A DNA stretch of 62,458 bases, counting the filler. It is 6 parts of 6 records of this genome, joined end to end, with 100 filler letters (N's around TTAATTAATTAA, not from the genome) between each part and the next. Parts side by side here need not be neighbours in the genome. Positions count along the whole stretch, not along the records: positions 34,908 to 42,156 come from SRR31147125_53296; 5 more parts are not named here. One strand, given 5' to 3'. Position numbers and translations under genes: made by a program. Under the pieces are notes generated by a model. It saw only the letters and a list, made by a program, of their open reading frames with translations, did not search any database and was not told the origin of the DNA. Positions 1 through 62,458 of the stretch are shown here, in pieces. The first letter of the stretch is position 1; every line of letters begins with the position of its first letter.

Positions 1-58
1 CCCTTTCCGGAAAGATGGCGACGGGAAGGCCCCTGTCGCCACCGTGTTCTCTCCGTGT

Positions 59-1117
59 TTATTCGGTAGTGCCGATTACGCCCTGGACGAACCAGGTCAT
101 GCCGAGCAACTCTTCGTCGCTCATCGCAGTACCGGCAGCAACCTTCTCAACTCCCTTCTGGTCCTTGATCGGGCCGACAAAAACTTTTTCTCCACCCTTG
201 ATGGCCTCTTTTTGGGCCATAACTTTATCCTGGACATCCTTGGGAACCATGTCGCTCATCGGCGCCAAATCGACGATACCGTCGTCAAGGCCCGGCCAGG
301 ATGACTCGGCTTTCCATGATCCGTCTTGTACCTGGCTTACGATTTTCTTGTAAAACGGCCCCCAGTTCCAGATCGGGGCGGTCAGGTGCGATTTGGGAGC
401 GAAGGTGCTCATATCCGTGTTGTAGCCGATCGAATAGACCCCCTTCTCTTGGGCCGCTTCCTGCGGACCGGGAGAGTCCTGATGCTGCGCAATCACGTCT
501 GCACCAACGTCGAGCAGCGATTTGGCCGCCTCTTTCTCGGTGGCCGGATCATACCAGGTTTTGGTCCACACCACGCGGACCGTGGCGTCCGGGTTGACCG
601 ACTGCGCGCCCAGGGCAAACGCGTTGATACCGCGGATTACTTCAGGAATGGGGAACGCCGCTGCATAGCCGATGGTGTTGGATTTGGTCATCGCACCGGC
701 AACGATACCCGACAGATAGCGGGCCTGGTACATGCGGCCGAAATAGTTGCCCATGTTGTCAGCCATCTTGAAACCGGAGCAATGCATAAAGGTAGTATCC
801 GGAAACTGCTTGGCTACCTTGAGCATCGGATCCATGTAGCCGAAACTGGTCGCAAAAATCACGTCATAGCCCTTACGTGCCATGTTGAGGATGACCCGCT
901 CCGAGTCCGGCCCCTCTGCGACCGCTTCGACGTAGGAAGTTTTCACCCCGTCCACAGCCTCAAGAACCTGGCGCGCCTGATCATGGGCGTACGACCATCC
1001 CGCATCACCAATCGGGGAAACATACACGAAACCAACATTCGTATCCTCTGCCACCGCCTGTGAGAGACAGAGTCCGATGCCGAGCATCGCCGTTGTTAAT
1101 ATTCTGCCTAAACGCAT
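59..1117 (-). CDS. BMP family ABC transporter substrate-binding protein (purine/nucleoside-binding type)
   Basis: 352-aa ORF with signal peptide and BMP/PnrA-type motifs (GFVYVSPIGDAGWSYAHD, IFATSFGY, PEVIRGINAFALG, WYDP). Confidence 0.9.
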   Translation of the reverse strand: MRLGRILTTAMLGIGLCLSQAVAEDTNVGFVYVSPIGDAGWSYAHDQARQVLEAVDGVKTSYVEAVAEGPDSERVILNMARKGYDVIFATSFGYMDPMLKVAKQFPDTTFMHCSGFKMADNMGNYFGRMYQARYLSGIVAGAMTKSNTIGYAAAFPIPEVIRGINAFALGAQSVNPDATVRVVWTKTWYDPATEKEAAKSLLDVGADVIAQHQDSPGPQEAAQEKGVYSIGYNTDMSTFAPKSHLTAPIWNWGPFYKKIVSQVQDGSWKAESSWPGLDDGIVDLAPMSDMVPKDVQDKVMAQKEAIKGGEKVFVGPIKDQKGVEKVAAGTAMSDEELLGMTWFVQGVIGTTE

Positions 1118-1162
1118 GTCCTTCCTCCTGCTTGTTGAAGCATTATTAGATTTATAAAAGGT

Positions 1163-1898
1163 TTATAAAACCTGTTTCAAGAATAACTTCGTTCGATCTT
1201 CCCTGGGCTCAATGAAAAAATGCTCCGGAGTTCCCTCTTCGACTACCTTGCCTTCATCCATGAACAGGACACGATCGGCCACCTCGCGGGCAAAGCCCAT
1301 CTCGTGGGTGACCACCATCATGGTCATCCCTTCCCGCGCCAGCGTCTTCATAACGTCGAGAACCTCGCCGACCATCTCGGGGTCGAGCGCCGATGTCGGC
1401 TCGTCGAAGAGCATGACCTTCGGGTCCATGGCCAGCGCCCGCGCTATCGCGACCCGCTGCTGCTGACCGCCGGACAGCCGGGACGGGTACTCCTGCTCCT
1501 TGTCCGCGATGCCGACCTTGGTGAGCAGGGCCCTGGCCTTTTCCCGAGCCTCATTTCTACTGCGTTTCCGTACGCGCTGCTGAGCGAGGGTGAGGTTATC
1601 GAGAACCGTCTTGTGCGGAAAGAGGTTGAACTGCTGAAACACCATCCCCACTTCGGCCCGAATCTTGTTGATATTGGTCTTCTTGTCGGCGATATCCACG
1701 CCGTCGATATAGACGTGCCCGTCGGTGAACATTTCCAGGCCGTTGATGCATCTGATAAACGTCGATTTGCCAGATCCCGAAGGGCCGATAACCACAACCA
1801 CTTCGCCCTTGTCGACCGTCGTCGATACCCCGTCCAACAGCCCGAACAGTGACACCCCTGCCGGTAAATATTTTTGTGACGTTTTCTGCTCTAATCAC
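1163..1898 (-). CDS. polar amino acid ABC transporter ATP-binding protein (GlnQ-like), one-base frameshift near 1836
   Basis: Walker A GPSGSGKS, signature LSGGQQQR, Walker B MLFDEPTS. The N-terminus [11 protein letters not shown] (GTG at 1898) is in another frame and joins if one base of GCTGTTGGAC is removed. Confidence 0.88.
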
Positions 1899-2850
1899 TG
1901 ACCCTGAGCCTCCGCTCCAGATAGAATACGAATTGCGACAAGACCGAGGTCACAATCAGATACATCGCGGCAACCACCAGCCAGATCTCGAACGTCGCAA
2001 ACGTCGACGTAATGATCTCCCGGCCCGATTTGGTCAAATCGGTGATCGCGATGACGGATACCAGGGAAGAATCTTTTATCAGGCTGATGAACTGGCCCGA
2101 GAGCGGCGGCAGAATCCGCTTGAACGCCTGGGGCAGGATGATGTCCATCATCGCCTGGGGCATACTCATCCCCAGCGACCGCGCCGCCTCCATCTGTCCC
2201 TTGGGGATGGACTGAATACCGGCCCGGATGATCTCCGCCACATATGCACCGGCAAAAAGAGCCAGGGCCCCGATACCGGCAGCGTTGCGACCGACATTGA
2301 AGACAGTACCGAAGAAGAAGTAGGCGATGAAGATCTGGACCAGCAGCGGTGTTCCCCGGATGACCTCCACATAGATCGCCGCCAGGGTCCGCACGGTGTA
2401 GTTCTGCGAGACCTTCATCAATCCCGCGATCAGCCCGAGGGCAAGTCCCAGCACGCTCGCAGCCGCCGAGATCCACATGGTGGTCATCAGCCCGGTGAGC
2501 AGCGGACCCGCCCGCCATTCGTTCACGTAGCCGATCGTATCACCTTCGAAGAGGTCTTCACCCTGGCTGACCTTGACGGTCCCGCCGTCGACGGTAACCT
2601 GCTGCTTCTCACCACTCTCCGAGACCATCGTCACCAGCGCATCGTCCCCGCTGGCGTCAATCGCCTCGATGATCCCGTCAAATGGAATCTTGATTGGATC
2701 TTCCGCGTTGTACAGGAAGTACTGCGGGACCCGGTACCAGCGCCACTGATAATCAATGCGCTGGACCGAGCCCCAGATACCGGCGGCCGACACAATCAGG
2801 ATCGCGGCCAGAAGTAGTTTCCAGGGCCAGACCCTGTCGGTGGCAGTCAC
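1891..2850 (-). CDS. polar amino acid ABC transporter permease
   Basis: HisM/GlnP motifs [41 protein letters not shown]. Confidence 0.93.
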
Positions 2851-2876
2851 GGAATAATATCCTCTTTTCTGGGTTA

Positions 2877-3677
2877 TTACTGGATTTCCTTACGCCAGGA
2901 GTCGTCACCGAACCACTTGCCGTAGATTTTCTCGTACGTTCCGTCGTTCTTGATCTGGAACATGAAGTTATTCAGCCAGTTCAGGAAGTCGGGATCGCCC
3001 TTCCGGACAGCCCATGCGAGCGGCTCATAGGTGAACGGCGTCTCAATGTGAAACATCTTGTCGCCGCCTTTCTCGGCGAATGCAATCGCGTTGAACGGCA
3101 TGTCGTAGATAAACGCGTCGATCTTGCCGTTGATCAGCTCCATGACGCCTTCCTGCTCTGTCTCATAGGAGATATATTCGGCTTTTCCGACCATGCGCTT
3201 CGTGGCCTGCTCGCCAGTGGTTCCCAGCTTGGAGCCAACGACGTATTTCGGATCATTGAGGTCCATGTAGGAACTGATCTGCCCTTCATATTTTTTCTGA
3301 ACCAGTGCGGTCTGACCGATGATGATATACGGCTGGGCGAAGTTGATAGACATGTTGCGTTCCTGGGTCAGCGTCATGCCGGACATGATGATATCGAACT
3401 TGTCGGTCAGCAGTGCGGGGATAATTCCATCCCATGCGGTGGAAACCAGTTCCAGCTCAACGCCCATCGATTTGGCCATACGCTTTGCCATATCGACGTC
3501 AAAACCGATGATCTCACCCTTCTTGTTGGTCAACTCAAACGGCATGTAGCCCGGTTCCATACCGACACGCAGCGTTCCTCTTTTCTGGATTTCATCGAGG
3601 GCACCTGCCATCAGTCCGGTTGTGCTCAGCATGAAAGCAGCCAGAACTACACACGTCATCACAAGTCTTTTCATCAT
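2877..3677 (-). CDS. polar amino acid ABC transporter substrate-binding protein
   Basis: Signal peptide and SBP_bac_3 motifs (YMPFE, GFDVD, WDGIIPAL, SGMTLTQER); first gene of the ABC operon. Confidence 0.93.
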   Translation of the reverse strand: MMKRLVMTCVVLAAFMLSTTGLMAGALDEIQKRGTLRVGMEPGYMPFELTNKKGEIIGFDVDMAKRMAKSMGVELELVSTAWDGIIPALLTDKFDIIMSGMTLTQERNMSINFAQPYIIIGQTALVQKKYEGQISSYMDLNDPKYVVGSKLGTTGEQATKRMVGKAEYISYETEQEGVMELINGKIDAFIYDMPFNAIAFAEKGGDKMFHIETPFTYEPLAWAVRKGDPDFLNWLNNFMFQIKNDGTYEKIYGKWFGDDSWRKEIQ

Positions 3678-4058
3678 AATCTCCTTTTCCTCATGTTGGA
3701 CAGTTTACACAGGCAGCAGCCGTAACGGCAGCCGCTTTTCACTTTGGTTCATTTTCCTTTGCCGGATACCTTTCAACATCCTCCTCCAGGATATCTACGG
3801 GAAAGTGTTTTTATAACATAGCACTGTATCCAGAACAACTTCCTTTTCAGGTTGGCTGAGTTGGGAGCCTTTTATCGCGGGATCTCGAGAACAGGAACAG
3901 AGAATGCTTCTCCAGCACCGCTCGTTCACTCGCCCCCCGGCTTGCATCGATACATTTCCCGCACGATGGGTCGAACAAAATCTTGAATCACGATGTCAAA
4001 CGATATATCCTATGTTAGGCATCTAAAATAGCTAACTATATTTTTCAAGGAGACTATC

Positions 4059-4889
4059 ATGACCGCTGTTCTGAACCTGAAGGGAATTGTTCGCCTTGCC
4101 GTTACCTGCCTCATTCCGGTCATCGCTACCAGCTGCGTAGGCATGCAGATGGGGTCACAGTCTGCAAAAACAACAGCAACCGGTTCGACTGCCGGGGCAA
4201 CGTCACAAAATGCCAACTCGGTACTGGAAAGATGTGACGCACCCCTCGGTACCATGGCAGTGGTAGAGGATACCTCCGCGACCTGGTACACGTACCTGAC
4301 CACCCAGTGGCAGCTAGGACCGACCACGCCGGTCCTGAAAATGCTTGCCCAGCAGTCAGGCTGCTTCGTCGTCGTCGAGCGCGGCGCCGCGATGCACAAC
4401 GTGATGAAGGAGCGCAACCTGAATCAGTCGGGCGAACTCCGTCAGGATTCGAATTTCGGAAAAGGCCAGATGGTTGCGGCCGACTACTCGATGAACCCTT
4501 CGATAACCTTCAGCAATAACAACGCCGGAAAGATTGGCGGCGCACTCGGCGGGCTGTTTGGTGATGTGGGCGCGGCCATCGGCGGCAGTCTCAACATGAA
4601 GGAGGCAAGCACGATGCTGACGCTGATCGACAACCGCTCGAGCGTGCAACTCGCCGCGGCAGAGGGCAGTGCCCGCAATGTCGACCTGGGAGCCATGGGC
4701 AGCCTCTTTGCAAACGGCATCGGCGGCGGACTCGGCGGTTATACAAACACGTCCGAAGGCAAAGTGATCGTCGCATCGTTTACCGACTCGTTCAACAACC
4801 TGGTACGAGCGCTCAGGAATTACAAGGCCCAGCAGATGGAAGGTGGCCTCGGCACCGGCGGCAAGCTGAAAGTTCAGGGTGGAAATTAA
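4059..4889 (+). CDS. CsgG/HfaB family lipoprotein
   Basis: Lipobox-like IATSC; QQSGCFVVVERG and ERNL..SGELR..SNFGKGQMVAADY motifs; glycine-rich hairpins. Confidence 0.75.
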   Translation: MTAVLNLKGIVRLAVTCLIPVIATSCVGMQMGSQSAKTTATGSTAGATSQNANSVLERCDAPLGTMAVVEDTSATWYTYLTTQWQLGPTTPVLKMLAQQSGCFVVVERGAAMHNVMKERNLNQSGELRQDSNFGKGQMVAADYSMNPSITFSNNNAGKIGGALGGLFGDVGAAIGGSLNMKEASTMLTLIDNRSSVQLAAAEGSARNVDLGAMGSLFANGIGGGLGGYTNTSEGKVIVASFTDSFNNLVRALRNYKAQQMEGGLGTGGKLKVQGGN

Positions 4890-5007
4890 GCAGCCTGAAA
4901 GCCAACCGGCAGAAATAACCGCAGTTCACACGTATCCAACACATCAGGCAGAGTCTTCGGGCTCTGCCTGTTTTATTCTCTGAACGGTTCTCCCTCACCT
5001 TGTCCGT

Positions 5008-5628
5008 ATGATCAAACTCCACCATGACCTGCTGATCGGCACCGGCACTCTCAGGGCCTGTTATCATTACCCGGACAAATCGGATCTGGTCATCAAGGTT
5101 CCGATAGCCGGCAGGCCGGAGGGCAATGACGCCAACGAAAAGGAGTGGAGGAGCTACCATCATTTTTCTCGTTCTCATCCCGGAATCGAACACATCAGCC
5201 ATTGCCGCAGCTTCGTCGACACCGACCGCGGCCCCGGCCTGGTCTGCGACTGCATTCGTGATCCCGACGGAAGCGTGTCGAGCACGCTCTGGGATATTGT
5301 GGTGCACCGGCAATCATGCGATATTAACGACCTGGTCAGGGTGGCTGACAATCTCTGCACCTACCTGGTCGCAAACGATATCTTCCTGTTCGACATCAAC
5401 CTGAAGAACATCGTCTACCAGGTACAACCGGATACCACCTACAGACCGTATGTAATCGACCTGAAAGGCCCATACGACAACAAGGAATTTCTCCAGCTGT
5501 CAAGTCGTATCAGGTTCCTGGGAAGAAGAAAGCTCAAGCGCAGAGCGCGGCAGCTGCTGGAACGCATCGTTCAGTTCAGGGATCAGCGGGAGGAGCTGAA
5601 AGAAATCGATTCGCCGGCACACCGCTAA
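5008..5628 (+). CDS. YrbL family (kinase-like) protein
   Basis: IGTGTLRACYHYP, IKV, VDTDRGPGLVCDCIRDPDG, DINLKNIV, VID motifs typical of YrbL. Confidence 0.75.
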   Translation: MIKLHHDLLIGTGTLRACYHYPDKSDLVIKVPIAGRPEGNDANEKEWRSYHHFSRSHPGIEHISHCRSFVDTDRGPGLVCDCIRDPDGSVSSTLWDIVVHRQSCDINDLVRVADNLCTYLVANDIFLFDINLKNIVYQVQPDTTYRPYVIDLKGPYDNKEFLQLSSRIRFLGRRKLKRRARQLLERIVQFRDQREELKEIDSPAHR

Positions 5629-5653
5629 CCCGATGGCGCACCTGGCTGAGGAG

Positions 5654-6447
5654 TTATTCCGACTGCAGCTTCAGAAAAAGATCGCCGCGCCCGCCATTGC
5701 CAACACGCCCTTTGCCTCGCAATCGCAACCGCGACCCAACGGTGCTGTCCGGTGGGATCTTCACTTTGAGCATTTCCTGGCCGTCGGGTCCTTCGGATAC
5801 CACCTGCACCGTTTTGCCCCGCTTCATTTCATCTGCGGAAAGTGTCAGCATATAGGTTATGTCGTCAGAAGACGGCGCCTGTTCCGAAACCGGGGATGGA
5901 GCCGTCTCCGGCTGCCCACCACCCAGCAACGAGCCGATTTTATTGCCGACGTTCTTGAGCAGCGTGTTTTTTCCCGACAACTGCTTGCCGGCTGAGTTGA
6001 GCAGTGCCGGTCCTACCAGAGAGCCGACCATGAAGAGACCGCCGATAAACAGCCCCTTCCCGCCAAAAAAACTCTGTCTGACGAAATGGCTCGAGGACCT
6101 GAAACCGCTGCGCTGGAACTCGCGCAACAAATTCTGGAACATCATCTGGAAGCGCGGATCCTTGAACAGGTCCCGCAGAATGTCTTCCTGGCTGTAGGTA
6201 AAACCGCCCTGCTGCGCATTGTCCTGCCATTCCCCCCGAAGCTTCTGGCCCGATCATATTGGGAGCGTTTTGTCGGATCGGTCAGCACCCCATAAGCCTC
6301 GGCCACTTCTTTGAATCTCTCTTCTGCCGAAGGATCATCGGGATTGCGATCCGGGTGATACTGCATCGCGAGCGTGCGGTACTGTCGCCGGATATCGTCA
6401 TCGCTGCTGTCCTCGGTAACCCCGAGTATCTGGTAATAATCCTTCAT
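5654..6447 (-). CDS. DnaJ/CbpA-like J-domain protein, frameshifted at the G homopolymer 6232-6237
   Basis: J domain ([16 protein letters not shown]) and DnaJ_C (VKIPP, LRLRGKG, GRGDLF). Adding one G gives the continuous [26 protein letters not shown]. Confidence 0.85.
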
Positions 6448-6698
6448 ATGCCTGAATTTACGTTGTTTACGTTTTTAGATCACAAATCATTGTCAGTAAC
6501 AAACTATAAAGAAGCATTTTAAAAATACCATTCTTTTCCTCATATCCAGGTCCACGGGAATGATTTCATTCGCAGCTGTCATCCTCGTCCCACCGCCTGT
6601 GATTTCACCACACCCCTTGATTATCAACGAGATATCACCTATCATTACGGGATAACAGAAGAAAAAAGCACTACTCATCTAACAGCCATCGGTTAGCC

Positions 6699-8861
<2,163 letters not shown>

Positions 8862-8873
8862 GTCGGTGCGATA

Positions 8874-10760
8874 CTACGCAAGCTCGTCGAACCGGCAGGT
8901 AAGCACCAGTTCGCCGTCCTCGAGCTGTTTCTTCACCTTGTACGGCAGGGTCTTGAACAGGTTGATCATTCCCTGGTTGGACGGGAACGTGTACGCGATG
9001 AGTCCGGCGATCCCGCTTTCACGGGCGGCTCCTGCAAGTTTGTGGAGAAACTTCTTGCCCAGCCCCTTCCCCTGGAACTCAGGGCTGACTGAAAATGCCA
9101 CCTCGGCCATATTGACAGTTCTCAGCCGCATACTTTCCGCCACCGCAACCACCTGGCCAAAACCGAATTCTCCGACGACGGCCAGCAGAGTCAGACTGTT
9201 CACGTAGTCGATCTGGGAGCGTACCTCCACGTCCTGGCGTCCAAAGATGGTCTTCTGCCCGAAGAAACGCGACACGACGTCTTCTTTCGGCAGGGAATAG
9301 TAGTGTTCCTGGATACGACGCTCGTCGACCGGCTTCGCCGGCCTGATGAAGATCTCTTCTCCGTCGATGTCGATCTCTTCTTCAAGCTGTATCGGATAGA
9401 CCGCCTTCACCGCCTCACCGAGCGAGCGCTCCCTGCCGATCAGGCTCTGCTGTTTCGCCTCCTCGAACAGTTCCTCGCGGAAATCCGGATGGGCGATCAT
9501 GATCATCGCGATAACCCGCTCCTGCAGACTTTTACCGAACAGGTTGACGGCCCCGTATTCGGTTACCACATAATGTACATCGCCCCGGGGAACTACCACC
9601 GCCGCATCATCGAGTTTCGGCACGACATTCGAGATCAGCTGGCCGTCCCTATCTTCACGGGTGGACAAAAGCATCAGGATCGATTTGCCGCCCGGGGAAC
9701 GTCGCGCACCACGCACGAAGTCAGGTATACCCGAAACACCGGCAAAACGGGTCTCCACGGACGCCTCTGCGGAAACCTGGCCGGTCAGGTCCATGCTATA
9801 AGCCACGTTGAGCGAGACCATCCGGTTGTGCTGGCCGATCACGAACGGGTCATTAACATAGTCCGACGGGTGAAAATCGACAGCCGGGTTGTCGTTGAGG
9901 AACTCGTACAGGTCATGGCTGCCTACCGCCATCGACGCAACCATCTTCCCGTCATTGCACCCCTTTTTCTGGTTGGTGACAATTCCCTTGGCATAGAGCT
10001 GCATGATATCGTCGGTAATGAACTGGGAGTGGATGCCGAGATCGTTCTTATCGCTCAGCCCCCGTACCGTCGCCTGGGAGGCTGCGTCCAGCCCGATCTG
10101 CAAGGTCGCTCCGTCCTCAATCAGATGGGCGATATGACTGCCGATCTCATTGGCTGCATCGGAAACGGAGCGGGTCGGCAGCACCGCGAGCAGGTCCTCC
10201 TCGTGCTCGACGACATAGTCGACATAATTAGTGTGGATGAAGCTCTGTCCCATGACCCTGGGCATTTTCGGGTTCACCTGTGCGATGACCACGTCGGCGG
10301 ATCGTGCAGCGGCCATAGTCACGTCAACGGAGATACCGAGACTCATCCAGCCGAAATCATCCGGCGGAGACACCTGGATCAGTGCCACATTGAGCGGCAT
10401 TTTGCGGGACAGGAACAGGCCCGGGACATCAGACATGTTCATCGGTGTAATGAATCGTTTGTGGCGTGCAATCGATTCTGATTTGGCTGAACCGAGATAT
10501 ATCGAGCGGATATTGAGGCTCGTATCCATGGTCTTGTCAGCGATCGCCGTGAGCGATGCGGTCTCTCTCCCGAGCAGTCGAACAATCTCCAGCCCACTGA
10601 AAGTGTTCGCATTTTCGGTCAATGCCTGGACCAGGTGCTGCGGTTCTCCGCATCCCGATCCGATGAACACCCGCTGACCGGATTTAATCAGTGCCACCGC
10701 CTGGTTGGCGGTAATCTGTTTCTGTACGTATCCGTCCGCCCAGTATTGCGAGGCATGCAT
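8874..10760 (-). CDS. acetyl-CoA hydrolase/transferase-family domain fused to a C-terminal GNAT acetyltransferase
   Basis: N-terminal 4-hydroxybutyrate CoA-transferase fold (IQVSPPD, SLGISVD, VTEYGAVNL, IAHPDFR); C-terminal GNAT (AEVAFSVSPEFQGKGLGK). Confidence 0.88.
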   Translation of the reverse strand: MHASQYWADGYVQKQITANQAVALIKSGQRVFIGSGCGEPQHLVQALTENANTFSGLEIVRLLGRETASLTAIADKTMDTSLNIRSIYLGSAKSESIARHKRFITPMNMSDVPGLFLSRKMPLNVALIQVSPPDDFGWMSLGISVDVTMAAARSADVVIAQVNPKMPRVMGQSFIHTNYVDYVVEHEEDLLAVLPTRSVSDAANEIGSHIAHLIEDGATLQIGLDAASQATVRGLSDKNDLGIHSQFITDDIMQLYAKGIVTNQKKGCNDGKMVASMAVGSHDLYEFLNDNPAVDFHPSDYVNDPFVIGQHNRMVSLNVAYSMDLTGQVSAEASVETRFAGVSGIPDFVRGARRSPGGKSILMLLSTREDRDGQLISNVVPKLDDAAVVVPRGDVHYVVTEYGAVNLFGKSLQERVIAMIMIAHPDFREELFEEAKQQSLIGRERSLGEAVKAVYPIQLEEEIDIDGEEIFIRPAKPVDERRIQEHYYSLPKEDVVSRFFGQKTIFGRQDVEVRSQIDYVNSLTLLAVVGEFGFGQVVAVAESMRLRTVNMAEVAFSVSPEFQGKGLGKKFLHKLAGAARESGIAGLIAYTFPSNQGMINLFKTLPYKVKKQLEDGELVLTCRFDELA

Positions 10761-10993
10761 GGTCGATCTCCATCGTGTCGATTGTGGGTAAAGGCCTGCT
10801 GATGAATCAAAGCGGCGACGAGCGGAGTTGTCCCGTCACCGCCGCCGGCTGGATCTTTCTGCATTCAGGGTAGCTTCAGTTATACGATGAATAGCCACCG
10901 CGCTCAATCAGAATCGACAGAGTGGACAAAGAATGGAATGTCCGGTGTCACGATAATTTCCCCGAACCGGTTCACAGGCCCGGGAAAATCGGT

Positions 10994-12151
10994 TCAGGAG
11001 AATTCGGCTAGTATCGAGCGGGCGATAATCAGCCGCTGGATTTCGCTGGTTCCCTCATAGATGGTTGTAATGCGGGCATCCCGGGCATAACGTTCGATCG
11101 GGTAATCTGTCGTGTAGCCATACCCGCCAAGAATCTGCATCGCGTCGTAGCAGGCGCTGTTGGCCGCCTCGGTAGCAAAGAGTTTGGCCATCGACGCCTC
11201 TTTTGCGAACGACCGCCCCTGCTCTTTTTTAAACGCGGCATTCATCAGCAGCAGGCGGGCGGCCTCAAGCTCCGTATAGCGATCCGCAATCTTCCACTGA
11301 ATTGCCTGAAACTCGCTGATCTTCCTGTTGAACTGAACGCGTTCCTGAGAATACGCCGTTGCCGCGTCCATCGCCGCAAGCCCGACCCCGAGCCCAAGCG
11401 AGCCAATGCCGATGCGTCCCCCGGCGAGTTCCGACACGGCCACGCGAAAGCCGTCGTTCAACCTACCCATCAGCGCATCGGCGGGGATCCGGCAGTCCTG
11501 GAACAGCAGCTCGTTGGTCGACGAGGCCTGCTGCCCCATCTTCTTCTCCGCCTTGCCGATCTCAAACCCCTCCGTCCCGGCCTCGACCAGAAACACGCTG
11601 ACCCCTTTGCCCTTCGGAGCGTCGGGATCGGTAACCGCCCACACCACGAACACGCCGGCACATTCCGCACTGGTGATAAAAATCTTGGTGCCGTTGAGAA
11701 TCCACTCATCACCGTCGCGCACGGCGCTGGTGGTCATCGATGCCGGATCAGACCCGGCCCCCGGTTCGGTCAGCCCGAACGCGCCCGCCAGGTACTCGCC
11801 GCTGCAGATTTTCGGGATATACCTCTGTTTCTGCTCCTCGGTGCCCAGGGACTGGATCACTTCACAGACCATGTTGTTCACCGACACCGTAACCGCCGTT
11901 GACGCGCAGGCCCGGGCGATCTCCGTCAGCGCCACGGAAAATGCAATGGTGCCGGCCTCGGCGCCACCATACTGATCGGCGATGTTGAGCCCCATGAACC
12001 CGAGTTCCGCGAGCTTGCGCAGGTTATCATGAAATAGCTCCGGGTCTTTGGTCTGGTCAAGCTCAGCGGCGACGGGTTCGAGCTCCGCCCGGGCGAATTC
12101 CCCAGCCGTATCCTGGATCAATTTCTGTTCTTCAGTCAGATCGAGATTCAT
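10994..12151 (-). CDS. short-chain (butyryl-CoA type) acyl-CoA dehydrogenase
   Basis: FGLTEPGAGSD, LNGTKIFIT, GRIGI, RVQF..KI..FQAIQ, QILGGYGY, IYEGTSEIQ. Confidence 0.95.
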   Translation of the reverse strand: MNLDLTEEQKLIQDTAGEFARAELEPVAAELDQTKDPELFHDNLRKLAELGFMGLNIADQYGGAEAGTIAFSVALTEIARACASTAVTVSVNNMVCEVIQSLGTEEQKQRYIPKICSGEYLAGAFGLTEPGAGSDPASMTTSAVRDGDEWILNGTKIFITSAECAGVFVVWAVTDPDAPKGKGVSVFLVEAGTEGFEIGKAEKKMGQQASSTNELLFQDCRIPADALMGRLNDGFRVAVSELAGGRIGIGSLGLGVGLAAMDAATAYSQERVQFNRKISEFQAIQWKIADRYTELEAARLLLMNAAFKKEQGRSFAKEASMAKLFATEAANSACYDAMQILGGYGYTTDYPIERYARDARITTIYEGTSEIQRLIIARSILAEFS

Positions 12152-12198
12152 TCCGTACCCTTCTGTAAACGGTTATCTGGATTCATCTACTGCGTTAA

Positions 12199-12981
12199 TC
12201 ACTTATCTCGGAATTCGGCCGTGCGCTTTTCCAGAAACGCCTTCATCCCCTCACGCTGATCCTCACTTGCAAAGCAGACACCGAAAAGATCCGACTCATA
12301 GCGGCAGCCGTTGCCCAGGTCCATGTCCATACCGGCCCTCACCACCTCTTTGCACAACCTGACCGCCAACGGCCCCTTGGCTGCAATCTTCTCCATGATA
12401 CCAAGGCACTCCCGCCGCAACTCCTCCTGCTTCACGACCCGATTCACCAGGCCGATCCGGCGTGCCTCCTCCGCGTCGATCATGCCCCCGGTAAACAGCA
12501 TCTCCAGAGCGTGACCGGTGCCGACGAGGCGCGGCAGACGCTGGGTTCCGCCAAAACCTGGAATCACCCCAAGGCCAACCTCCGGCAGACCGAATTTTGC
12601 GTTTTCACTGCAGATCCTGATATCGCATGCCAGGGCCAGCTCACAGCCACCGCCCAGCGCAAACCCGTTCACCGCCGCAATCACCGGTTTGCTGAAAGAC
12701 GCGACGGTATCCATCACCCGGTGCCCGAGCTTACCCATCTGCCGTCCTTCCAGCGCGTTGAAGTCCTGCATCGCGGCGATGTCGGCACCGGCAACGAACG
12801 CCTTCTCCCCCGCTCCGGTGACCACGACCCCAACCAGGTCATCCTGTGCTGAGAGATCTTCGAAAACCCGGATCAGTTCCTCGAGGGTCTCCGGATTCAG
12901 GGCGTTGAGCGTTTTTGGCCGATTGATCGTCACAACGGCGGCCTTGCCTTCCATTTCGCAGATCAGGTTTTTCAGATCCAT
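12199..12981 (-). CDS. short-chain enoyl-CoA hydratase (crotonase)
   Basis: AFVAGADI, AVNGFALGGGCELALACD, PEVGLGVIPGFGGTQRLPR. Confidence 0.95.
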   Translation of the reverse strand: MDLKNLICEMEGKAAVVTINRPKTLNALNPETLEELIRVFEDLSAQDDLVGVVVTGAGEKAFVAGADIAAMQDFNALEGRQMGKLGHRVMDTVASFSKPVIAAVNGFALGGGCELALACDIRICSENAKFGLPEVGLGVIPGFGGTQRLPRLVGTGHALEMLFTGGMIDAEEARRIGLVNRVVKQEELRRECLGIMEKIAAKGPLAVRLCKEVVRAGMDMDLGNGCRYESDLFGVCFASEDQREGMKAFLEKRTAEFRDK

Positions 12982-13034
12982 ATTTTTCTCCAGCGTTTCC
13001 TTTTATTTTCAGTGGCTTCGCACGTGATTACAGG

Positions 13035-13781
13035 TTATTCGATTGAAAATTTCCACGCGCAATACCAGTCATCCGGGTGTTCATCAGGCGGGCAGCCGAT
13101 GCATTCTGTTTTGATCCGGCCGTCGATGGAGCGCGCGAAATAGGCATATTCGACCAGCCCCGCCGACTTGCACGGATAATCCGGCAGGCCTTTGCGCTTG
13201 CGCGCTACCTGCACCCGGCACTCATTCATCTGGAAGACGAAACTGTTGTCAGTCTCCTCGGTAATCGACTGCACGTTGATCGATGCGTATACCCGGAAGC
13301 CCAGTGCCTGTTTCAAGCCATCCAGTCCTGGGTATTCAGGCAGTCCCAGCCGTGCCTTGATGGTCTGAGCCTCAAACGGTGAGAAATGGGCCCAGCATGA
13401 ATCGTTGCAGCGCTTCGCCTCGTTTAACCCTTCCTGCTTCTCGATGGTCTGGAACCAGACCCCGTCATTCACCAGCCAGTTCTTCGCCAGCCGGTCCTTC
13501 AGTTCCAGCAGCCGATCTTCTTCCATGTCCAGCAGTGTCGATGGCACCCCGTCAACCATCTCGAAGCCGAACAGAGTCCCCAGGTGCTTCATCTGAATCC
13601 CCAGGCTCATTTTCGACGCATCTTCGAGCATCGCGAGGGCCTTTTCCGTGCCCATCTGGTGTCTGACCTCGGCATACCACAGCCCGTGGTGAACGATGAT
13701 CCGGTGCATCAGGTCAACGATGAACCGGGCCGTTTCCTTCCTGTCCAGATCAGCAGCGCTTCCTGCCCGATAATCAGCCAT
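13035..13781 (-). CDS. DUF6125-like cytosolic protein with a Cys-rich C-terminus
   Basis: KNWLVNDGVWFQ, CRVQVARKRKGL.DYPCK, CIGCPPD..P..WYCAWKF motifs. Confidence 0.7.
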   Translation of the reverse strand: MADYRAGSAADLDRKETARFIVDLMHRIIVHHGLWYAEVRHQMGTEKALAMLEDASKMSLGIQMKHLGTLFGFEMVDGVPSTLLDMEEDRLLELKDRLAKNWLVNDGVWFQTIEKQEGLNEAKRCNDSCWAHFSPFEAQTIKARLGLPEYPGLDGLKQALGFRVYASINVQSITEETDNSFVFQMNECRVQVARKRKGLPDYPCKSAGLVEYAYFARSIDGRIKTECIGCPPDEHPDDWYCAWKFSIE

Positions 13782-13816
13782 ATCCTCTCCCCCCTGTCCT
13801 CTCGCGAACTCTTTTC

Positions 13817-15019
13817 CTAAACGAAGGTGATCGAATCCGGACTCATCGTCAAACGCTCCAGCCCGCTCTCTTTCACCACAAAGGTGTTTTCCGTCCCGAC
13901 CACGCCTCTACCGGGAATGATAGCCTTCGGCTCGAGTGCGATGACCATGTTCTTCTCAAGCTTCACCGTCTGGTTTTTGGCGATAAACGGGAACTCGTCA
14001 AGCTCCAGGCCGATCCCGTGGCCCGTGAATCGAATACGCCGCTCACCGGCCCCCATGAACCATTCACTACATCCGCGCCGTTCGGCAGCATCGATCATCA
14101 GATCATAGATATCACCGCTCGCAACCCCGGGCAGCGCCTGCTCCACGATATCATTCTGGATCTCCACCATTGCCCCATGGATCTTGAGCAGGTCATCCGG
14201 CAACGAGCCGGCGCAGAACATGCGGGTATGATCGGACAGGTACCCGTGCAGCGCAAAGACATAGTCAAAGAGCACCGGCTCGTCTGCCTCGATCCGTTTG
14301 AATCCCGCCCCCTGTGAAATTGCGCGGGATGGCCCCGAACCGCCGGTCGGCGACTGGAGGTAGCTCGGCGTAGCCGCGTCCGGACCGGACAGCAGGTGCC
14401 CATAGAACAGCTCACTCCCCCACATACGCATCCTGACGATACCCTGGTGACCGAGACTTCGAGCATAGGCCTCGAGTTCACCGGCAAGCTCCAGCTCGGT
14501 CTTGCCGACGGCGAGCAGCTCTGAAACCTTTTCGCATACCAGGTCGGAACAGCGGGCCGCAGCTCTGATCCGCTCGACTTCCCAGTCGGATTTGACGGCC
14601 CTGATCAACCTGATCCTGGTGGAAACATCGACAAACTCGGTGCCGGAAAAGACTTTCTGGTACTGGTGATAGAGATTCACCGGCAGTACATCGAGTTCAA
14701 GGCCGACCACCTGCGATTCCCGATGCCCGTATTCGGCGAGCATCTCCGGTATGCGCTTGACACTGGTAACCGACTCGACCCGCTCCAGCGGTGTCTCCTC
14801 CCGTGCCCGCGCAAAATCCTTGAAGACGAAGAGGATGGGCTCCCCGTCAGCCGGTATGTATAGCCATCCCTGCTGCGATGTCCCTGCAAAATAGAAGAGA
14901 TCGGTTTTCTGTACGATCAGGGCCGCACCGGCACCGCATGTTTGCAGTTCCGCCTGGAGCCGGCTGATCCTGGAGTCCAGCTCGGCTAAGGGTACCGCAT
15001 CTCCGGACATCGTCGTCAT
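13817..15019 (-). CDS. M24 family (Xaa-Pro/creatinase-like) metallopeptidase
   Basis: Creatinase N domain plus pita-bread domain with intact D, D, H, E, E ligands (FDY, SDHTR, GHGIGLE, LEPK, TENT). Start placed 8 nt after the GGAGG RBS. Confidence 0.85.
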   Translation of the reverse strand: MTTMSGDAVPLAELDSRISRLQAELQTCGAGAALIVQKTDLFYFAGTSQQGWLYIPADGEPILFVFKDFARAREETPLERVESVTSVKRIPEMLAEYGHRESQVVGLELDVLPVNLYHQYQKVFSGTEFVDVSTRIRLIRAVKSDWEVERIRAAARCSDLVCEKVSELLAVGKTELELAGELEAYARSLGHQGIVRMRMWGSELFYGHLLSGPDAATPSYLQSPTGGSGPSRAISQGAGFKRIEADEPVLFDYVFALHGYLSDHTRMFCAGSLPDDLLKIHGAMVEIQNDIVEQALPGVASGDIYDLMIDAAERRGCSEWFMGAGERRIRFTGHGIGLELDEFPFIAKNQTVKLEKNMVIALEPKAIIPGRGVVGTENTFVVKESGLERLTMSPDSITFV

Positions 15020-15056
15020 AGCCATGCCCTCCTGGTTCGTGCCTGCATCTACTCGA

Positions 15057-15905
15057 TCAGTATGAGTAGAATCCCCGGCCGCTCTTTCTGCCGAGCCAGC
15101 CTGCCTCCACGTATTTCCTGAGCAGGGGGCACGGACGGTACTTGGAGTCCTTGAACCCGTCATACAGCGTCTCCATAATCGCCAGGCAGGTATCGAGGCC
15201 GATCAGATCGGCCAGCGCCAGCGGTCCCATCGGGTGGTTCATGCCGAGTTTCATCACCGTATCGATATCCTCGGCTTTGCCGACTCCCTGGTAGAGACAG
15301 AATATCGCCTCATTGATCATCGGCAGCAGGATTCGGTTGGCAATGAATCCGGGGAAATCGTTCGCCTCCGCCGGTACCTTGCCGAACTGCTCACAGAGTT
15401 GCCAGGTGAGGTCAAAAGTTTCCTGCGATGTGGCCAATCCCCTGATCACCTCGACCAGCTTCATCACCGGAACCGGATTCATGAAATGCATGCCGATGAT
15501 TTTGTCCGGCCGGCCGGTCTGTGCCGCGATCCGGCCAATCGGGATGGACGAGGTGTTGGTGGCCAGGATCACGTGGTCCGGGCAGGCCTCATCCAACTGA
15601 CGGAAGATGTTGAACTTGAGTTCCTCCATCTCCACCGCCGCCTCTACGACGTAATCAGCACCCGCCATGTCTGCGATATCCGTGGTGGTTCTCAATCGCC
15701 CCAAAATAGCCCGGGCCTCGTCATCGGCGAGCTTCCCCTTGTCCATACTCCGCTGCAGATTTTTCTCGATAACCGCCACCCCATGTGCGACACAGTCATC
15801 GCTGATATCACTCATGATCACATCAAGGCCGCTGGCCGCCGCCACCTGGGCGATGCCGCCGCCCATCTGTCCCGCTCCGATTACCCCAAATGTTTTTATC
15901 GTCAT
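15057..15905 (-). CDS. hbd: 3-hydroxybutyryl-CoA dehydrogenase
   Basis: GVIGAGQMGGGIA, EAAVE, ATNTSS, GMHFMNPVP, GFIANR, HPMGPL.LADLIGLD. Confidence 0.93.
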   Translation of the reverse strand: MTIKTFGVIGAGQMGGGIAQVAAASGLDVIMSDISDDCVAHGVAVIEKNLQRSMDKGKLADDEARAILGRLRTTTDIADMAGADYVVEAAVEMEELKFNIFRQLDEACPDHVILATNTSSIPIGRIAAQTGRPDKIIGMHFMNPVPVMKLVEVIRGLATSQETFDLTWQLCEQFGKVPAEANDFPGFIANRILLPMINEAIFCLYQGVGKAEDIDTVMKLGMNHPMGPLALADLIGLDTCLAIMETLYDGFKDSKYRPCPLLRKYVEAGWLGRKSGRGFYSY

Positions 15906-15942
15906 TGCTCTCTCCATTCCATTGAGCTGATACTCGTTCCCG

Positions 15943-17118
15943 TCAGCGATTCACCACCAGAGCGACCGCCTCTCCCCCGCCGAGGCAGAGCGAAGCCAGG
16001 CCCCGCTTCACGTCGCGCCGCTCCATCTCGTGGAGTAATGTCGTCAATACGCGGGCACCACTGGCACCGATGGGATGGCCGAGGGCGACGCTGCCGCCGT
16101 TCACGTTGACCTTTTCCGGGTCGAGCCCCAGCACCTTGTTGATCGCGCACGATGTGCCGCTGAACGCCTCGTTGATCTCGAACAGGTCGATATCGCCAAT
16201 GTCAACACCCTCCTTCTTCAGGACTTTGGGGATAGCATAGATAGGCGCCATCAACACGTATTTCAGCTCGATGCCGTGCGAAGCCTGGGCACCGATTCGC
16301 GCGATCACCCTGCAGCCAAGCTCCCGGGCCTTTTCTTCACTCATAAGCACCAGCGCAGCTGCCCCGTCACTGATAATCGACGCGTTGCCGGCCGTACCGA
16401 CACCGTCCTTCGTGAAGGCCGGACGCATCTTCGAGAGGGTCTCAAAGCTGGTCGGTGCCGGGCACTCATCGGTATCGAAAATGACCGGATCTCCCTTTCT
16501 CTGCGGTATCTCTACCGGTGCGATTTGTGAAGTGAAAAGACCCGATTCGACGGCCTGAAGCACACGCTGGTATGACCGTGCCGCAAAACGGTCCTGCTCT
16601 TCTCGGGACACCTCCCAGCGCTCGCAGATATATTCGTTCGTCATGCCCATGTGGATATCGTTCACCACATCCCACAGGCCGTCGTGAATCATGTGATCCT
16701 CGAGCGTCCCCGGTCCCATGCGATGCCCCCAGCGCGCCTTTTCCAGGTAGTACGGCGCCATGCTCATGGTCTCCATGCCGCCGGCGACAACGACGTCGGC
16801 ATCGCCGCATTGAATCGCCTGGGCCCCGAGCATTACCGATTTCAATGATGATCCGCACACCTTGTTGACGGTAATCGCCTCCATGGTCTCCGGCAGACCC
16901 GCCTTCAACGCGGCCTGCTTCCCGGGATTCTGCCCATATCCGCAGGGCAGCACCATACCCATGATACACTCATCGACCGTTTCACCGTCAATGCCTGCAT
17001 GCGAGAGCGCTTCTCTGATAACATGTCCGCCGAGATCGGTGGCGCCAACTTTTGACAAAGAACCACCGAAGCTGCCCAACGGCGTTCGAACCGCACTGAC
17101 AATGACCGCACTCTTCAT
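15943..17118 (-). CDS. acetyl-CoA C-acetyltransferase (thiolase)
   Basis: VNKVCGSS, EINEAF, NVNGGSVALGHPIGASG, CLGGG. Confidence 0.96.
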   Translation of the reverse strand: MKSAVIVSAVRTPLGSFGGSLSKVGATDLGGHVIREALSHAGIDGETVDECIMGMVLPCGYGQNPGKQAALKAGLPETMEAITVNKVCGSSLKSVMLGAQAIQCGDADVVVAGGMETMSMAPYYLEKARWGHRMGPGTLEDHMIHDGLWDVVNDIHMGMTNEYICERWEVSREEQDRFAARSYQRVLQAVESGLFTSQIAPVEIPQRKGDPVIFDTDECPAPTSFETLSKMRPAFTKDGVGTAGNASIISDGAAALVLMSEEKARELGCRVIARIGAQASHGIELKYVLMAPIYAIPKVLKKEGVDIGDIDLFEINEAFSGTSCAINKVLGLDPEKVNVNGGSVALGHPIGASGARVLTTLLHEMERRDVKRGLASLCLGGGEAVALVVNR

Positions 17119-17390
17119 TATACCCTCCTGCGAATAACCCCTCTGAAGCTCACGGATGTGAGGCTCTTATCTCCCTATAAATATGACGCAATACGCAACC
17201 GACCAAGCGCTCAGTCACTGACATGATGTTTACCAATCAGTTATAGTTTGTCAATCTTTTTATCGTTGTCGGAACGTTTGTCCTGGAACAGGGTAACGCG
17301 AGAAACCGAGACCAGGCTTTCTCTTTATGGGGTAATTGCAAAGAAACTCAGGATACCGGATTTTCAATTTTGCATAGTTAAGATCAATGC

Positions 17391-18454
17391 TCAATCCAGC
17401 ATCCATGGAATCTCATGTTCAAACGTGATCGCACGGATTTTATCAAGTAGTCCTTTTCCGACTGGAATTCCTTTCTTCATACGCTCCTTCGCCTTGATGC
17501 GCTCTGGATCCCCCGCGATCATGACCGGCTGTGAAGGGTCCATAGGCTCTGTGGATCTCAGTACTTGACTCAAGCTTCCCACATCGCAGCGAAAATCTTC
17601 GATGTCCCTGAACAGTCCAGGGTCAATGACCATAAAAAAGTGACTTATATCCTGCCCAAACGGCTGCTTCATATGCATTGGTGAGGTTATCAGGGTCGAA
17701 CCGGACAAGCAGGCACAGAGGATGTTTGCCATAACCGCCAACCCGTAACCCTTGTGATCACTACCTTCCGGCGACCCCCAAGCGGGGTCAGAGATCCTCC
17801 ATTTTCCACCACCTCTGCTGGATCAGTGCTTGGAAGGCCTTCTTTGGTTACCAGCCATCCGGGAGGAGTTGACAGCCCTTCATTATACTTGTTTCTGACC
17901 TTCCCAAATGCCGCCGTGGTAGTCGCCATATCGAGCAGAAACGGTTGATTTTCCAGCCCTGGTGCGGAAAATGATAATGGATCTGTCCCCAGCCGCGCCT
18001 GTTTTCCTCCAGAAGGAGCTACTTGTACTAAAGACGTAGTACTGCTTACAAAACCAATTAAATCAGCCTTCGCGGCCATCTCCGTATAGTATCCACAAGC
18101 ACCGAAATGAGCTGAGTTGCGGACCGAAGAAACGGCCATACCGATGCTCCTGGCCTTGGCAATAGCCGTATTCATAGCCAATATCGATGTCGAATGTCCC
18201 AGCCCGGCATCACCGTCTATCAATGCCGAAACCGGGGTTTCTTTGACAATCTTCGGTTCTGCCGACATGTTAATCCGACCGTCTCGCCAGCGCTCATGGT
18301 ACATCGTCATGGTCGATAGGCCGTGGCTGTCAATTCCATGTAAATCTGCCCAGGCTATGACTTCCGCCGTTTGTTCTGCAATATCTTCCGGCATCCCCCA
18401 GCCGACGAGTATTGCTTCAATCTGGGCACGATGCTTTTTATACGTAGCCGCCAT
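17391..18454 (-). CDS. Ldh_2 family (malate/L-lactate/ureidoglycolate dehydrogenase-like) oxidoreductase, frameshifted at homopolymer 17775-17779
   Basis: ADLHGIDSHG, RNSAHFGA, LGTDP, LDMATT. Adding one G restores PLGGSPEGSDHKGYGL and joins the C-terminal ORF (IDPGLF, IAGDPE). Confidence 0.85.
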
Positions 18455-18475
18455 TAGCGTTTCCTTAGATTGAAT

Positions 18476-19249
18476 CTATTTAAAGAATTGAGCAAGCTGC
18501 CTTGTCGCGTTTTTAAAGAGCCCTGAATCGGAGCCCAAGCCCACAAACGTGTATCCCATATCAAAATACCTCTTCCCATCGGGGCCTCCCGTGGCAAGGG
18601 TGCCGACAGGTGCGTTTATCTTGCTGCACAGCTCTGCTATCTCCGCCATCTTTTTCTGGACTTCAGCATTTTTTGTGTCCGCGAGATGTCCCATGCTGGC
18701 AGCAAGGTCGCTTGGACCTACGAAAATACCGTCAACCCCATCAACAGAAAATATTTCTTCTATATTTTCAAAAGCTTCCAGCGTTTCAATTTGAACTACG
18801 AGACCAATATGATCTTCAATGTTATGCCAGTAATCCTGCGTGTATCCATACGAACTACCTCGAGCTCCTACAGAAACGCCCCTTCGCCCCCGTGGTGGAT
18901 AACGAACGGCGCTCACTGCCTGTTCAGCCTCTTCCACATTCTGGACAAAGGGCACGATGAAATTATGGAACCCGATGTCCAACAATCTCTTGATCTCGAC
19001 GAAATCGTTCCATACCGGCCTGACAAGCAGCGATGTGTCGCTTCCTTTCATGGCCTGCAGCTGTCCAATCAATGAGTTGATATCATTTGGAGCATGCTCC
19101 ATATCGAATAACACCCAGTCAAAGCCGGCGAAAGAGAGTATCTCTGTGGTAATACTGCTTGCGAGATTGCTCCAGATACCGATCTGCCTTTCAGTACCGG
19201 CCAGACGAGTTTTGAATCTGTTGTCAAAAACCGCTTCAGAATTGCTCAT
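18476..19249 (-). CDS. garL: 2-dehydro-3-deoxyglucarate aldolase (HpcH/HpaI family)
   Basis: GFDWVLFDMEHAPND, IKRLLDIGF, RYPPRGRRG, VQIET, DGIFVGPSDLAASMGH; directly downstream of gudD. Confidence 0.85.
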   Translation of the reverse strand: MSNSEAVFDNRFKTRLAGTERQIGIWSNLASSITTEILSFAGFDWVLFDMEHAPNDINSLIGQLQAMKGSDTSLLVRPVWNDFVEIKRLLDIGFHNFIVPFVQNVEEAEQAVSAVRYPPRGRRGVSVGARGSSYGYTQDYWHNIEDHIGLVVQIETLEAFENIEEIFSVDGVDGIFVGPSDLAASMGHLADTKNAEVQKKMAEIAELCSKINAPVGTLATGGPDGKRYFDMGYTFVGLGSDSGLFKNATRQLAQFFK

Positions 19250-19263
19250 TGTTCTCCTCAATT

Positions 19264-20610
19264 TTATCTGACCATACACGGCCGCTTGTTATCGAATTTC
19301 CATCCCGGTATCAAATAATTCATGGCAATAGCGTCGTCTCTTCCCCCCAAGCCATATTCCAGATAAAGCTTGTGCGCTTTTTCGATATTGTCCATATCCA
19401 GCTCGATCCCCAATCCCGGAGCATCGGTTACTTCAATCTGCCCACCTTTTATCTGGTAGGGATTCTTTGTCAGATGCTGACCATCCTGCCAGATCCAGTG
19501 TGTATCGATGGCAGTGACCGTACCGGGAGCGGAGGCCGCAACATGGGAGAACATTGCTAGCGAGATGTCAAAATGATTATTTGAATGCGATCCCCAGGTC
19601 AGTCCCCAGTTTTTGCACATCATTGCCACCCGCACCGATCCCTGCATCGTCCAGAAATGCGGGTCCGCCAGTGGAATATCAACCGCTCCAAGCATTATGG
19701 TATGGGCCATCTGCCGCCAGTCAGTGGCAATCATGTTAGTTGCCGTCGGCAGGCGTGTCGCCCTTCTAAACTCAGCCATAATCTCTCTGCCCGAATAGCC
19801 ATCCTCGGCACCGCATGGATCTTCGGCATAGGCGAGTACATCCTGCATTCCTTTACAGAGTTGTATCGCCTCTTCAAGCAACCAGGCGCCGTTAGGATCT
19901 ATAGTAATTCGAGCGTCTGGGAACCGCGAGGCCAGTTTGCAAATTGCCTCGATCTCATCCTTCCCACTGAATACGCCTCCTTTCAATTTAAAATCCCGGA
20001 ATCCATATTTATCAGCCGAAGACTCAGCCAGCCTCACGATAGACTCAGGCGTAACCGCTTTTTCGTGACGCAATCTGAACCAATCATGATCAGCATCGAT
20101 ATCACTCTGATATGGTAAATCCGTTTTATTCCGGTCCCCTATATAAAACAGATACCCCAGTACATCTATTTTAACTCTCTGCTGCCCCTCTCCCAATAGT
20201 GCAGCAACAGGAACGTTCAGATGTTTTCCCAATAGATCAAGCATAGCCGCCTCAACAGCTGTGACAACATGAATCATCACCCGCTGATCAAAAGTCTGCT
20301 GACCTCTCCCGGCACTGTCTTCGGAGGAGAATCTGGCCCTGATCTCATTGAGTACGGAATTGTATAATCCTATTTTTTTATTCTCTATGAGCAGCGTTGA
20401 CTTCTCTAAAATTTTCCTGATACGTTCACCACCCGGGACTTCACCAACGCCAACATTTCCTGAACTATCCTTGAGGATAAGGATATTTCGCGTGAAAAAC
20501 GGACCATGTGCGCCACTGAGATTCAACAGCATGCTGTCTCGTCCAGCAACGGGTATTACCTTCACATCAGTCACGACCGGAGATTCTGAAAATTGTTCCT
20601 TACCTGGCAT
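19264..20610 (-). CDS. gudD: glucarate dehydratase
   Basis: [76 protein letters not shown]. Confidence 0.96.
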
Positions 20611-20711
20611 TGAACCTACCTCCTGGCAATAATTGGCACGAACAACTCTGATTATTACTAATAGCCCCCCACAGGCAACACGGAAGACCCGTAGTATTCA
20701 AAAACAGCTTG

Positions 20712-20727
20712 ATGTTAGCGCTATCAT
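20712..20727. promoter_or_regulatory. LacI/GntR-type operator 1 (ATGTTAGCGCTATCAT)
   Basis: Near-perfect 16-bp palindrome centred on AGCGCT in the gudD/regulator intergenic region; resembles the E. coli GntR consensus ATGTTA-N4-TAACAT. Confidence 0.75.
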
Positions 20728-20881
20728 ATATAATTGTCAACATACAACTTTACTGGACCGTTACCATTATTGCATCGTACTGTTATAACAATGATATTTA
20801 GCTAAGTTGAGAATCCTTTATTTATTTTATCATTTTAGTATTATGGTATTACCCTGCTGAGAGTAGCATTGAATGACTAAA

Positions 20882-20897
20882 ATGATAGCGCTATCTC
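20882..20897. promoter_or_regulatory. LacI/GntR-type operator 2 (ATGATAGCGCTATCTC)
   Basis: Second copy of the same palindrome, 34 nt upstream of the regulator start. Confidence 0.7.
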
Positions 20898-20930
20898 GAC
20901 AATGAAATTGCAATTAATTATGTCTATATA

Positions 20931-21965
20931 ATGCCGAAATATATAAACAAAACACCCACAAATAATGGCCGTCACAGCACGTCGATCACCCTTGATGATG
21001 TTGCAAAGATCGCAGGTGTATCTGCGATTACCGTTTCAAGGGCAATAAACACACCTGCCAAAGTTGCACCACATACATTGAAAAAAGTCAGGGAGGCAAT
21101 CGATAGAACCGGGTACGTCCCAAATCTTCTGGCCGGAGGTCTTGCATCACGAAGCAGTAAACTTATCGCCGCCATTGTTCCATCAATCGCTAACCTTGTA
21201 TATTCTACGACTATCAGGCTTTTCAGCAACTCGCTCAACAAGGCGGGATACCAGGTGATTCTCGGCGATTCGGGGTACCCGGAAGTCCTGGAAGAAGAAC
21301 TTGTCAGAACCATTCTTTCCAGGCGTCCGGACGGCATTTTTCTTACCGGGGTCGACCACTCCCCTTCCTGTAGAAACCTTCTTCTCGCTGCCAAGATTCC
21401 GATAGTTGAAACATGGGATTTAACCCCATCTCCTCTCGATATTGTTATAGGCTTCAATCACATAGAGGTCGGTCATGCCGTTGCCAGATTCATATTGAGT
21501 AAAAAATTCAAAACAGTAGGTTTTGTAACAGCCAACGACGCCCGGGCACTCCTTCGCCAGCGATCTACGCTGGATATTCTCGGCCAGCACGGTGTTTCGG
21601 ACATCTACACCACCACGGTACCGGCACCTACAACGATGGAATATGGAAGAATCGGGGCGAAACAAATCATTGAAGAAGGATTTGACAGCGGCGTGATCTT
21701 CTGCACCTCGGACACTCTCGCACAGGGAGTCCTGGCCGAATTACAGTCGCGAAACATCACAATTCCCGATACCATCAGTGTAATAGGCTTTGGCGACCAG
21801 ATCTTTGCTGCGCACACATATCCTGCCTTGACAACGATCAGAATCGACAGGGAGCGGATAGGAGAGGAAGCCGCAGATGCACTTCTGGCAAGAATTCAGA
21901 ACCGACCACTTACAAACAGAATTATAGATATAGGCTTTTCAATCATCGAACGGGACTCGACCTGA
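20931..21965 (+). CDS. LacI family transcriptional regulator (E. coli GntR/IdnR-like)
   Basis: ITLDDVAKIAGVSAITVSRAIN helix-turn-helix, GYVPN hinge, LSRRPDG, PIVETWD, IGFGD, PALTTI. Confidence 0.93.
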   Translation: MPKYINKTPTNNGRHSTSITLDDVAKIAGVSAITVSRAINTPAKVAPHTLKKVREAIDRTGYVPNLLAGGLASRSSKLIAAIVPSIANLVYSTTIRLFSNSLNKAGYQVILGDSGYPEVLEEELVRTILSRRPDGIFLTGVDHSPSCRNLLLAAKIPIVETWDLTPSPLDIVIGFNHIEVGHAVARFILSKKFKTVGFVTANDARALLRQRSTLDILGQHGVSDIYTTTVPAPTTMEYGRIGAKQIIEEGFDSGVIFCTSDTLAQGVLAELQSRNITIPDTISVIGFGDQIFAAHTYPALTTIRIDRERIGEEAADALLARIQNRPLTNRIIDIGFSIIERDST

Positions 21966-22005
21966 ATTTCAAGGGGAAACAGATGAAAAACTGCGGTCAA
22001 AACAT

Positions 22006-23328
22006 TCAGGTGACCGGTGCCGGGTTGAACACTACCATGTCATTGAACAACTGAAGTTTTTCAGCTGCAACCACCCGTTCACCACTTGCGACGGCCAAGA
22101 CCATTTCAAATAGTTCCATACCGACATCCTCGATGGTTTTTCCCTGTGAAACAACCTGTCCGGCATCGACATCGATCAGATCCGGCCATCTGTTTTTCAG
22201 GACAGTTCGGCTCGAAACCTTTATAACCGGAGCAATTTCGAGATTATATGGAGTGCCGCGGCCGGAGGTGAAAATCTGCAGATGGATACCAGAGGCAAGT
22301 TGCTGCGTTCCGCAAACGAAATCGCTGGCCGGGGTAGCCGCAAAGACAAGACCGTTCTTCCGTACCTTCTCTCCATGACTCAAAACATCAGAGATAGGCC
22401 CGGTACCGGATTTGATTATGGATCCCAGAGATTTCTCAACTATGTTTGAAATCCCACCTTCCTTGTTGCCTGGTGTCGGGTTCGCACTTCTATCAACGCC
22501 GCCCCTTTCGAGATAGCGGTCATACCACTGCATTTCCCTGATCAATGCCAGACCGGTGGCCCTGTCTATCGCTCGCGGGGTCAGCAGATGCACGGCATCA
22601 CGAACCTCACTCACTTCAGAAAACAGAACCGTACCGCCCCCCGGACGATCAAATCCGTCACAAAACCAACAATCGGGTTCGCAGTAATACCGGAAAAAGA
22701 GTCACTGCCTCCGCACTGGACTCCAACGACCAGCTCACTAATCAGGCACTCCTCCCGTTTCCTTTCGTTTAAACGCCGGAGCTTTCGGTCGGCCACCTCA
22801 AGGCTATTGCTCAGCATCTGCTCAAAGCCCCCTGCACAGTCCTGGAGACGAACCAGATCATTTATCAGCAACTGGTTTGCAGATATCAGGGTCTGCGGTT
22901 CGAGTTTCTCGCAGCCAAGCCCAATAATCAGAGATTCATTTCCAAAGTTCGGGTTGGACATCAGGTTCTGCAGAGATCTGATAGGAATATCAGAATCTGG
23001 GGCATTAATGGCAACTCCACAGCCATAAGAGTGGTTGATTGGTACAACTGCATCAACGTTTGGGTACGCAGGTAATAAATCGGTCGATATTTTACGTGCA
23101 ATATGCTCAGCAAATCCTGCCACACATTGGACACTTGTCATTACGGCCAAAATATTCTTCGTACCTACAGACCCATCAGCGTTCCGATACCCTTTGAACG
23201 TATAATTCCGGGAAAGAGGCGGAAGAGCGACAGCTTTTGTGGAAATTGGTATTTCCCCGAGATCGGGCGGCACCGGTAATTCGATATATTCCTCGTCTAC
23301 GAGGCCCCCTTTCTTAATCGACCTTTTT
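22006..23328 (-). CDS. garD: galactarate dehydratase (UxaA/GarD family); 5' end cut by the contig edge; frameshift at homopolymer 22637-22642
   Basis: [59 protein letters not shown]. Adding one G restores [16 protein letters not shown]. Confidence 0.92.
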
Positions 23329-23428
23329 NNNNNNNNNNNNNNNNNNNNNNNNNNNNNNNNNNNNNNNNNNNNTTAATTAATTAANNNNNNNNNNNNNNNN
23401 NNNNNNNNNNNNNNNNNNNNNNNNNNNN
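23329..23428. other. artificial contig spacer (N-run, TTAATTAATTAA, N-run)
   Basis: 12-mer with stops in all six frames flanked by Ns. Confidence 0.98.
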
Positions 23429-26400
23429 GGGGTAGAAGAGCGCAAGATCGGTTAATGCACCTCCAGAAGGCCATGATTGATCATGTCAAGACGAATCAGG
23501 GAAAACGTGTGTGTGTGACATTCCATTCTCATTGTATTCATCTTGTGGTCGCAGGGGGATCGCATGAAGCAGATGTTGTTGAGTGGAAAAAGGCCCTAGA
23601 AGAGTCCTCGAGTGCTCTACAGAAAACGACAGTTAATCTTGAGGTGGGAGTGGCTCATACTCTCTCGGTGCTGTGCTGATATTGTGTTTCAGGTGACAAT
23701 GAAGCGGTTATGTGAGTCGGAAGCCAGGGTCAATCTTCTCAAGAAACAACTTGAGAAGAAATCGCACGATCTCAAAGCGACGGAACTCAACCATGGGAAT
23801 CAGGAGGTCAAGCTTCAAAGAGAACTTGAACAGGTCTGTCACACCACACCACAGCTTTGCACCGACACATCATTTCCATCTGCAGTTGCGGAATGAGGCC
23901 TACGCGGGAACTGTGGGTGCTAAGGCCGAGTTGAACGCCAAGATTCAAGAACTGGACCGAGAAAAGAAGAGTATGTGTGCCGGCTGAATCGGTTCTCTTC
24001 TCATCTTCCGTTGTGGGTAGAACTCAAGGAGGCAGAGGCTCAGTGTGAGAAGGCAGCGCATGATCTCGAAGAGGAACGGGCAGCACGTGAAGAGGTTCGT
24101 ATGGATCTGATTCCCTTGTCATGTCTTTCATGAGCTGAAACAGTTGCCTAGGTTGAGAAACAGGCCTACAAGAGGGAAGCTCGCATCATAGAGATGAAAT
24201 CAGAGTTCGAGAAGGAGAAGAACGGTACGCTGCTGCTTGATCACACAGAGGGAGGGTTGTGCGTGATCCGCGGGATTTTCCGCATAGATGCTGTGTTCAA
24301 GGTCAAACTGGAGTGCGCGGATACAATTCACGAACAGACTACGGCGACAGAAAACATGAAACAAAAGCACAAAGCCGAGGTAATGGTCCTTCTTGGTGCA
24401 CACAGAATATTGAATTTACATTTGGTTCGGTTCTATGGTAGATCGAAGCGATGTCCAAGGAACATGAGGTCCAACTTTTCAACATAGATGTAGAGCACGG
24501 GAAGGCACTTCAAGGGTACTACCCCGTAGTTACTGTGCGATTGCGTCGGATCTCATCCTTCCTTCTTCAGATTACAGGATGAGCATCAGGTAGCCATCGA
24601 GAAATTGACGGAAATGAATGACCAGCTGACGACTCAGCTTAATTCGTGTGTGACCGCAGTGGGCAGATGTCAGTGTCTAACAGATTTCACTCCTTTTTCA
24701 GTATTCAAGCATCTCATCTGGCCGATCTTGCTGCAGCGAAGGGTGCATCAGACGAAATGGTAGCACAAATGAAGATGGATGCCCAGGAAAGATCCAGCAG
24801 TGGGACCGCCGAGCTCGAACGACGGCTCAAGGAGGTACGAGGATCCGTCACTTGTTCGATGGATACATGACTGTTCATCATCAGACGGAAGAGCGCTGCG
24901 AAAAGAAAGTCCAAGAGGCTACGGCTGCCCTTGCTGAGGTCAAACAAAGAACGGCCGATGAAATGAAAGCACGGTGTGTTTGCATCCTTTTTTCGTATTC
25001 TTTCTGAATGATTTCCCCTTCTACCACCAGATTGGCACGTTCCGATCGAGCAGTACAAGAAAACATGGAATACGCCGAGAAACTCAAGGAAGGAGAAGAA
25101 AAAATACTGAAATTGGAGGTGGGACTCAAACGAGCAAACGAAGAGATAAGGCAGAAGGAGGAAAGCTGGCAGAAGCGTGCAAGAAATGTCATCCAGACGG
25201 AAGCCCTTGCAGAATCCAGAGGAAAACAGGTACATGCGTGTTCTTGTCATGTCCCTCAGCAGTTTGATTCTGATACGCGAATTCCAGTTGAAAGAGGTGT
25301 TGGAACGCGAAAAGGCGACAATGGAAGGTTTGTCAAAGTGTTCTGGGGGATGCATATGGCACTCACTGGCTTTTCTCCTTCGCTCTCGCTCTCTCCGAGC
25401 AGCTCTTGCTGAGACATCAAGGCAACTGGAAGATGCACGCACCGAGTTGGATATAAGGAACGAATCGGGAATGCCTTCTGCTTATGAGATGCAACGAAAG
25501 ATTCGGTATGTGTTGCGAGTGTTTGCTTTCTTCTCGGCTGGCAGACTCACGCGACTTTGTAGGGTCATGGAAGAACAACACAGACGCCATGTGGTGAAAA
25601 TGGGTTTGTATCTGCCTAGACGGATAAGAAGAATTCATCGTTCTCACGTTCACTCCGCACCCATCAGAGGCACAACTTCATGCACTTCGAACCCAATTAC
25701 TCAACGAGAAAGCCAGTGCTCTGGCTGCTCTACGTCACGAGAAGGACGTTGTGATTGGCACACTGGAACAGGCACGTCTTCCCCCAAGGTAGCCTTGTTA
25801 CTGTGTTAGGTGATACGCAACGCAGGAGGTCGAGCAAGTCAAATCAGCATTGGCATACACCAAATCAACCGCACAACGTCTTAGGGCCGATTTGCACGCC
25901 AAGGAATTGGCGTGTAGTGTAGTGGAGACGGGTACCCATGCAGGGTTCGAAAAGGCAAAGGCATCTGCAATTGAGTTGGTTGACAAGAACACGCGTGCTG
26001 TGATTATGAAGCTGGAAGCAGAGCAAGCACAGCGTGCTGTTCACGAGAAGTTGTTGCACGCTCAGTTGGAACAGGAACGGAGTCGTACACGCGCACAAGT
26101 GGATGCAACGGAAGCTGTTGAACTTGAGTTGATGAAAGCTACGGTGTGTCTGTCGTGTTCAAGAGGTTTTAGTCGTCATCTTACATCGATCCTTCCTGTA
26201 ACAGGCGGAGGTTTCCTCTCAAAAAGAAGAGGTCCTCGAGTTGCAAAAGAGAATCACTATATGTGAAGGGATGCTTGAAGAGGAGCAAAGTCGCACGGCC
26301 AACACAACTTCACTCGTAGAACAGCAGATTAAGATCCGCAACCTCGAATCGGTTTGTGGAATTCTGTAGCATTTCCCATTCTGTCTCCACCCTCCCTAAT

Positions 26401-28574
26401 TTCATGCCAGGAATGTCTCCGACTGAAAGCAAGAGAAAAGGCTCGTCAGGGTATCCTTGAAAAGTTGGGGACAGAGGAGGCCCATATGCTGGAAAAGGAA
26501 ATTCTGAGGTCCGTCTCCCTCCGCTCGTATTGGCTCCATCCAACTAACACCTCCGATACACACAGAGAGGAAGTACGAATGTTCAAGGAGTGTGCGGATG
26601 CTCTGTCTGTGGAGAACAATGAAATGCGGAAACGTCTCAATGGAGTTGATGAGAGGATTGAGCTAGAGCGACGAAAGTTGAATGAGCGACTAGCTGACGT
26701 ACGTATTCATCTGTATTCGATGGATGTGATGTTGTATTCACCTGGCGTGTCCAACGACGCAGACACTCAGTGAAATCTCAAATGCTGTGAATAAGCGTGC
26801 CGAGGATATGCTCACAAAAGGTTTCATGCAATACGACGGCTGTAGTCACGAAAACTGACTGATTTGTGTCACGCTAGTTGAGGAAGGAATGGATGATTGT
26901 ACATGGGGGGCCGCCATTCGCAGGGATGCCGATCAGAAGGTCCGTGATGAGACACGATATGCAGAAGTCAACGTGCCATCCTTGCAGGTTCGCAATCTGG
27001 AGGTAATCCTTCAAAGAACACTGGCCGAAAAGGAGGAAGACATTCAGTTCGTTTCCACTGAATCCACTATCTTCTTCATTAACAGGCGCATACAGGGAAC
27101 TCAAACGTCTTCACGAAGAAGAGCTCGTGCGGAAGGAGAATGAGGCCAAAGACGAGTTGGATCGTATTCGTGCCCAGTTGAAGGTTCGTGCAAGATGTTT
27201 GTCGTTTGTTTATCTTCTCTTTTTCCTTATTTCTGCATGCAGATATTTAAGGGACAACTGCGTCGTGCCGTTGGTGCCACATTTGGTCAGAATTCTCCTC
27301 ATCTCAATATGTCCGAAAAGGCTGATGATACTAACACGTCTGGTTCGCCGTTTGAAGGAGTTACAGAACACCTGAGCAACATTCTTATCGTATGTGAAAG
27401 ATTGCATCCAAATCCTTGTTTGAGTCTTGTTTTCTTCCCACTCCACAGGACCAATTCAAGATAATGAAAGAGAACACGCAAGGTTTGGCTGAAGTGCAAG
27501 CAAGGAATCGACTGAGCGATGGTGAAACTGTCGGTGAGATCAAGGCCTTGCAACATGTGGTATGTTGCCCCTTCTTGCCCTCTCCTGTGTAATGTGACCC
27601 CCTGTAGCTATACGAGGAGCAAGAGAAAATCCGTGCACTCGAGAAGGTGGTCAATATCCGTGGTGACATCAAGAAGGATCTTCAACACTATCAGGACCTA
27701 CTCAAAGAAACAGAAGCCAAGAAGGCAGAGATTACTCGTTTGAGCCTTGATGCCACTGAGAAGATGCAAAACGAGGCATGTTTTCTTTCCTTTTTTTACT
27801 TTGATGGAACTAACACGACGACAGGAGGAGCGTCTTGTTGAAATTCGAAAGCAAGGGCTTGTCTACAAGGAATGTGTCTCAAAGGAAGGGCCCAAGGTAT
27901 GGAGGACGGGACTCTTGTGGCCTCGTGAGCATGATCTGATAGTGGTCCATGTAGACCAAGGGGTTGCCACACGACAACAAACCCGTGTCCAAGGACTTGG
28001 AACGTGCTCGTGCGGAGAACAACAAAGTATGTCTTGTGATGCACCGGAACAGGTTGATAACTCTTGATCCTTTGCAGCTCAAGCAGGAATTGTGTGATGC
28101 GTTAACACAGATGGAGCAAATGCGACGCAATCACTCCCCCGAGGGGGTCGTTCAGAAACAGTTTCACTTTGAGCGAGCACAGAGCAATTATCACATTCTG
28201 ACATCCCGCTACCACGTCCAGAAGTGGACGGGTGCGACGGAGAGGGGGATGGATTTCTTTGATTTCTTTGATCTCACTCTTGGCACAGAGAGAACCGAGA
28301 CGGCTCGTAGTGATATGGAGCGAAGGGAAGCTGGAGCGATGCTGGAACGACACCAACGATCTATGAAGACATGGCAAAGCCGAAAGGAGGCACTCCTTGA
28401 GACCCATGAAGAGGCGGTGTGCAAGGGGTGTGGGTACACGTACATTGATGCTCATGCGTTCTTTGCAGATCCAGGCACGGAATGCACTGGAGAGTATCCG
28501 GATGTCACCTCTAGCGAGTCTACGCGAAGAAAATGTAACGGATGTTCCGGAGAAAACGCCTCAGGCGGAGAAAA
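23429..28574 (+). CDS. eukaryotic intron-rich gene fragment encoding a long coiled-coil protein (about 31 introns, both ends cut)
   Basis: Manual splicing at GT/GC...AG introns of about 48-75 nt (e.g. 23507-23554, 23644-23692, 25772-25825, 27776-27824) gives one open E/K/Q/A/L-rich frame across the whole contig. Confidence 0.88.
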
Positions 28575-28674
28575 NNNNNNNNNNNNNNNNNNNNNNNNNN
28601 NNNNNNNNNNNNNNNNNNTTAATTAATTAANNNNNNNNNNNNNNNNNNNNNNNNNNNNNNNNNNNNNNNNNNNN
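28575..28674. other. artificial contig spacer
   Basis: N-run with TTAATTAATTAA. Confidence 0.98.
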
Positions 28675-28986
28675 CGGTTCTCTGTCGAAAAGCACTCTGA
28701 TATAGAAAATTTCAGAATTCAATACAATTACCACACCCATGCATCTGAACGATCTGTAGGATGGATATCCGGTGTTCCCAACCCTGACTTGGATGGGATC
28801 TGGTTCTACATCGATCTGCACGCTCCTGATTCAACGGCGCAAATTCACACCCAACCCATAACCGGCAAATCTATCCAGTTTGGAAATAAGAGCGTGTGCT
28901 TTCTTATTCTTGAAGGCGCATCAACCAAATCGGTGGAAAGAAAAATCATTGCCATACTTGAAAAGAATGGTGCGACATCGCAGTAG
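28675..28986 (+). CDS. hypothetical protein, 5' end cut by the contig edge
   Basis: Frame open from the contig edge to TAG at 28986; no family recognised. Confidence 0.5.
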   Translation, partial: RFSVEKHSDIENFRIQYNYHTHASERSVGWISGVPNPDLDGIWFYIDLHAPDSTAQIHTQPITGKSIQFGNKSVCFLILEGASTKSVERKIIAILEKNGATSQ

Positions 28987-29090
28987 TTTCGGCGCTTTAA
29001 ACGTATAGTAACGAAATTTGTTTTGCTCTTTTATCTTGCAATGGCTGCTATCGACGTTATCAGCACCCGCTACCGTGAGGGAGGCGTGCG

Positions 29091-29471
29091 ATGCCATTCA
29101 TCCATATCAAATCTCTTCCGTTGGATCCTCACATCCATGTGAGTTCCGTTGTCGAAGAGATAACAAAAGACGTTGCCCGGGAGACGGGAGTCGGCCTGGA
29201 ACACATCACGGCCACTTGGGAGTATTTTCAGGCGGGCCATTACGCTGTCGCAGGTAAGGCTGAATCCCGGCAAAGTAAAACCTCTCATCCTGTGATTGTC
29301 GATCTGCTGACACCGGACTTTAATGGTGCTGAACAAATTAGAGAGATGCTTCGCGCTGTTGCTGAAAGCATTTCCAAAAGAGCCAAGGTACCGATTACCA
29401 ATATATTTATCAACCATCGGCAGGCGCACTCCGGTATGGTTTTCAACACCGGTGAAGTTGAGACGTGGTAG
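29091..29471 (+). CDS. tautomerase-superfamily-like protein
   Basis: Begins Met-Pro (MPFIHIKS), 126 aa with a duplicated beta-alpha-beta pattern; GGAGG RBS. Confidence 0.55.
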   Translation: MPFIHIKSLPLDPHIHVSSVVEEITKDVARETGVGLEHITATWEYFQAGHYAVAGKAESRQSKTSHPVIVDLLTPDFNGAEQIREMLRAVAESISKRAKVPITNIFINHRQAHSGMVFNTGEVETW

Positions 29472-29560
29472 CGAGATACTACTTTACAAACGGGATAGGT
29501 GGTCAAAGGCCAAAAAGAGAAACTCAAACAGCCGTGATTTAGCTTTAAATGGAGGTCACC

Positions 29561-29962
29561 ATGGCTATACGTGTATTGCAACTTGGCACGGAACGTTTCG
29601 ATGACGAGGGGCTTCGCATCGGCACGGTTCGTCGTCCACCGCGGGGAGTGCCCAAGGCGGAGTTCAGCTCACAAAACTGGTATGACACCTGGTTGCCGAA
29701 TTTATCTCCGAGCGCAGAGACAATGAAGTTCGGCAAGAGCGTTGCGACCGAAAAGGAGTGGACGGCGTTTAAAAAGAAGTATCGTTCAGAGATGTCGACG
29801 CCGGAGAATAGCCGAGTCCTTGAGCTGCTGGCCGCTTTGTCCCATGACACAAATTTTTCCGTGGGGTGCTACTGTGAAAATGAAACACGGTGCCATCGTT
29901 CGGTATTGAGGGAACTTCTGAAAGAGAAGGGGGCAGACGTCATCAGTGAGACGCAAGCATAA
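29561..29962 (+). CDS. DUF488/YeaO family protein
   Basis: RIGTVRRPPRGVPK, W.PNLSPS, F.KKYRSEM, C.CE.E.RCHRS motifs. Confidence 0.85.
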   Translation: MAIRVLQLGTERFDDEGLRIGTVRRPPRGVPKAEFSSQNWYDTWLPNLSPSAETMKFGKSVATEKEWTAFKKKYRSEMSTPENSRVLELLAALSHDTNFSVGCYCENETRCHRSVLRELLKEKGADVISETQA

Positions 29963-30073
29963 AAATCGGAATCCTCGGTGGGCTCAGCGTGGCACCACAC
30001 GGAAACGGTTACAGTAACTGTTTCCGTCGCATAAGGGGCGGTTTTCCTGACGCTCATACAAACGGGAGAGAAC

Positions 30074-30679
30074 ATGGAAATACCCAAACTTGAAATTGCA
30101 GCCCTGCGCGAATCCGAAATCGATGCCCTGCAGTCGCTGGTAACGGAATTTGTGAAGTCCCATCCTTTCCTACCCTTCAGAGAGAACTACTGGGACGCAT
30201 TTCGGTTATGACTTGAAAAAGGGGTCGCGGACGATAATACGAATCCTCTTCTTGCAAGGCTGGGCGGTAAAATTGTGGGTTTTGTTGTTGGCGATATTCG
30301 TGAAAACGCTCCGGTTTTTAAACCCGATCATGTCGGCCATGTGAGTGTTTTGGTGGTGACCGGAAACATGCGCCGAAGTGGGGTCGGGGATTCGCTCTGG
30401 AAAGCGTTGCACAGCTGGTTTGCATCACGAGGGGTTACATACTGCGAACTTTATACTGAGTTTGAGAACTGTGTATCGGGTCCATTTTGGAGCGGCAGGG
30501 AGTTCAAACGGACCGGGTTGACGATCTGTTCGGTCCATCCCGGCCGCCTGAAAACGGACTCGGCCTCCGCCGATGCGGATAAGCTGCCCGATGAGGCGGC
30601 GGCGGTCATGGTTGGGATGCTGTCAAGTCTGAAGCACGGCCGTTTTTATGATTTGTTCGAGGGAACGATAGCGTGGTAA
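30074..30679 (+). pseudogene. GNAT acetyltransferase with an internal TGA (30209-30211), fused to an SDR-like C-terminal tail
   Basis: ATG at 30074 with GGAGAG RBS; in-frame TGA at codon 46; GNAT motif A (LVV...RRSGVG); tail ICSVHPGRLKTD...GRFYD...TIAW. Confidence 0.7.
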
Positions 30680-30818
30680 CATAATGGCGCTACAGCACTT
30701 GAGACCGAAGATGGCAGCAATATTCCAGAGCGCGAGGTAACGGGAAGGAGCAATGCATCATGAGTACGCCGAAATGCGAAAATGAAAATGGAGCCCTTTC
30801 GCTTCTCCGAAGGCACAG

Positions 30819-31403
30819 GTGATTGGCATCGGCGGCAGTCCCCGCAAAGGCGGGAACTCGGATACGCTGTTAAGGGCGATCGCTGCGGGGGTTCGGCAGT
30901 GCAAAATCGCCGCCGAGACGACCCAGCTGAGGGATGTCTATTTCCAGCCCTGCATCGGTTGCGAGCAGTGCCGGAAGCAGAAGCGCTGCACCGGATTGAA
31001 GGACGGCATGGCGCTGCTCTATCCGGAGATCGTTGCCGCAAAAGGCCTGGTGCTCGTTTCGCCCACCCACAATTACAACATCACGGCCTGGATGAAGGCC
31101 TTTATCGATCGACTCTACTGTTTCTACGAATTTGACAACGATCGCCCCAGGGGGTGGTCGAGCCGGCTGGCGGGCCAGGGGCGCAAGGCTGTTCTGGCAG
31201 CTGTGTGCGAGCAGGCCGATAAGGCCGATATGGGCTTTACCCTCGAAGCGATGCGAATGCCCATCAATGCGTTGGGCTATGAGATCATCGGGGAGTTGGC
31301 TGTTTTCAATGTGTTTGAAAGGGCGAAGGTGAAAGAGAAGGCGGAGACGATGGCCCGGGCGACGGAGCTTGGTGCCGAATTGGCAAAAGCGGTTACTTTA
31401 TAA
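30819..31403 (+). CDS. flavodoxin-fold iron-sulfur flavoprotein / NADPH-dependent FMN reductase family (start uncertain)
   Basis: GSPRKGGNSD, PCIGCEQCRKQKRC, SPTHNYN, MKAFIDR. Confidence 0.87.
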   Translation: MIGIGGSPRKGGNSDTLLRAIAAGVRQCKIAAETTQLRDVYFQPCIGCEQCRKQKRCTGLKDGMALLYPEIVAAKGLVLVSPTHNYNITAWMKAFIDRLYCFYEFDNDRPRGWSSRLAGQGRKAVLAAVCEQADKADMGFTLEAMRMPINALGYEIIGELAVFNVFERAKVKEKAETMARATELGAELAKAVTL

Positions 31404-31428
31404 GGTTTTATTTTTAATAAGATCGGAC

Positions 31429-31474
31429 AATTAAAAAAGCTGGGCGGATCGGTTCCCGCCCAGCTTTTTTAATT
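31429..31474. terminator. bidirectional intrinsic terminator
   Basis: AAAAAAGCTGGGCGG-loop-CCGCCCAGCTTTTTT between convergent genes. Confidence 0.9.
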
Positions 31475-31478
31475 TTGA

Positions 31479-31925
31479 TTAACGGTGGTTGATGATGGCG
31501 TCCAGGGCAAAGATCGGGTTGGCGGTGAGAAGCGACATGGCGACGCCGCGGTGGATATCTGTATTTTTAACACGCACGGCCTTGGCCCGCGGTCTGTACT
31601 GATGGTGGTGAGGGGCATGAAATCCGCGGCCATGTTGTGGCCGACGGTGATGGCGGTAATGACCATAGTTGTGGTGCGGCCGCTTGTGTGCGTGATTCGG
31701 GGCGCGATGGACTCTGTGGCCCGGATATTTCCCCAAAGGGGGGCGTTTCTGATAGCCTTTGTGACCATGGCCGCCGGAGTGTTGCGGGGCACTGTGGTAA
31801 CCGTTACCTTTACCGCCTTTGTTGTGGCCACCCCTGTTACCCTTGCCATCTGCCCAGGCGGTTGCGCTGATGAGAAAAATGATCGCACTTGCCGCTATGA
31901 TCCATTTAATCGCTTGTCTCTTCAT
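31479..31925 (-). CDS. exported His/Gly/Arg-rich low-complexity protein
   Basis: Signal peptide ending AWA-D, then a G/H/K/R-rich region; GAGGTG RBS. Confidence 0.7.
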   Translation of the reverse strand: MKRQAIKWIIAASAIIFLISATAWADGKGNRGGHNKGGKGNGYHSAPQHSGGHGHKGYQKRPPLGKYPGHRVHRAPNHAHKRPHHNYGHYRHHRRPQHGRGFHAPHHHQYRPRAKAVRVKNTDIHRGVAMSLLTANPIFALDAIINHR

Positions 31926-32087
31926 GATGCACCTCTTGCGGTTTTTGTGTCCCCTGGTCGTTTGCCTTAAACCGTTGTGGGACTGTTTGACATGTATGAC
32001 GCAAGAGGGTAGGCAAATGTTTACAAAATCCCAACAATTTTTTAACCACTTGATATTAAATTATAATCAGTGGCGAAAGGGCTTTTT

Positions 32088-32230
32088 TCATAACTTGCCG
32101 GACCGGATGATTGAAAAGATGAGCCACAACCCCAGGAGTGTGGCGATGCAATAGCCTGTCAGACCCAGCAGTTGGGTGATCGATATGGTCTCCAGACCGA
32201 ACAGGTTGATATCGATGGCGAACGCGGCGG
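32088..32230 (-). pseudogene. orphan C-terminal remnant resembling an AarF/UbiB (ABC1) kinase membrane tail
   Basis: Translates to AFAIDINLFGLETISITQLLGLTGYCIATLLGLWLIFSIIRSGKL* with no start codon before an upstream in-frame stop. Confidence 0.55.
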
Positions 32231-32242
32231 AAGTTGTGAAAT

Positions 32243-34105
32243 TTATGTTTTGCTTTCAAGCAGTTTTTCAAAAACATACGGGAGGCACTCTTGCGGCTGC
32301 ATGGGCCTGCCGGCCAACTGGGTATGCAGGTCGACCCACTCCCGCTTGTTTTCGGCGATGTAGACTTCCAGGTCGTGCGCTTCCAGAAAATTTTCCGTTC
32401 TTCGTTCCACTTGGCGTCGGGCAAATTGCCTGACCTCCGGGTAGGCCGCGATCAGGGCATTGGCGCCTGCGATATAGTGGGACCAGCTGCGCTCTTCAAG
32501 GGAAACCCGTTCTATGCCCTGGGTGCCGATCATGGTGTCGAACTCGGGGGTGTCGAAAAAGCGAACATATACATCCATATAGAATTTGGCCATCTCCAGC
32601 ACACTCGATCCGAAAAAGGAGTTAAATGCATTGTCGTCGATGTAGGCATCGGCCAGGTACATCAAGTCTTTGTCGAGGTAGTTGACGTTATAGGTGTGTG
32701 TGTAGTCGCATAACCCTTTGACGCTGGACGCATTGCGGTGAAAACCAACGCAGTTGACGACCACGTCGGCCTCGATGCGCTCCCGGTTGTCGACAATAAC
32801 GCCCCGATCGAACATGCCCGTGACGGTCCCTTTGAGCGTGCCAAGCTTCTTCAGGTGGTGGGCAACGAACCAGATGTCGGAGACGCTGATGGTGTGCCCA
32901 GGGTGTTTGATGTTGCCCATCCAGCACTCCGGTTCGGTGGCCCCACTGCGCTTGTAGAGGTTTTTCCACAGCAGCATGTTGCGCATGTTGCTCTTGTTGG
33001 CGTGTTGAAAGTTTTCGTCGTAGGGCGTGGCAAAATTCAGATAATCGATAATCTTGGGGCAGACGGTGCCGTGCCGCCGGCAGATGACGGTCACCCGGTC
33101 GGCGCCGCCTTCTAAGGCCGTACGGGCGTTTTCGATGGCGAAAGCGCCCATTCCGATAATGACCACCTGTTTGCCGCACCAGTCAACCCCCAGCGCTTCA
33201 TCGGAAATGCCGGTGATGATTTTCCCTTGGTACTGCGCCTCGTTTTCCCACTGCACGGTCCGGGGTGTCCCGACACGGTCGTTGATGGCCAGAATAATGC
33301 CCTTGCTCTTCACGCGCATCGGCTGCCCATCGCGGACCATCTCAACTTCGTAGCCATCTTCGCCCTTCCGGACCCGTTTTACTTCGATGTTCATGAAGAG
33401 CCGGTCGGAGATCTCGCCTGCCAGCTGGACAATGTCTTCCAGGATCTCCCGGGTCATCGAGTGGTCGCGGTTGGAGCGTGGGCTTTTTTCAACCAGACGA
33501 TAGGAGCCCTCCGATGAGTTTACCTGTGAGGTCGTATTGGCATACTGAGACCAAATGCCGCCCACCTCATCCCGTTTGTCCACCACACAGAAGGAGATAT
33601 CGTGCCGTTCGAGCTTGCGGGCCGCATATAGACCGGTGACGCCCGCACCGACAATGATCACATCCGTCTCTTTGGGAATGGGGCCGGCGTTGGAGAACTT
33701 CAGACGCTGACGGTCGAAGGAGAATCGCGAGGCTGCATATTCACTGATCCGATGGACGATGTTATCCGCTTCGTCTGGAGAGATGGCGATGACATCAAGA
33801 TCCAATTCATCAGCATCCAACCCCAGTGAGGTGGCCGAGCCGGTATCGCCGACCACAAAAAGGGCATAGGGGTAGCAGGTCGAGCGGATCTCCTTGAGGC
33901 GTTCAAGCACATCGGTAACGGTTTTGACCTGGTCGGCGTCCAACACATAGAGAAAAGGCAGATCAGCATATCTGCGAATCTCGGAAACAGTGGCAGCGGG
34001 ATCACCGGCCGCCAGAGGCAGCACATGCGCCAATGGCAGATTGCGATTGCCAAAATCAGCCACCCGGAAGGACATGGATGGTGATGTGGAAACAGAAGTC
34101 GTCAT
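32243..34105 (-). CDS. FAD/NAD(P)-dependent oxidoreductase, flavin-containing monooxygenase-like, with an N-terminal extension
   Basis: DVIIVGAGVTG and DKRDEVGGIW (FAD), VVIIGMGAFA (NAD(P)), DVVVNCVGF. Confidence 0.72.
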   Translation of the reverse strand: MTTSVSTSPSMSFRVADFGNRNLPLAHVLPLAAGDPAATVSEIRRYADLPFLYVLDADQVKTVTDVLERLKEIRSTCYPYALFVVGDTGSATSLGLDADELDLDVIAISPDEADNIVHRISEYAASRFSFDRQRLKFSNAGPIPKETDVIIVGAGVTGLYAARKLERHDISFCVVDKRDEVGGIWSQYANTTSQVNSSEGSYRLVEKSPRSNRDHSMTREILEDIVQLAGEISDRLFMNIEVKRVRKGEDGYEVEMVRDGQPMRVKSKGIILAINDRVGTPRTVQWENEAQYQGKIITGISDEALGVDWCGKQVVIIGMGAFAIENARTALEGGADRVTVICRRHGTVCPKIIDYLNFATPYDENFQHANKSNMRNMLLWKNLYKRSGATEPECWMGNIKHPGHTISVSDIWFVAHHLKKLGTLKGTVTGMFDRGVIVDNRERIEADVVVNCVGFHRNASSVKGLCDYTHTYNVNYLDKDLMYLADAYIDDNAFNSFFGSSVLEMAKFYMDVYVRFFDTPEFDTMIGTQGIERVSLEERSWSHYIAGANALIAAYPEVRQFARRQVERRTENFLEAHDLEVYIAENKREWVDLHTQLAGRPMQPQECLPYVFEKLLESKT

Positions 34106-34373
34106 GGAAATCTATCCTGTCGTTCGTTGGTTAAATCGTTGTTCTTAAAGCCTGGAAGGTTTAAAGCCGCATCGGTTGTTTTTTGCGGCAGCGACACTAT
34201 AGTACGACAGATTGTGTGGAAAACAACCCACCAGAAACCAGCTTTTTGATCTGCCGGCCATCACCGGGCTGAATGTCGGCATGATGGTGCCGTCCACTCC
34301 AATCGAAAATGGCGCTGCAGCAACAACCAGCTTTCATGCTTTGGTCTCATACCTATGGAAGGAAATGCAATCG

Positions 34374-34807
34374 ATGAAGATTCAAACCACACATGTCGGC
34401 TCACTGCCCCGTCCCGGTGCCATGAATACGAAGATTCTCAAGAAAGAGAAGATCACCGCGGCCGATCTCAAGGGGTATCTGGCCAATGTAATGGATCGGC
34501 AGATGGCCCTCGGTCTGTCGATGATCAACAACGGTGAGCTGCCCCGGGCAGATTATGTCAGCGCCACAGCGGCCCGCATTGCGGGCTTTGAGGGAACCGG
34601 CGTTGCACCCATTCCCAAAGACATGGAGGAGCTTCCGGAGTATTCACGCCGTTTTGGCGGACGCAACGGGTTGATCACCCTCAATCCCAAAGCACCGATA
34701 TCTTTGCCGGCGTGTAACGGACCACTCTCCTATGCGGGGGCCGCCACCCTGCGCGAGGAGCTGGAAATGATGGTGAGCGTTCATCGTGAACTGCTCCAGG
34801 CGCACCC
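34374..34807 (+). CDS. cobalamin-independent methionine synthase II family protein, 3' end cut
   Basis: MKIQTTHVGSLPRP and Q...GLS.INNGE..R motifs. Confidence 0.8.
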
Positions 34808-34907
34808 NNNNNNNNNNNNNNNNNNNNNNNNNNNNNNNNNNNNNNNNNNNNTTAATTAATTAANNNNNNNNNNNNNNNNNNNNNNNNNNNNNNNNNNNNN
34901 NNNNNNN
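34808..34907. other. artificial contig spacer
   Basis: N-run with TTAATTAATTAA. Confidence 0.98.
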
Positions 34908-35700
34908 AAAAAAATATACTGATTATCAATTAGGAGATTGGGTTCTTTGGATTATTCCAGATATTTATTATAAAGCTGATGCTAAAAGTTTTACAGGTAA
35001 TATTATTATCAAAAATAAATATGGTAGCACAATAGAAACATCAACTGTTTTACGTTCCCCATATCCAAATAAAAAAATAAAAAACATATCTATGAGAAAC
35101 GGAAAATTTCGCTTATATGGTATTCCTTTGATTTTTAAATCTTTCGACGAACTTTGCAATGTTTCTGAAATAATAATTAAATGGCATATATGTGATGAAT
35201 GGGAATGGTTAAAACATAATGAATCAGACCCTTTCATGTTGCATTCCCAAACATTAATAGTAAAATATATATTATCATTTGAGAGAAATAATGTTAATCC
35301 TAAATTTCGCTTTTTTACAGTGTATTCAAAAGACACCCTTTTTAACCCTTATTTCAAAGAAAACGAATTTGAAACAAATAAACAAAAAACTAAAGAATAT
35401 TTTAATCAATTTGATTTTGCTGTTATTTGCAATGGACATATCTTATATGATGAATTACAACAAAAAGAAAAAGCTACTATATATGAAACTTGTACATTAA
35501 AAGATTTTGCCATTACAGATGAAATTAAAGAAAGAAAGATTCTTAAAAATTTAGTATCATTAATTCCTTCTTTTCAGGATTTTAAGACAATACTAACCCT
35601 TCTTTCATTAAGAAATAAAGTTGATTTAACTCTTTCTTATTATGAAAAAACTGAAACTCTCAAACCGGAATACATGGCTGATTTTTCGAGAGGATATTAA
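34908..35700 (+). CDS. hypothetical protein, 5' end cut
   Basis: Frame of ORF 35092-35700 stays open to the contig edge (over 260 codons in very AT-rich DNA); no family recognised. Confidence 0.65.
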
Positions 35701-35825
35701 TTAGAGTTGGATATATTAGATATCAATCTTTATTATAAACCCAAATTAAATTATCGATAATTCATCTATTATATGATAAAATAAGAGTGTTATATCTTTG
35801 CTCTAACTTGGATATAACACTTTTC

Positions 35826-35858
35826 AAAAAAAGAGGGACTAACCACCCCTCTTTTTTT
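35826..35858. terminator. bidirectional intrinsic terminator
   Basis: AAAAAAAGAGGG-ACTAACCAC-CCCTCTTTTTTT; the stem extends by G-U pairs on the minus strand. Confidence 0.85.
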
Positions 35859-35859
35859 A

Positions 35860-36315
35860 TTGTAACCAATAAATAAAGTCTGCCCTAGAAAGGGTAAAAA
35901 TAGCCTATATACTCATAAATTCCGTTATTGTGGCCACTTTTACCTGTCCTCAAAAGTACCAGGCATTGTTCTGGTACTTATTTCGGACTTTTAAGCACTT
36001 AAAACATGATAAATCATGTACAGTCCGCAGGATCCTTTGCATTTTGCACGGTATTGCTCCTTTTTTAAGGCTTAAAAACATCGTTATCTAGCATAAATTC
36101 TTATGCTGCACAACTATGGTCCTGTAAAAGCAGGACTAATTTGTGTTCGATAACTCCATAAATCACTTAATCAGCCAAGACCTTTTAATGCTTTATATAA
36201 CATTTGGGCAATCTTTATTCATTTGCTACACTAATCGCCCCTACGTTGCAATTTGTTGGCTTTGCCACATTCATGTTGACGGTTGTGTTTACTTATGGTA
36301 AAATTAGTCAACACT
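35860..36315 (-). ncRNA. candidate large structured non-coding RNA (about 450 nt), family unassigned
   Basis: No ORF of 60 aa or more; more than 10 nested helices; several G-U pairs favour the minus strand; ends at an intrinsic terminator. Confidence 0.6.
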
Positions 36316-36339
36316 ACAAATAAAAATACATAATATAAT

Positions 36340-36373
36340 AAAAAAGAGCGGTCTGATAAACGACTGCTCTTTT
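36340..36373. terminator. intrinsic terminator downstream of the Tad operon
   Basis: AAAAAAGAGCGGTC-TGATAAAC-GACTGCTCTTTT. Confidence 0.8.
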
Positions 36374-36407
36374 GCTAATTGGTCAATATAGTTCTTTTCG
36401 GAATGAG

Positions 36408-36947
36408 TTAATAGTCACGTCCTGTAACTTGATATACTGCGTATCTGATAATATCCGTTGACTGTCCACCAAACACCTTATTATGTATAGGTACATCACC
36501 TGCATTTAGTATGATAATAACCGACGGTTTCCCGATGGTTATATTACCTGTTACTAAATCATTGTGAGTATGAGGATAAGACACAGGTGTTGATGATGTC
36601 AGCGAACCATCAACATACATCTCACATCCAGTATCATCATAAAAGTATACTGTATACATCAATGTATCTGTAAAATATTCACCATCAATAGGTGTCATGG
36701 CATCGTCTAGGTTAAGTTCTTTTTTTAAGTATGAAGTTATGGCTTCCATGCAAACGTCTTTATCAAATACATATATACCTCGTCCATAATCTTGCTTTTC
36801 TAGGTACTGAGTACCAATAACAGCCGTTTCATAGGCGATATGCTCTATATCATCTGATTTTCTGCTTACAAGCCGCATATCCATATTATCTAAGAATAAA
36901 CCTAACGCAAAGAATACTGCCACTACTGCATATAGTATTTTATTAAT
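36408..36947 (-). CDS. Tad-locus membrane-anchored protein (pseudopilin/TadG-like); probable ATT start
   Basis: N-terminal hydrophobic helix (NKILYAVVAVFFALGLFL); last gene of the pilus operon; AAAGGAGTG RBS upstream of ATT 36947. Confidence 0.55.
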   Translation of the reverse strand: MNKILYAVVAVFFALGLFLDNMDMRLVSRKSDDIEHIAYETAVIGTQYLEKQDYGRGIYVFDKDVCMEAITSYLKKELNLDDAMTPIDGEYFTDTLMYTVYFYDDTGCEMYVDGSLTSSTPVSYPHTHNDLVTGNITIGKPSVIIILNAGDVPIHNKVFGGQSTDIIRYAVYQVTGRDY

Positions 36948-36981
36948 ATTAACTCACTCCTTTCTCATGCAAATCGGTTTA

Positions 36982-37137
36982 TTAGCCGATTCCGCCAACT
37001 TCTGTTATAGTTTCTGTAACAACGTCTGATGCTGCACCTGCTAGAGTACCATCAGTATTTCCGCCTACACCTACAACTAGTGCAAGAATTGCTATTACTA
37101 AAACTATCCAACCATATTCAGATATAAGTTCTTTCAT
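36982..37137 (-). CDS. flp: Flp-type pilin, 51 aa (missing from the ORF track)
   Basis: MKELISEYGWIVLVIAILALVVGVGG...: EYG Flp motif followed by a hydrophobic helix; AAAGGAG RBS; inside the tad operon. Confidence 0.75.
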   Translation of the reverse strand: MKELISEYGWIVLVIAILALVVGVGGNTDGTLAGAASDVVTETITEVGGIG

Positions 37138-37241
37138 TTAAGTTTCTCCTTTCCTAATTTATTTTACTTGTAATATGTTTCCTTTCTAGATTATCTACCC
37201 ATTTATATATAACACACTAATAGCGATTGCTATTTTAGTGG

Positions 37242-37646
37242 TTAAGGCAATCTTTCACTAGTGACACTACCGCTACAAGTATAAGGTACTGGTTCAGACT
37301 GATTGAAGATTACACCACCAGCAAATGCATTATTTATTAATATTGTTACCGAAAACTCAATCAATTCTCTTTCATCGTAATGGTCAATCGTCCTATACCT
37401 TGGCACTGTCGTAAGCGTATATGTTATTTCCGATGCATCTATCCCTCGAATATTATCTATATCAGCCAACATATCATTTATTATCTCTGGTGTAAAATAC
37501 CCCTCAATCCTTGCTTTTTCAGCGTAAGTATAAACGATATCTTCAAAGATTTCAATTCTTGCCGCATTTGATGTGTCAATTATGCCTTGGAGTACAAATG
37601 ATAATAATAAAACAATTATTACACTTCCTACTATTAAATCTTTCAT
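37242..37646 (-). CDS. TadE-like pseudopilin
   Basis: N-terminal TM helix, AEKARIEGYFT motif, C-terminal VTSERLP; located after tadB/tadC. Confidence 0.6.
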   Translation of the reverse strand: MKDLIVGSVIIVLLLSFVLQGIIDTSNAARIEIFEDIVYTYAEKARIEGYFTPEIINDMLADIDNIRGIDASEITYTLTTVPRYRTIDHYDERELIEFSVTILINNAFAGGVIFNQSEPVPYTCSGSVTSERLP

Positions 37647-37657
37647 ATTTTATACCT

Positions 37658-38482
37658 CTAATATCCGTACATCATTTGCATACTTTCATTTAACACGATG
37701 AATATAAATATCATCATCATAATCATAAATATTGCAATGTTCAGCGTGAAGAACCTCACTCCATTTTTTCTATCGTCGCTTTCTTTTTGTGTCTGCCGTC
37801 TTGCAACTATTTTATCTAGGTAAAGGTCTACCTGCTCCGAAAACTCAGCGGTGTTAACATCATCAAGTTTGTGTAAAATGCTCCCTAATTCCTTTGCCTC
37901 GGTTGTTCCAATTTCAGCTATAAATTCTTCAATTAAATCTTCTTTATTCGTGTTATTCCATCCTTGAAATACCTTGTTTAAGTTAGGTTCGATTATAGTG
38001 CAACCACTAGCAATTTTCATTAATATATCCAAGCTGTTGCTTTGATAATCATTAACCGCTAATGTCTTAATCACTAATAACGACTGGTATATTTCTCCTT
38101 GAATTTTTACATTATTACCTGCAAATTTTCTTTTAAACCACGATATTATCCGTGTACCGCTTTTCGGTGTTATCATCAAAACTACTAATACAGAAATAAC
38201 AAACTCTAATATCGGCATTCGTTTTGTTGTTGAGGCAATTAATATCAAATATGTAATTACCAATACACTTATTATCGCCTGTGCTCTGCGGTATAGGGAA
38301 GGACTTATATTCAACCCTACTAGTTTAAGATATTTTACGTATATCTTCTTATTTTCTTTTTCTTTTGTTAGTCTATTTCGTCTTGCTCCCATTGTTTGTA
38401 GGTCTGGAAGTTTTAACAAAACTACAATACCTGCACAAACAATGATTATTAAATTAACAAATGCCTCTGCATTTCTAAGCAT
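37658..38482 (-). CDS. TadC-like (GspF family) pilus platform protein
   Basis: TM helices around a helical domain (FIAEIGTTEAKELGSIL); second membrane gene after the ATPase. Confidence 0.65.
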   Translation of the reverse strand: MLRNAEAFVNLIIIVCAGIVVLLKLPDLQTMGARRNRLTKEKENKKIYVKYLKLVGLNISPSLYRRAQAIISVLVITYLILIASTTKRMPILEFVISVLVVLMITPKSGTRIISWFKRKFAGNNVKIQGEIYQSLLVIKTLAVNDYQSNSLDILMKIASGCTIIEPNLNKVFQGWNNTNKEDLIEEFIAEIGTTEAKELGSILHKLDDVNTAEFSEQVDLYLDKIVARRQTQKESDDRKNGVRFFTLNIAIFMIMMMIFIFIVLNESMQMMYGY

Positions 38483-38493
38483 TATTCACTCCT

Positions 38494-39429
38494 TTACAAG
38501 TCATACTTTCCGAGTTTTATCAATCTTCCATATATTATTGCAACAATATACAATATAACTGCGGCAATAAACATTTGAAATGCCAAAGGTATCTCGAATT
38601 GCTTTTTTATCATTTCAAATAATGTAAATCCATATATTCTACCGCCATACCACATAATAACTACATAACACATTGGTATAAATATTCTAAGAATTACAAA
38701 CGCTTCATTGTTATATCTTTTAGTCCCCTCATTAGTTTCATTTACCTTTTTAAACATTTCAATGATTTTATTAAGTTCTGGTGTAACATCCTCTCCATCC
38801 CACACAGCTGAAAAAATAGCGTGTTTCAATATCATGCTCCAATTCGTATTGTAAGCAAAGTGCATTTCTTCTAGCACCTCTGTTGTTCTTTCAGCTGTGT
38901 TCGCTGTCTTAATATCCAATGCTAACTTAGTGAATATTCTTCTTGAATAAGGATTCTCTAATGTTACTGCTATTGTATCTATCGCCAATTCCATATCTTT
39001 ATTGTGCATATGATAATTATTCAAAAGAGAAATAATAATTTTTTCACCATCATAACTGCCTTTTAATCTTAATTCTTCTAGTCTAATTCTCTTTATTATC
39101 AATGGCATTATTCCAACTACTAGACTTACCATGATTGTCATCATATTTATACTCGTAAAGTAAGTTACAGTAACTAGCGATATAATGAAAACGATAACAC
39201 ACAATATTATTATATTGTCGGCGCTTAACCCTGTTATAGCATCAAATGAAAGCAATCTTGAAAGAACTCCTTTGTTTGCACTTTTATCCGCTGACAAAGC
39301 AAGCCTTTTTCTCTTACTTCTTACGTTTTTAAAGTATCCTAATATGTTTTTTCCTAAAGCGAACCATAATGCTCCAAATACTATCAAAGCAAATAATATG
39401 TCAAGTAACGTTATCATTGATTTACTCAT
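38494..39429 (-). CDS. TadB-like (GspF family) pilus platform protein
   Basis: TadB topology: N-terminal TM, two TMs, helical domain, two C-terminal TMs; follows the ATPase. Confidence 0.65.
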   Translation of the reverse strand: MSKSMITLLDILFALIVFGALWFALGKNILGYFKNVRSKRKRLALSADKSANKGVLSRLLSFDAITGLSADNIIILCVIVFIISLVTVTYFTSINMMTIMVSLVVGIMPLIIKRIRLEELRLKGSYDGEKIIISLLNNYHMHNKDMELAIDTIAVTLENPYSRRIFTKLALDIKTANTAERTTEVLEEMHFAYNTNWSMILKHAIFSAVWDGEDVTPELNKIIEMFKKVNETNEGTKRYNNEAFVILRIFIPMCYVVIMWYGGRIYGFTLFEMIKKQFEIPLAFQMFIAAVILYIVAIIYGRLIKLGKYDL

Positions 39430-39430
39430 A

Positions 39431-40951
39431 TTAGTTTCCTTTCTTGTAGATTATGTGTGCTTTCTTTTTATCACTAGCCATAGGGTATAATTCTGCTAGT
39501 TTATCAAGTTCTTTTTTGAACCCTATATAAGCGTTGTAATCTTCGTACTGTGCAAATTCCTCTTTATCCTTGCCAATTTCCGGATTAAACTCCCACCTAT
39601 CATCTAGCGGATAATAAAGGCATATAGGCACTGATGTGATTAAACCCTTTGCTCTGTCGTGTCTTACTTCATGTATAGCTTTTAATTTCTTTACACTGTT
39701 ATTTTCATATGTTTGTGTCAATTCTATTACAAACTGGAACGAGTTTGCTACTTTAAATATTGTTGTTTCTTGTGTACCATTGCCATTATAGTTAATAATT
39801 TCATCTGTAATATCTAATACTACATTTTTGCCATCCGTGCTGTGCATTGTAGTTTTGCATCGATGTGTACCTTTATTTGCAACTTTAACCATTAATTCAA
39901 ACTCATTACCTTCACGTGCCTCTGCCATGATTATATAATTGGCATCTGAACGCATGACATGTGCTATTAACTTTTTACGTTCTTCTTCATCTTCTGGCAT
40001 TAGCAACTGCATATTAGGCGCAGACGGCATTAATTCATGCAGTCTTATTTCGTTTGTAACCTCAATCATTAATCCTTCAGCTGTTTTTTTCTCTCCTTTT
40101 TGCCATACAATCAGCCATGTTGTTTTACCACTTCTCACCTGTCCAGTGAATATCACATTAAATCCAACTCGGCTAAATAGTTTAAAGAAATCTATGCTTT
40201 CTACTGGAATTGTGGAAAGAGCAGCTTGTTCTTCCCATGTCAATTCATCTGCTGTATATTTTCTCAAAACAACTACATCCTGTCCTTGTTTTGTCAGCTG
40301 ATTTGTGAACATGGTTGCTCTTTCCCCTTTTGGAAAGTTTAATTCGATATAACTATCTCTGTTATTGCTTTCTGGTGCATTTAAAAGCATATTCTTCTTA
40401 AGCTGTGCTAATTGTTTTGGTTTCATTCTTTGTGGTTGTAATGTTAAGACACCATTAACAAGATAATATACCCTTTCACCAATAATTTTTGCTGATGATG
40501 ATTTATCAAACTTTTTAGTGAAAAAGTTTGATATACAACCTAACCCCCATACCTCGTGGTATATTGCCTCTGCTAAAGATGAATACCATTTTGGATAAGG
40601 AACATTTTGATATTTTTCTTTTTTCAAAAATTCTTCAATATGCGATATGAAGTAATCAACCTGTTCTGGTACTCCACGCAAAGCATCATATTGTATTTTA
40701 ATAGCCTCTTTACTTGCTTTTGTCTGCTTAGGATTATCTTCTTTTGTATCAGTATCATTTTGTGTTTTGATGTTTAGAATTGTATTAATATGTGCTAGAG
40801 CAAATACACATAGTTTATCAAAGTCGATATTTTCATCCACTATGCTTATATTTTCCTTAACCTCATTACTCTTTACAATACTAAGATTTGCAAATTCATC
40901 CTCTAAATAATATCTTCTTACTTCATTACTTGATTGTCCCATACTAACCAC
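39431..40951 (-). CDS. TadA/CpaF family pilus assembly ATPase
   Basis: Walker A GQVRSGKTT, Asp box IEVTNEI, MRSDANYIIMAEAR (Walker B), His box TTMHS. Confidence 0.85.
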   Translation of the reverse strand: MVSMGQSSNEVRRYYLEDEFANLSIVKSNEVKENISIVDENIDFDKLCVFALAHINTILNIKTQNDTDTKEDNPKQTKASKEAIKIQYDALRGVPEQVDYFISHIEEFLKKEKYQNVPYPKWYSSLAEAIYHEVWGLGCISNFFTKKFDKSSSAKIIGERVYYLVNGVLTLQPQRMKPKQLAQLKKNMLLNAPESNNRDSYIELNFPKGERATMFTNQLTKQGQDVVVLRKYTADELTWEEQAALSTIPVESIDFFKLFSRVGFNVIFTGQVRSGKTTWLIVWQKGEKKTAEGLMIEVTNEIRLHELMPSAPNMQLLMPEDEEERKKLIAHVMRSDANYIIMAEAREGNEFELMVKVANKGTHRCKTTMHSTDGKNVVLDITDEIINYNGNGTQETTIFKVANSFQFVIELTQTYENNSVKKLKAIHEVRHDRAKGLITSVPICLYYPLDDRWEFNPEIGKDKEEFAQYEDYNAYIGFKKELDKLAELYPMASDKKKAHIIYKKGN

Positions 40952-42053
40952 CTATACCAAAGCGTCTTTTAGCAGTAGCAGGTGTTTCAAGAGGGATATG
41001 TATTTTATCAGCTATCGCAGTTATAACTTCATAAACAGCACGTTTATAGTTTCCTCCCACTTCATTTGTAGAAAACTCATTTAATGTTTTTCTTTCTAGT
41101 TCCGCTGTATACGCTAATCTATTAAATGGTATAGAACCAATCACCTTTAAACCAACCTGTGTTTCAAATTCTTTTTCGCTATATTCTTCAAATTCCTCTG
41201 TTTTATTAAGTATTACCTTTGCATCTGCTTCGTCAATATGCATTTTAATCAAACTATCTTCGTATTCATCTATTGCCTTTACATTTGCTGTGGATACCAT
41301 AAAAAGATGCTGACTTTGACCTATTGCTGTAACCATCATTTTGCTTGGAATACTGCCTAAATCTAGTACAACTAAATCAAATGCCTCAGCGCATACTTTT
41401 ATCGTTTCTATTATTTCAAATTCAGTATATTCAATATAACCGTCCATGCCGTGCATATATGCAATTACATTTCCTTTTGCATCATTTTCTTTCTTATCCA
41501 AGGCTAATGTTTCCATTGCTTTTTTAGCATTAAAAACCTTGTTTTCTACCCTGCGCATAACACTATTAAATGTAGGTAGCATTTCTGGTGCAAATTCTAA
41601 TCCCTTAGTCAATGTAAAAGACAATACAGCTACATTAAGTTCGCTATATTGCTGTATATGCCTTGATATGCTTAACGCTATCATTGTAGTACCTACGTTC
41701 CTAGTCGCTCCTACAAAACCGATAACGTTGCCTAAAGCTGATTGCTCTCCAATTAGCGCTGTCGTTATTCTTTCTTTCATTTTCTTTTGGTCTTTCACCT
41801 TAACGACCTGCACAATGCGGTTATCCATATTATTTATTTTCTTATCAACCACATATATAATATTCAATTTATCAAAATGAAGAACATCATTGATTTCTTC
41901 AATATTTTTAATAGTTTCAGAATCTATTATGATAGAATCTTCAACTACATTTACGAAACCATCTTTATTATTATAAACTGTAACTTTGTCTGTGGTATCG
42001 ATATTCTGTATTAGATTTATCAAATTTTTGTCATTTGTTATTATTCTTTTCAT
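40944..42053 (-). CDS. TadZ/CpaE-like MinD/ParA-family pilus localisation protein
   Basis: Degenerate receiver-like N-terminus, deviant P-loop GATRNVGTTMIA, FDLVVLDLG, VILNK, IGSIPF. Confidence 0.75.
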   Translation of the reverse strand: MKRIITNDKNLINLIQNIDTTDKVTVYNNKDGFVNVVEDSIIIDSETIKNIEEINDVLHFDKLNIIYVVDKKINNMDNRIVQVVKVKDQKKMKERITTALIGEQSALGNVIGFVGATRNVGTTMIALSISRHIQQYSELNVAVLSFTLTKGLEFAPEMLPTFNSVMRRVENKVFNAKKAMETLALDKKENDAKGNVIAYMHGMDGYIEYTEFEIIETIKVCAEAFDLVVLDLGSIPSKMMVTAIGQSQHLFMVSTANVKAIDEYEDSLIKMHIDEADAKVILNKTEEFEEYSEKEFETQVGLKVIGSIPFNRLAYTAELERKTLNEFSTNEVGGNYKRAVYEVITAIADKIHIPLETPATAKRRFGIGG

Positions 42054-42156
42054 TTTTTCACCTTTCTTGACACGTTGTCTAATGTTCGTGTTTCTTAGCT
42101 TTTTCTGCCGGATCTTCTGCCGTTTTTAATGCTGAAGCAGATCATTTTCGAAAAAA

Positions 42157-42256
42157 NNNNNNNNNNNNNNNNNNNNNNNNNNNNNNNNNNNNNNNNNNNN
42201 TTAATTAATTAANNNNNNNNNNNNNNNNNNNNNNNNNNNNNNNNNNNNNNNNNNNN
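42157..42256. other. artificial contig spacer
   Basis: N-run with TTAATTAATTAA. Confidence 0.98.
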
Positions 42257-43576
42257 GACATGGACAAACTTCTCGCCCGCCAGGCGGAAGTTCAGGACAA
42301 ACTCGACGCGGCCGACGCCTGGGAGCTCGACTCACGCCTCGAACTGGCAGAAGAAGCACTGCGCTGCCCAGCGCCGGAAACCCCGATCAAAGTTCTCTCC
42401 GGTGGTGAGAAACGCCGTGTCGCTCTGTGCCGCCTGCTGCTAAGAAAACCGGACATTCTGTTGCTCGATGAGCCGACCAACCATCTCGACGCTGAAACCG
42501 TCGCCTGGCTCGAACAACACCTGCAACGCTATCAGGGCACGGTCATCGCCGTCACTCACGATCGTTACTTCCTCGACAACGTCGCGGGATGGATCCTTGA
42601 ACTGGACCGTGGCCACGGTATCCCCTGGAAGGGCAATTACTCAAGCTGGCTCGAGCAGAAGCAGGAGCGGCTTCGCAAAGAAGAAAAGGCGGAGAGCAAA
42701 CGCCAACAGACCTTGCAGCGTGAGCTGGAATGGATCCGTATGTCCCCTAAGGGTCGACAGGCCAAGTCACAGGCACGGATCAACTCCTACGAGCAACTCC
42801 TCGGAAACGCGGCCATGGAAAAAGAAAAGACGCTCGAACTTTACATTCCACCTGGCCCCCGCCTTGGGGGAATCGTCGTTGAAGCCAAAGAAGTCAGCAA
42901 GGGGTTTGACGATCGGCTACTGATCGACAACCTAAGCTTCAACCTCCCTGCTGGTGGCATTGTCGGTGTTATCGGTCCTAACGGTGCCGGCAAATCGACG
43001 CTCTTCAACATGATTACCAGCAAAGAGAAAGCCGATGACGGCAGCTTCAAGGTCGGTGAAACCGTCAAGCTTGGCTATGTCGATCAGGGGCGTGAACTCG
43101 ATGGCAACAAAACCATCTGGGAAGAAGTCACCGGCGGCCAGGATCAGCTGATGATGGGTGGCCAGTCCGTCAACTCACGAGCCTACGTGGCCCGCTTCAA
43201 TTTCTCCGGCAGCGACCAGCAGAAAAAAGTCGGTGTCCTGTCAGGGGGAGAGCGGAACCGTGTTCACCTGGCAAAAATGCTGCGTGAAGAGTCCAACGTT
43301 CTGCTGCTGGATGAGCCAACCAACGACCTCGACGTCAACACCATGCGCGCCCTCGAAGAAGGCCTGGAAAATTTCGGCGGCTGTGCGGTCATCATCAGCC
43401 ACGATCGCTGGTTCCTTGACCGGATCGCGACTCACATTCTGGCTTTTGAGGGAGACTCTCAGGTGGTCTGGCATGAGGGGAACTACTCCGAGTACGAAGC
43501 GGATCGCAAACGCCGCCTCGGCAAGGATGCGGACCAGCCCCAGCGGATCAGGTATCGCTCACTGACCCGTCAATAA
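42257..43576 (+). CDS. ettA: energy-dependent translational throttle protein EttA (ABC-F), 5' end cut
   Basis: [67 protein letters not shown]. Confidence 0.96.
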
Positions 43577-43596
43577 AAAATCCGGCCAGTCAGTTC

Positions 43597-43695
43597 AGTT
43601 CGGACATTCCGTTTCCAGGGACGCAAGAACCCATCCATGGGGCTTGACTGACGCCTTCCGGGCGTCAGTCACCCTTCCAACGGAATATCCGAACT
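43597..43695. repeat. branched palindromic intergenic element (REP/MITE-like)
   Basis: Terminal inverted repeats AGTTCGGACATTCCGTT / AACGGAATATCCGAACT enclose CCCATCCATGGG and TGACTGACGCC-TTCCG-GGCGTCAGTCA hairpins. Confidence 0.65.
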
Positions 43696-43738
43696 CTTGA
43701 ACGTCTTTACTGGAGTCACGAGAATAACCACACCAATC

Positions 43739-43774
43739 AAAAAGCCGCCCGAATATGAATCCGGGCGGCTTTTT
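43739..43774. terminator. bidirectional intrinsic terminator
   Basis: AAAAAGCCGCCCG-loop-CGGGCGGCTTTTT between convergent genes. Confidence 0.9.
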
Positions 43775-43795
43775 AATGTCGTTTCCAGAAGGCTG

Positions 43796-44452
43796 CTACA
43801 TGGCAATTTTGGCTTTAATTTTATCATGCTCCGCCTGCGCTTTTTTCATCTGTTCTTCAGACATCTGCGGTTCCAGCGTCTTCAGCATCTCCTGAGCATT
43901 AGGATGCCCCTGGTCTGCAGCCAGCTTAGCCCAGGCATAGCCGGTTTCATTGCTTTGCGGAAAGCCCAACCCCTGAGCATAGAGAACACTGATATTGAAC
44001 TGCGATTGGACATTGCCCAGTTCCGCAGCACGCATGAAATACTTCCCGGCATCAACGTAACTGCCCTCAACCTCTTCCCCTTCAACGTAGAGCATTCCCA
44101 GACTGAACAGAGCACCGATATGGTCTTTCTCGGCGGCTTTCTCCCACTGAACCCTGGCTTGAAGCATATCCTTATTCGTGCCATCGCCACGGGCAAACAT
44201 CAGTCCGATGTAGTAGATCGCATCAGCCTCACCCTGCTCAGCCGCCTTGTCCCACCATTTCCGAGCTTCGATAAAGTCCTGTTCAACATCGCCACCTTTG
44301 ACATACGTCAGACCGACATTGACCTGGGCTTTCGCATCACCCTGTTCCGCCTGTTTCAGCAATTGATCAAAAGAAACGTCTTCAGCAAAAGCGGGCAGAC
44401 AGCAGCACATCAGAAGAAGTAGAGTCGAGATAAGAACAGTCAAACGTTTCAT
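43796..44452 (-). CDS. exported Sel1-like repeat protein
   Basis: Signal peptide (PAFA-E) and four Sel1 repeats (KAAEQG.ADA.Y.IG..F..G.G). Confidence 0.9.
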   Translation of the reverse strand: MKRLTVLISTLLLLMCCCLPAFAEDVSFDQLLKQAEQGDAKAQVNVGLTYVKGGDVEQDFIEARKWWDKAAEQGEADAIYYIGLMFARGDGTNKDMLQARVQWEKAAEKDHIGALFSLGMLYVEGEEVEGSYVDAGKYFMRAAELGNVQSQFNISVLYAQGLGFPQSNETGYAWAKLAADQGHPNAQEMLKTLEPQMSEEQMKKAQAEHDKIKAKIAM

Positions 44453-44696
44453 AGGATCATTCCTTCGGAAAAGAGTGTCGATTATTTCAACAATAATTAA
44501 GGGAGGAATAGGAAGCGAGATACATGCCACAAACCAGACCGCATCGCAGCCATCATTCCCGGGAGCAGGTAACAGCGCGGCAACACATCATTTTTAAGTC
44601 ATTAGTTTTCTGAAATATTAAAACCGCCAGCCTGCAACAAGAACACACACGAGAAGGGTCAGGGGATATGCCGCATCCACCGCCGGACCGATCCCT

Positions 44697-45116
44697 TTAA
44701 TCAGCAGGCAGCAGGGCATCTGCCGCAGCTTGTCGCAACCGCTCTTTCTGTTGAGAATCATATGGAACCGCTGGTGAATGGCCCCAAACGGGACCCGGCC
44801 ACGCTGGATCATCAACAAAGCGCCCGACATGATGGATGTGAAGCTGACTGACAACGTTCCCAAGTGCGGCAACATTCAACTTGTCGAAGGGAAAATAGCC
44901 CTCCATCCACAAGGATAACGCACGCGACTCACGCAAAAACTGGGATTGTTCCTGCTCACACAGTTGATGCAGTTCTGTCACACCACTGCGCCTGGGAACC
45001 AGAATAAACCAGGGGTAACGACTGTCATTTATCAGCAGCAACCGGCACAGCTCCAAATCACCACAATCGATCGTGTCGTTCTGCAAACGTGGATCCAGAA
45101 CAAAAGTGTCCGTCAT
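44697..45116 (-). CDS. HIT family protein
   Basis: LDPRLQND, YPWFILVPR, KLNVAALGNVVSQLHIHH, DPAWPGPVWG. Confidence 0.92.
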   Translation of the reverse strand: MTDTFVLDPRLQNDTIDCGDLELCRLLLINDSRYPWFILVPRRSGVTELHQLCEQEQSQFLRESRALSLWMEGYFPFDKLNVAALGNVVSQLHIHHVGRFVDDPAWPGPVWGHSPAVPYDSQQKERLRQAAADALLPAD

Positions 45117-45119
45117 TCC

Positions 45120-47279
45120 CTAATCCTTAGTGATCAACCAGCAGTTATGAATCCGCGGATTGCGCTCAAAATCGAAGGGGATCGTTCGGGCGCTGATATT
45201 TTCAATCGTCAACTGCGGCAGCGCTTCGGCATCCATCTTGAAGCGTCTCAGGTTATTGGAAAACAGCAGCATCCCCCCCGGGGCCAGCAGCTTCGCAGCC
45301 CGGGTCAGAAGATCCACATGATCACGCTGAACGTCAAATGTTGTATCCATCGATTTGGAGTTGGAAAACGTCGGTGGATCGAGAAAGATCAGGTCATACG
45401 GTCCGCTGGCGTGCTCCAACCAGGTCAGGCAATCGGCCTGGATCAATTCCTGCTGGTCAGCGTCAAAGCCGTTCAGCTCAATATTTTTCTGCGCCCATTC
45501 GAGGTAAGCACGCGACATATCCACCGTCGTTGTCGAGCGCGCTCCCCCTGTCAGCGCGTGAACCGTCGCAGTCCCAGTATAGGCGAACAGGTTGAGGAAA
45601 CGCTTCCCCTGCGCCATCTCCTGAATCAAAAAACGCGTGGAGCGATGATCGAGAAACAGCCCGGTATCGAGATAGTCCGTCAGATTGACAAGAAAGCGAC
45701 AGTCCCCTTCCCTGACTTCTTTCAGGATGCCGCGTCGATCCTGTTTCTGATACTGCTGCGCTCCCTTCTGTTGCTGTCTCACTTTCAGGTGGATCTGCTC
45801 CGGCGGTAATTCCAGAACCTGCGGAACGGCAGCGATCACATCGTTCAGACGCTGCTCCGCTTTTCTCTGATCAATATCTTTCGGCGCACGATATTCCTGC
45901 AGATGGACTTCATCACCGTAAATATCCACAGCAACAGCATACTCAGGCAGGTCGGCATCATAAAGACGATAACAATTGATCTCCTCACGCCCGGCCCATT
46001 TGCGAAATTTTTTCAGATTTTTCCGCAACCGATTGGCAAACATCTCCGCACCGGGAGAGAGTGGTTTTTTGACCGTTTTACCTGCGCCCTGCTCAAGCGA
46101 TTGCCAGCGATTCCGCTCGTTCAGATCAAATTGCAGCAGCTGACATTTCAACGCACCGTTGTACAGCACGTTGATCTTCCCTGCGCGCAGGCCGATGCTG
46201 CGGCCCAGCTGCTGATTTGAGGTAATCACAGCTGCGCGCCAACCGCGACAACAGGTCGCCATCTTCTGACCCAGAAGATTGTAGAGGTCAGCCAGCTTCT
46301 GGGCATCGCCCAGCCGCTCTCCGTAGGGAGGATTGGCCACCAGTAACCCGGTGTCCACTCCGGGGATAGCTTGAAGCTCTCTGAGAGTCCGGCGTTCAAA
46401 GTGAACCACTTTGTCCAATCCGGCCCGCTCGGCGTGCAACCATGCGGCCTTCACGGCCCTGCGATCACTGTCGTAGCCGACAATGGGCGGCACCGGTTTC
46501 TGCAGCCCGTCACTGTGGCGAGCCTGTGCCTCTTCCATCAACGCATCCCAGGCCGAGGGGTCATGTTGCTTCCAGCGCAGGAAGCCGAAATAATCGCGCA
46601 GCAGTCCCGGTGCGGTGTCCGTTGCCATCAACGCCGCTTCGAGGGGTAAGGATCCCGAACCACACAGCGGATCGATCAGACCTCCTCCCTGAGCGCAAAT
46701 CTCCTGCCAGCCCCCTCGGATCAAAATCGCCGCTGCCAGGTTCTCTTTCAGCGGGGCATGCACGCCATCAACCCGATACCCGCGTCGATGCAGGCTGTCT
46801 CCGGACAGATCAAGACTGAGGGTTGCACGGTTTCTGAACACATGAAGATTGATGCGGAGATCGGGCTGCTCGACCGAGACCGACGGGCGCTCACCGGTGC
46901 GTGAACGAAACTGGTCGACGACAGCGTCTTTAACCCGCAAAGCAGCATAGCGTGAGTGGGTCAGGCTGGATTGAGACAAGGAGGCATCGACCGCAAAGGT
47001 ATTTGAGATGGCAAGATGAGACGCCCAGTCGATGTTGAGCGCTTCGCTGTGCAACTGATCTGCCGATTCAGCATCGAACTGTGCCAGCGGCATCAAGACA
47101 CGGCTGGCCAGCCGCGACCAGAGGCAAACCCGATAGGCGTCCTTCAACGCACCGCTGAAACGCACTCCGGCCCGTTCCTCGGTCACACCATCCAGACCGA
47201 GTTGATTCAGCTCCGTTGCGAGGAGAGGCTCAAGCCCCAGTGCTGCGGTGACAAAAAAGCTCTGTTGTCCCATTTTCAT
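45120..47279 (-). CDS. rlmL: bifunctional 23S rRNA m2G2445/m7G2069 methyltransferase RlmKL
   Basis: THUMP domain, SLHRRGYR, APLKENLAAA, DPLCGSG, NPPYGERLG, YRLYDADLPEY, DYLDTGLFLDHR, DPPTFSNSK. Confidence 0.96.
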   Translation of the reverse strand: MKMGQQSFFVTAALGLEPLLATELNQLGLDGVTEERAGVRFSGALKDAYRVCLWSRLASRVLMPLAQFDAESADQLHSEALNIDWASHLAISNTFAVDASLSQSSLTHSRYAALRVKDAVVDQFRSRTGERPSVSVEQPDLRINLHVFRNRATLSLDLSGDSLHRRGYRVDGVHAPLKENLAAAILIRGGWQEICAQGGGLIDPLCGSGSLPLEAALMATDTAPGLLRDYFGFLRWKQHDPSAWDALMEEAQARHSDGLQKPVPPIVGYDSDRRAVKAAWLHAERAGLDKVVHFERRTLRELQAIPGVDTGLLVANPPYGERLGDAQKLADLYNLLGQKMATCCRGWRAAVITSNQQLGRSIGLRAGKINVLYNGALKCQLLQFDLNERNRWQSLEQGAGKTVKKPLSPGAEMFANRLRKNLKKFRKWAGREEINCYRLYDADLPEYAVAVDIYGDEVHLQEYRAPKDIDQRKAEQRLNDVIAAVPQVLELPPEQIHLKVRQQQKGAQQYQKQDRRGILKEVREGDCRFLVNLTDYLDTGLFLDHRSTRFLIQEMAQGKRFLNLFAYTGTATVHALTGGARSTTTVDMSRAYLEWAQKNIELNGFDADQQELIQADCLTWLEHASGPYDLIFLDPPTFSNSKSMDTTFDVQRDHVDLLTRAAKLLAPGGMLLFSNNLRRFKMDAEALPQLTIENISARTIPFDFERNPRIHNCWLITKD

Positions 47280-47362
47280 CTGCCTCTGTGTGATCGTTTA
47301 GCGGCAGCAAAAACAGAACCGGAGACTGTGATCGCCGGGCAAAGCTTCGTTGCCTGAACGCA

Positions 47363-50311
47363 TTATATTTTTCGGATCTGTAAGGTGGTGCCTTCGGGCA
47401 ACTCGTTGGCTTCATTCAGAGCGGCTTCTCCAGCAAGAACCGAGATCGCGCTCGCCCCATTTTGCAGATATTCGGATGCAACTTTCTTCAAAGCAGCGGC
47501 ATCAACACTTAACAGCTGCTGGCGCATTGTGTTGCGCATCTCCAGAGTGACTCCCTGGCGGATGTTGGCGAACTCCTGGCCTCCGGCACCGGCAGGAGAG
47601 AGCGGCTTATCAAGATCACTGAACACAGCCAGAATCGCTTCCTTCACCGATTCTTCGGGGTATTCTCCAGCAGCAGCCCATGCGATCGCCTGATCATAGA
47701 CCTTCAGGGTCCGCTGAATATGCGGGTCACGATAAGAGAGCATGCTGAACAGCCCTGCCTCCGCATTATAGCTGGCCAGGCCACCGTAAGCGCCCCCCTT
47801 TTCACGGATTTCCCGATGAAGAAATTCCGCCCTGAGCAGTTTGGACAAAACCGTCAAAGCGGCGCCGTCCGGGTGCGTGTAGGGGACAGCCCGGAAAACC
47901 CGGGTGACATAATTGACCGGCAACGACCAGACGATCCCCTGACTGACTGGTTCCCCAGAGAAGCTGTCATCCGATTTTTCAGGGACCTGCTCGGCTTCAG
48001 GCAGGTGCTGTTTCAGTTGAGCCAGAGAGGGGCGGAAGGTGTCAAAATTGCTTTTCTCAACCGTAACCGCGACACGCAGAGTCGAGCGATTAAACAGTCG
48101 TCCTGCAATCTGCCTGAAGATCTCTGCCACGGACTCCATCTGTTCAACACTGCGCCCGGCCAGATCACGGACCAGAGTCACCTGCGAGAAGCCGCTCCAT
48201 TCTTCACGCAGACGCGCGGCAGGTGACAGACAAGCCGCCGCAGTACGGGCCGCATAGGTGTGGCCGGAGTGAGGAACAGAGTTCTCCATCGATACCTGCA
48301 GTTGATTCAGGACCGTGTGTATCCGCTGAAGGTCACTGAAATCGGGAGTCAAAAGGAAGTCTTCCAGCAACCCGAAGAGGGGTTCCGCATTACGGACCAG
48401 CGCTTTCCCTTTGAGCTCAAAAGAAGCGTCCCACTCAGACAGGGACTGCGGGCTGTCAAGCAGAGAAGTGCGCGCCGATATCCCACCAGTGACCGCCTCC
48501 ATCGCCTCTGCCATCTCCAGGTAATCACGTCCCCCTGCGCCAACCTGCGTCAGAAGACTGCTGAATACAGGAAGATACTTCAGCTGCTCAGCGGTCAGGC
48601 AATCGATCCCGAAATTGAGCGTGACAACACCGATGCCATTGGTCGGCTGATCGAACCAGTAAGTGCCTTTGTCATCGTCGAGCACCTCTGCGACAACCTC
48701 ATGCTCAAGCTCCGGAATATCGGTCAACTCAAGAGTCGGCAGACAGGACAGGTCTTCCTCCTCTTCCTGGGCCGCTTTCAACGCCAGGGCCTGATCCACC
48801 AGACGCTGTTTTTCCTCCGCAGATAAGCCTTTTTCAATCGCATCCAGAACAACACGTGTTGCTGCATCCTGATCCGGTCCCAGCTGCGTATCCGGCTTCA
48901 GACACAAGACCACACGGTGCGCATTGTTCAGCAGCTGCTCGCGGATCAACGTTTCAAAGAAGGGCCCCTTGTCGAGCTCGCGCCTCAACTGCTCCAGATT
49001 CTCTTCAAAATCGAGGGTTGCCCGGGGATCGCCGCCATGAATCCAGGGACCGAGCAGGCGCATCAACAGAAGCAGCGAATAGGGATAGCTGTCGCCGGTC
49101 ACTTCTCGATTGGCAAACTCAAGACGATGAATCGCCGCGTCGATCCGCGACCGGGAGAATCCGTCCTTTGCGACCTGCTCCAATGTGTCCAAAATAAGCT
49201 GCTCTATCGTTCCGGTCTGATCAGGATCTGTCCCCTGAAGACCAGCGGCAAAATAGGTGGTCCGGTTGTCGTCATGGAATCCCGATCCGGGCGCAAGGTT
49301 CGCCCCCAATCCGGAGTCGAGCAGAGCTTTGTACAACGGCGCTGCCGGGTTTCCAAGCAGCAACGCCGACAACAGAGACATGGCCAGCCGCTCAAAGCTG
49401 TCATTGACATCACATCCGAGCCAGGCAACCTGCGTCAGTGAACGCTTCTCCAAAGGTTCCCCGGCATCGAGCGGATACGGCTCAACCACGCTGACCGGTT
49501 GCCCCAGAGAGACCTCGACCGGCACTTCACTGTCCGGGTCGATTCTGTCAAAGTGTTGCAGAACGCGCTCATCAACAACAGCCAGAAGCTCGGACAGGTC
49601 AAGGTTGCCTGAGCTGAAAAACCAGGAGTTACTGGGATGATAGTAACGCGCGTGAAAATCTTTCAGCTGCTGCCAGGTCAGCGAGGGGATGTCCTCCGGC
49701 TCGCCCCCCGAGTTATGGCGGTAGGTGGTCGTCGGATACAGGTGCTTGTCCATCCGTCTTGATAACAGCGACGACGGGTCGGACATGGCGCCCTTCATTT
49801 CGTTATAAACAACACCCTTGTATTCCAGCGGCGATTCCGGATTGTCCAGCTCCGCATACTCCAGGCGATGCCCTTCCTGGCTGAAATCCCGTTCAGTCAA
49901 CTGCGGGAAGAAAGCGGCGTCCAGATAAATATCCAGCAGATTGAAAAAATCTTTCCGGTTGGTACTGGAGAACGGGTACAGGGTCCAGTCGCTCGCGGTC
50001 ATGGCGTTCATGAAGCTGTTCAAGCTCCGTTTAAGCATGGAGAAAAACGGATCACGCACCGGGAAATGTTTCGATCCGCACAGGGCGGTATGTTCAAGGA
50101 TATGCGCAACTCCGGTCGAATCATCCGGAGGCGTCCTGAATCCGACACCAAAAAGATGGTTGTCATCATTCCGCTCCAGATGCATGAAGCGGGCACCGGT
50201 CTGACGGTGCTCAAGGCGGATCATCGTTGCATTGATGATCGGAAGGTCATCGACCTGTTCAACTCTGAAACCATGGACGTCCTGTCCCGGCATGAAAGAC
50301 TGTCTGTTCAT
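47363..50311 (-). CDS. M16C (presequence protease/insulinase-like) metallopeptidase
   Basis: GVAHILEH (HxxEH), RDPFFSMLKRSLNSFMNAMT, GVVYNEMKG, IREKGGAYGG, SYRDP. Confidence 0.95.
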   Translation of the reverse strand: MNRQSFMPGQDVHGFRVEQVDDLPIINATMIRLEHRQTGARFMHLERNDDNHLFGVGFRTPPDDSTGVAHILEHTALCGSKHFPVRDPFFSMLKRSLNSFMNAMTASDWTLYPFSSTNRKDFFNLLDIYLDAAFFPQLTERDFSQEGHRLEYAELDNPESPLEYKGVVYNEMKGAMSDPSSLLSRRMDKHLYPTTTYRHNSGGEPEDIPSLTWQQLKDFHARYYHPSNSWFFSSGNLDLSELLAVVDERVLQHFDRIDPDSEVPVEVSLGQPVSVVEPYPLDAGEPLEKRSLTQVAWLGCDVNDSFERLAMSLLSALLLGNPAAPLYKALLDSGLGANLAPGSGFHDDNRTTYFAAGLQGTDPDQTGTIEQLILDTLEQVAKDGFSRSRIDAAIHRLEFANREVTGDSYPYSLLLLMRLLGPWIHGGDPRATLDFEENLEQLRRELDKGPFFETLIREQLLNNAHRVVLCLKPDTQLGPDQDAATRVVLDAIEKGLSAEEKQRLVDQALALKAAQEEEEDLSCLPTLELTDIPELEHEVVAEVLDDDKGTYWFDQPTNGIGVVTLNFGIDCLTAEQLKYLPVFSSLLTQVGAGGRDYLEMAEAMEAVTGGISARTSLLDSPQSLSEWDASFELKGKALVRNAEPLFGLLEDFLLTPDFSDLQRIHTVLNQLQVSMENSVPHSGHTYAARTAAACLSPAARLREEWSGFSQVTLVRDLAGRSVEQMESVAEIFRQIAGRLFNRSTLRVAVTVEKSNFDTFRPSLAQLKQHLPEAEQVPEKSDDSFSGEPVSQGIVWSLPVNYVTRVFRAVPYTHPDGAALTVLSKLLRAEFLHREIREKGGAYGGLASYNAEAGLFSMLSYRDPHIQRTLKVYDQAIAWAAAGEYPEESVKEAILAVFSDLDKPLSPAGAGGQEFANIRQGVTLEMRNTMRQQLLSVDAAALKKVASEYLQNGASAISVLAGEAALNEANELPEGTTLQIRKI

Positions 50312-50403
50312 AAAAATCCTGGTAAGTGGAATACAAATCGTTGCTATCTGACATCACTAAGGTCAAATGATAGCCGACTCTTCACGGATGCGCCAGTCAC
50401 GGC

Positions 50404-52055
50404 TCATTTTTCATAGCGTAGCCATCCGGCACGAAGTAGCCATTTTTCTATTTCAACCGCGGCAAAAACCAGAGTTGACATCAGCAGGCAGACGACCAGC
50501 TCAACAACGCTCAACGCCTGTGTATGGAAAACCGACTGCAAGGCGGGAACATATATGATTCCCAGCTGAACTGCAATACTTAGCAGGACAGTCAGGTGTA
50601 ATATCGGATTCGACAAAAATCCAAGGCGAAAAAAGGACTCTTTCTCTGCCCGGATCGCCAGAGAGTTGAACAGTTGGCTGCAGCAGAGTACGGTGAACAC
50701 CATCGTCTGCCAATGCCAGTCGAACTGTATCGCCAGAGCTTGAGTCAGCAGACAGCTTCCACCCATCAGCAAACCGACCCAGAGGATCTGCTGCCACATG
50801 CCCCGGGCGAACAGACTTTCATCGGGCGATGTGGGAACACGCTTCATGACGCCTTTTTCCGCAGGTTCAAGAGCCAGAGCAAGACCTGGAGCACCATCGG
50901 TCACCAGGTTGATCCAAAGAATATGAATCGGCAGCAACGGAACGGGCAGCCCGAAAAAAGGCGCAAGAAAGATTGTCAGAATCTCCCCGGTGTTACTGGT
51001 CAGTGTGTACTTGATGAATTTGCGGATATTGGCATAGATAACTCGCCCTTCACGAACCGCATTGACAATCGTGGCAAAGTTATCGTCCAGCAGCACCATT
51101 CCAGCTGCTTCCTTGGCGACATCGGTGCCGGTGATTCCCATCGCGATACCGATTTCCGCCCGCTTCAGCGCCGGGGCGTCATTCACGCCGTCTCCCGTCA
51201 TCGCCACGACATGGCCGTTCTGTTGCAGAGCCTTAACGATTCTAAGTTTCTGATCCGGAGCGATACGAGCAAAGACGTTGAATTTTTCAACAAGGGCAGC
51301 CAGCTTCGTGTCATCACATTCGGCCAGATCGATCCCGGTCACCGCACGCGTTGACCCTGTGGTGGCAAGTCCGATCCGATCCGCAATGCTGACCGCTGTC
51401 AAAGGATGATCTCCCGTGATCATCAGCGGGCGGATGCCAGCTTCCCGACAACTTCTGACCGCGCCTTCCGACTCATTGCGGGGAGGGTCGAGCGAGCCGC
51501 TCACACCAGCGAAAACAAGGCCACTTTCTAACCGTGACAGATCTTCAGTAGGAGGCCATGGATCAATTCTACGCCAGGCGAAAGCAAGCACCCGCAAGCC
51601 GGAAGACGCCAGCGAATGGACCATATCATTTGCGGCATGATGATCTATTTGGGGACATTTCTTTGCGATCGCCTCAAAACTCCCCTTACACAGCAGGATC
51701 GCGCTCCCGTCCAGATATTGATGAATGGTACTCATCGACTGGCGCTCTGAACTGAACGGAATCTCAGCAAATCTGGGAAACTGAATCGCAGACAGCCTCG
51801 GGTTCACCCCCAGAGACACCGCCTTTGCGTACAAAGCCGTCTCCGTCGGATCACCGATCAATTCCCCCATACTGTTGCTACTCACTTCGTGGCATAACGC
51901 CAGAGCCAGAACAAGCGGATCATCCTCCGACACCGACTCAAGCGTGACAGGGCAAAGCTGACCATCGTACAACGCCTCAACCGACATCCGGTTCTGCGTC
52001 AGGGTTCCAGTCTTGTCACTGCAGATACAGCTTGTCGAGCCCAGTGTCTCAACCG
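50404..52055 (-). CDS. cation-translocating P-type ATPase (type IIA, Ca2+-like), 5' end cut
   Basis: ICSDKTGTL near the contig edge, MITGDH, MTGDGVNDAPALK, ILWINLVTDG. Confidence 0.95.
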
Positions 52056-52155
52056 NNNNNNNNNNNNNNNNNNNNNNNNNNNNNNNNNNNNNNNNNNNNT
52101 TAATTAATTAANNNNNNNNNNNNNNNNNNNNNNNNNNNNNNNNNNNNNNNNNNNN
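52056..52155. other. artificial contig spacer
   Basis: N-run with TTAATTAATTAA. Confidence 0.98.
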
Positions 52156-52156
52156 G

Positions 52157-52294
52157 GGAGTCGTGAGGTTTTCAATACCGCTGCTCGGCTCCGACGAGTG
52201 GGAGTTTATCTGCCGGAAGGAGTGTCGTGTCGGCGACCGGGTCGAAGTGCTCGATGTGTCGGGAAATACGTTGATTGTACAGACAAAGAACTGA
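52157..52294 (+). CDS. NfeD family protein, C-terminal OB-fold fragment
   Basis: Translates to GVVRFSIPLLGSDEW...VGDRVEVLDVSGNTLIV; lies upstream of a stomatin gene, the canonical pairing. Confidence 0.8.
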   Translation, partial: GVVRFSIPLLGSDEWEFICRKECRVGDRVEVLDVSGNTLIVQTKN

Positions 52295-52370
52295 ATCGCA
52301 TAACTCATAACTACTTGGGAGACTTGAATAATTCAAGATTCCCTTCAGTCCCTCACAGGAGGTAAGACTC

Positions 52371-53231
52371 ATGGAAATCGGCGTACTCTACTCAACCTTC
52401 ATCTTCGTTCTGATTGTCGGCGTGACGCTCTTCAAGGGCGTCAAGATCGTCCCGCAGGGGTCGAAATGGGTCATCCAGCGGCTCGGGAAATATCACTCGA
52501 CGCTGACCCCGGGGCTCAACTTCATCATCCCTTACTTCGACCGGGTCGCATACAAGGTAACCACGAAGGATATCGTCCTCGACATCCCGAGCCAGGACGT
52601 CATCACCAAGGACAACGTGGTAATCATTGCCAACGCGGTTGCATTCATCAACATCCTGCACCCGGAAAAGGCCGTGTACGGGGTCGAGAACTACATCATC
52701 GCGATCCAGAATCTGGTGCAGACATCGCTGCGATCGATCGTCGGCGAGATGCAGCTCGACGATGCGCTCTCCAGCCGCGACAAGATCAAGGCGACGCTGA
52801 AGGCATCTATTTCGGACGATATCTCAGACTGGGGCATCACCCTGAAAACAGTCGAGATCCAGGATATCAACCCCAGCTCGACCATGCAGAAGGCGATGGA
52901 GGAGCAGGCGGCGGCCGAGCGTGAGCGGAGAGCCACGGTAACCCGTGCGGACGGAGAGAAGCAAGCCGCCATCCTGCAGGCGGAAGGCCGGCTCGAAGCC
53001 TCCAAGCGTGACGGCCAGGCCAAAATCGTGCTCGCCGACGCGAGCCAGCAGGCCATTGAGAAGGTCACGCAGGCGATCAAGGACCAGGAGCTGCCGGTCA
53101 TGTATCTGCTCGGCGAGCGCTACATCGAGGCGATCAAGAACATGGCCTCGTCCGACAACGCGAAGACCATCGTGCTGCCGGCGGATATCCCTGCGGCGGT
53201 CCGGGGCATCATGGGTGGATTGAAGAAATAG
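52371..53231 (+). CDS. SPFH/band 7 (stomatin, QmcA-like) protein
   Basis: RLGKY...L.PGLNFIIP, Q.VITKDNV, T.LRSIVG, VEIQDI, QAAAERERRA. Confidence 0.93.
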   Translation: MEIGVLYSTFIFVLIVGVTLFKGVKIVPQGSKWVIQRLGKYHSTLTPGLNFIIPYFDRVAYKVTTKDIVLDIPSQDVITKDNVVIIANAVAFINILHPEKAVYGVENYIIAIQNLVQTSLRSIVGEMQLDDALSSRDKIKATLKASISDDISDWGITLKTVEIQDINPSSTMQKAMEEQAAAERERRATVTRADGEKQAAILQAEGRLEASKRDGQAKIVLADASQQAIEKVTQAIKDQELPVMYLLGERYIEAIKNMASSDNAKTIVLPADIPAAVRGIMGGLKK

Positions 53232-53240
53232 GTTTTCACG

Positions 53241-54434
53241 GTGCTGCCCTCTTATTCCCACTCACTGCGAACAACATTCAAGGCCGGGCTGCTCATCCTG
53301 CTGCTGGTTTCAGGCTCGACCCTGCATGCCGGGGACGGCCCGATCATTCTCGGTCAGTCCTGCGCTCTGACCGGCCCCGCCAAAAATCTCGGCATCGAAA
53401 TGCGGGCGGGTCTGCTGGCGGCCTTTGGCTACATCAATGACAGCGGCGGGATCAACGGCCGGGAAATCCACCTGATCAGTCTTGACGACGGCTACGAGCC
53501 GGACAAGGCGGTCCAGAACACCCGCAGGCTGATCAACGATGACGACGTATTCCTGCTGATCGGGGAAGTCGGCACGCCCACGTCCAAGGCGGTTGTCCCG
53601 ATCATCGAAGTACATGAGATTCCATTCTTTGCACCGTTTACCGGGGCCGAACTGCTGCGAACACCGTTCAGAAAGTATGTGATCAACGTTCGGCCCAGCT
53701 ACTACCAGGAAATGGAGAAACTCGCGTCCTACCTTGTCAACAAAATGGGATTCGAACGGATCTCCTGCTTCTACCAGAACGACAGCTACGGGTACAGCGG
53801 CCTGCAGGGAATAGAACAGGCGCTTGAGCGGCGGGGAATGGAACTCGTCTCGAAAGCCAGCTACGAGCGCAACACGCTGGCCGTCATGGGCAGCGTGCGG
53901 GAGATCTACCGCGCTGATCCCCAGGCGGTCGTCCTGGTCGGAGCTTACACCGCCTGTGCCGAGTTCATCAAGCTGAGCAAAATCAAGGTGAATCCGGATA
54001 TCACCTTCTGCAACATCTCTTTCGTCGGTACCGAGAGTCTCAAAGAGGCACTCGGCTCTTACGGTGAAAACGTCATCGTGTCCCAGGTAGTGCCGGATCC
54101 CCAGGACGACTCGATCGGACTGGTACGCGAATACCAGGAATCCATGAAACGCTATCAGCACGATGCCCTGCGCAGCTTCACCAGCCTCGAAGGCTACATT
54201 GCGGGTAAACTTTTTGCCGCCATCGCACGGGCAGTTCCGGATGAGCTGACACGGGAAGCATTCATCGCAACCATGCACGAAGTCGGAACGTTCAACCTGG
54301 GCGGCCTCATCCTGACGTTCGCCGATGACGACCACCAGGGCCTCGATACGATCAACCTGACCTCGATCTATCCGGAGATTATCGACATCCAGATGAAATC
54401 CGACGAACCCGGCACCGCCGAAGGTGGTCAATGA
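53241..54434 (+). CDS. type I periplasmic binding protein (LivJ-like), probably sensory
   Basis: LGQSCALTGP, GGINGREI.L..LDDGYEP, GEVGTPTS, SLEGYIA; overlaps the kinase start; no permease nearby. Confidence 0.88.
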   Translation: MLPSYSHSLRTTFKAGLLILLLVSGSTLHAGDGPIILGQSCALTGPAKNLGIEMRAGLLAAFGYINDSGGINGREIHLISLDDGYEPDKAVQNTRRLINDDDVFLLIGEVGTPTSKAVVPIIEVHEIPFFAPFTGAELLRTPFRKYVINVRPSYYQEMEKLASYLVNKMGFERISCFYQNDSYGYSGLQGIEQALERRGMELVSKASYERNTLAVMGSVREIYRADPQAVVLVGAYTACAEFIKLSKIKVNPDITFCNISFVGTESLKEALGSYGENVIVSQVVPDPQDDSIGLVREYQESMKRYQHDALRSFTSLEGYIAGKLFAAIARAVPDELTREAFIATMHEVGTFNLGGLILTFADDDHQGLDTINLTSIYPEIIDIQMKSDEPGTAEGGQ

Positions 54435-56890
54435 GAATCCGGCCGTTAGAATACTGGAAGGACCGGGTCAAGTCCCTGAAGATCTCCCTTTCGGCAGCAC
54501 CGTTTTATGCATCGCTGCTGGTCATCCTCGCACTGGCGATTTTCATCGGTATTTTCTGGGCCATCAATGAATATCAGGCCTATCAGGAAAGCATCGAAAA
54601 TATCAAGACCACCTACAACCGGCAATACCAGGACCGGGTCAGAGAAGAGCTCGACAACGTGGTCGATTTCATTAATTTCACCCGTGATCAGGCCAACCTC
54701 GCCGCAGAAGAAGAGATCCGCGAACGCGTGCAGTCCGCCTACACCATCATTTCCCATATGTACTCGATGTACAAGGACGACCGTACAGTGGAAACGATAC
54801 GATCCATGGCCGTGGAGGTACTCAGACCGATACGCTGGTACGGCGGGCGCGGATACTATTTCGCCGGCGAAACCTTGTCCGGCCGGATTGATCTGTTCGC
54901 TGACGAACCCTACTTCGAAGGTATAACAGAACTCTCCACCCCGTCTGCCAACAAAGACGTGGTTCAGGACATGGTGGATATCGTCCGCCAGAAAGGGGCG
55001 GGAATTTACCGGTACAACCTGGTGAAACCCGCGTTTCCCGACCAGGTGTACTCCAAAATATGTTTCGTGAAATATTTCGAACCGTTCGACTGGTTTATCG
55101 GTGCAGGGATCTACAACAACGACATGGAGAGTATGAACCAGGCGGATGCACTTGCCCGTATTGACCAGATGAAATTCGGGCAGGGAGGCGAAGTATTCAT
55201 ATTCAAGGTTGACGGGACCATTATCTCCCACGGCAACAAACAATTGATCGGTCGTTCGATACGAAGCGTGACCGGGGAAGACAACTCCCCGGTGGGAGAA
55301 CAGCTCTTCCAGGCCGGCACCGGTGACAAAAAGCAGGGATTTGTCATCTACAAGGAGCCGCCCTCCGGTACCGATCCGGGCCAGCAGAAGCTCTGTTTCA
55401 TCGAGACTTATGAAGACTGGGACTGGGTTATCGGCACGTCGATTTCGATGAGCCAGATGGAGCAGTTGATCGTCAGTGCAACAGAAACATATCGCCGCAT
55501 CTCATTCAAAAACGTCTCCACCTTCATATTCCTGTTCATTCTCGCGGTGTCGCTGCTGCTCTTTGTGGCTTATTTCTATTCGACCAAGATCAAGCAGGGG
55601 TTCAGCTTCTTCACCGATTTCTTTCGACGTGCGGCCAACGAAAAAGTCAAAATAGACCACCTTGACCTCGCGTTCAGCGAATTCGAGGATCTCGCTGTCC
55701 TCGCGAATCATATGGTTGATGACCGCATCCAGAAGGAAATTCTGCTGCGGCGGGACGAGTTGCGCCTCGACACCCTGCTCGAACTCGGCCTGATGGAGGA
55801 CTATTCGCTCAAAGAAAAGTACAGGTTCACACTCAGCAGGATCATTCAGATAACCCGTTCCGAACAGGGGTACCTCGCCCTGGTCAACAAGCCGCAACGG
55901 CATGTGACCATCGTCTCCCACCAGGTCGCCGACGGTTCGCGGGTGCACTACCCGAACAAGCGGAGACTCTCGAGCAGCGTGGACCACGCCGGCCTCGCAG
56001 GACAGGCGGTTCTCTCCCGGGAGGCTGTCATCTGCAACGCCTGTGACAAGAAAGACACGACAGATCGCTATCCATATCAAGGAGCTATCACCCGCCATCT
56101 CGACGTGCCGATATACAACAGTGGGGTGATCGTCCTGGTTGCCGGGGTCTGCAACAACGCCAGCGAGTACGACCAGGCGGACGTCCGCCAGATGACCATG
56201 GTGCTGGAAGGCATGTGGCTGCACATCCTGAAAACCAGGTCGGAGAAGAAGATGGGCAGGCTCGAACGGCAGATAATCGCGGTCAGGGAGGCGGAACGAT
56301 CGAACATCGGCCGCATCCTGCACGATGACCTGGGATCGCACCTGAGCGGCATCGAGTTGCTGAGCAAGGCCCTGAAAAGAAATCTCGAAAAAGAGCACCC
56401 GAAACGGGCAGAACAACTCGAGTCAATCAGGGAACTGATCGTCGACGCGACCGAAAAAACACGGCGGCTCGCCCGCGGGCTCTACCCCGTACATATTATC
56501 GAAAACGGCCTGGAAGCAGCGATCGAGGAACTGGCGGTCGAAATCGAAACCCTGTCCGGCATTACCTGTGAGCTGTCCCTGAACGGGAGAGCCGAGTATC
56601 TTGACAACAACATCGCCACCCATGTGTATTATATTATCCGGGAAGCCGTCTTCAACGCTGCCCGGCACGGCAGGCCGGATCACATCGGCATCACCCTCTC
56701 CAGCAAGAACGACGCGCTGTCGGTAAAGGTAATTGACAACGGCTCCGGCTTTGATACCCTGTCCACGAGAAAAGGAATGGGGCTGCATACGATGGAATAC
56801 CGAGCCAAGGCAATCGGAGCGAACCTGAGTGTTGAGTCGAAAGATCGCTCGGGAACCACAATCTCTGTTTCGCGTGACAAAATAATCTGA
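54431..56890 (+). CDS. sensor histidine kinase: TM, tandem Cache, TM, GAF, HisKA_3/HATPase
   Basis: Two Cache_2-like units (GYYF...FEPFDWFIGAG; EVFIF...YEDWDWVIGT), H-box ILHDDLGS, EAVFNAARH, DNGSG, GMGL. Confidence 0.9.
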   Translation: MRIRPLEYWKDRVKSLKISLSAAPFYASLLVILALAIFIGIFWAINEYQAYQESIENIKTTYNRQYQDRVREELDNVVDFINFTRDQANLAAEEEIRERVQSAYTIISHMYSMYKDDRTVETIRSMAVEVLRPIRWYGGRGYYFAGETLSGRIDLFADEPYFEGITELSTPSANKDVVQDMVDIVRQKGAGIYRYNLVKPAFPDQVYSKICFVKYFEPFDWFIGAGIYNNDMESMNQADALARIDQMKFGQGGEVFIFKVDGTIISHGNKQLIGRSIRSVTGEDNSPVGEQLFQAGTGDKKQGFVIYKEPPSGTDPGQQKLCFIETYEDWDWVIGTSISMSQMEQLIVSATETYRRISFKNVSTFIFLFILAVSLLLFVAYFYSTKIKQGFSFFTDFFRRAANEKVKIDHLDLAFSEFEDLAVLANHMVDDRIQKEILLRRDELRLDTLLELGLMEDYSLKEKYRFTLSRIIQITRSEQGYLALVNKPQRHVTIVSHQVADGSRVHYPNKRRLSSSVDHAGLAGQAVLSREAVICNACDKKDTTDRYPYQGAITRHLDVPIYNSGVIVLVAGVCNNASEYDQADVRQMTMVLEGMWLHILKTRSEKKMGRLERQIIAVREAERSNIGRILHDDLGSHLSGIELLSKALKRNLEKEHPKRAEQLESIRELIVDATEKTRRLARGLYPVHIIENGLEAAIEELAVEIETLSGITCELSLNGRAEYLDNNIATHVYYIIREAVFNAARHGRPDHIGITLSSKNDALSVKVIDNGSGFDTLSTRKGMGLHTMEYRAKAIGANLSVESKDRSGTTISVSRDKII

Positions 56891-57552
56891 TGAAGAAAAT
56901 ACTGATAGTCGACGACCATCCCATCTTCCGGATGGGCATGCAGGAACTCCTGAACCAGGAGGAAGATCTGACGGTCTGCGGGGTCGCCGAGGATTTTGCC
57001 AGTGCCCGAAAATCTTTGACTGATCTGGATCCCGATCTGGCCATCATCGACATCTCACTCGCCGAGGAAAACGGTCTCGACCTGGTAAAGGAAATAATCA
57101 TCAACCACAGCGGACTTCCGGTACTCGTCTTATCGCTGCATGACGAATCTGTCTGGGCTGAACGTGCGATCCGAGCCGGCGCGCGGGGCTATGTGATGAA
57201 GAAGGAGGCATCGGAGTCGGTTATTTCGGCGATCAGGAACATCCTGAACGGTAAAATCCACGTGAGCGCCGACATGATGTCTCACCTGCTCGACAAATTT
57301 CAGGGCAACCCCGACGCCCAGGGGGCACCGACAGTGGATCTGCTCACCGACCGGGAACTCGAAGTCTTCCGGCTCATTGGATCCGGCCTGTCGACCAGGG
57401 AGATCGCCGAACGCATGAAGCTCGGGATCAAGACCATCGGCACATACCGCGACCGGATCAAACAAAAACTGTGCATCAAGAGCGCCTCTGAGTTGACCCG
57501 CCATGCAGTGCTGTGGAAGGAAAACGAGCACTTCGGTACGTTACCCGACTGA
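56890..57552 (+). CDS. NarL/LuxR family response regulator
   Basis: ILIVDDHP, IIDISL, GYVMK, LTDRELEVFRLIGSGLSTREIA. Confidence 0.95.
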   Translation: MKKILIVDDHPIFRMGMQELLNQEEDLTVCGVAEDFASARKSLTDLDPDLAIIDISLAEENGLDLVKEIIINHSGLPVLVLSLHDESVWAERAIRAGARGYVMKKEASESVISAIRNILNGKIHVSADMMSHLLDKFQGNPDAQGAPTVDLLTDRELEVFRLIGSGLSTREIAERMKLGIKTIGTYRDRIKQKLCIKSASELTRHAVLWKENEHFGTLPD

Positions 57553-57568
57553 TTTTTTCCCGCATATC

Positions 57569-57589
57569 TCGTAGGGTTCAACCCTACGA
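57569..57589. promoter_or_regulatory. palindromic site upstream of the fdh operon (candidate response-regulator box)
   Basis: TCGTAGGGTT-C-AACCCTACGA perfect inverted repeat, with more CCTAC half-sites near 57606 and 57629. Confidence 0.5.
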
Positions 57590-57800
57590 TTCGTGCTACC
57601 GAAAACCTACACGCATTCCCCTCCCTGCCCTACACAACAAAAGGGCTTCATCCGCTTTTCTTCACGTGCCGCATCTTCTAGACTGATCAGGGTAAACTTG
57701 GTACGTGTCCGTACTTCCGGACACTCGTATTTACGCCTGTCGTGCTGGATTGTGCGGGACGGGCAAACCTCATTTTAAACCCCTTAGAGGAGGGCCGATG

Positions 57801-57992
57801 ATGGAGAACGATAAAAAGGAAAGACGTTCGTTTCTGAAGCACATCCTTGCCGGAACCGCAGCGGTGGCAGCCACCAGTGCGGCGATCAAACCGGCAAGGG
57901 CGGGAACTTCGCAAACAATGAATCAAGACAACGAGGTTCTGTACACGGAAAGTGAGGCGTTCAAGAAGTACTACAAGTCGCTTCGTTCCTGA
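57801..57992 (+). CDS. small twin-arginine FDH-associated protein
   Basis: ERRSFLK motif, C-terminal VLYTESEAFKKYYKSL, GAGGAGG RBS; directly upstream of fdhA. Confidence 0.75.
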   Translation: MENDKKERRSFLKHILAGTAAVAATSAAIKPARAGTSQTMNQDNEVLYTESEAFKKYYKSLRS

Positions 57993-58033
57993 TCGACATT
58001 GACCGGTAAAGCTTCAGATAAGGAGGCATAAGA

Positions 58034-60832
58034 ATGGCCATTAGCAAAAACAGAAAGCCCTCTCCGGGGAAATCGGTTTCCAGCGGCCGACGGGTTACCC
58101 TGAACCCGAAGGTTGCCAGAAGATCGTTTCTCAAACTGTCGGCTGCTACCGCGGCGCTGTCCGGTGCGGCAATGACAACCAAACTGACCGGCAAAGCGGT
58201 TGCCGCAGAGAAGACAGAAGCATACAGCGGATCAAAAACGGTCCGGACGATCTGCACCTATTGTGCGGTCGGCTGCGGCATCGAAGCCGAAGTTCAAAAC
58301 GGCGTGTGGGTACGCCAGGAAGTTGCCGAAGACCATCCGGTATCACGCGGCGCACACTGCTGTAAGGGTGCCGGTGCGATCGATATGGTCATCAGCGAAA
58401 AGCGGATGAAGAATCCGATGAAACGCGTCAACGGCAAATGGACCAACATCAGCTGGGACCAGGCGATCGACGAAATCTCCACCAAGCTGAGTGACATTCG
58501 CGAGAAAGACGGTCCGGATGCGCTGCACATAAACGGCAGTGCCAAGGTCTCCACCGAGATGGCGTATCTGCAGAGGAAATTTGCTGCCTTCTGGGGGTCG
58601 AACAACATCGACCACCAGGCCCGAATCTGACACTCCACAACGGTGGCAGGTGTCGCCAATACTTGGGGTTACGGAGCAATGACCAACAGTCTCAATGACA
58701 TGAGACATACGAAATCAATGATTTTCATCGGGTCCAACGCGACCGAGGCACATCCGGTTTCCATGCAGCATATCCTGCATGCGAAAGAGGTGAACAACGC
58801 CCCGATCATCGTCGTCGATCCGCGCTTCACGAAACTGGCTGCAAAAGCAACCGAATTTGTCCGCATCAGACCGGGCTCGGATGCTGCATTCATGCTCGGG
58901 CTGACCAACGAGATTATCGCTAACGGCTGGGAAGACAAAGAGTTCATCCGCACCCGTGTTTCCGGTTATCAGGAAATGGTTGATGTGGTCAAGCACTACA
59001 CACCGGAAGTTGTCGAAGACATCACCGGTATCCCGGCAGAGCAGACCCGGCGGGTCGCCAAGACCCTGGCCCAGAACCGACCGACTTCACTGACCTGGTG
59101 CATGGGCGGTACCCAGCATCACATCGGATCTTCCATTACCCGTACCTTCTGCATCCTGCAGCTGGTTCTCGGCAACATGGGTAAATCCGGCGGCGGAACC
59201 AACATCTTCCGCGGCCACGACAACGTCCAGGGCGCCACCGACATGTGCGTACTGGCGGACAGCCTGCCCGGATATTATGGACTTTCCGAGGGCTCCTGGA
59301 AGCACTGGTGCCGTGTATGGGACGTGGACTTCGATTATATCGCCGGCAGATTCCCCGCAAAGGAATGGATGGGCAAGAAAGGCTTCTCTCTGGCCCGCTG
59401 GTACGAAGGCGTTCTGCAGGAAGAAGAGATCGAAAGCCCGAGTCCGATCAAGGCAATGTTCCAGTGGGGCTGCGGATCAAACTCCAACTCTCAGTACAAC
59501 CGAGTTGTCAAGGCCTACAACAAATTGGATCTGCTCGTTATCGTCGATCCGTTCCCGACCATGGCCGCAGCAGCCACAAAGACGGACAACGTCTACATCC
59601 TGCCGAGTTCCAGCCAGTATGAGACCGCCGGTTCAGTAACGTCGACCTCACGTCAGATCCAGTGGCGCTACAAGGTCGTCGATCCGGTCTATGACTCGAA
59701 GGACGATTACGAGATCATGTCGCTGTTCGTGAACAAACTCGGCTTTGCCGATGAGTTCTACAAGAATATCAAGGAAGTACCGGAAGACATCACGCGCGAA
59801 ATCAACAAGGGTATGTTGACCATCGGTTACAACGGTCAGACACCTGAGCGGATCAAGGCGCACATGGAGAACTGGCACACCTTCGATATCGAAGACCTGC
59901 AGGCTAAAGGCGGCCCGTGCGACGGAGATTACTACGGAATGCCGTGGCCATGCTGGACCGACGAGCATCCGGGTACACCGATATTGTACGACACATCGAA
60001 GCCGGTAGCCGAGGGCGGTCTGCCGTTCAGGAATCGTTTCGGTCTCGAAAAGACCTACGATGCAAGCGGTCGCACAGAGAATCAGCTGGCTGCGGAAGGC
60101 GTATACAACCCCGGTTCGGAAGTCAAGGGCGGATATCCGGAATTCAAGGATGTCGTTCCCGGAACCAACTGGAAGACCGACCTTACCCAGGAAACGATCA
60201 AAACCGCAATCAAGCGCGGCATGGCCCCGTTCGGCAATGCCCGGGCCCGCTGCGTGGTCTGGAATTTCCCGGATCAGATTCCGATCCATCGCGAACCGCT
60301 GCATTCACCGCGGCCGGATCTGATCGAGAAATACCCGACCTACGAAAACGACAAGCCAAATCATTTCCGTGTAAACACCCGCTACAAAAGCGAACAGAAG
60401 CCGGAGCTGGTCAAGGATTATCCCTATGTCCTTACCACCGGTCGACAGGTCGAGCACATGGGCGGCGGCGCCGAGACCAGGAGTTCCAAGTACCTGGCCG
60501 AGCTGCAGCCTGAAATGTACGCGGAGATCAATCCGCGTCTGGCCAACAATCTCGGCATCCGCAAGAACGACAAGGTGATCATCGAGTCGCCTGAGGGCGC
60601 CAAGATCAAGGTCAAAGCCTTCATCACACCACGTGTTGACGAAAAAACCATATTCCTGCCTTACCACTTTGCCGGTACGCTGATGGGAGAATCTTTCGAG
60701 AAAGATTATCCGGAAGGACACGCTCCGTACGTTTCCGGTGATCCCGGCAACACCGTCACGAACTATGGTTATGACATCATCACACAGATTCAGGCCACCA
60801 AGGACGGTCTGTGTAAAGTGACCCGTGCGTAA
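58034..60832 (+). CDS. fdhA: formate dehydrogenase alpha subunit, selenocysteine-containing (UGA 58628-58630), Tat-exported
   Basis: Two in-frame ORFs joined at DHQARI-U-HSTTVAG; RRSFLK Tat motif; CTYCAVGC...C [4Fe-4S]; RGHDNVQG. Confidence 0.95.
58642..58657 (+). promoter_or_regulatory. bacterial SECIS hairpin
   Basis: GGUGGC-AGGU-GUCGCC begins 11 nt after the UGA, the same spacing and similar apical sequence as E. coli fdhF (GGUUGCAGGUCUGCACC). Confidence 0.8.
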
Positions 60833-60856
60833 GCGGTCGACTGAGGAGGAATACAA

Positions 60857-61444
60857 ATGGCACGAATGAGATTTCTATGCGACACCGAACGCTGCATCGA
60901 CTGCAGCGGGTGTGTAATTGCCTGTAAAGAAGGCAACCATGTACCGGTCGGCATCAACCGCCGCCGGGTTATCACGATGAAACAGGGCGAGCCGGGAGAG
61001 AAGTCGATCTCGATCGCCTGCATGCATTGTTCCGACGCTCCGTGCATCGCCGTTTGTCCGGTCGATGCGCTCTATCAACGGGATGACGGCATCGTCAACC
61101 TCAACAAGAAGACCTGCATCGGATGTGGCTACTGTTTCATGGCCTGCCCGTTCGGGGCTCCGCAATTCCCGAAAGGCAATGTTTTCGGAGCACGGGGTGC
61201 GATGGACAAATGCACCTATTGCGCCGGTGGACCGGAAGAAAACTTCAGCAAGGAAGAAAAGAAGCTCTACGGACAGAACCGTATCGCTGAAGGGAAGGTA
61301 CCGCTCTGCGCATCGATGTGCGCTACCAAGGCTCTTCTCGCCGGCGACGCGAGCGTTGTCGCCGACGTCTACCGCGAGCGTGTGTTCAATCGTGGTTCAG
61401 GAGTCAATGCCTGGGGCCAGAACGAGCCCTACAAGAAAGGCTGA
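60857..61444 (+). CDS. fdhB: formate dehydrogenase iron-sulfur beta subunit
   Basis: Four Cys clusters: CIDCSGCVIAC, CMHCSDAPCIAVC, CIGCGYCFMAC, CTYC...C..MC. Confidence 0.93.
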   Translation: MARMRFLCDTERCIDCSGCVIACKEGNHVPVGINRRRVITMKQGEPGEKSISIACMHCSDAPCIAVCPVDALYQRDDGIVNLNKKTCIGCGYCFMACPFGAPQFPKGNVFGARGAMDKCTYCAGGPEENFSKEEKKLYGQNRIAEGKVPLCASMCATKALLAGDASVVADVYRERVFNRGSGVNAWGQNEPYKKG

Positions 61445-61512
61445 AAATCATAACATCATCAGATCTGCAGCCGCGCTGACGTGCGGCTGCAGACCCTGTT
61501 GAGGAGAAACCT

Positions 61513-62400
61513 ATGCAAAGACTTATCGTGTCCGGGGTTCTGGTTATGGTTGTGTATGCAGTCGCCCTTGTAATCGGAACCGCAATTGCCGCCCCGTCGT
61601 CAATGCCTGGTGTAACGCAGTTTTTCACTCCCCAGATGTACGGGGAGCTGTATGGCGGAATCACCGGTGACTGGCAGCAATTCGGACAATTATTCACCCA
61701 ACTGCAGTCCGAGTGGTTCTGGAAAGTGTTTCTCGGAGTCATTACGGTTATCCCTGCAGTGTTTTTGCTTCACTATTTGATTATCGGGGCCAAATCGTTT
61801 TCCCATGACGGGCCTGAAATCCTGTTTTTCCCGGCGATTGCCAGGTTGATCCACTGGGTTGGCGCTACCGCCTTCACCCTGCTGGTCATAACCGGGCTGC
61901 TGATCGTCTTCGGTGCGTACCTTGGTGGTGGAGCACCGATCCGGCTGGCACGCCACATCCATATCATCTGCGCAATGATATTCGCCGCCGATGCGGTTTT
62001 CATGTTCCTGATCTGGGTCAAGGACATGCTGCCGGCGCCCTACGACATCAAGTGGATTTTCATCCTCGGCGGCTACCTAAGCAAGAAAAAGAAACCGGTA
62101 CCCGCAGGAAAATACAACGCCGGCCAGAAAGCCTGGTTCTGGTTCGCCACGGCCGGCGGCGGCGTGATGGCCTACACCGGATTCTACATCTGGGGCATGA
62201 ACGTCGATCTTGACACGGTGCGGCTCTACGCGATCATCCACAACGTGTTGGGAATGGCCGTCACTGCTCTGTTTCTGACCCACTGCTACATGTCCCTGTT
62301 CGCCATCAAGGGGTCGCTGCACTCCATGATCACCGGGTATAAGCCCAAGGAAGAAGTTGACATTCTGCACAGCAGATACAAGTACGATCTCAAGTCCTGA
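61513..62400 (+). CDS. fdhC: formate dehydrogenase cytochrome b (gamma) subunit
   Basis: Haem-ligand helices RLIHW, RHIH, IIHN, THCY; AGKYNAGQK.WFW. Confidence 0.92.
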   Translation: MQRLIVSGVLVMVVYAVALVIGTAIAAPSSMPGVTQFFTPQMYGELYGGITGDWQQFGQLFTQLQSEWFWKVFLGVITVIPAVFLLHYLIIGAKSFSHDGPEILFFPAIARLIHWVGATAFTLLVITGLLIVFGAYLGGGAPIRLARHIHIICAMIFAADAVFMFLIWVKDMLPAPYDIKWIFILGGYLSKKKKPVPAGKYNAGQKAWFWFATAGGGVMAYTGFYIWGMNVDLDTVRLYAIIHNVLGMAVTALFLTHCYMSLFAIKGSLHSMITGYKPKEEVDILHSRYKYDLKS

Positions 62401-62428
62401 GAAAGTGCTACAGCACCCGTATTACCTC

Positions 62429-62458
62429 AAAAGGGCGGAACGCGTTGGTTTCGCCCTT
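62429..62458 (+). terminator. probable terminator after the fdh operon (cut by the window end)
   Basis: AAGGGCGGAAC-loop-GTTTCGCCCTT hairpin. Confidence 0.55.

Follow-up and report, generated by a model that had tools for sequence, protein, structure and literature searches.

What kind of element occupies a gene-free spacer packed with nested palindromes, lying between two convergent genes at the end of a Tad-like pilus operon, is the question raised by positions 35860-36315 of the window, as the whole analysed stretch of 62,458 nucleotides (filler included) is called here. A first-pass annotation had read this sequence as a large structured non-coding RNA of an unassigned or new class, carried by a pilus-encoding mobile element of Bacillota. 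The structure is real, and it is an orphan. With a confidence that falls a little short of even, we regard the core as a MITE-like mosaic of palindromic repeat DNA, a non-autonomous mobile remnant lodged between the terminators of convergent genes. An origin as repeat DNA is favoured over an RNA gene because the structure is strand-symmetric, has a 29-nt inverted repeat at its termini and recurs in part, at 95-97% identity, in another contig of the sample.

The genomic context that can be used for an interpretation is restricted to a single contig. Five linkers, each composed of 44 N, TTAATTAATTAA and another 44 N (23329-23428, 28575-28674, 34808-34907, 42157-42256 and 52056-52155), join the six contigs which make up the window, and the spacer of interest sits in the contig at 34908-42156 (7,249 bp, GC 0.321), the remaining five having a GC content of 0.486-0.554. 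Since the contigs are concatenated, the apparent low-GC 'island' is an artefact, and so is any gene neighbourhood or GC island that is read across the linker positions. The low-GC contig may derive from another organism or replicon than its neighbours in the window.

This contig starts with a partial open frame, followed by an orphan ORF of 202 aa on the plus strand (35092-35700). Beyond the spacer, the minus strand carries a divergent Tad-like operon (36408-42053), which includes a CpaE/MinD-like protein, a CpaF/VirB11-like ATPase and membrane proteins as well as a 51-aa Flp-like ORF; the ORF that borders the spacer on the right (36408-36923, minus strand) is convergent with the 202-aa ORF. 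Judging from its sequence, the 51-aa ORF (36982-37137, minus strand) likely encodes an Flp-type pilin; it is hydrophobic and shows a weak NCBIfam match of the PRK13682 type (E 5e-4). The top relative of the CpaF-like ATPase among 5.8 billion proteins is 52% identical, most of its partner proteins in the operon are without a Pfam family, and the nearest ATPase loci belong to MAGs labelled Pirellulales, Actinomycetota and Clostridia. For the 202-aa protein, a search of proteins of 111-354 residues gave no homologue at E<=0.01, PADLOC and NCBIfam gave no family match, and the PHROG matches are weak and of unknown function. Viral contigs held no relatives of this protein or of the ATPase alignment, and the proteins within the 7.2 kb of context include no replication, relaxase or recombinase gene or family match. 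An ATPase with at most 52% identity together with an orphan 202-aa protein indicates that the lineage is poorly sampled, and these sequence features point to an unsampled low-GC lineage as host. The setting in a mobile element of Bacillota was not borne out, the presumed island being a separate contig of a poorly sampled lineage.

The proposed absence of genes holds true. The spacer between the convergent ORFs (35701-36407) comprises 707 nt, and its longest ORF starting with ATG, GTG or TTG has 53 aa; from stop to stop, the maximum is 100 aa under table 4 and 84 aa with TAG read as Q. As none of the six small spacer ORFs tested has a Pfam match at E<=1 and recoding opens no long frame, small protein genes were ruled out. 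The two bracketing terminators are equally present. On the left, a two-way intrinsic-terminator-like hairpin (35826-35858, both strands) consists of an A run, a GAGGG/CCCTC stem and a T run, with 12-nt arms that are 100% complementary and fold z-scores of -4.0 on the plus and -4.2 on the minus strand. On the right, a second such hairpin (36340-36373, both strands; z -6.4 on plus and -5.7 on minus), likewise with A and T runs, closes the Tad-like operon on the minus strand; its single G-U pair on the plus strand is an A-C mismatch on the minus strand. A consensus terminator scan named 36117-36138 on the plus strand and neither of these two hairpins. A further hairpin with 14-bp arms (35783-35824; inverted repeat 93% complementary; z -5.9 on plus) immediately precedes the left terminator and belongs to the 3' region of ORF 35092-35700.

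Each side of the core is closed by a hairpin that looks like a terminator in both directions, and the consensus promoter sites reach only 10/12 on the plus and 9/12 on the minus strand. The former, the best sigma-70-like site of the region by consensus match only (36276-36304, plus strand; TTGACG, 17 nt, and TAAAAT preceded by TG), points outward, at the right terminator; a plus-strand RNA of about 65 nt could start from it and would be antisense to any transcript coming from the operon side. The latter is the one promoter-like site on the minus strand, weak and located inside the right terminator. The position outside both terminators of convergent genes is a spot tolerant of insertions, which counts for a MITE-like origin.

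That the sequence folds better than shuffled controls, as the first-pass annotation supposed, was confirmed on both strands. The core (35860-36339) reaches z -5.0 on the plus and -5.3 on the minus strand with 0 of 100 shuffles as good, and the closed unit of 378 nt (35857-36234) reaches z -8.2 on the minus strand, at a folding energy of -118.5 kcal/mol, and -6.4 on the plus strand. With DNA parameters, the values for the unit are -6.6 (minus) and -4.9 (plus). In a scan of the whole contig (36 windows of 200 nt, 30 shuffles each), the signal is concentrated at 35708-36107 and at the right terminator, 36108-36307 being inconspicuous (z -0.6 and -1.2), and no significant structure is present at 36235-36339. 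Two windows inside genes, 36708-36907 (minus) and 38708-38907 (plus), had z-scores of about -3.8 and -4.2 in the same scan of 30 shuffles. The GC content of the unit (0.35) is no higher than that of the coding DNA of the contig (0.33-0.36), which again counts for a MITE-like repeat.

The unit is bounded by a long-range inverted repeat with 29-nt arms (35857-35885 and 36206-36234; 79% complementary), either a terminal inverted repeat or a closing helix. Its 23 Watson-Crick pairs out of 29 were equalled by 1 of 200 spacer shuffles on the plus strand and by none of 200 on the minus strand. When G-U pairs are allowed, the minus strand gains three and reaches 26/29 (0 of 200 shuffles), and the plus strand stays at 23/29, which was equalled by 59 of 200. 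Pairing of the arms was scored by an ungapped-window count, as RNAduplex was uninformative because huge internal loops are allowed. In the predicted folds, the arms form the outermost helix, 35861-85/36206-30, and it is this pairing, rather than the long-range pair 35875-81/36178-84 suggested before, that encloses the unit. Six additional helices are, like the outermost one, found in the MFE structures of both strands and are referred to as shared helices (n=7): 35892-905/35932-45, 35946-49/35985-88, 35952-63/35970-82, 35989-36003/36064-77, 36090-96/36101-07 and 36117-25/36130-38.

Inside the arms, a hairpin with a stem of 13-14 bp and a loop of 26 nt (35892-35945) contains 11 Watson-Crick pairs and two G-U pairs on the minus or one on the plus strand, and is significant only on the minus strand (z -2.85 with 3 of 200 shuffles as good, versus -1.03 and 28 of 200 on the plus strand). 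The hairpin domain at 35946-35988 combines a 4-bp base with a perfect stem of 9-12 bp, AGTACCAG/CTGGTACT (z -6.3 on minus, -4.95 on plus). It is followed by a 14-bp stem (35989-36077; 14 Watson-Crick pairs on either strand; z -2.7 on minus, -3.5 on plus) formed by two self-complementary 15-16-mers, TTTTAAG..CTTAAAA, which are direct repeats 74 nt apart (35989-36004 and 36062-36077). A hairpin with the perfect 7-bp apex AGCATAA/TTATGCT and an extended stem (36079-36118; z -4.65 on minus, -3.2 on plus), a hairpin of 6-9 bp that is terminator-like on the plus strand (36117-36138; z -5.6 on plus, -3.5 on minus) and an unstructured linker (36139-36205; z +0.66 on minus, +0.86 on plus) complete the closed unit. 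The dense nesting of helices described previously is thus found in part: 36090-96/36101-07 and the six other shared helices are common to both strands, and the stretch 36139-36205 is unstructured. The multibranch closures 36083-88/36149-54 and 36004-10/36013-19 appear in the plus-strand fold and are absent from the minus-strand fold. The hairpin 36273-80/36307-14 lies in a region (36273-36314) without significant folding (z -1.2 and -1.5), and the 8-bp pseudoknot corresponds, by estimate, to chance expectation in 480 AT-rich bases.

Which strand, if any, is the functional one was to be read from the G-U pairs, said to occur in several helices only on the minus strand. This applies to the long-range helix with its three G-U pairs and to the hairpin 35892-945; it does not extend to the shared helices as a whole, which are almost all perfectly Watson-Crick paired and contain 5 G-U pairs on the minus versus 4 on the plus strand. 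Folding even favours the plus strand at the stem 35989-36077 and at the hairpin 36117-36138. Most stems are perfect palindromes and as such uninformative on whether RNA or DNA is concerned. The strand symmetry, which includes folding with DNA parameters, and the almost entirely Watson-Crick pairing of the shared helices count for MITE-like repeat DNA. On the other hand, two observations fit an RNA better, namely the gain of three G-U pairs by the long-range helix on the minus strand only and the significance, on that strand only, of the hairpin 35892-945, which straddles an edge of one of the recurring sequence blocks discussed below.

These two observations belong to the alternative of an unclassified structured ncRNA gene of about 380-500 nt on the minus strand, which we hold to be possible, though unlikely. 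Transcription would start from the AT-rich stretch just after the terminator of the Tad operon and end at the terminator 35858-35826, with a 23-bp helix closing a multi-hairpin junction and a paralogue carrying a 1.3-kb insert in one hairpin apex. Consistent with such a gene are the z-score of the unit, more extreme on the minus (-8.2) than on the plus strand (-6.4), the superior closing helix when G-U pairs are counted (26/29 with 0/200 shuffles versus 23/29 with 59/200), the terminators on either side, the lack of an ORF in three genetic codes and a core whose GC content (0.35) is above that of the adjoining spacer 35701-35859 (0.25). Arguing against it, the sole promoter-like site on the minus strand is weak (9/12) and overlaps a terminator, two hairpins fold better on the plus strand with G-U counts being balanced, the 11-nt receptor half CCUAAG is absent from both strands and, by direct reading of the folds, no GNRA terminal loop is found. 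A minus-strand ncRNA is also compatible with a transcribed MITE.

Evidence of a different kind comes from a second, partial copy of the sequence. The contig is present in only one public sequencing run, which may be the source of the window and thus not independent, and no RNA run is listed among those containing it. In the assembly of this run, the core is split, with one contig ending at 35964 and the next beginning at 35938; both have a depth of about 73 and extend past the ends of the window contig. Compared with the window, the run contigs show one extra A at 35825 and one extra T at 42099, in homopolymer runs. Two stretches of the core, block A (35913-35995), whose left edge is straddled by the hairpin 35892-35945, and block B (36063-36124), recur in other contigs of this run. 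A 2213-nt contig (depth 76.5 versus about 73 at the locus) shows 2 differences from 35938-35995 and 3 from 36063-36124, which it matches in blocks of 58-62 nt at 95-97% identity with order and strand kept, and a 101-nt contig matches 35913-35964 with 1 difference and then diverges. In the 2213-nt contig, the blocks are separated by 1305 nt, as opposed to the 67 nt of the hairpin apex (35996-36062) here. The similarity ends abruptly on all sides, and the 29-nt terminal arms are not among the blocks.

Such high identity, breaking off abruptly, characterises repeated or mobile DNA and is unlike slowly diverged RNA paralogues, which speaks against the ncRNA gene. The 2213-nt contig could stem from a related organism in the sample rather than from the same genome, depth alone being indecisive; depth is not a copy number here, as surplus depth is also seen in coding bins.

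The inner limits of the similarity, 35995 and 36063, coincide with the TTTTAAG..CTTAAAA palindromes, which are possible protein-binding or recombination sites. Such sites are central to another explanation, distinctly improbable in our view, in which the core acts at the DNA level, either as a single-strand origin or transfer-related site belonging to a plasmid or conjugative element or as a recombination site; in the last variant, proteins would bind the two 15-16-mers, spaced 74 nt apart, on either side of a segment that can be exchanged. The strong folding as single-stranded DNA (z -6.6 and -4.9), the arrangement of the palindromic 15-16-mers as direct repeats, the end of similarity exactly at these repeats and the atypical GC content of the contig among its neighbours in the window all speak for such a site. 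This explanation is, however, met by 7.2 kb of sequence free of replication, relaxase and recombinase genes, by flanking proteins that match no such family and by collections of plasmids and phages that gave no match. Single-strand origins of the ssoA type, known from rolling-circle replicons, have a conserved loop hexamer, TAGCGT/A, and a Rep gene nearby; the motif TAGCG[T/A] is absent from both strands of the core, and the proteins of the 7.2-kb contig include no Rep-like family.

The core might also have no function, its palindromes being leftovers such as old terminators and decayed repeats and its fold the sum of unrelated hairpins. The unstructured stretches 36139-36205 and 36235-36339, the differing strand preference of the hairpins and the occurrence of two 200-nt windows with z of about -4 inside genes (30 shuffles) agree with this view, which is nevertheless improbable given a 29-nt long-range inverted repeat beyond chance, the extreme z-score of -8.2 of the closed unit and the retention of a part of it at 95-97% identity in the second contig.

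The preferred reading as a MITE-like repeat mosaic would accommodate these findings as follows. The element would be the 378-nt unit bounded by the 29-nt imperfect terminal inverted repeat and carrying five near-perfect hairpins, and its centre (35913-36124) is one copy of a sequence found at least once more in the sample. The other copy, with its 1305 nt in place of the 67-nt hairpin apex, has room for one gene of about 400 aa. Most simply, the copy described here would be an internally deleted derivative of an element of about 1.45 kb or, alternatively, would represent two adjoining repeat modules that were brought together. An enzyme encoded elsewhere would move or recombine it in trans. 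Any transcript would adopt a closed multi-hairpin rosette, a fold arising as a by-product of the DNA palindromes and not because an RNA was under selection. What we infer from the arrangement is mobility, the history of deletion and the location of the second copy in the same genome.

According to a review (PMC3184786), MITEs are recognised by a length not exceeding about 400 bp, inverted repeats at their ends, lack of a transposase and stable RNA stem-loops. The unit of 378 nt, in a spacer whose longest ORF of 53 aa has no Pfam match, possesses 29-nt arms of 79% complementarity (equalled by at most 1 of 200 shuffles) and a predicted fold of -118.5 kcal/mol at z -8.2; as for the several genomic copies and the ends shared with an autonomous IS that would be expected of a MITE, one further contig contains two internal blocks at 95-97% identity and not the terminal arms. 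Compared with bacterial MITEs such as Correia/nemis, ERIC/RU-1, RUP and the 288-bp IMU, as portrayed in the same review (PMC3184786), the element is alike in its 378 nt with a 29-nt terminal repeat, its intergenic location, the lack of a transposase ORF and the very stable predicted RNA stem-loop. It differs from them in that no clear target-site duplication is seen and the second copy consists of internal blocks only. Two points therefore argue against the MITE-like reading, the documentation of only one partial second copy that lacks the terminal arms, which should be the best-kept part in a MITE family, and the lack of a convincing target-site duplication; direct reading of the flanks of the unit found only the dinucleotide TA on both sides, which is uninformative at 25-35% GC.

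Other families of repeats show partial resemblance. REPs exist in hundreds of copies. Arrays of the REP/BIME type are, like the core, palindrome arrays between convergent genes and next to terminators that fold on both strands; the units here, however, are AT-rich, mutually unlike and enclosed by a long-range inverted repeat, and no RAYT gene is seen within the 7.2-kb contig. REPs themselves are about 35 nt long and G+C rich according to PMC3184786. The same review describes bcr5 (310 nt), a member of bcr group B from the Bacillus cereus group, as lying at either end of a gene cluster that includes a resolvase (PMC3184786). By this description only, bcr group B and the element have in common a structured repeat of about 300 nt, copies or parts of which bracket a gene-sized segment, as do blocks A and B, 1305 nt apart in the second contig; the host differs, being an unsampled low-GC lineage and not Bacillus.

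Known RNA families provide no assignment, in line with the earlier description of the core as unassigned. Rfam 15 covariance models, including those for OLE, GOLLD, ROOL, raiA, HEARO, group I/II introns, RNase P, tmRNA and T-box, identified no family at the gathering threshold in the whole window, and at E<=10 the region 35600-36500 yielded 12 matches, all far below threshold and none to a large ncRNA or an intron. The best of these, to Termite-leu (27.7 bits, E 0.001, gathering score 51), covers the hairpin and terminator at 35782-35871 (plus strand) in the left terminator region, outside the core, and probably reflects just two hairpins. Although OLE, GOLLD, ROOL, raiA and HEARO are alike in size class, lack of an ORF, number of helices and intergenic location, the core differs from them by having no covariance-model match even at E<=10 and no homologues, a GC content not above that of coding DNA, helices that are mostly perfect palindromes and no recognisable tertiary motifs. 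The absence of an Rfam match also tells against the ncRNA gene. A retron or a type III toxin-antitoxin RNA was ruled out, no PADLOC match being found for the six contig proteins scanned.

Homologues were sought in several collections. Distant-mode blastn of 35701-36407 gave no match in the plasmid and phage collections, and exact-word scans with a 22-mer and a 24-mer taken from the two blocks found no stretch in the JGI metagenomes or IMG/VR. Related Tad loci were fetched with an alignment of the query and 14 of the 120 listed ATPase homologues, which provided 80 loci with related ATPases of at most 45% identity; a contig search with the ATPase alone had given 128 pattern matches and no relatives. 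Against these 80 loci (1.2 Mb), the core produced three blastn matches of 27-37 nt (E 0.71) and none with nhmmer, and a structure model, a single-sequence covariance model of 195 positions and 48 pairs, found only the window itself, the next best match (16.4 bits, E 0.14) being far from the operon. Among 87 genomes of one class, the structure model had matches at E<=1 in 17 (best 0.005 per genome), which are noise, and blastn of the unit gave matches at E<=0.01 in seven (22-47 nt, best 4.2e-4 per genome), which are read as noise because 87 tests were made. Of five other genomes, four had blastn matches of the unit at E<=1 (best E 0.076), likewise noise. As no homologue was found by sequence or structure model in the 80 related loci and in 87-92 genomes, there is no covariation to assess, a further point against the ncRNA gene.

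The suggested association with pilus loci was not recovered either. Of the 80 loci, 15 contain a homologue of the last operon gene, and the top three of these (30-35% identity) are syntenic. In two of these loci, further genes come after the last common gene, and in the third a 1-kb spacer follows that is unstructured (z -0.47), so that a comparable element is absent from all three closest syntenic Tad loci. RNA homologues beside tad genes, which the first-pass annotation suggested looking for, were thus found in none of the 80 loci, and the link to a pilus-encoding mobile element is unsupported, the island resulting from the joining of contigs and the syntenic loci lacking the element. Nothing relevant on an RNA beside tad loci was present among the matches listed in a literature search of main texts. 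The lack of an ORF and of an Rfam family and the absence of an equivalent in the closest Tad loci count for a MITE-like repeat.

The 1305-nt segment of the second copy invites comparison with introns and related elements, as group I/II introns and IStrons can carry an ORF in a loop, and in the second copy about 1.3 kb takes the place of a hairpin apex. Class C group II introns start right after a terminator, and by analogy the unit, which starts directly after a terminator, would resemble them. Group I and II introns were, however, ruled out, with no such model among the 12 Rfam matches at E<=10; by reading, no domain-V-like hairpin is present, and the unit of 378 nt is too small for a group II intron. 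A more speculative scheme, very unlikely in our estimation, would nonetheless combine RNA and mobility in an orphan RNA-scaffolded mobile or cargo element, in which the 23-bp helix would close an RNA of about 380-500 nt on the minus strand that would possess a palindrome-bounded docking hairpin that holds the 1.3-kb cargo elsewhere. Such cargo would be a recombinase or nuclease gene, for instance, and the logic would be akin to that of introns with an ORF in a loop or of IS elements bearing a guide RNA.

As a MITE-like repeat, the core would be an ordinary genome component, and the locus illustrates that an extreme folding z-score alone does not mark an RNA gene in an AT-rich spacer. The apparent genomic island that turned out to be an artefact of concatenated contigs is a practical lesson. 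If the copy with the 1.3-kb segment encodes an enzyme that acts together with the structured sequence, a new small mobile element would be defined, in a lineage whose Tad ATPase shares no more than 52% identity with any of 5.8 billion proteins. An RNA-scaffolded cargo element, if true, would represent a new architecture in an unsampled low-GC lineage.
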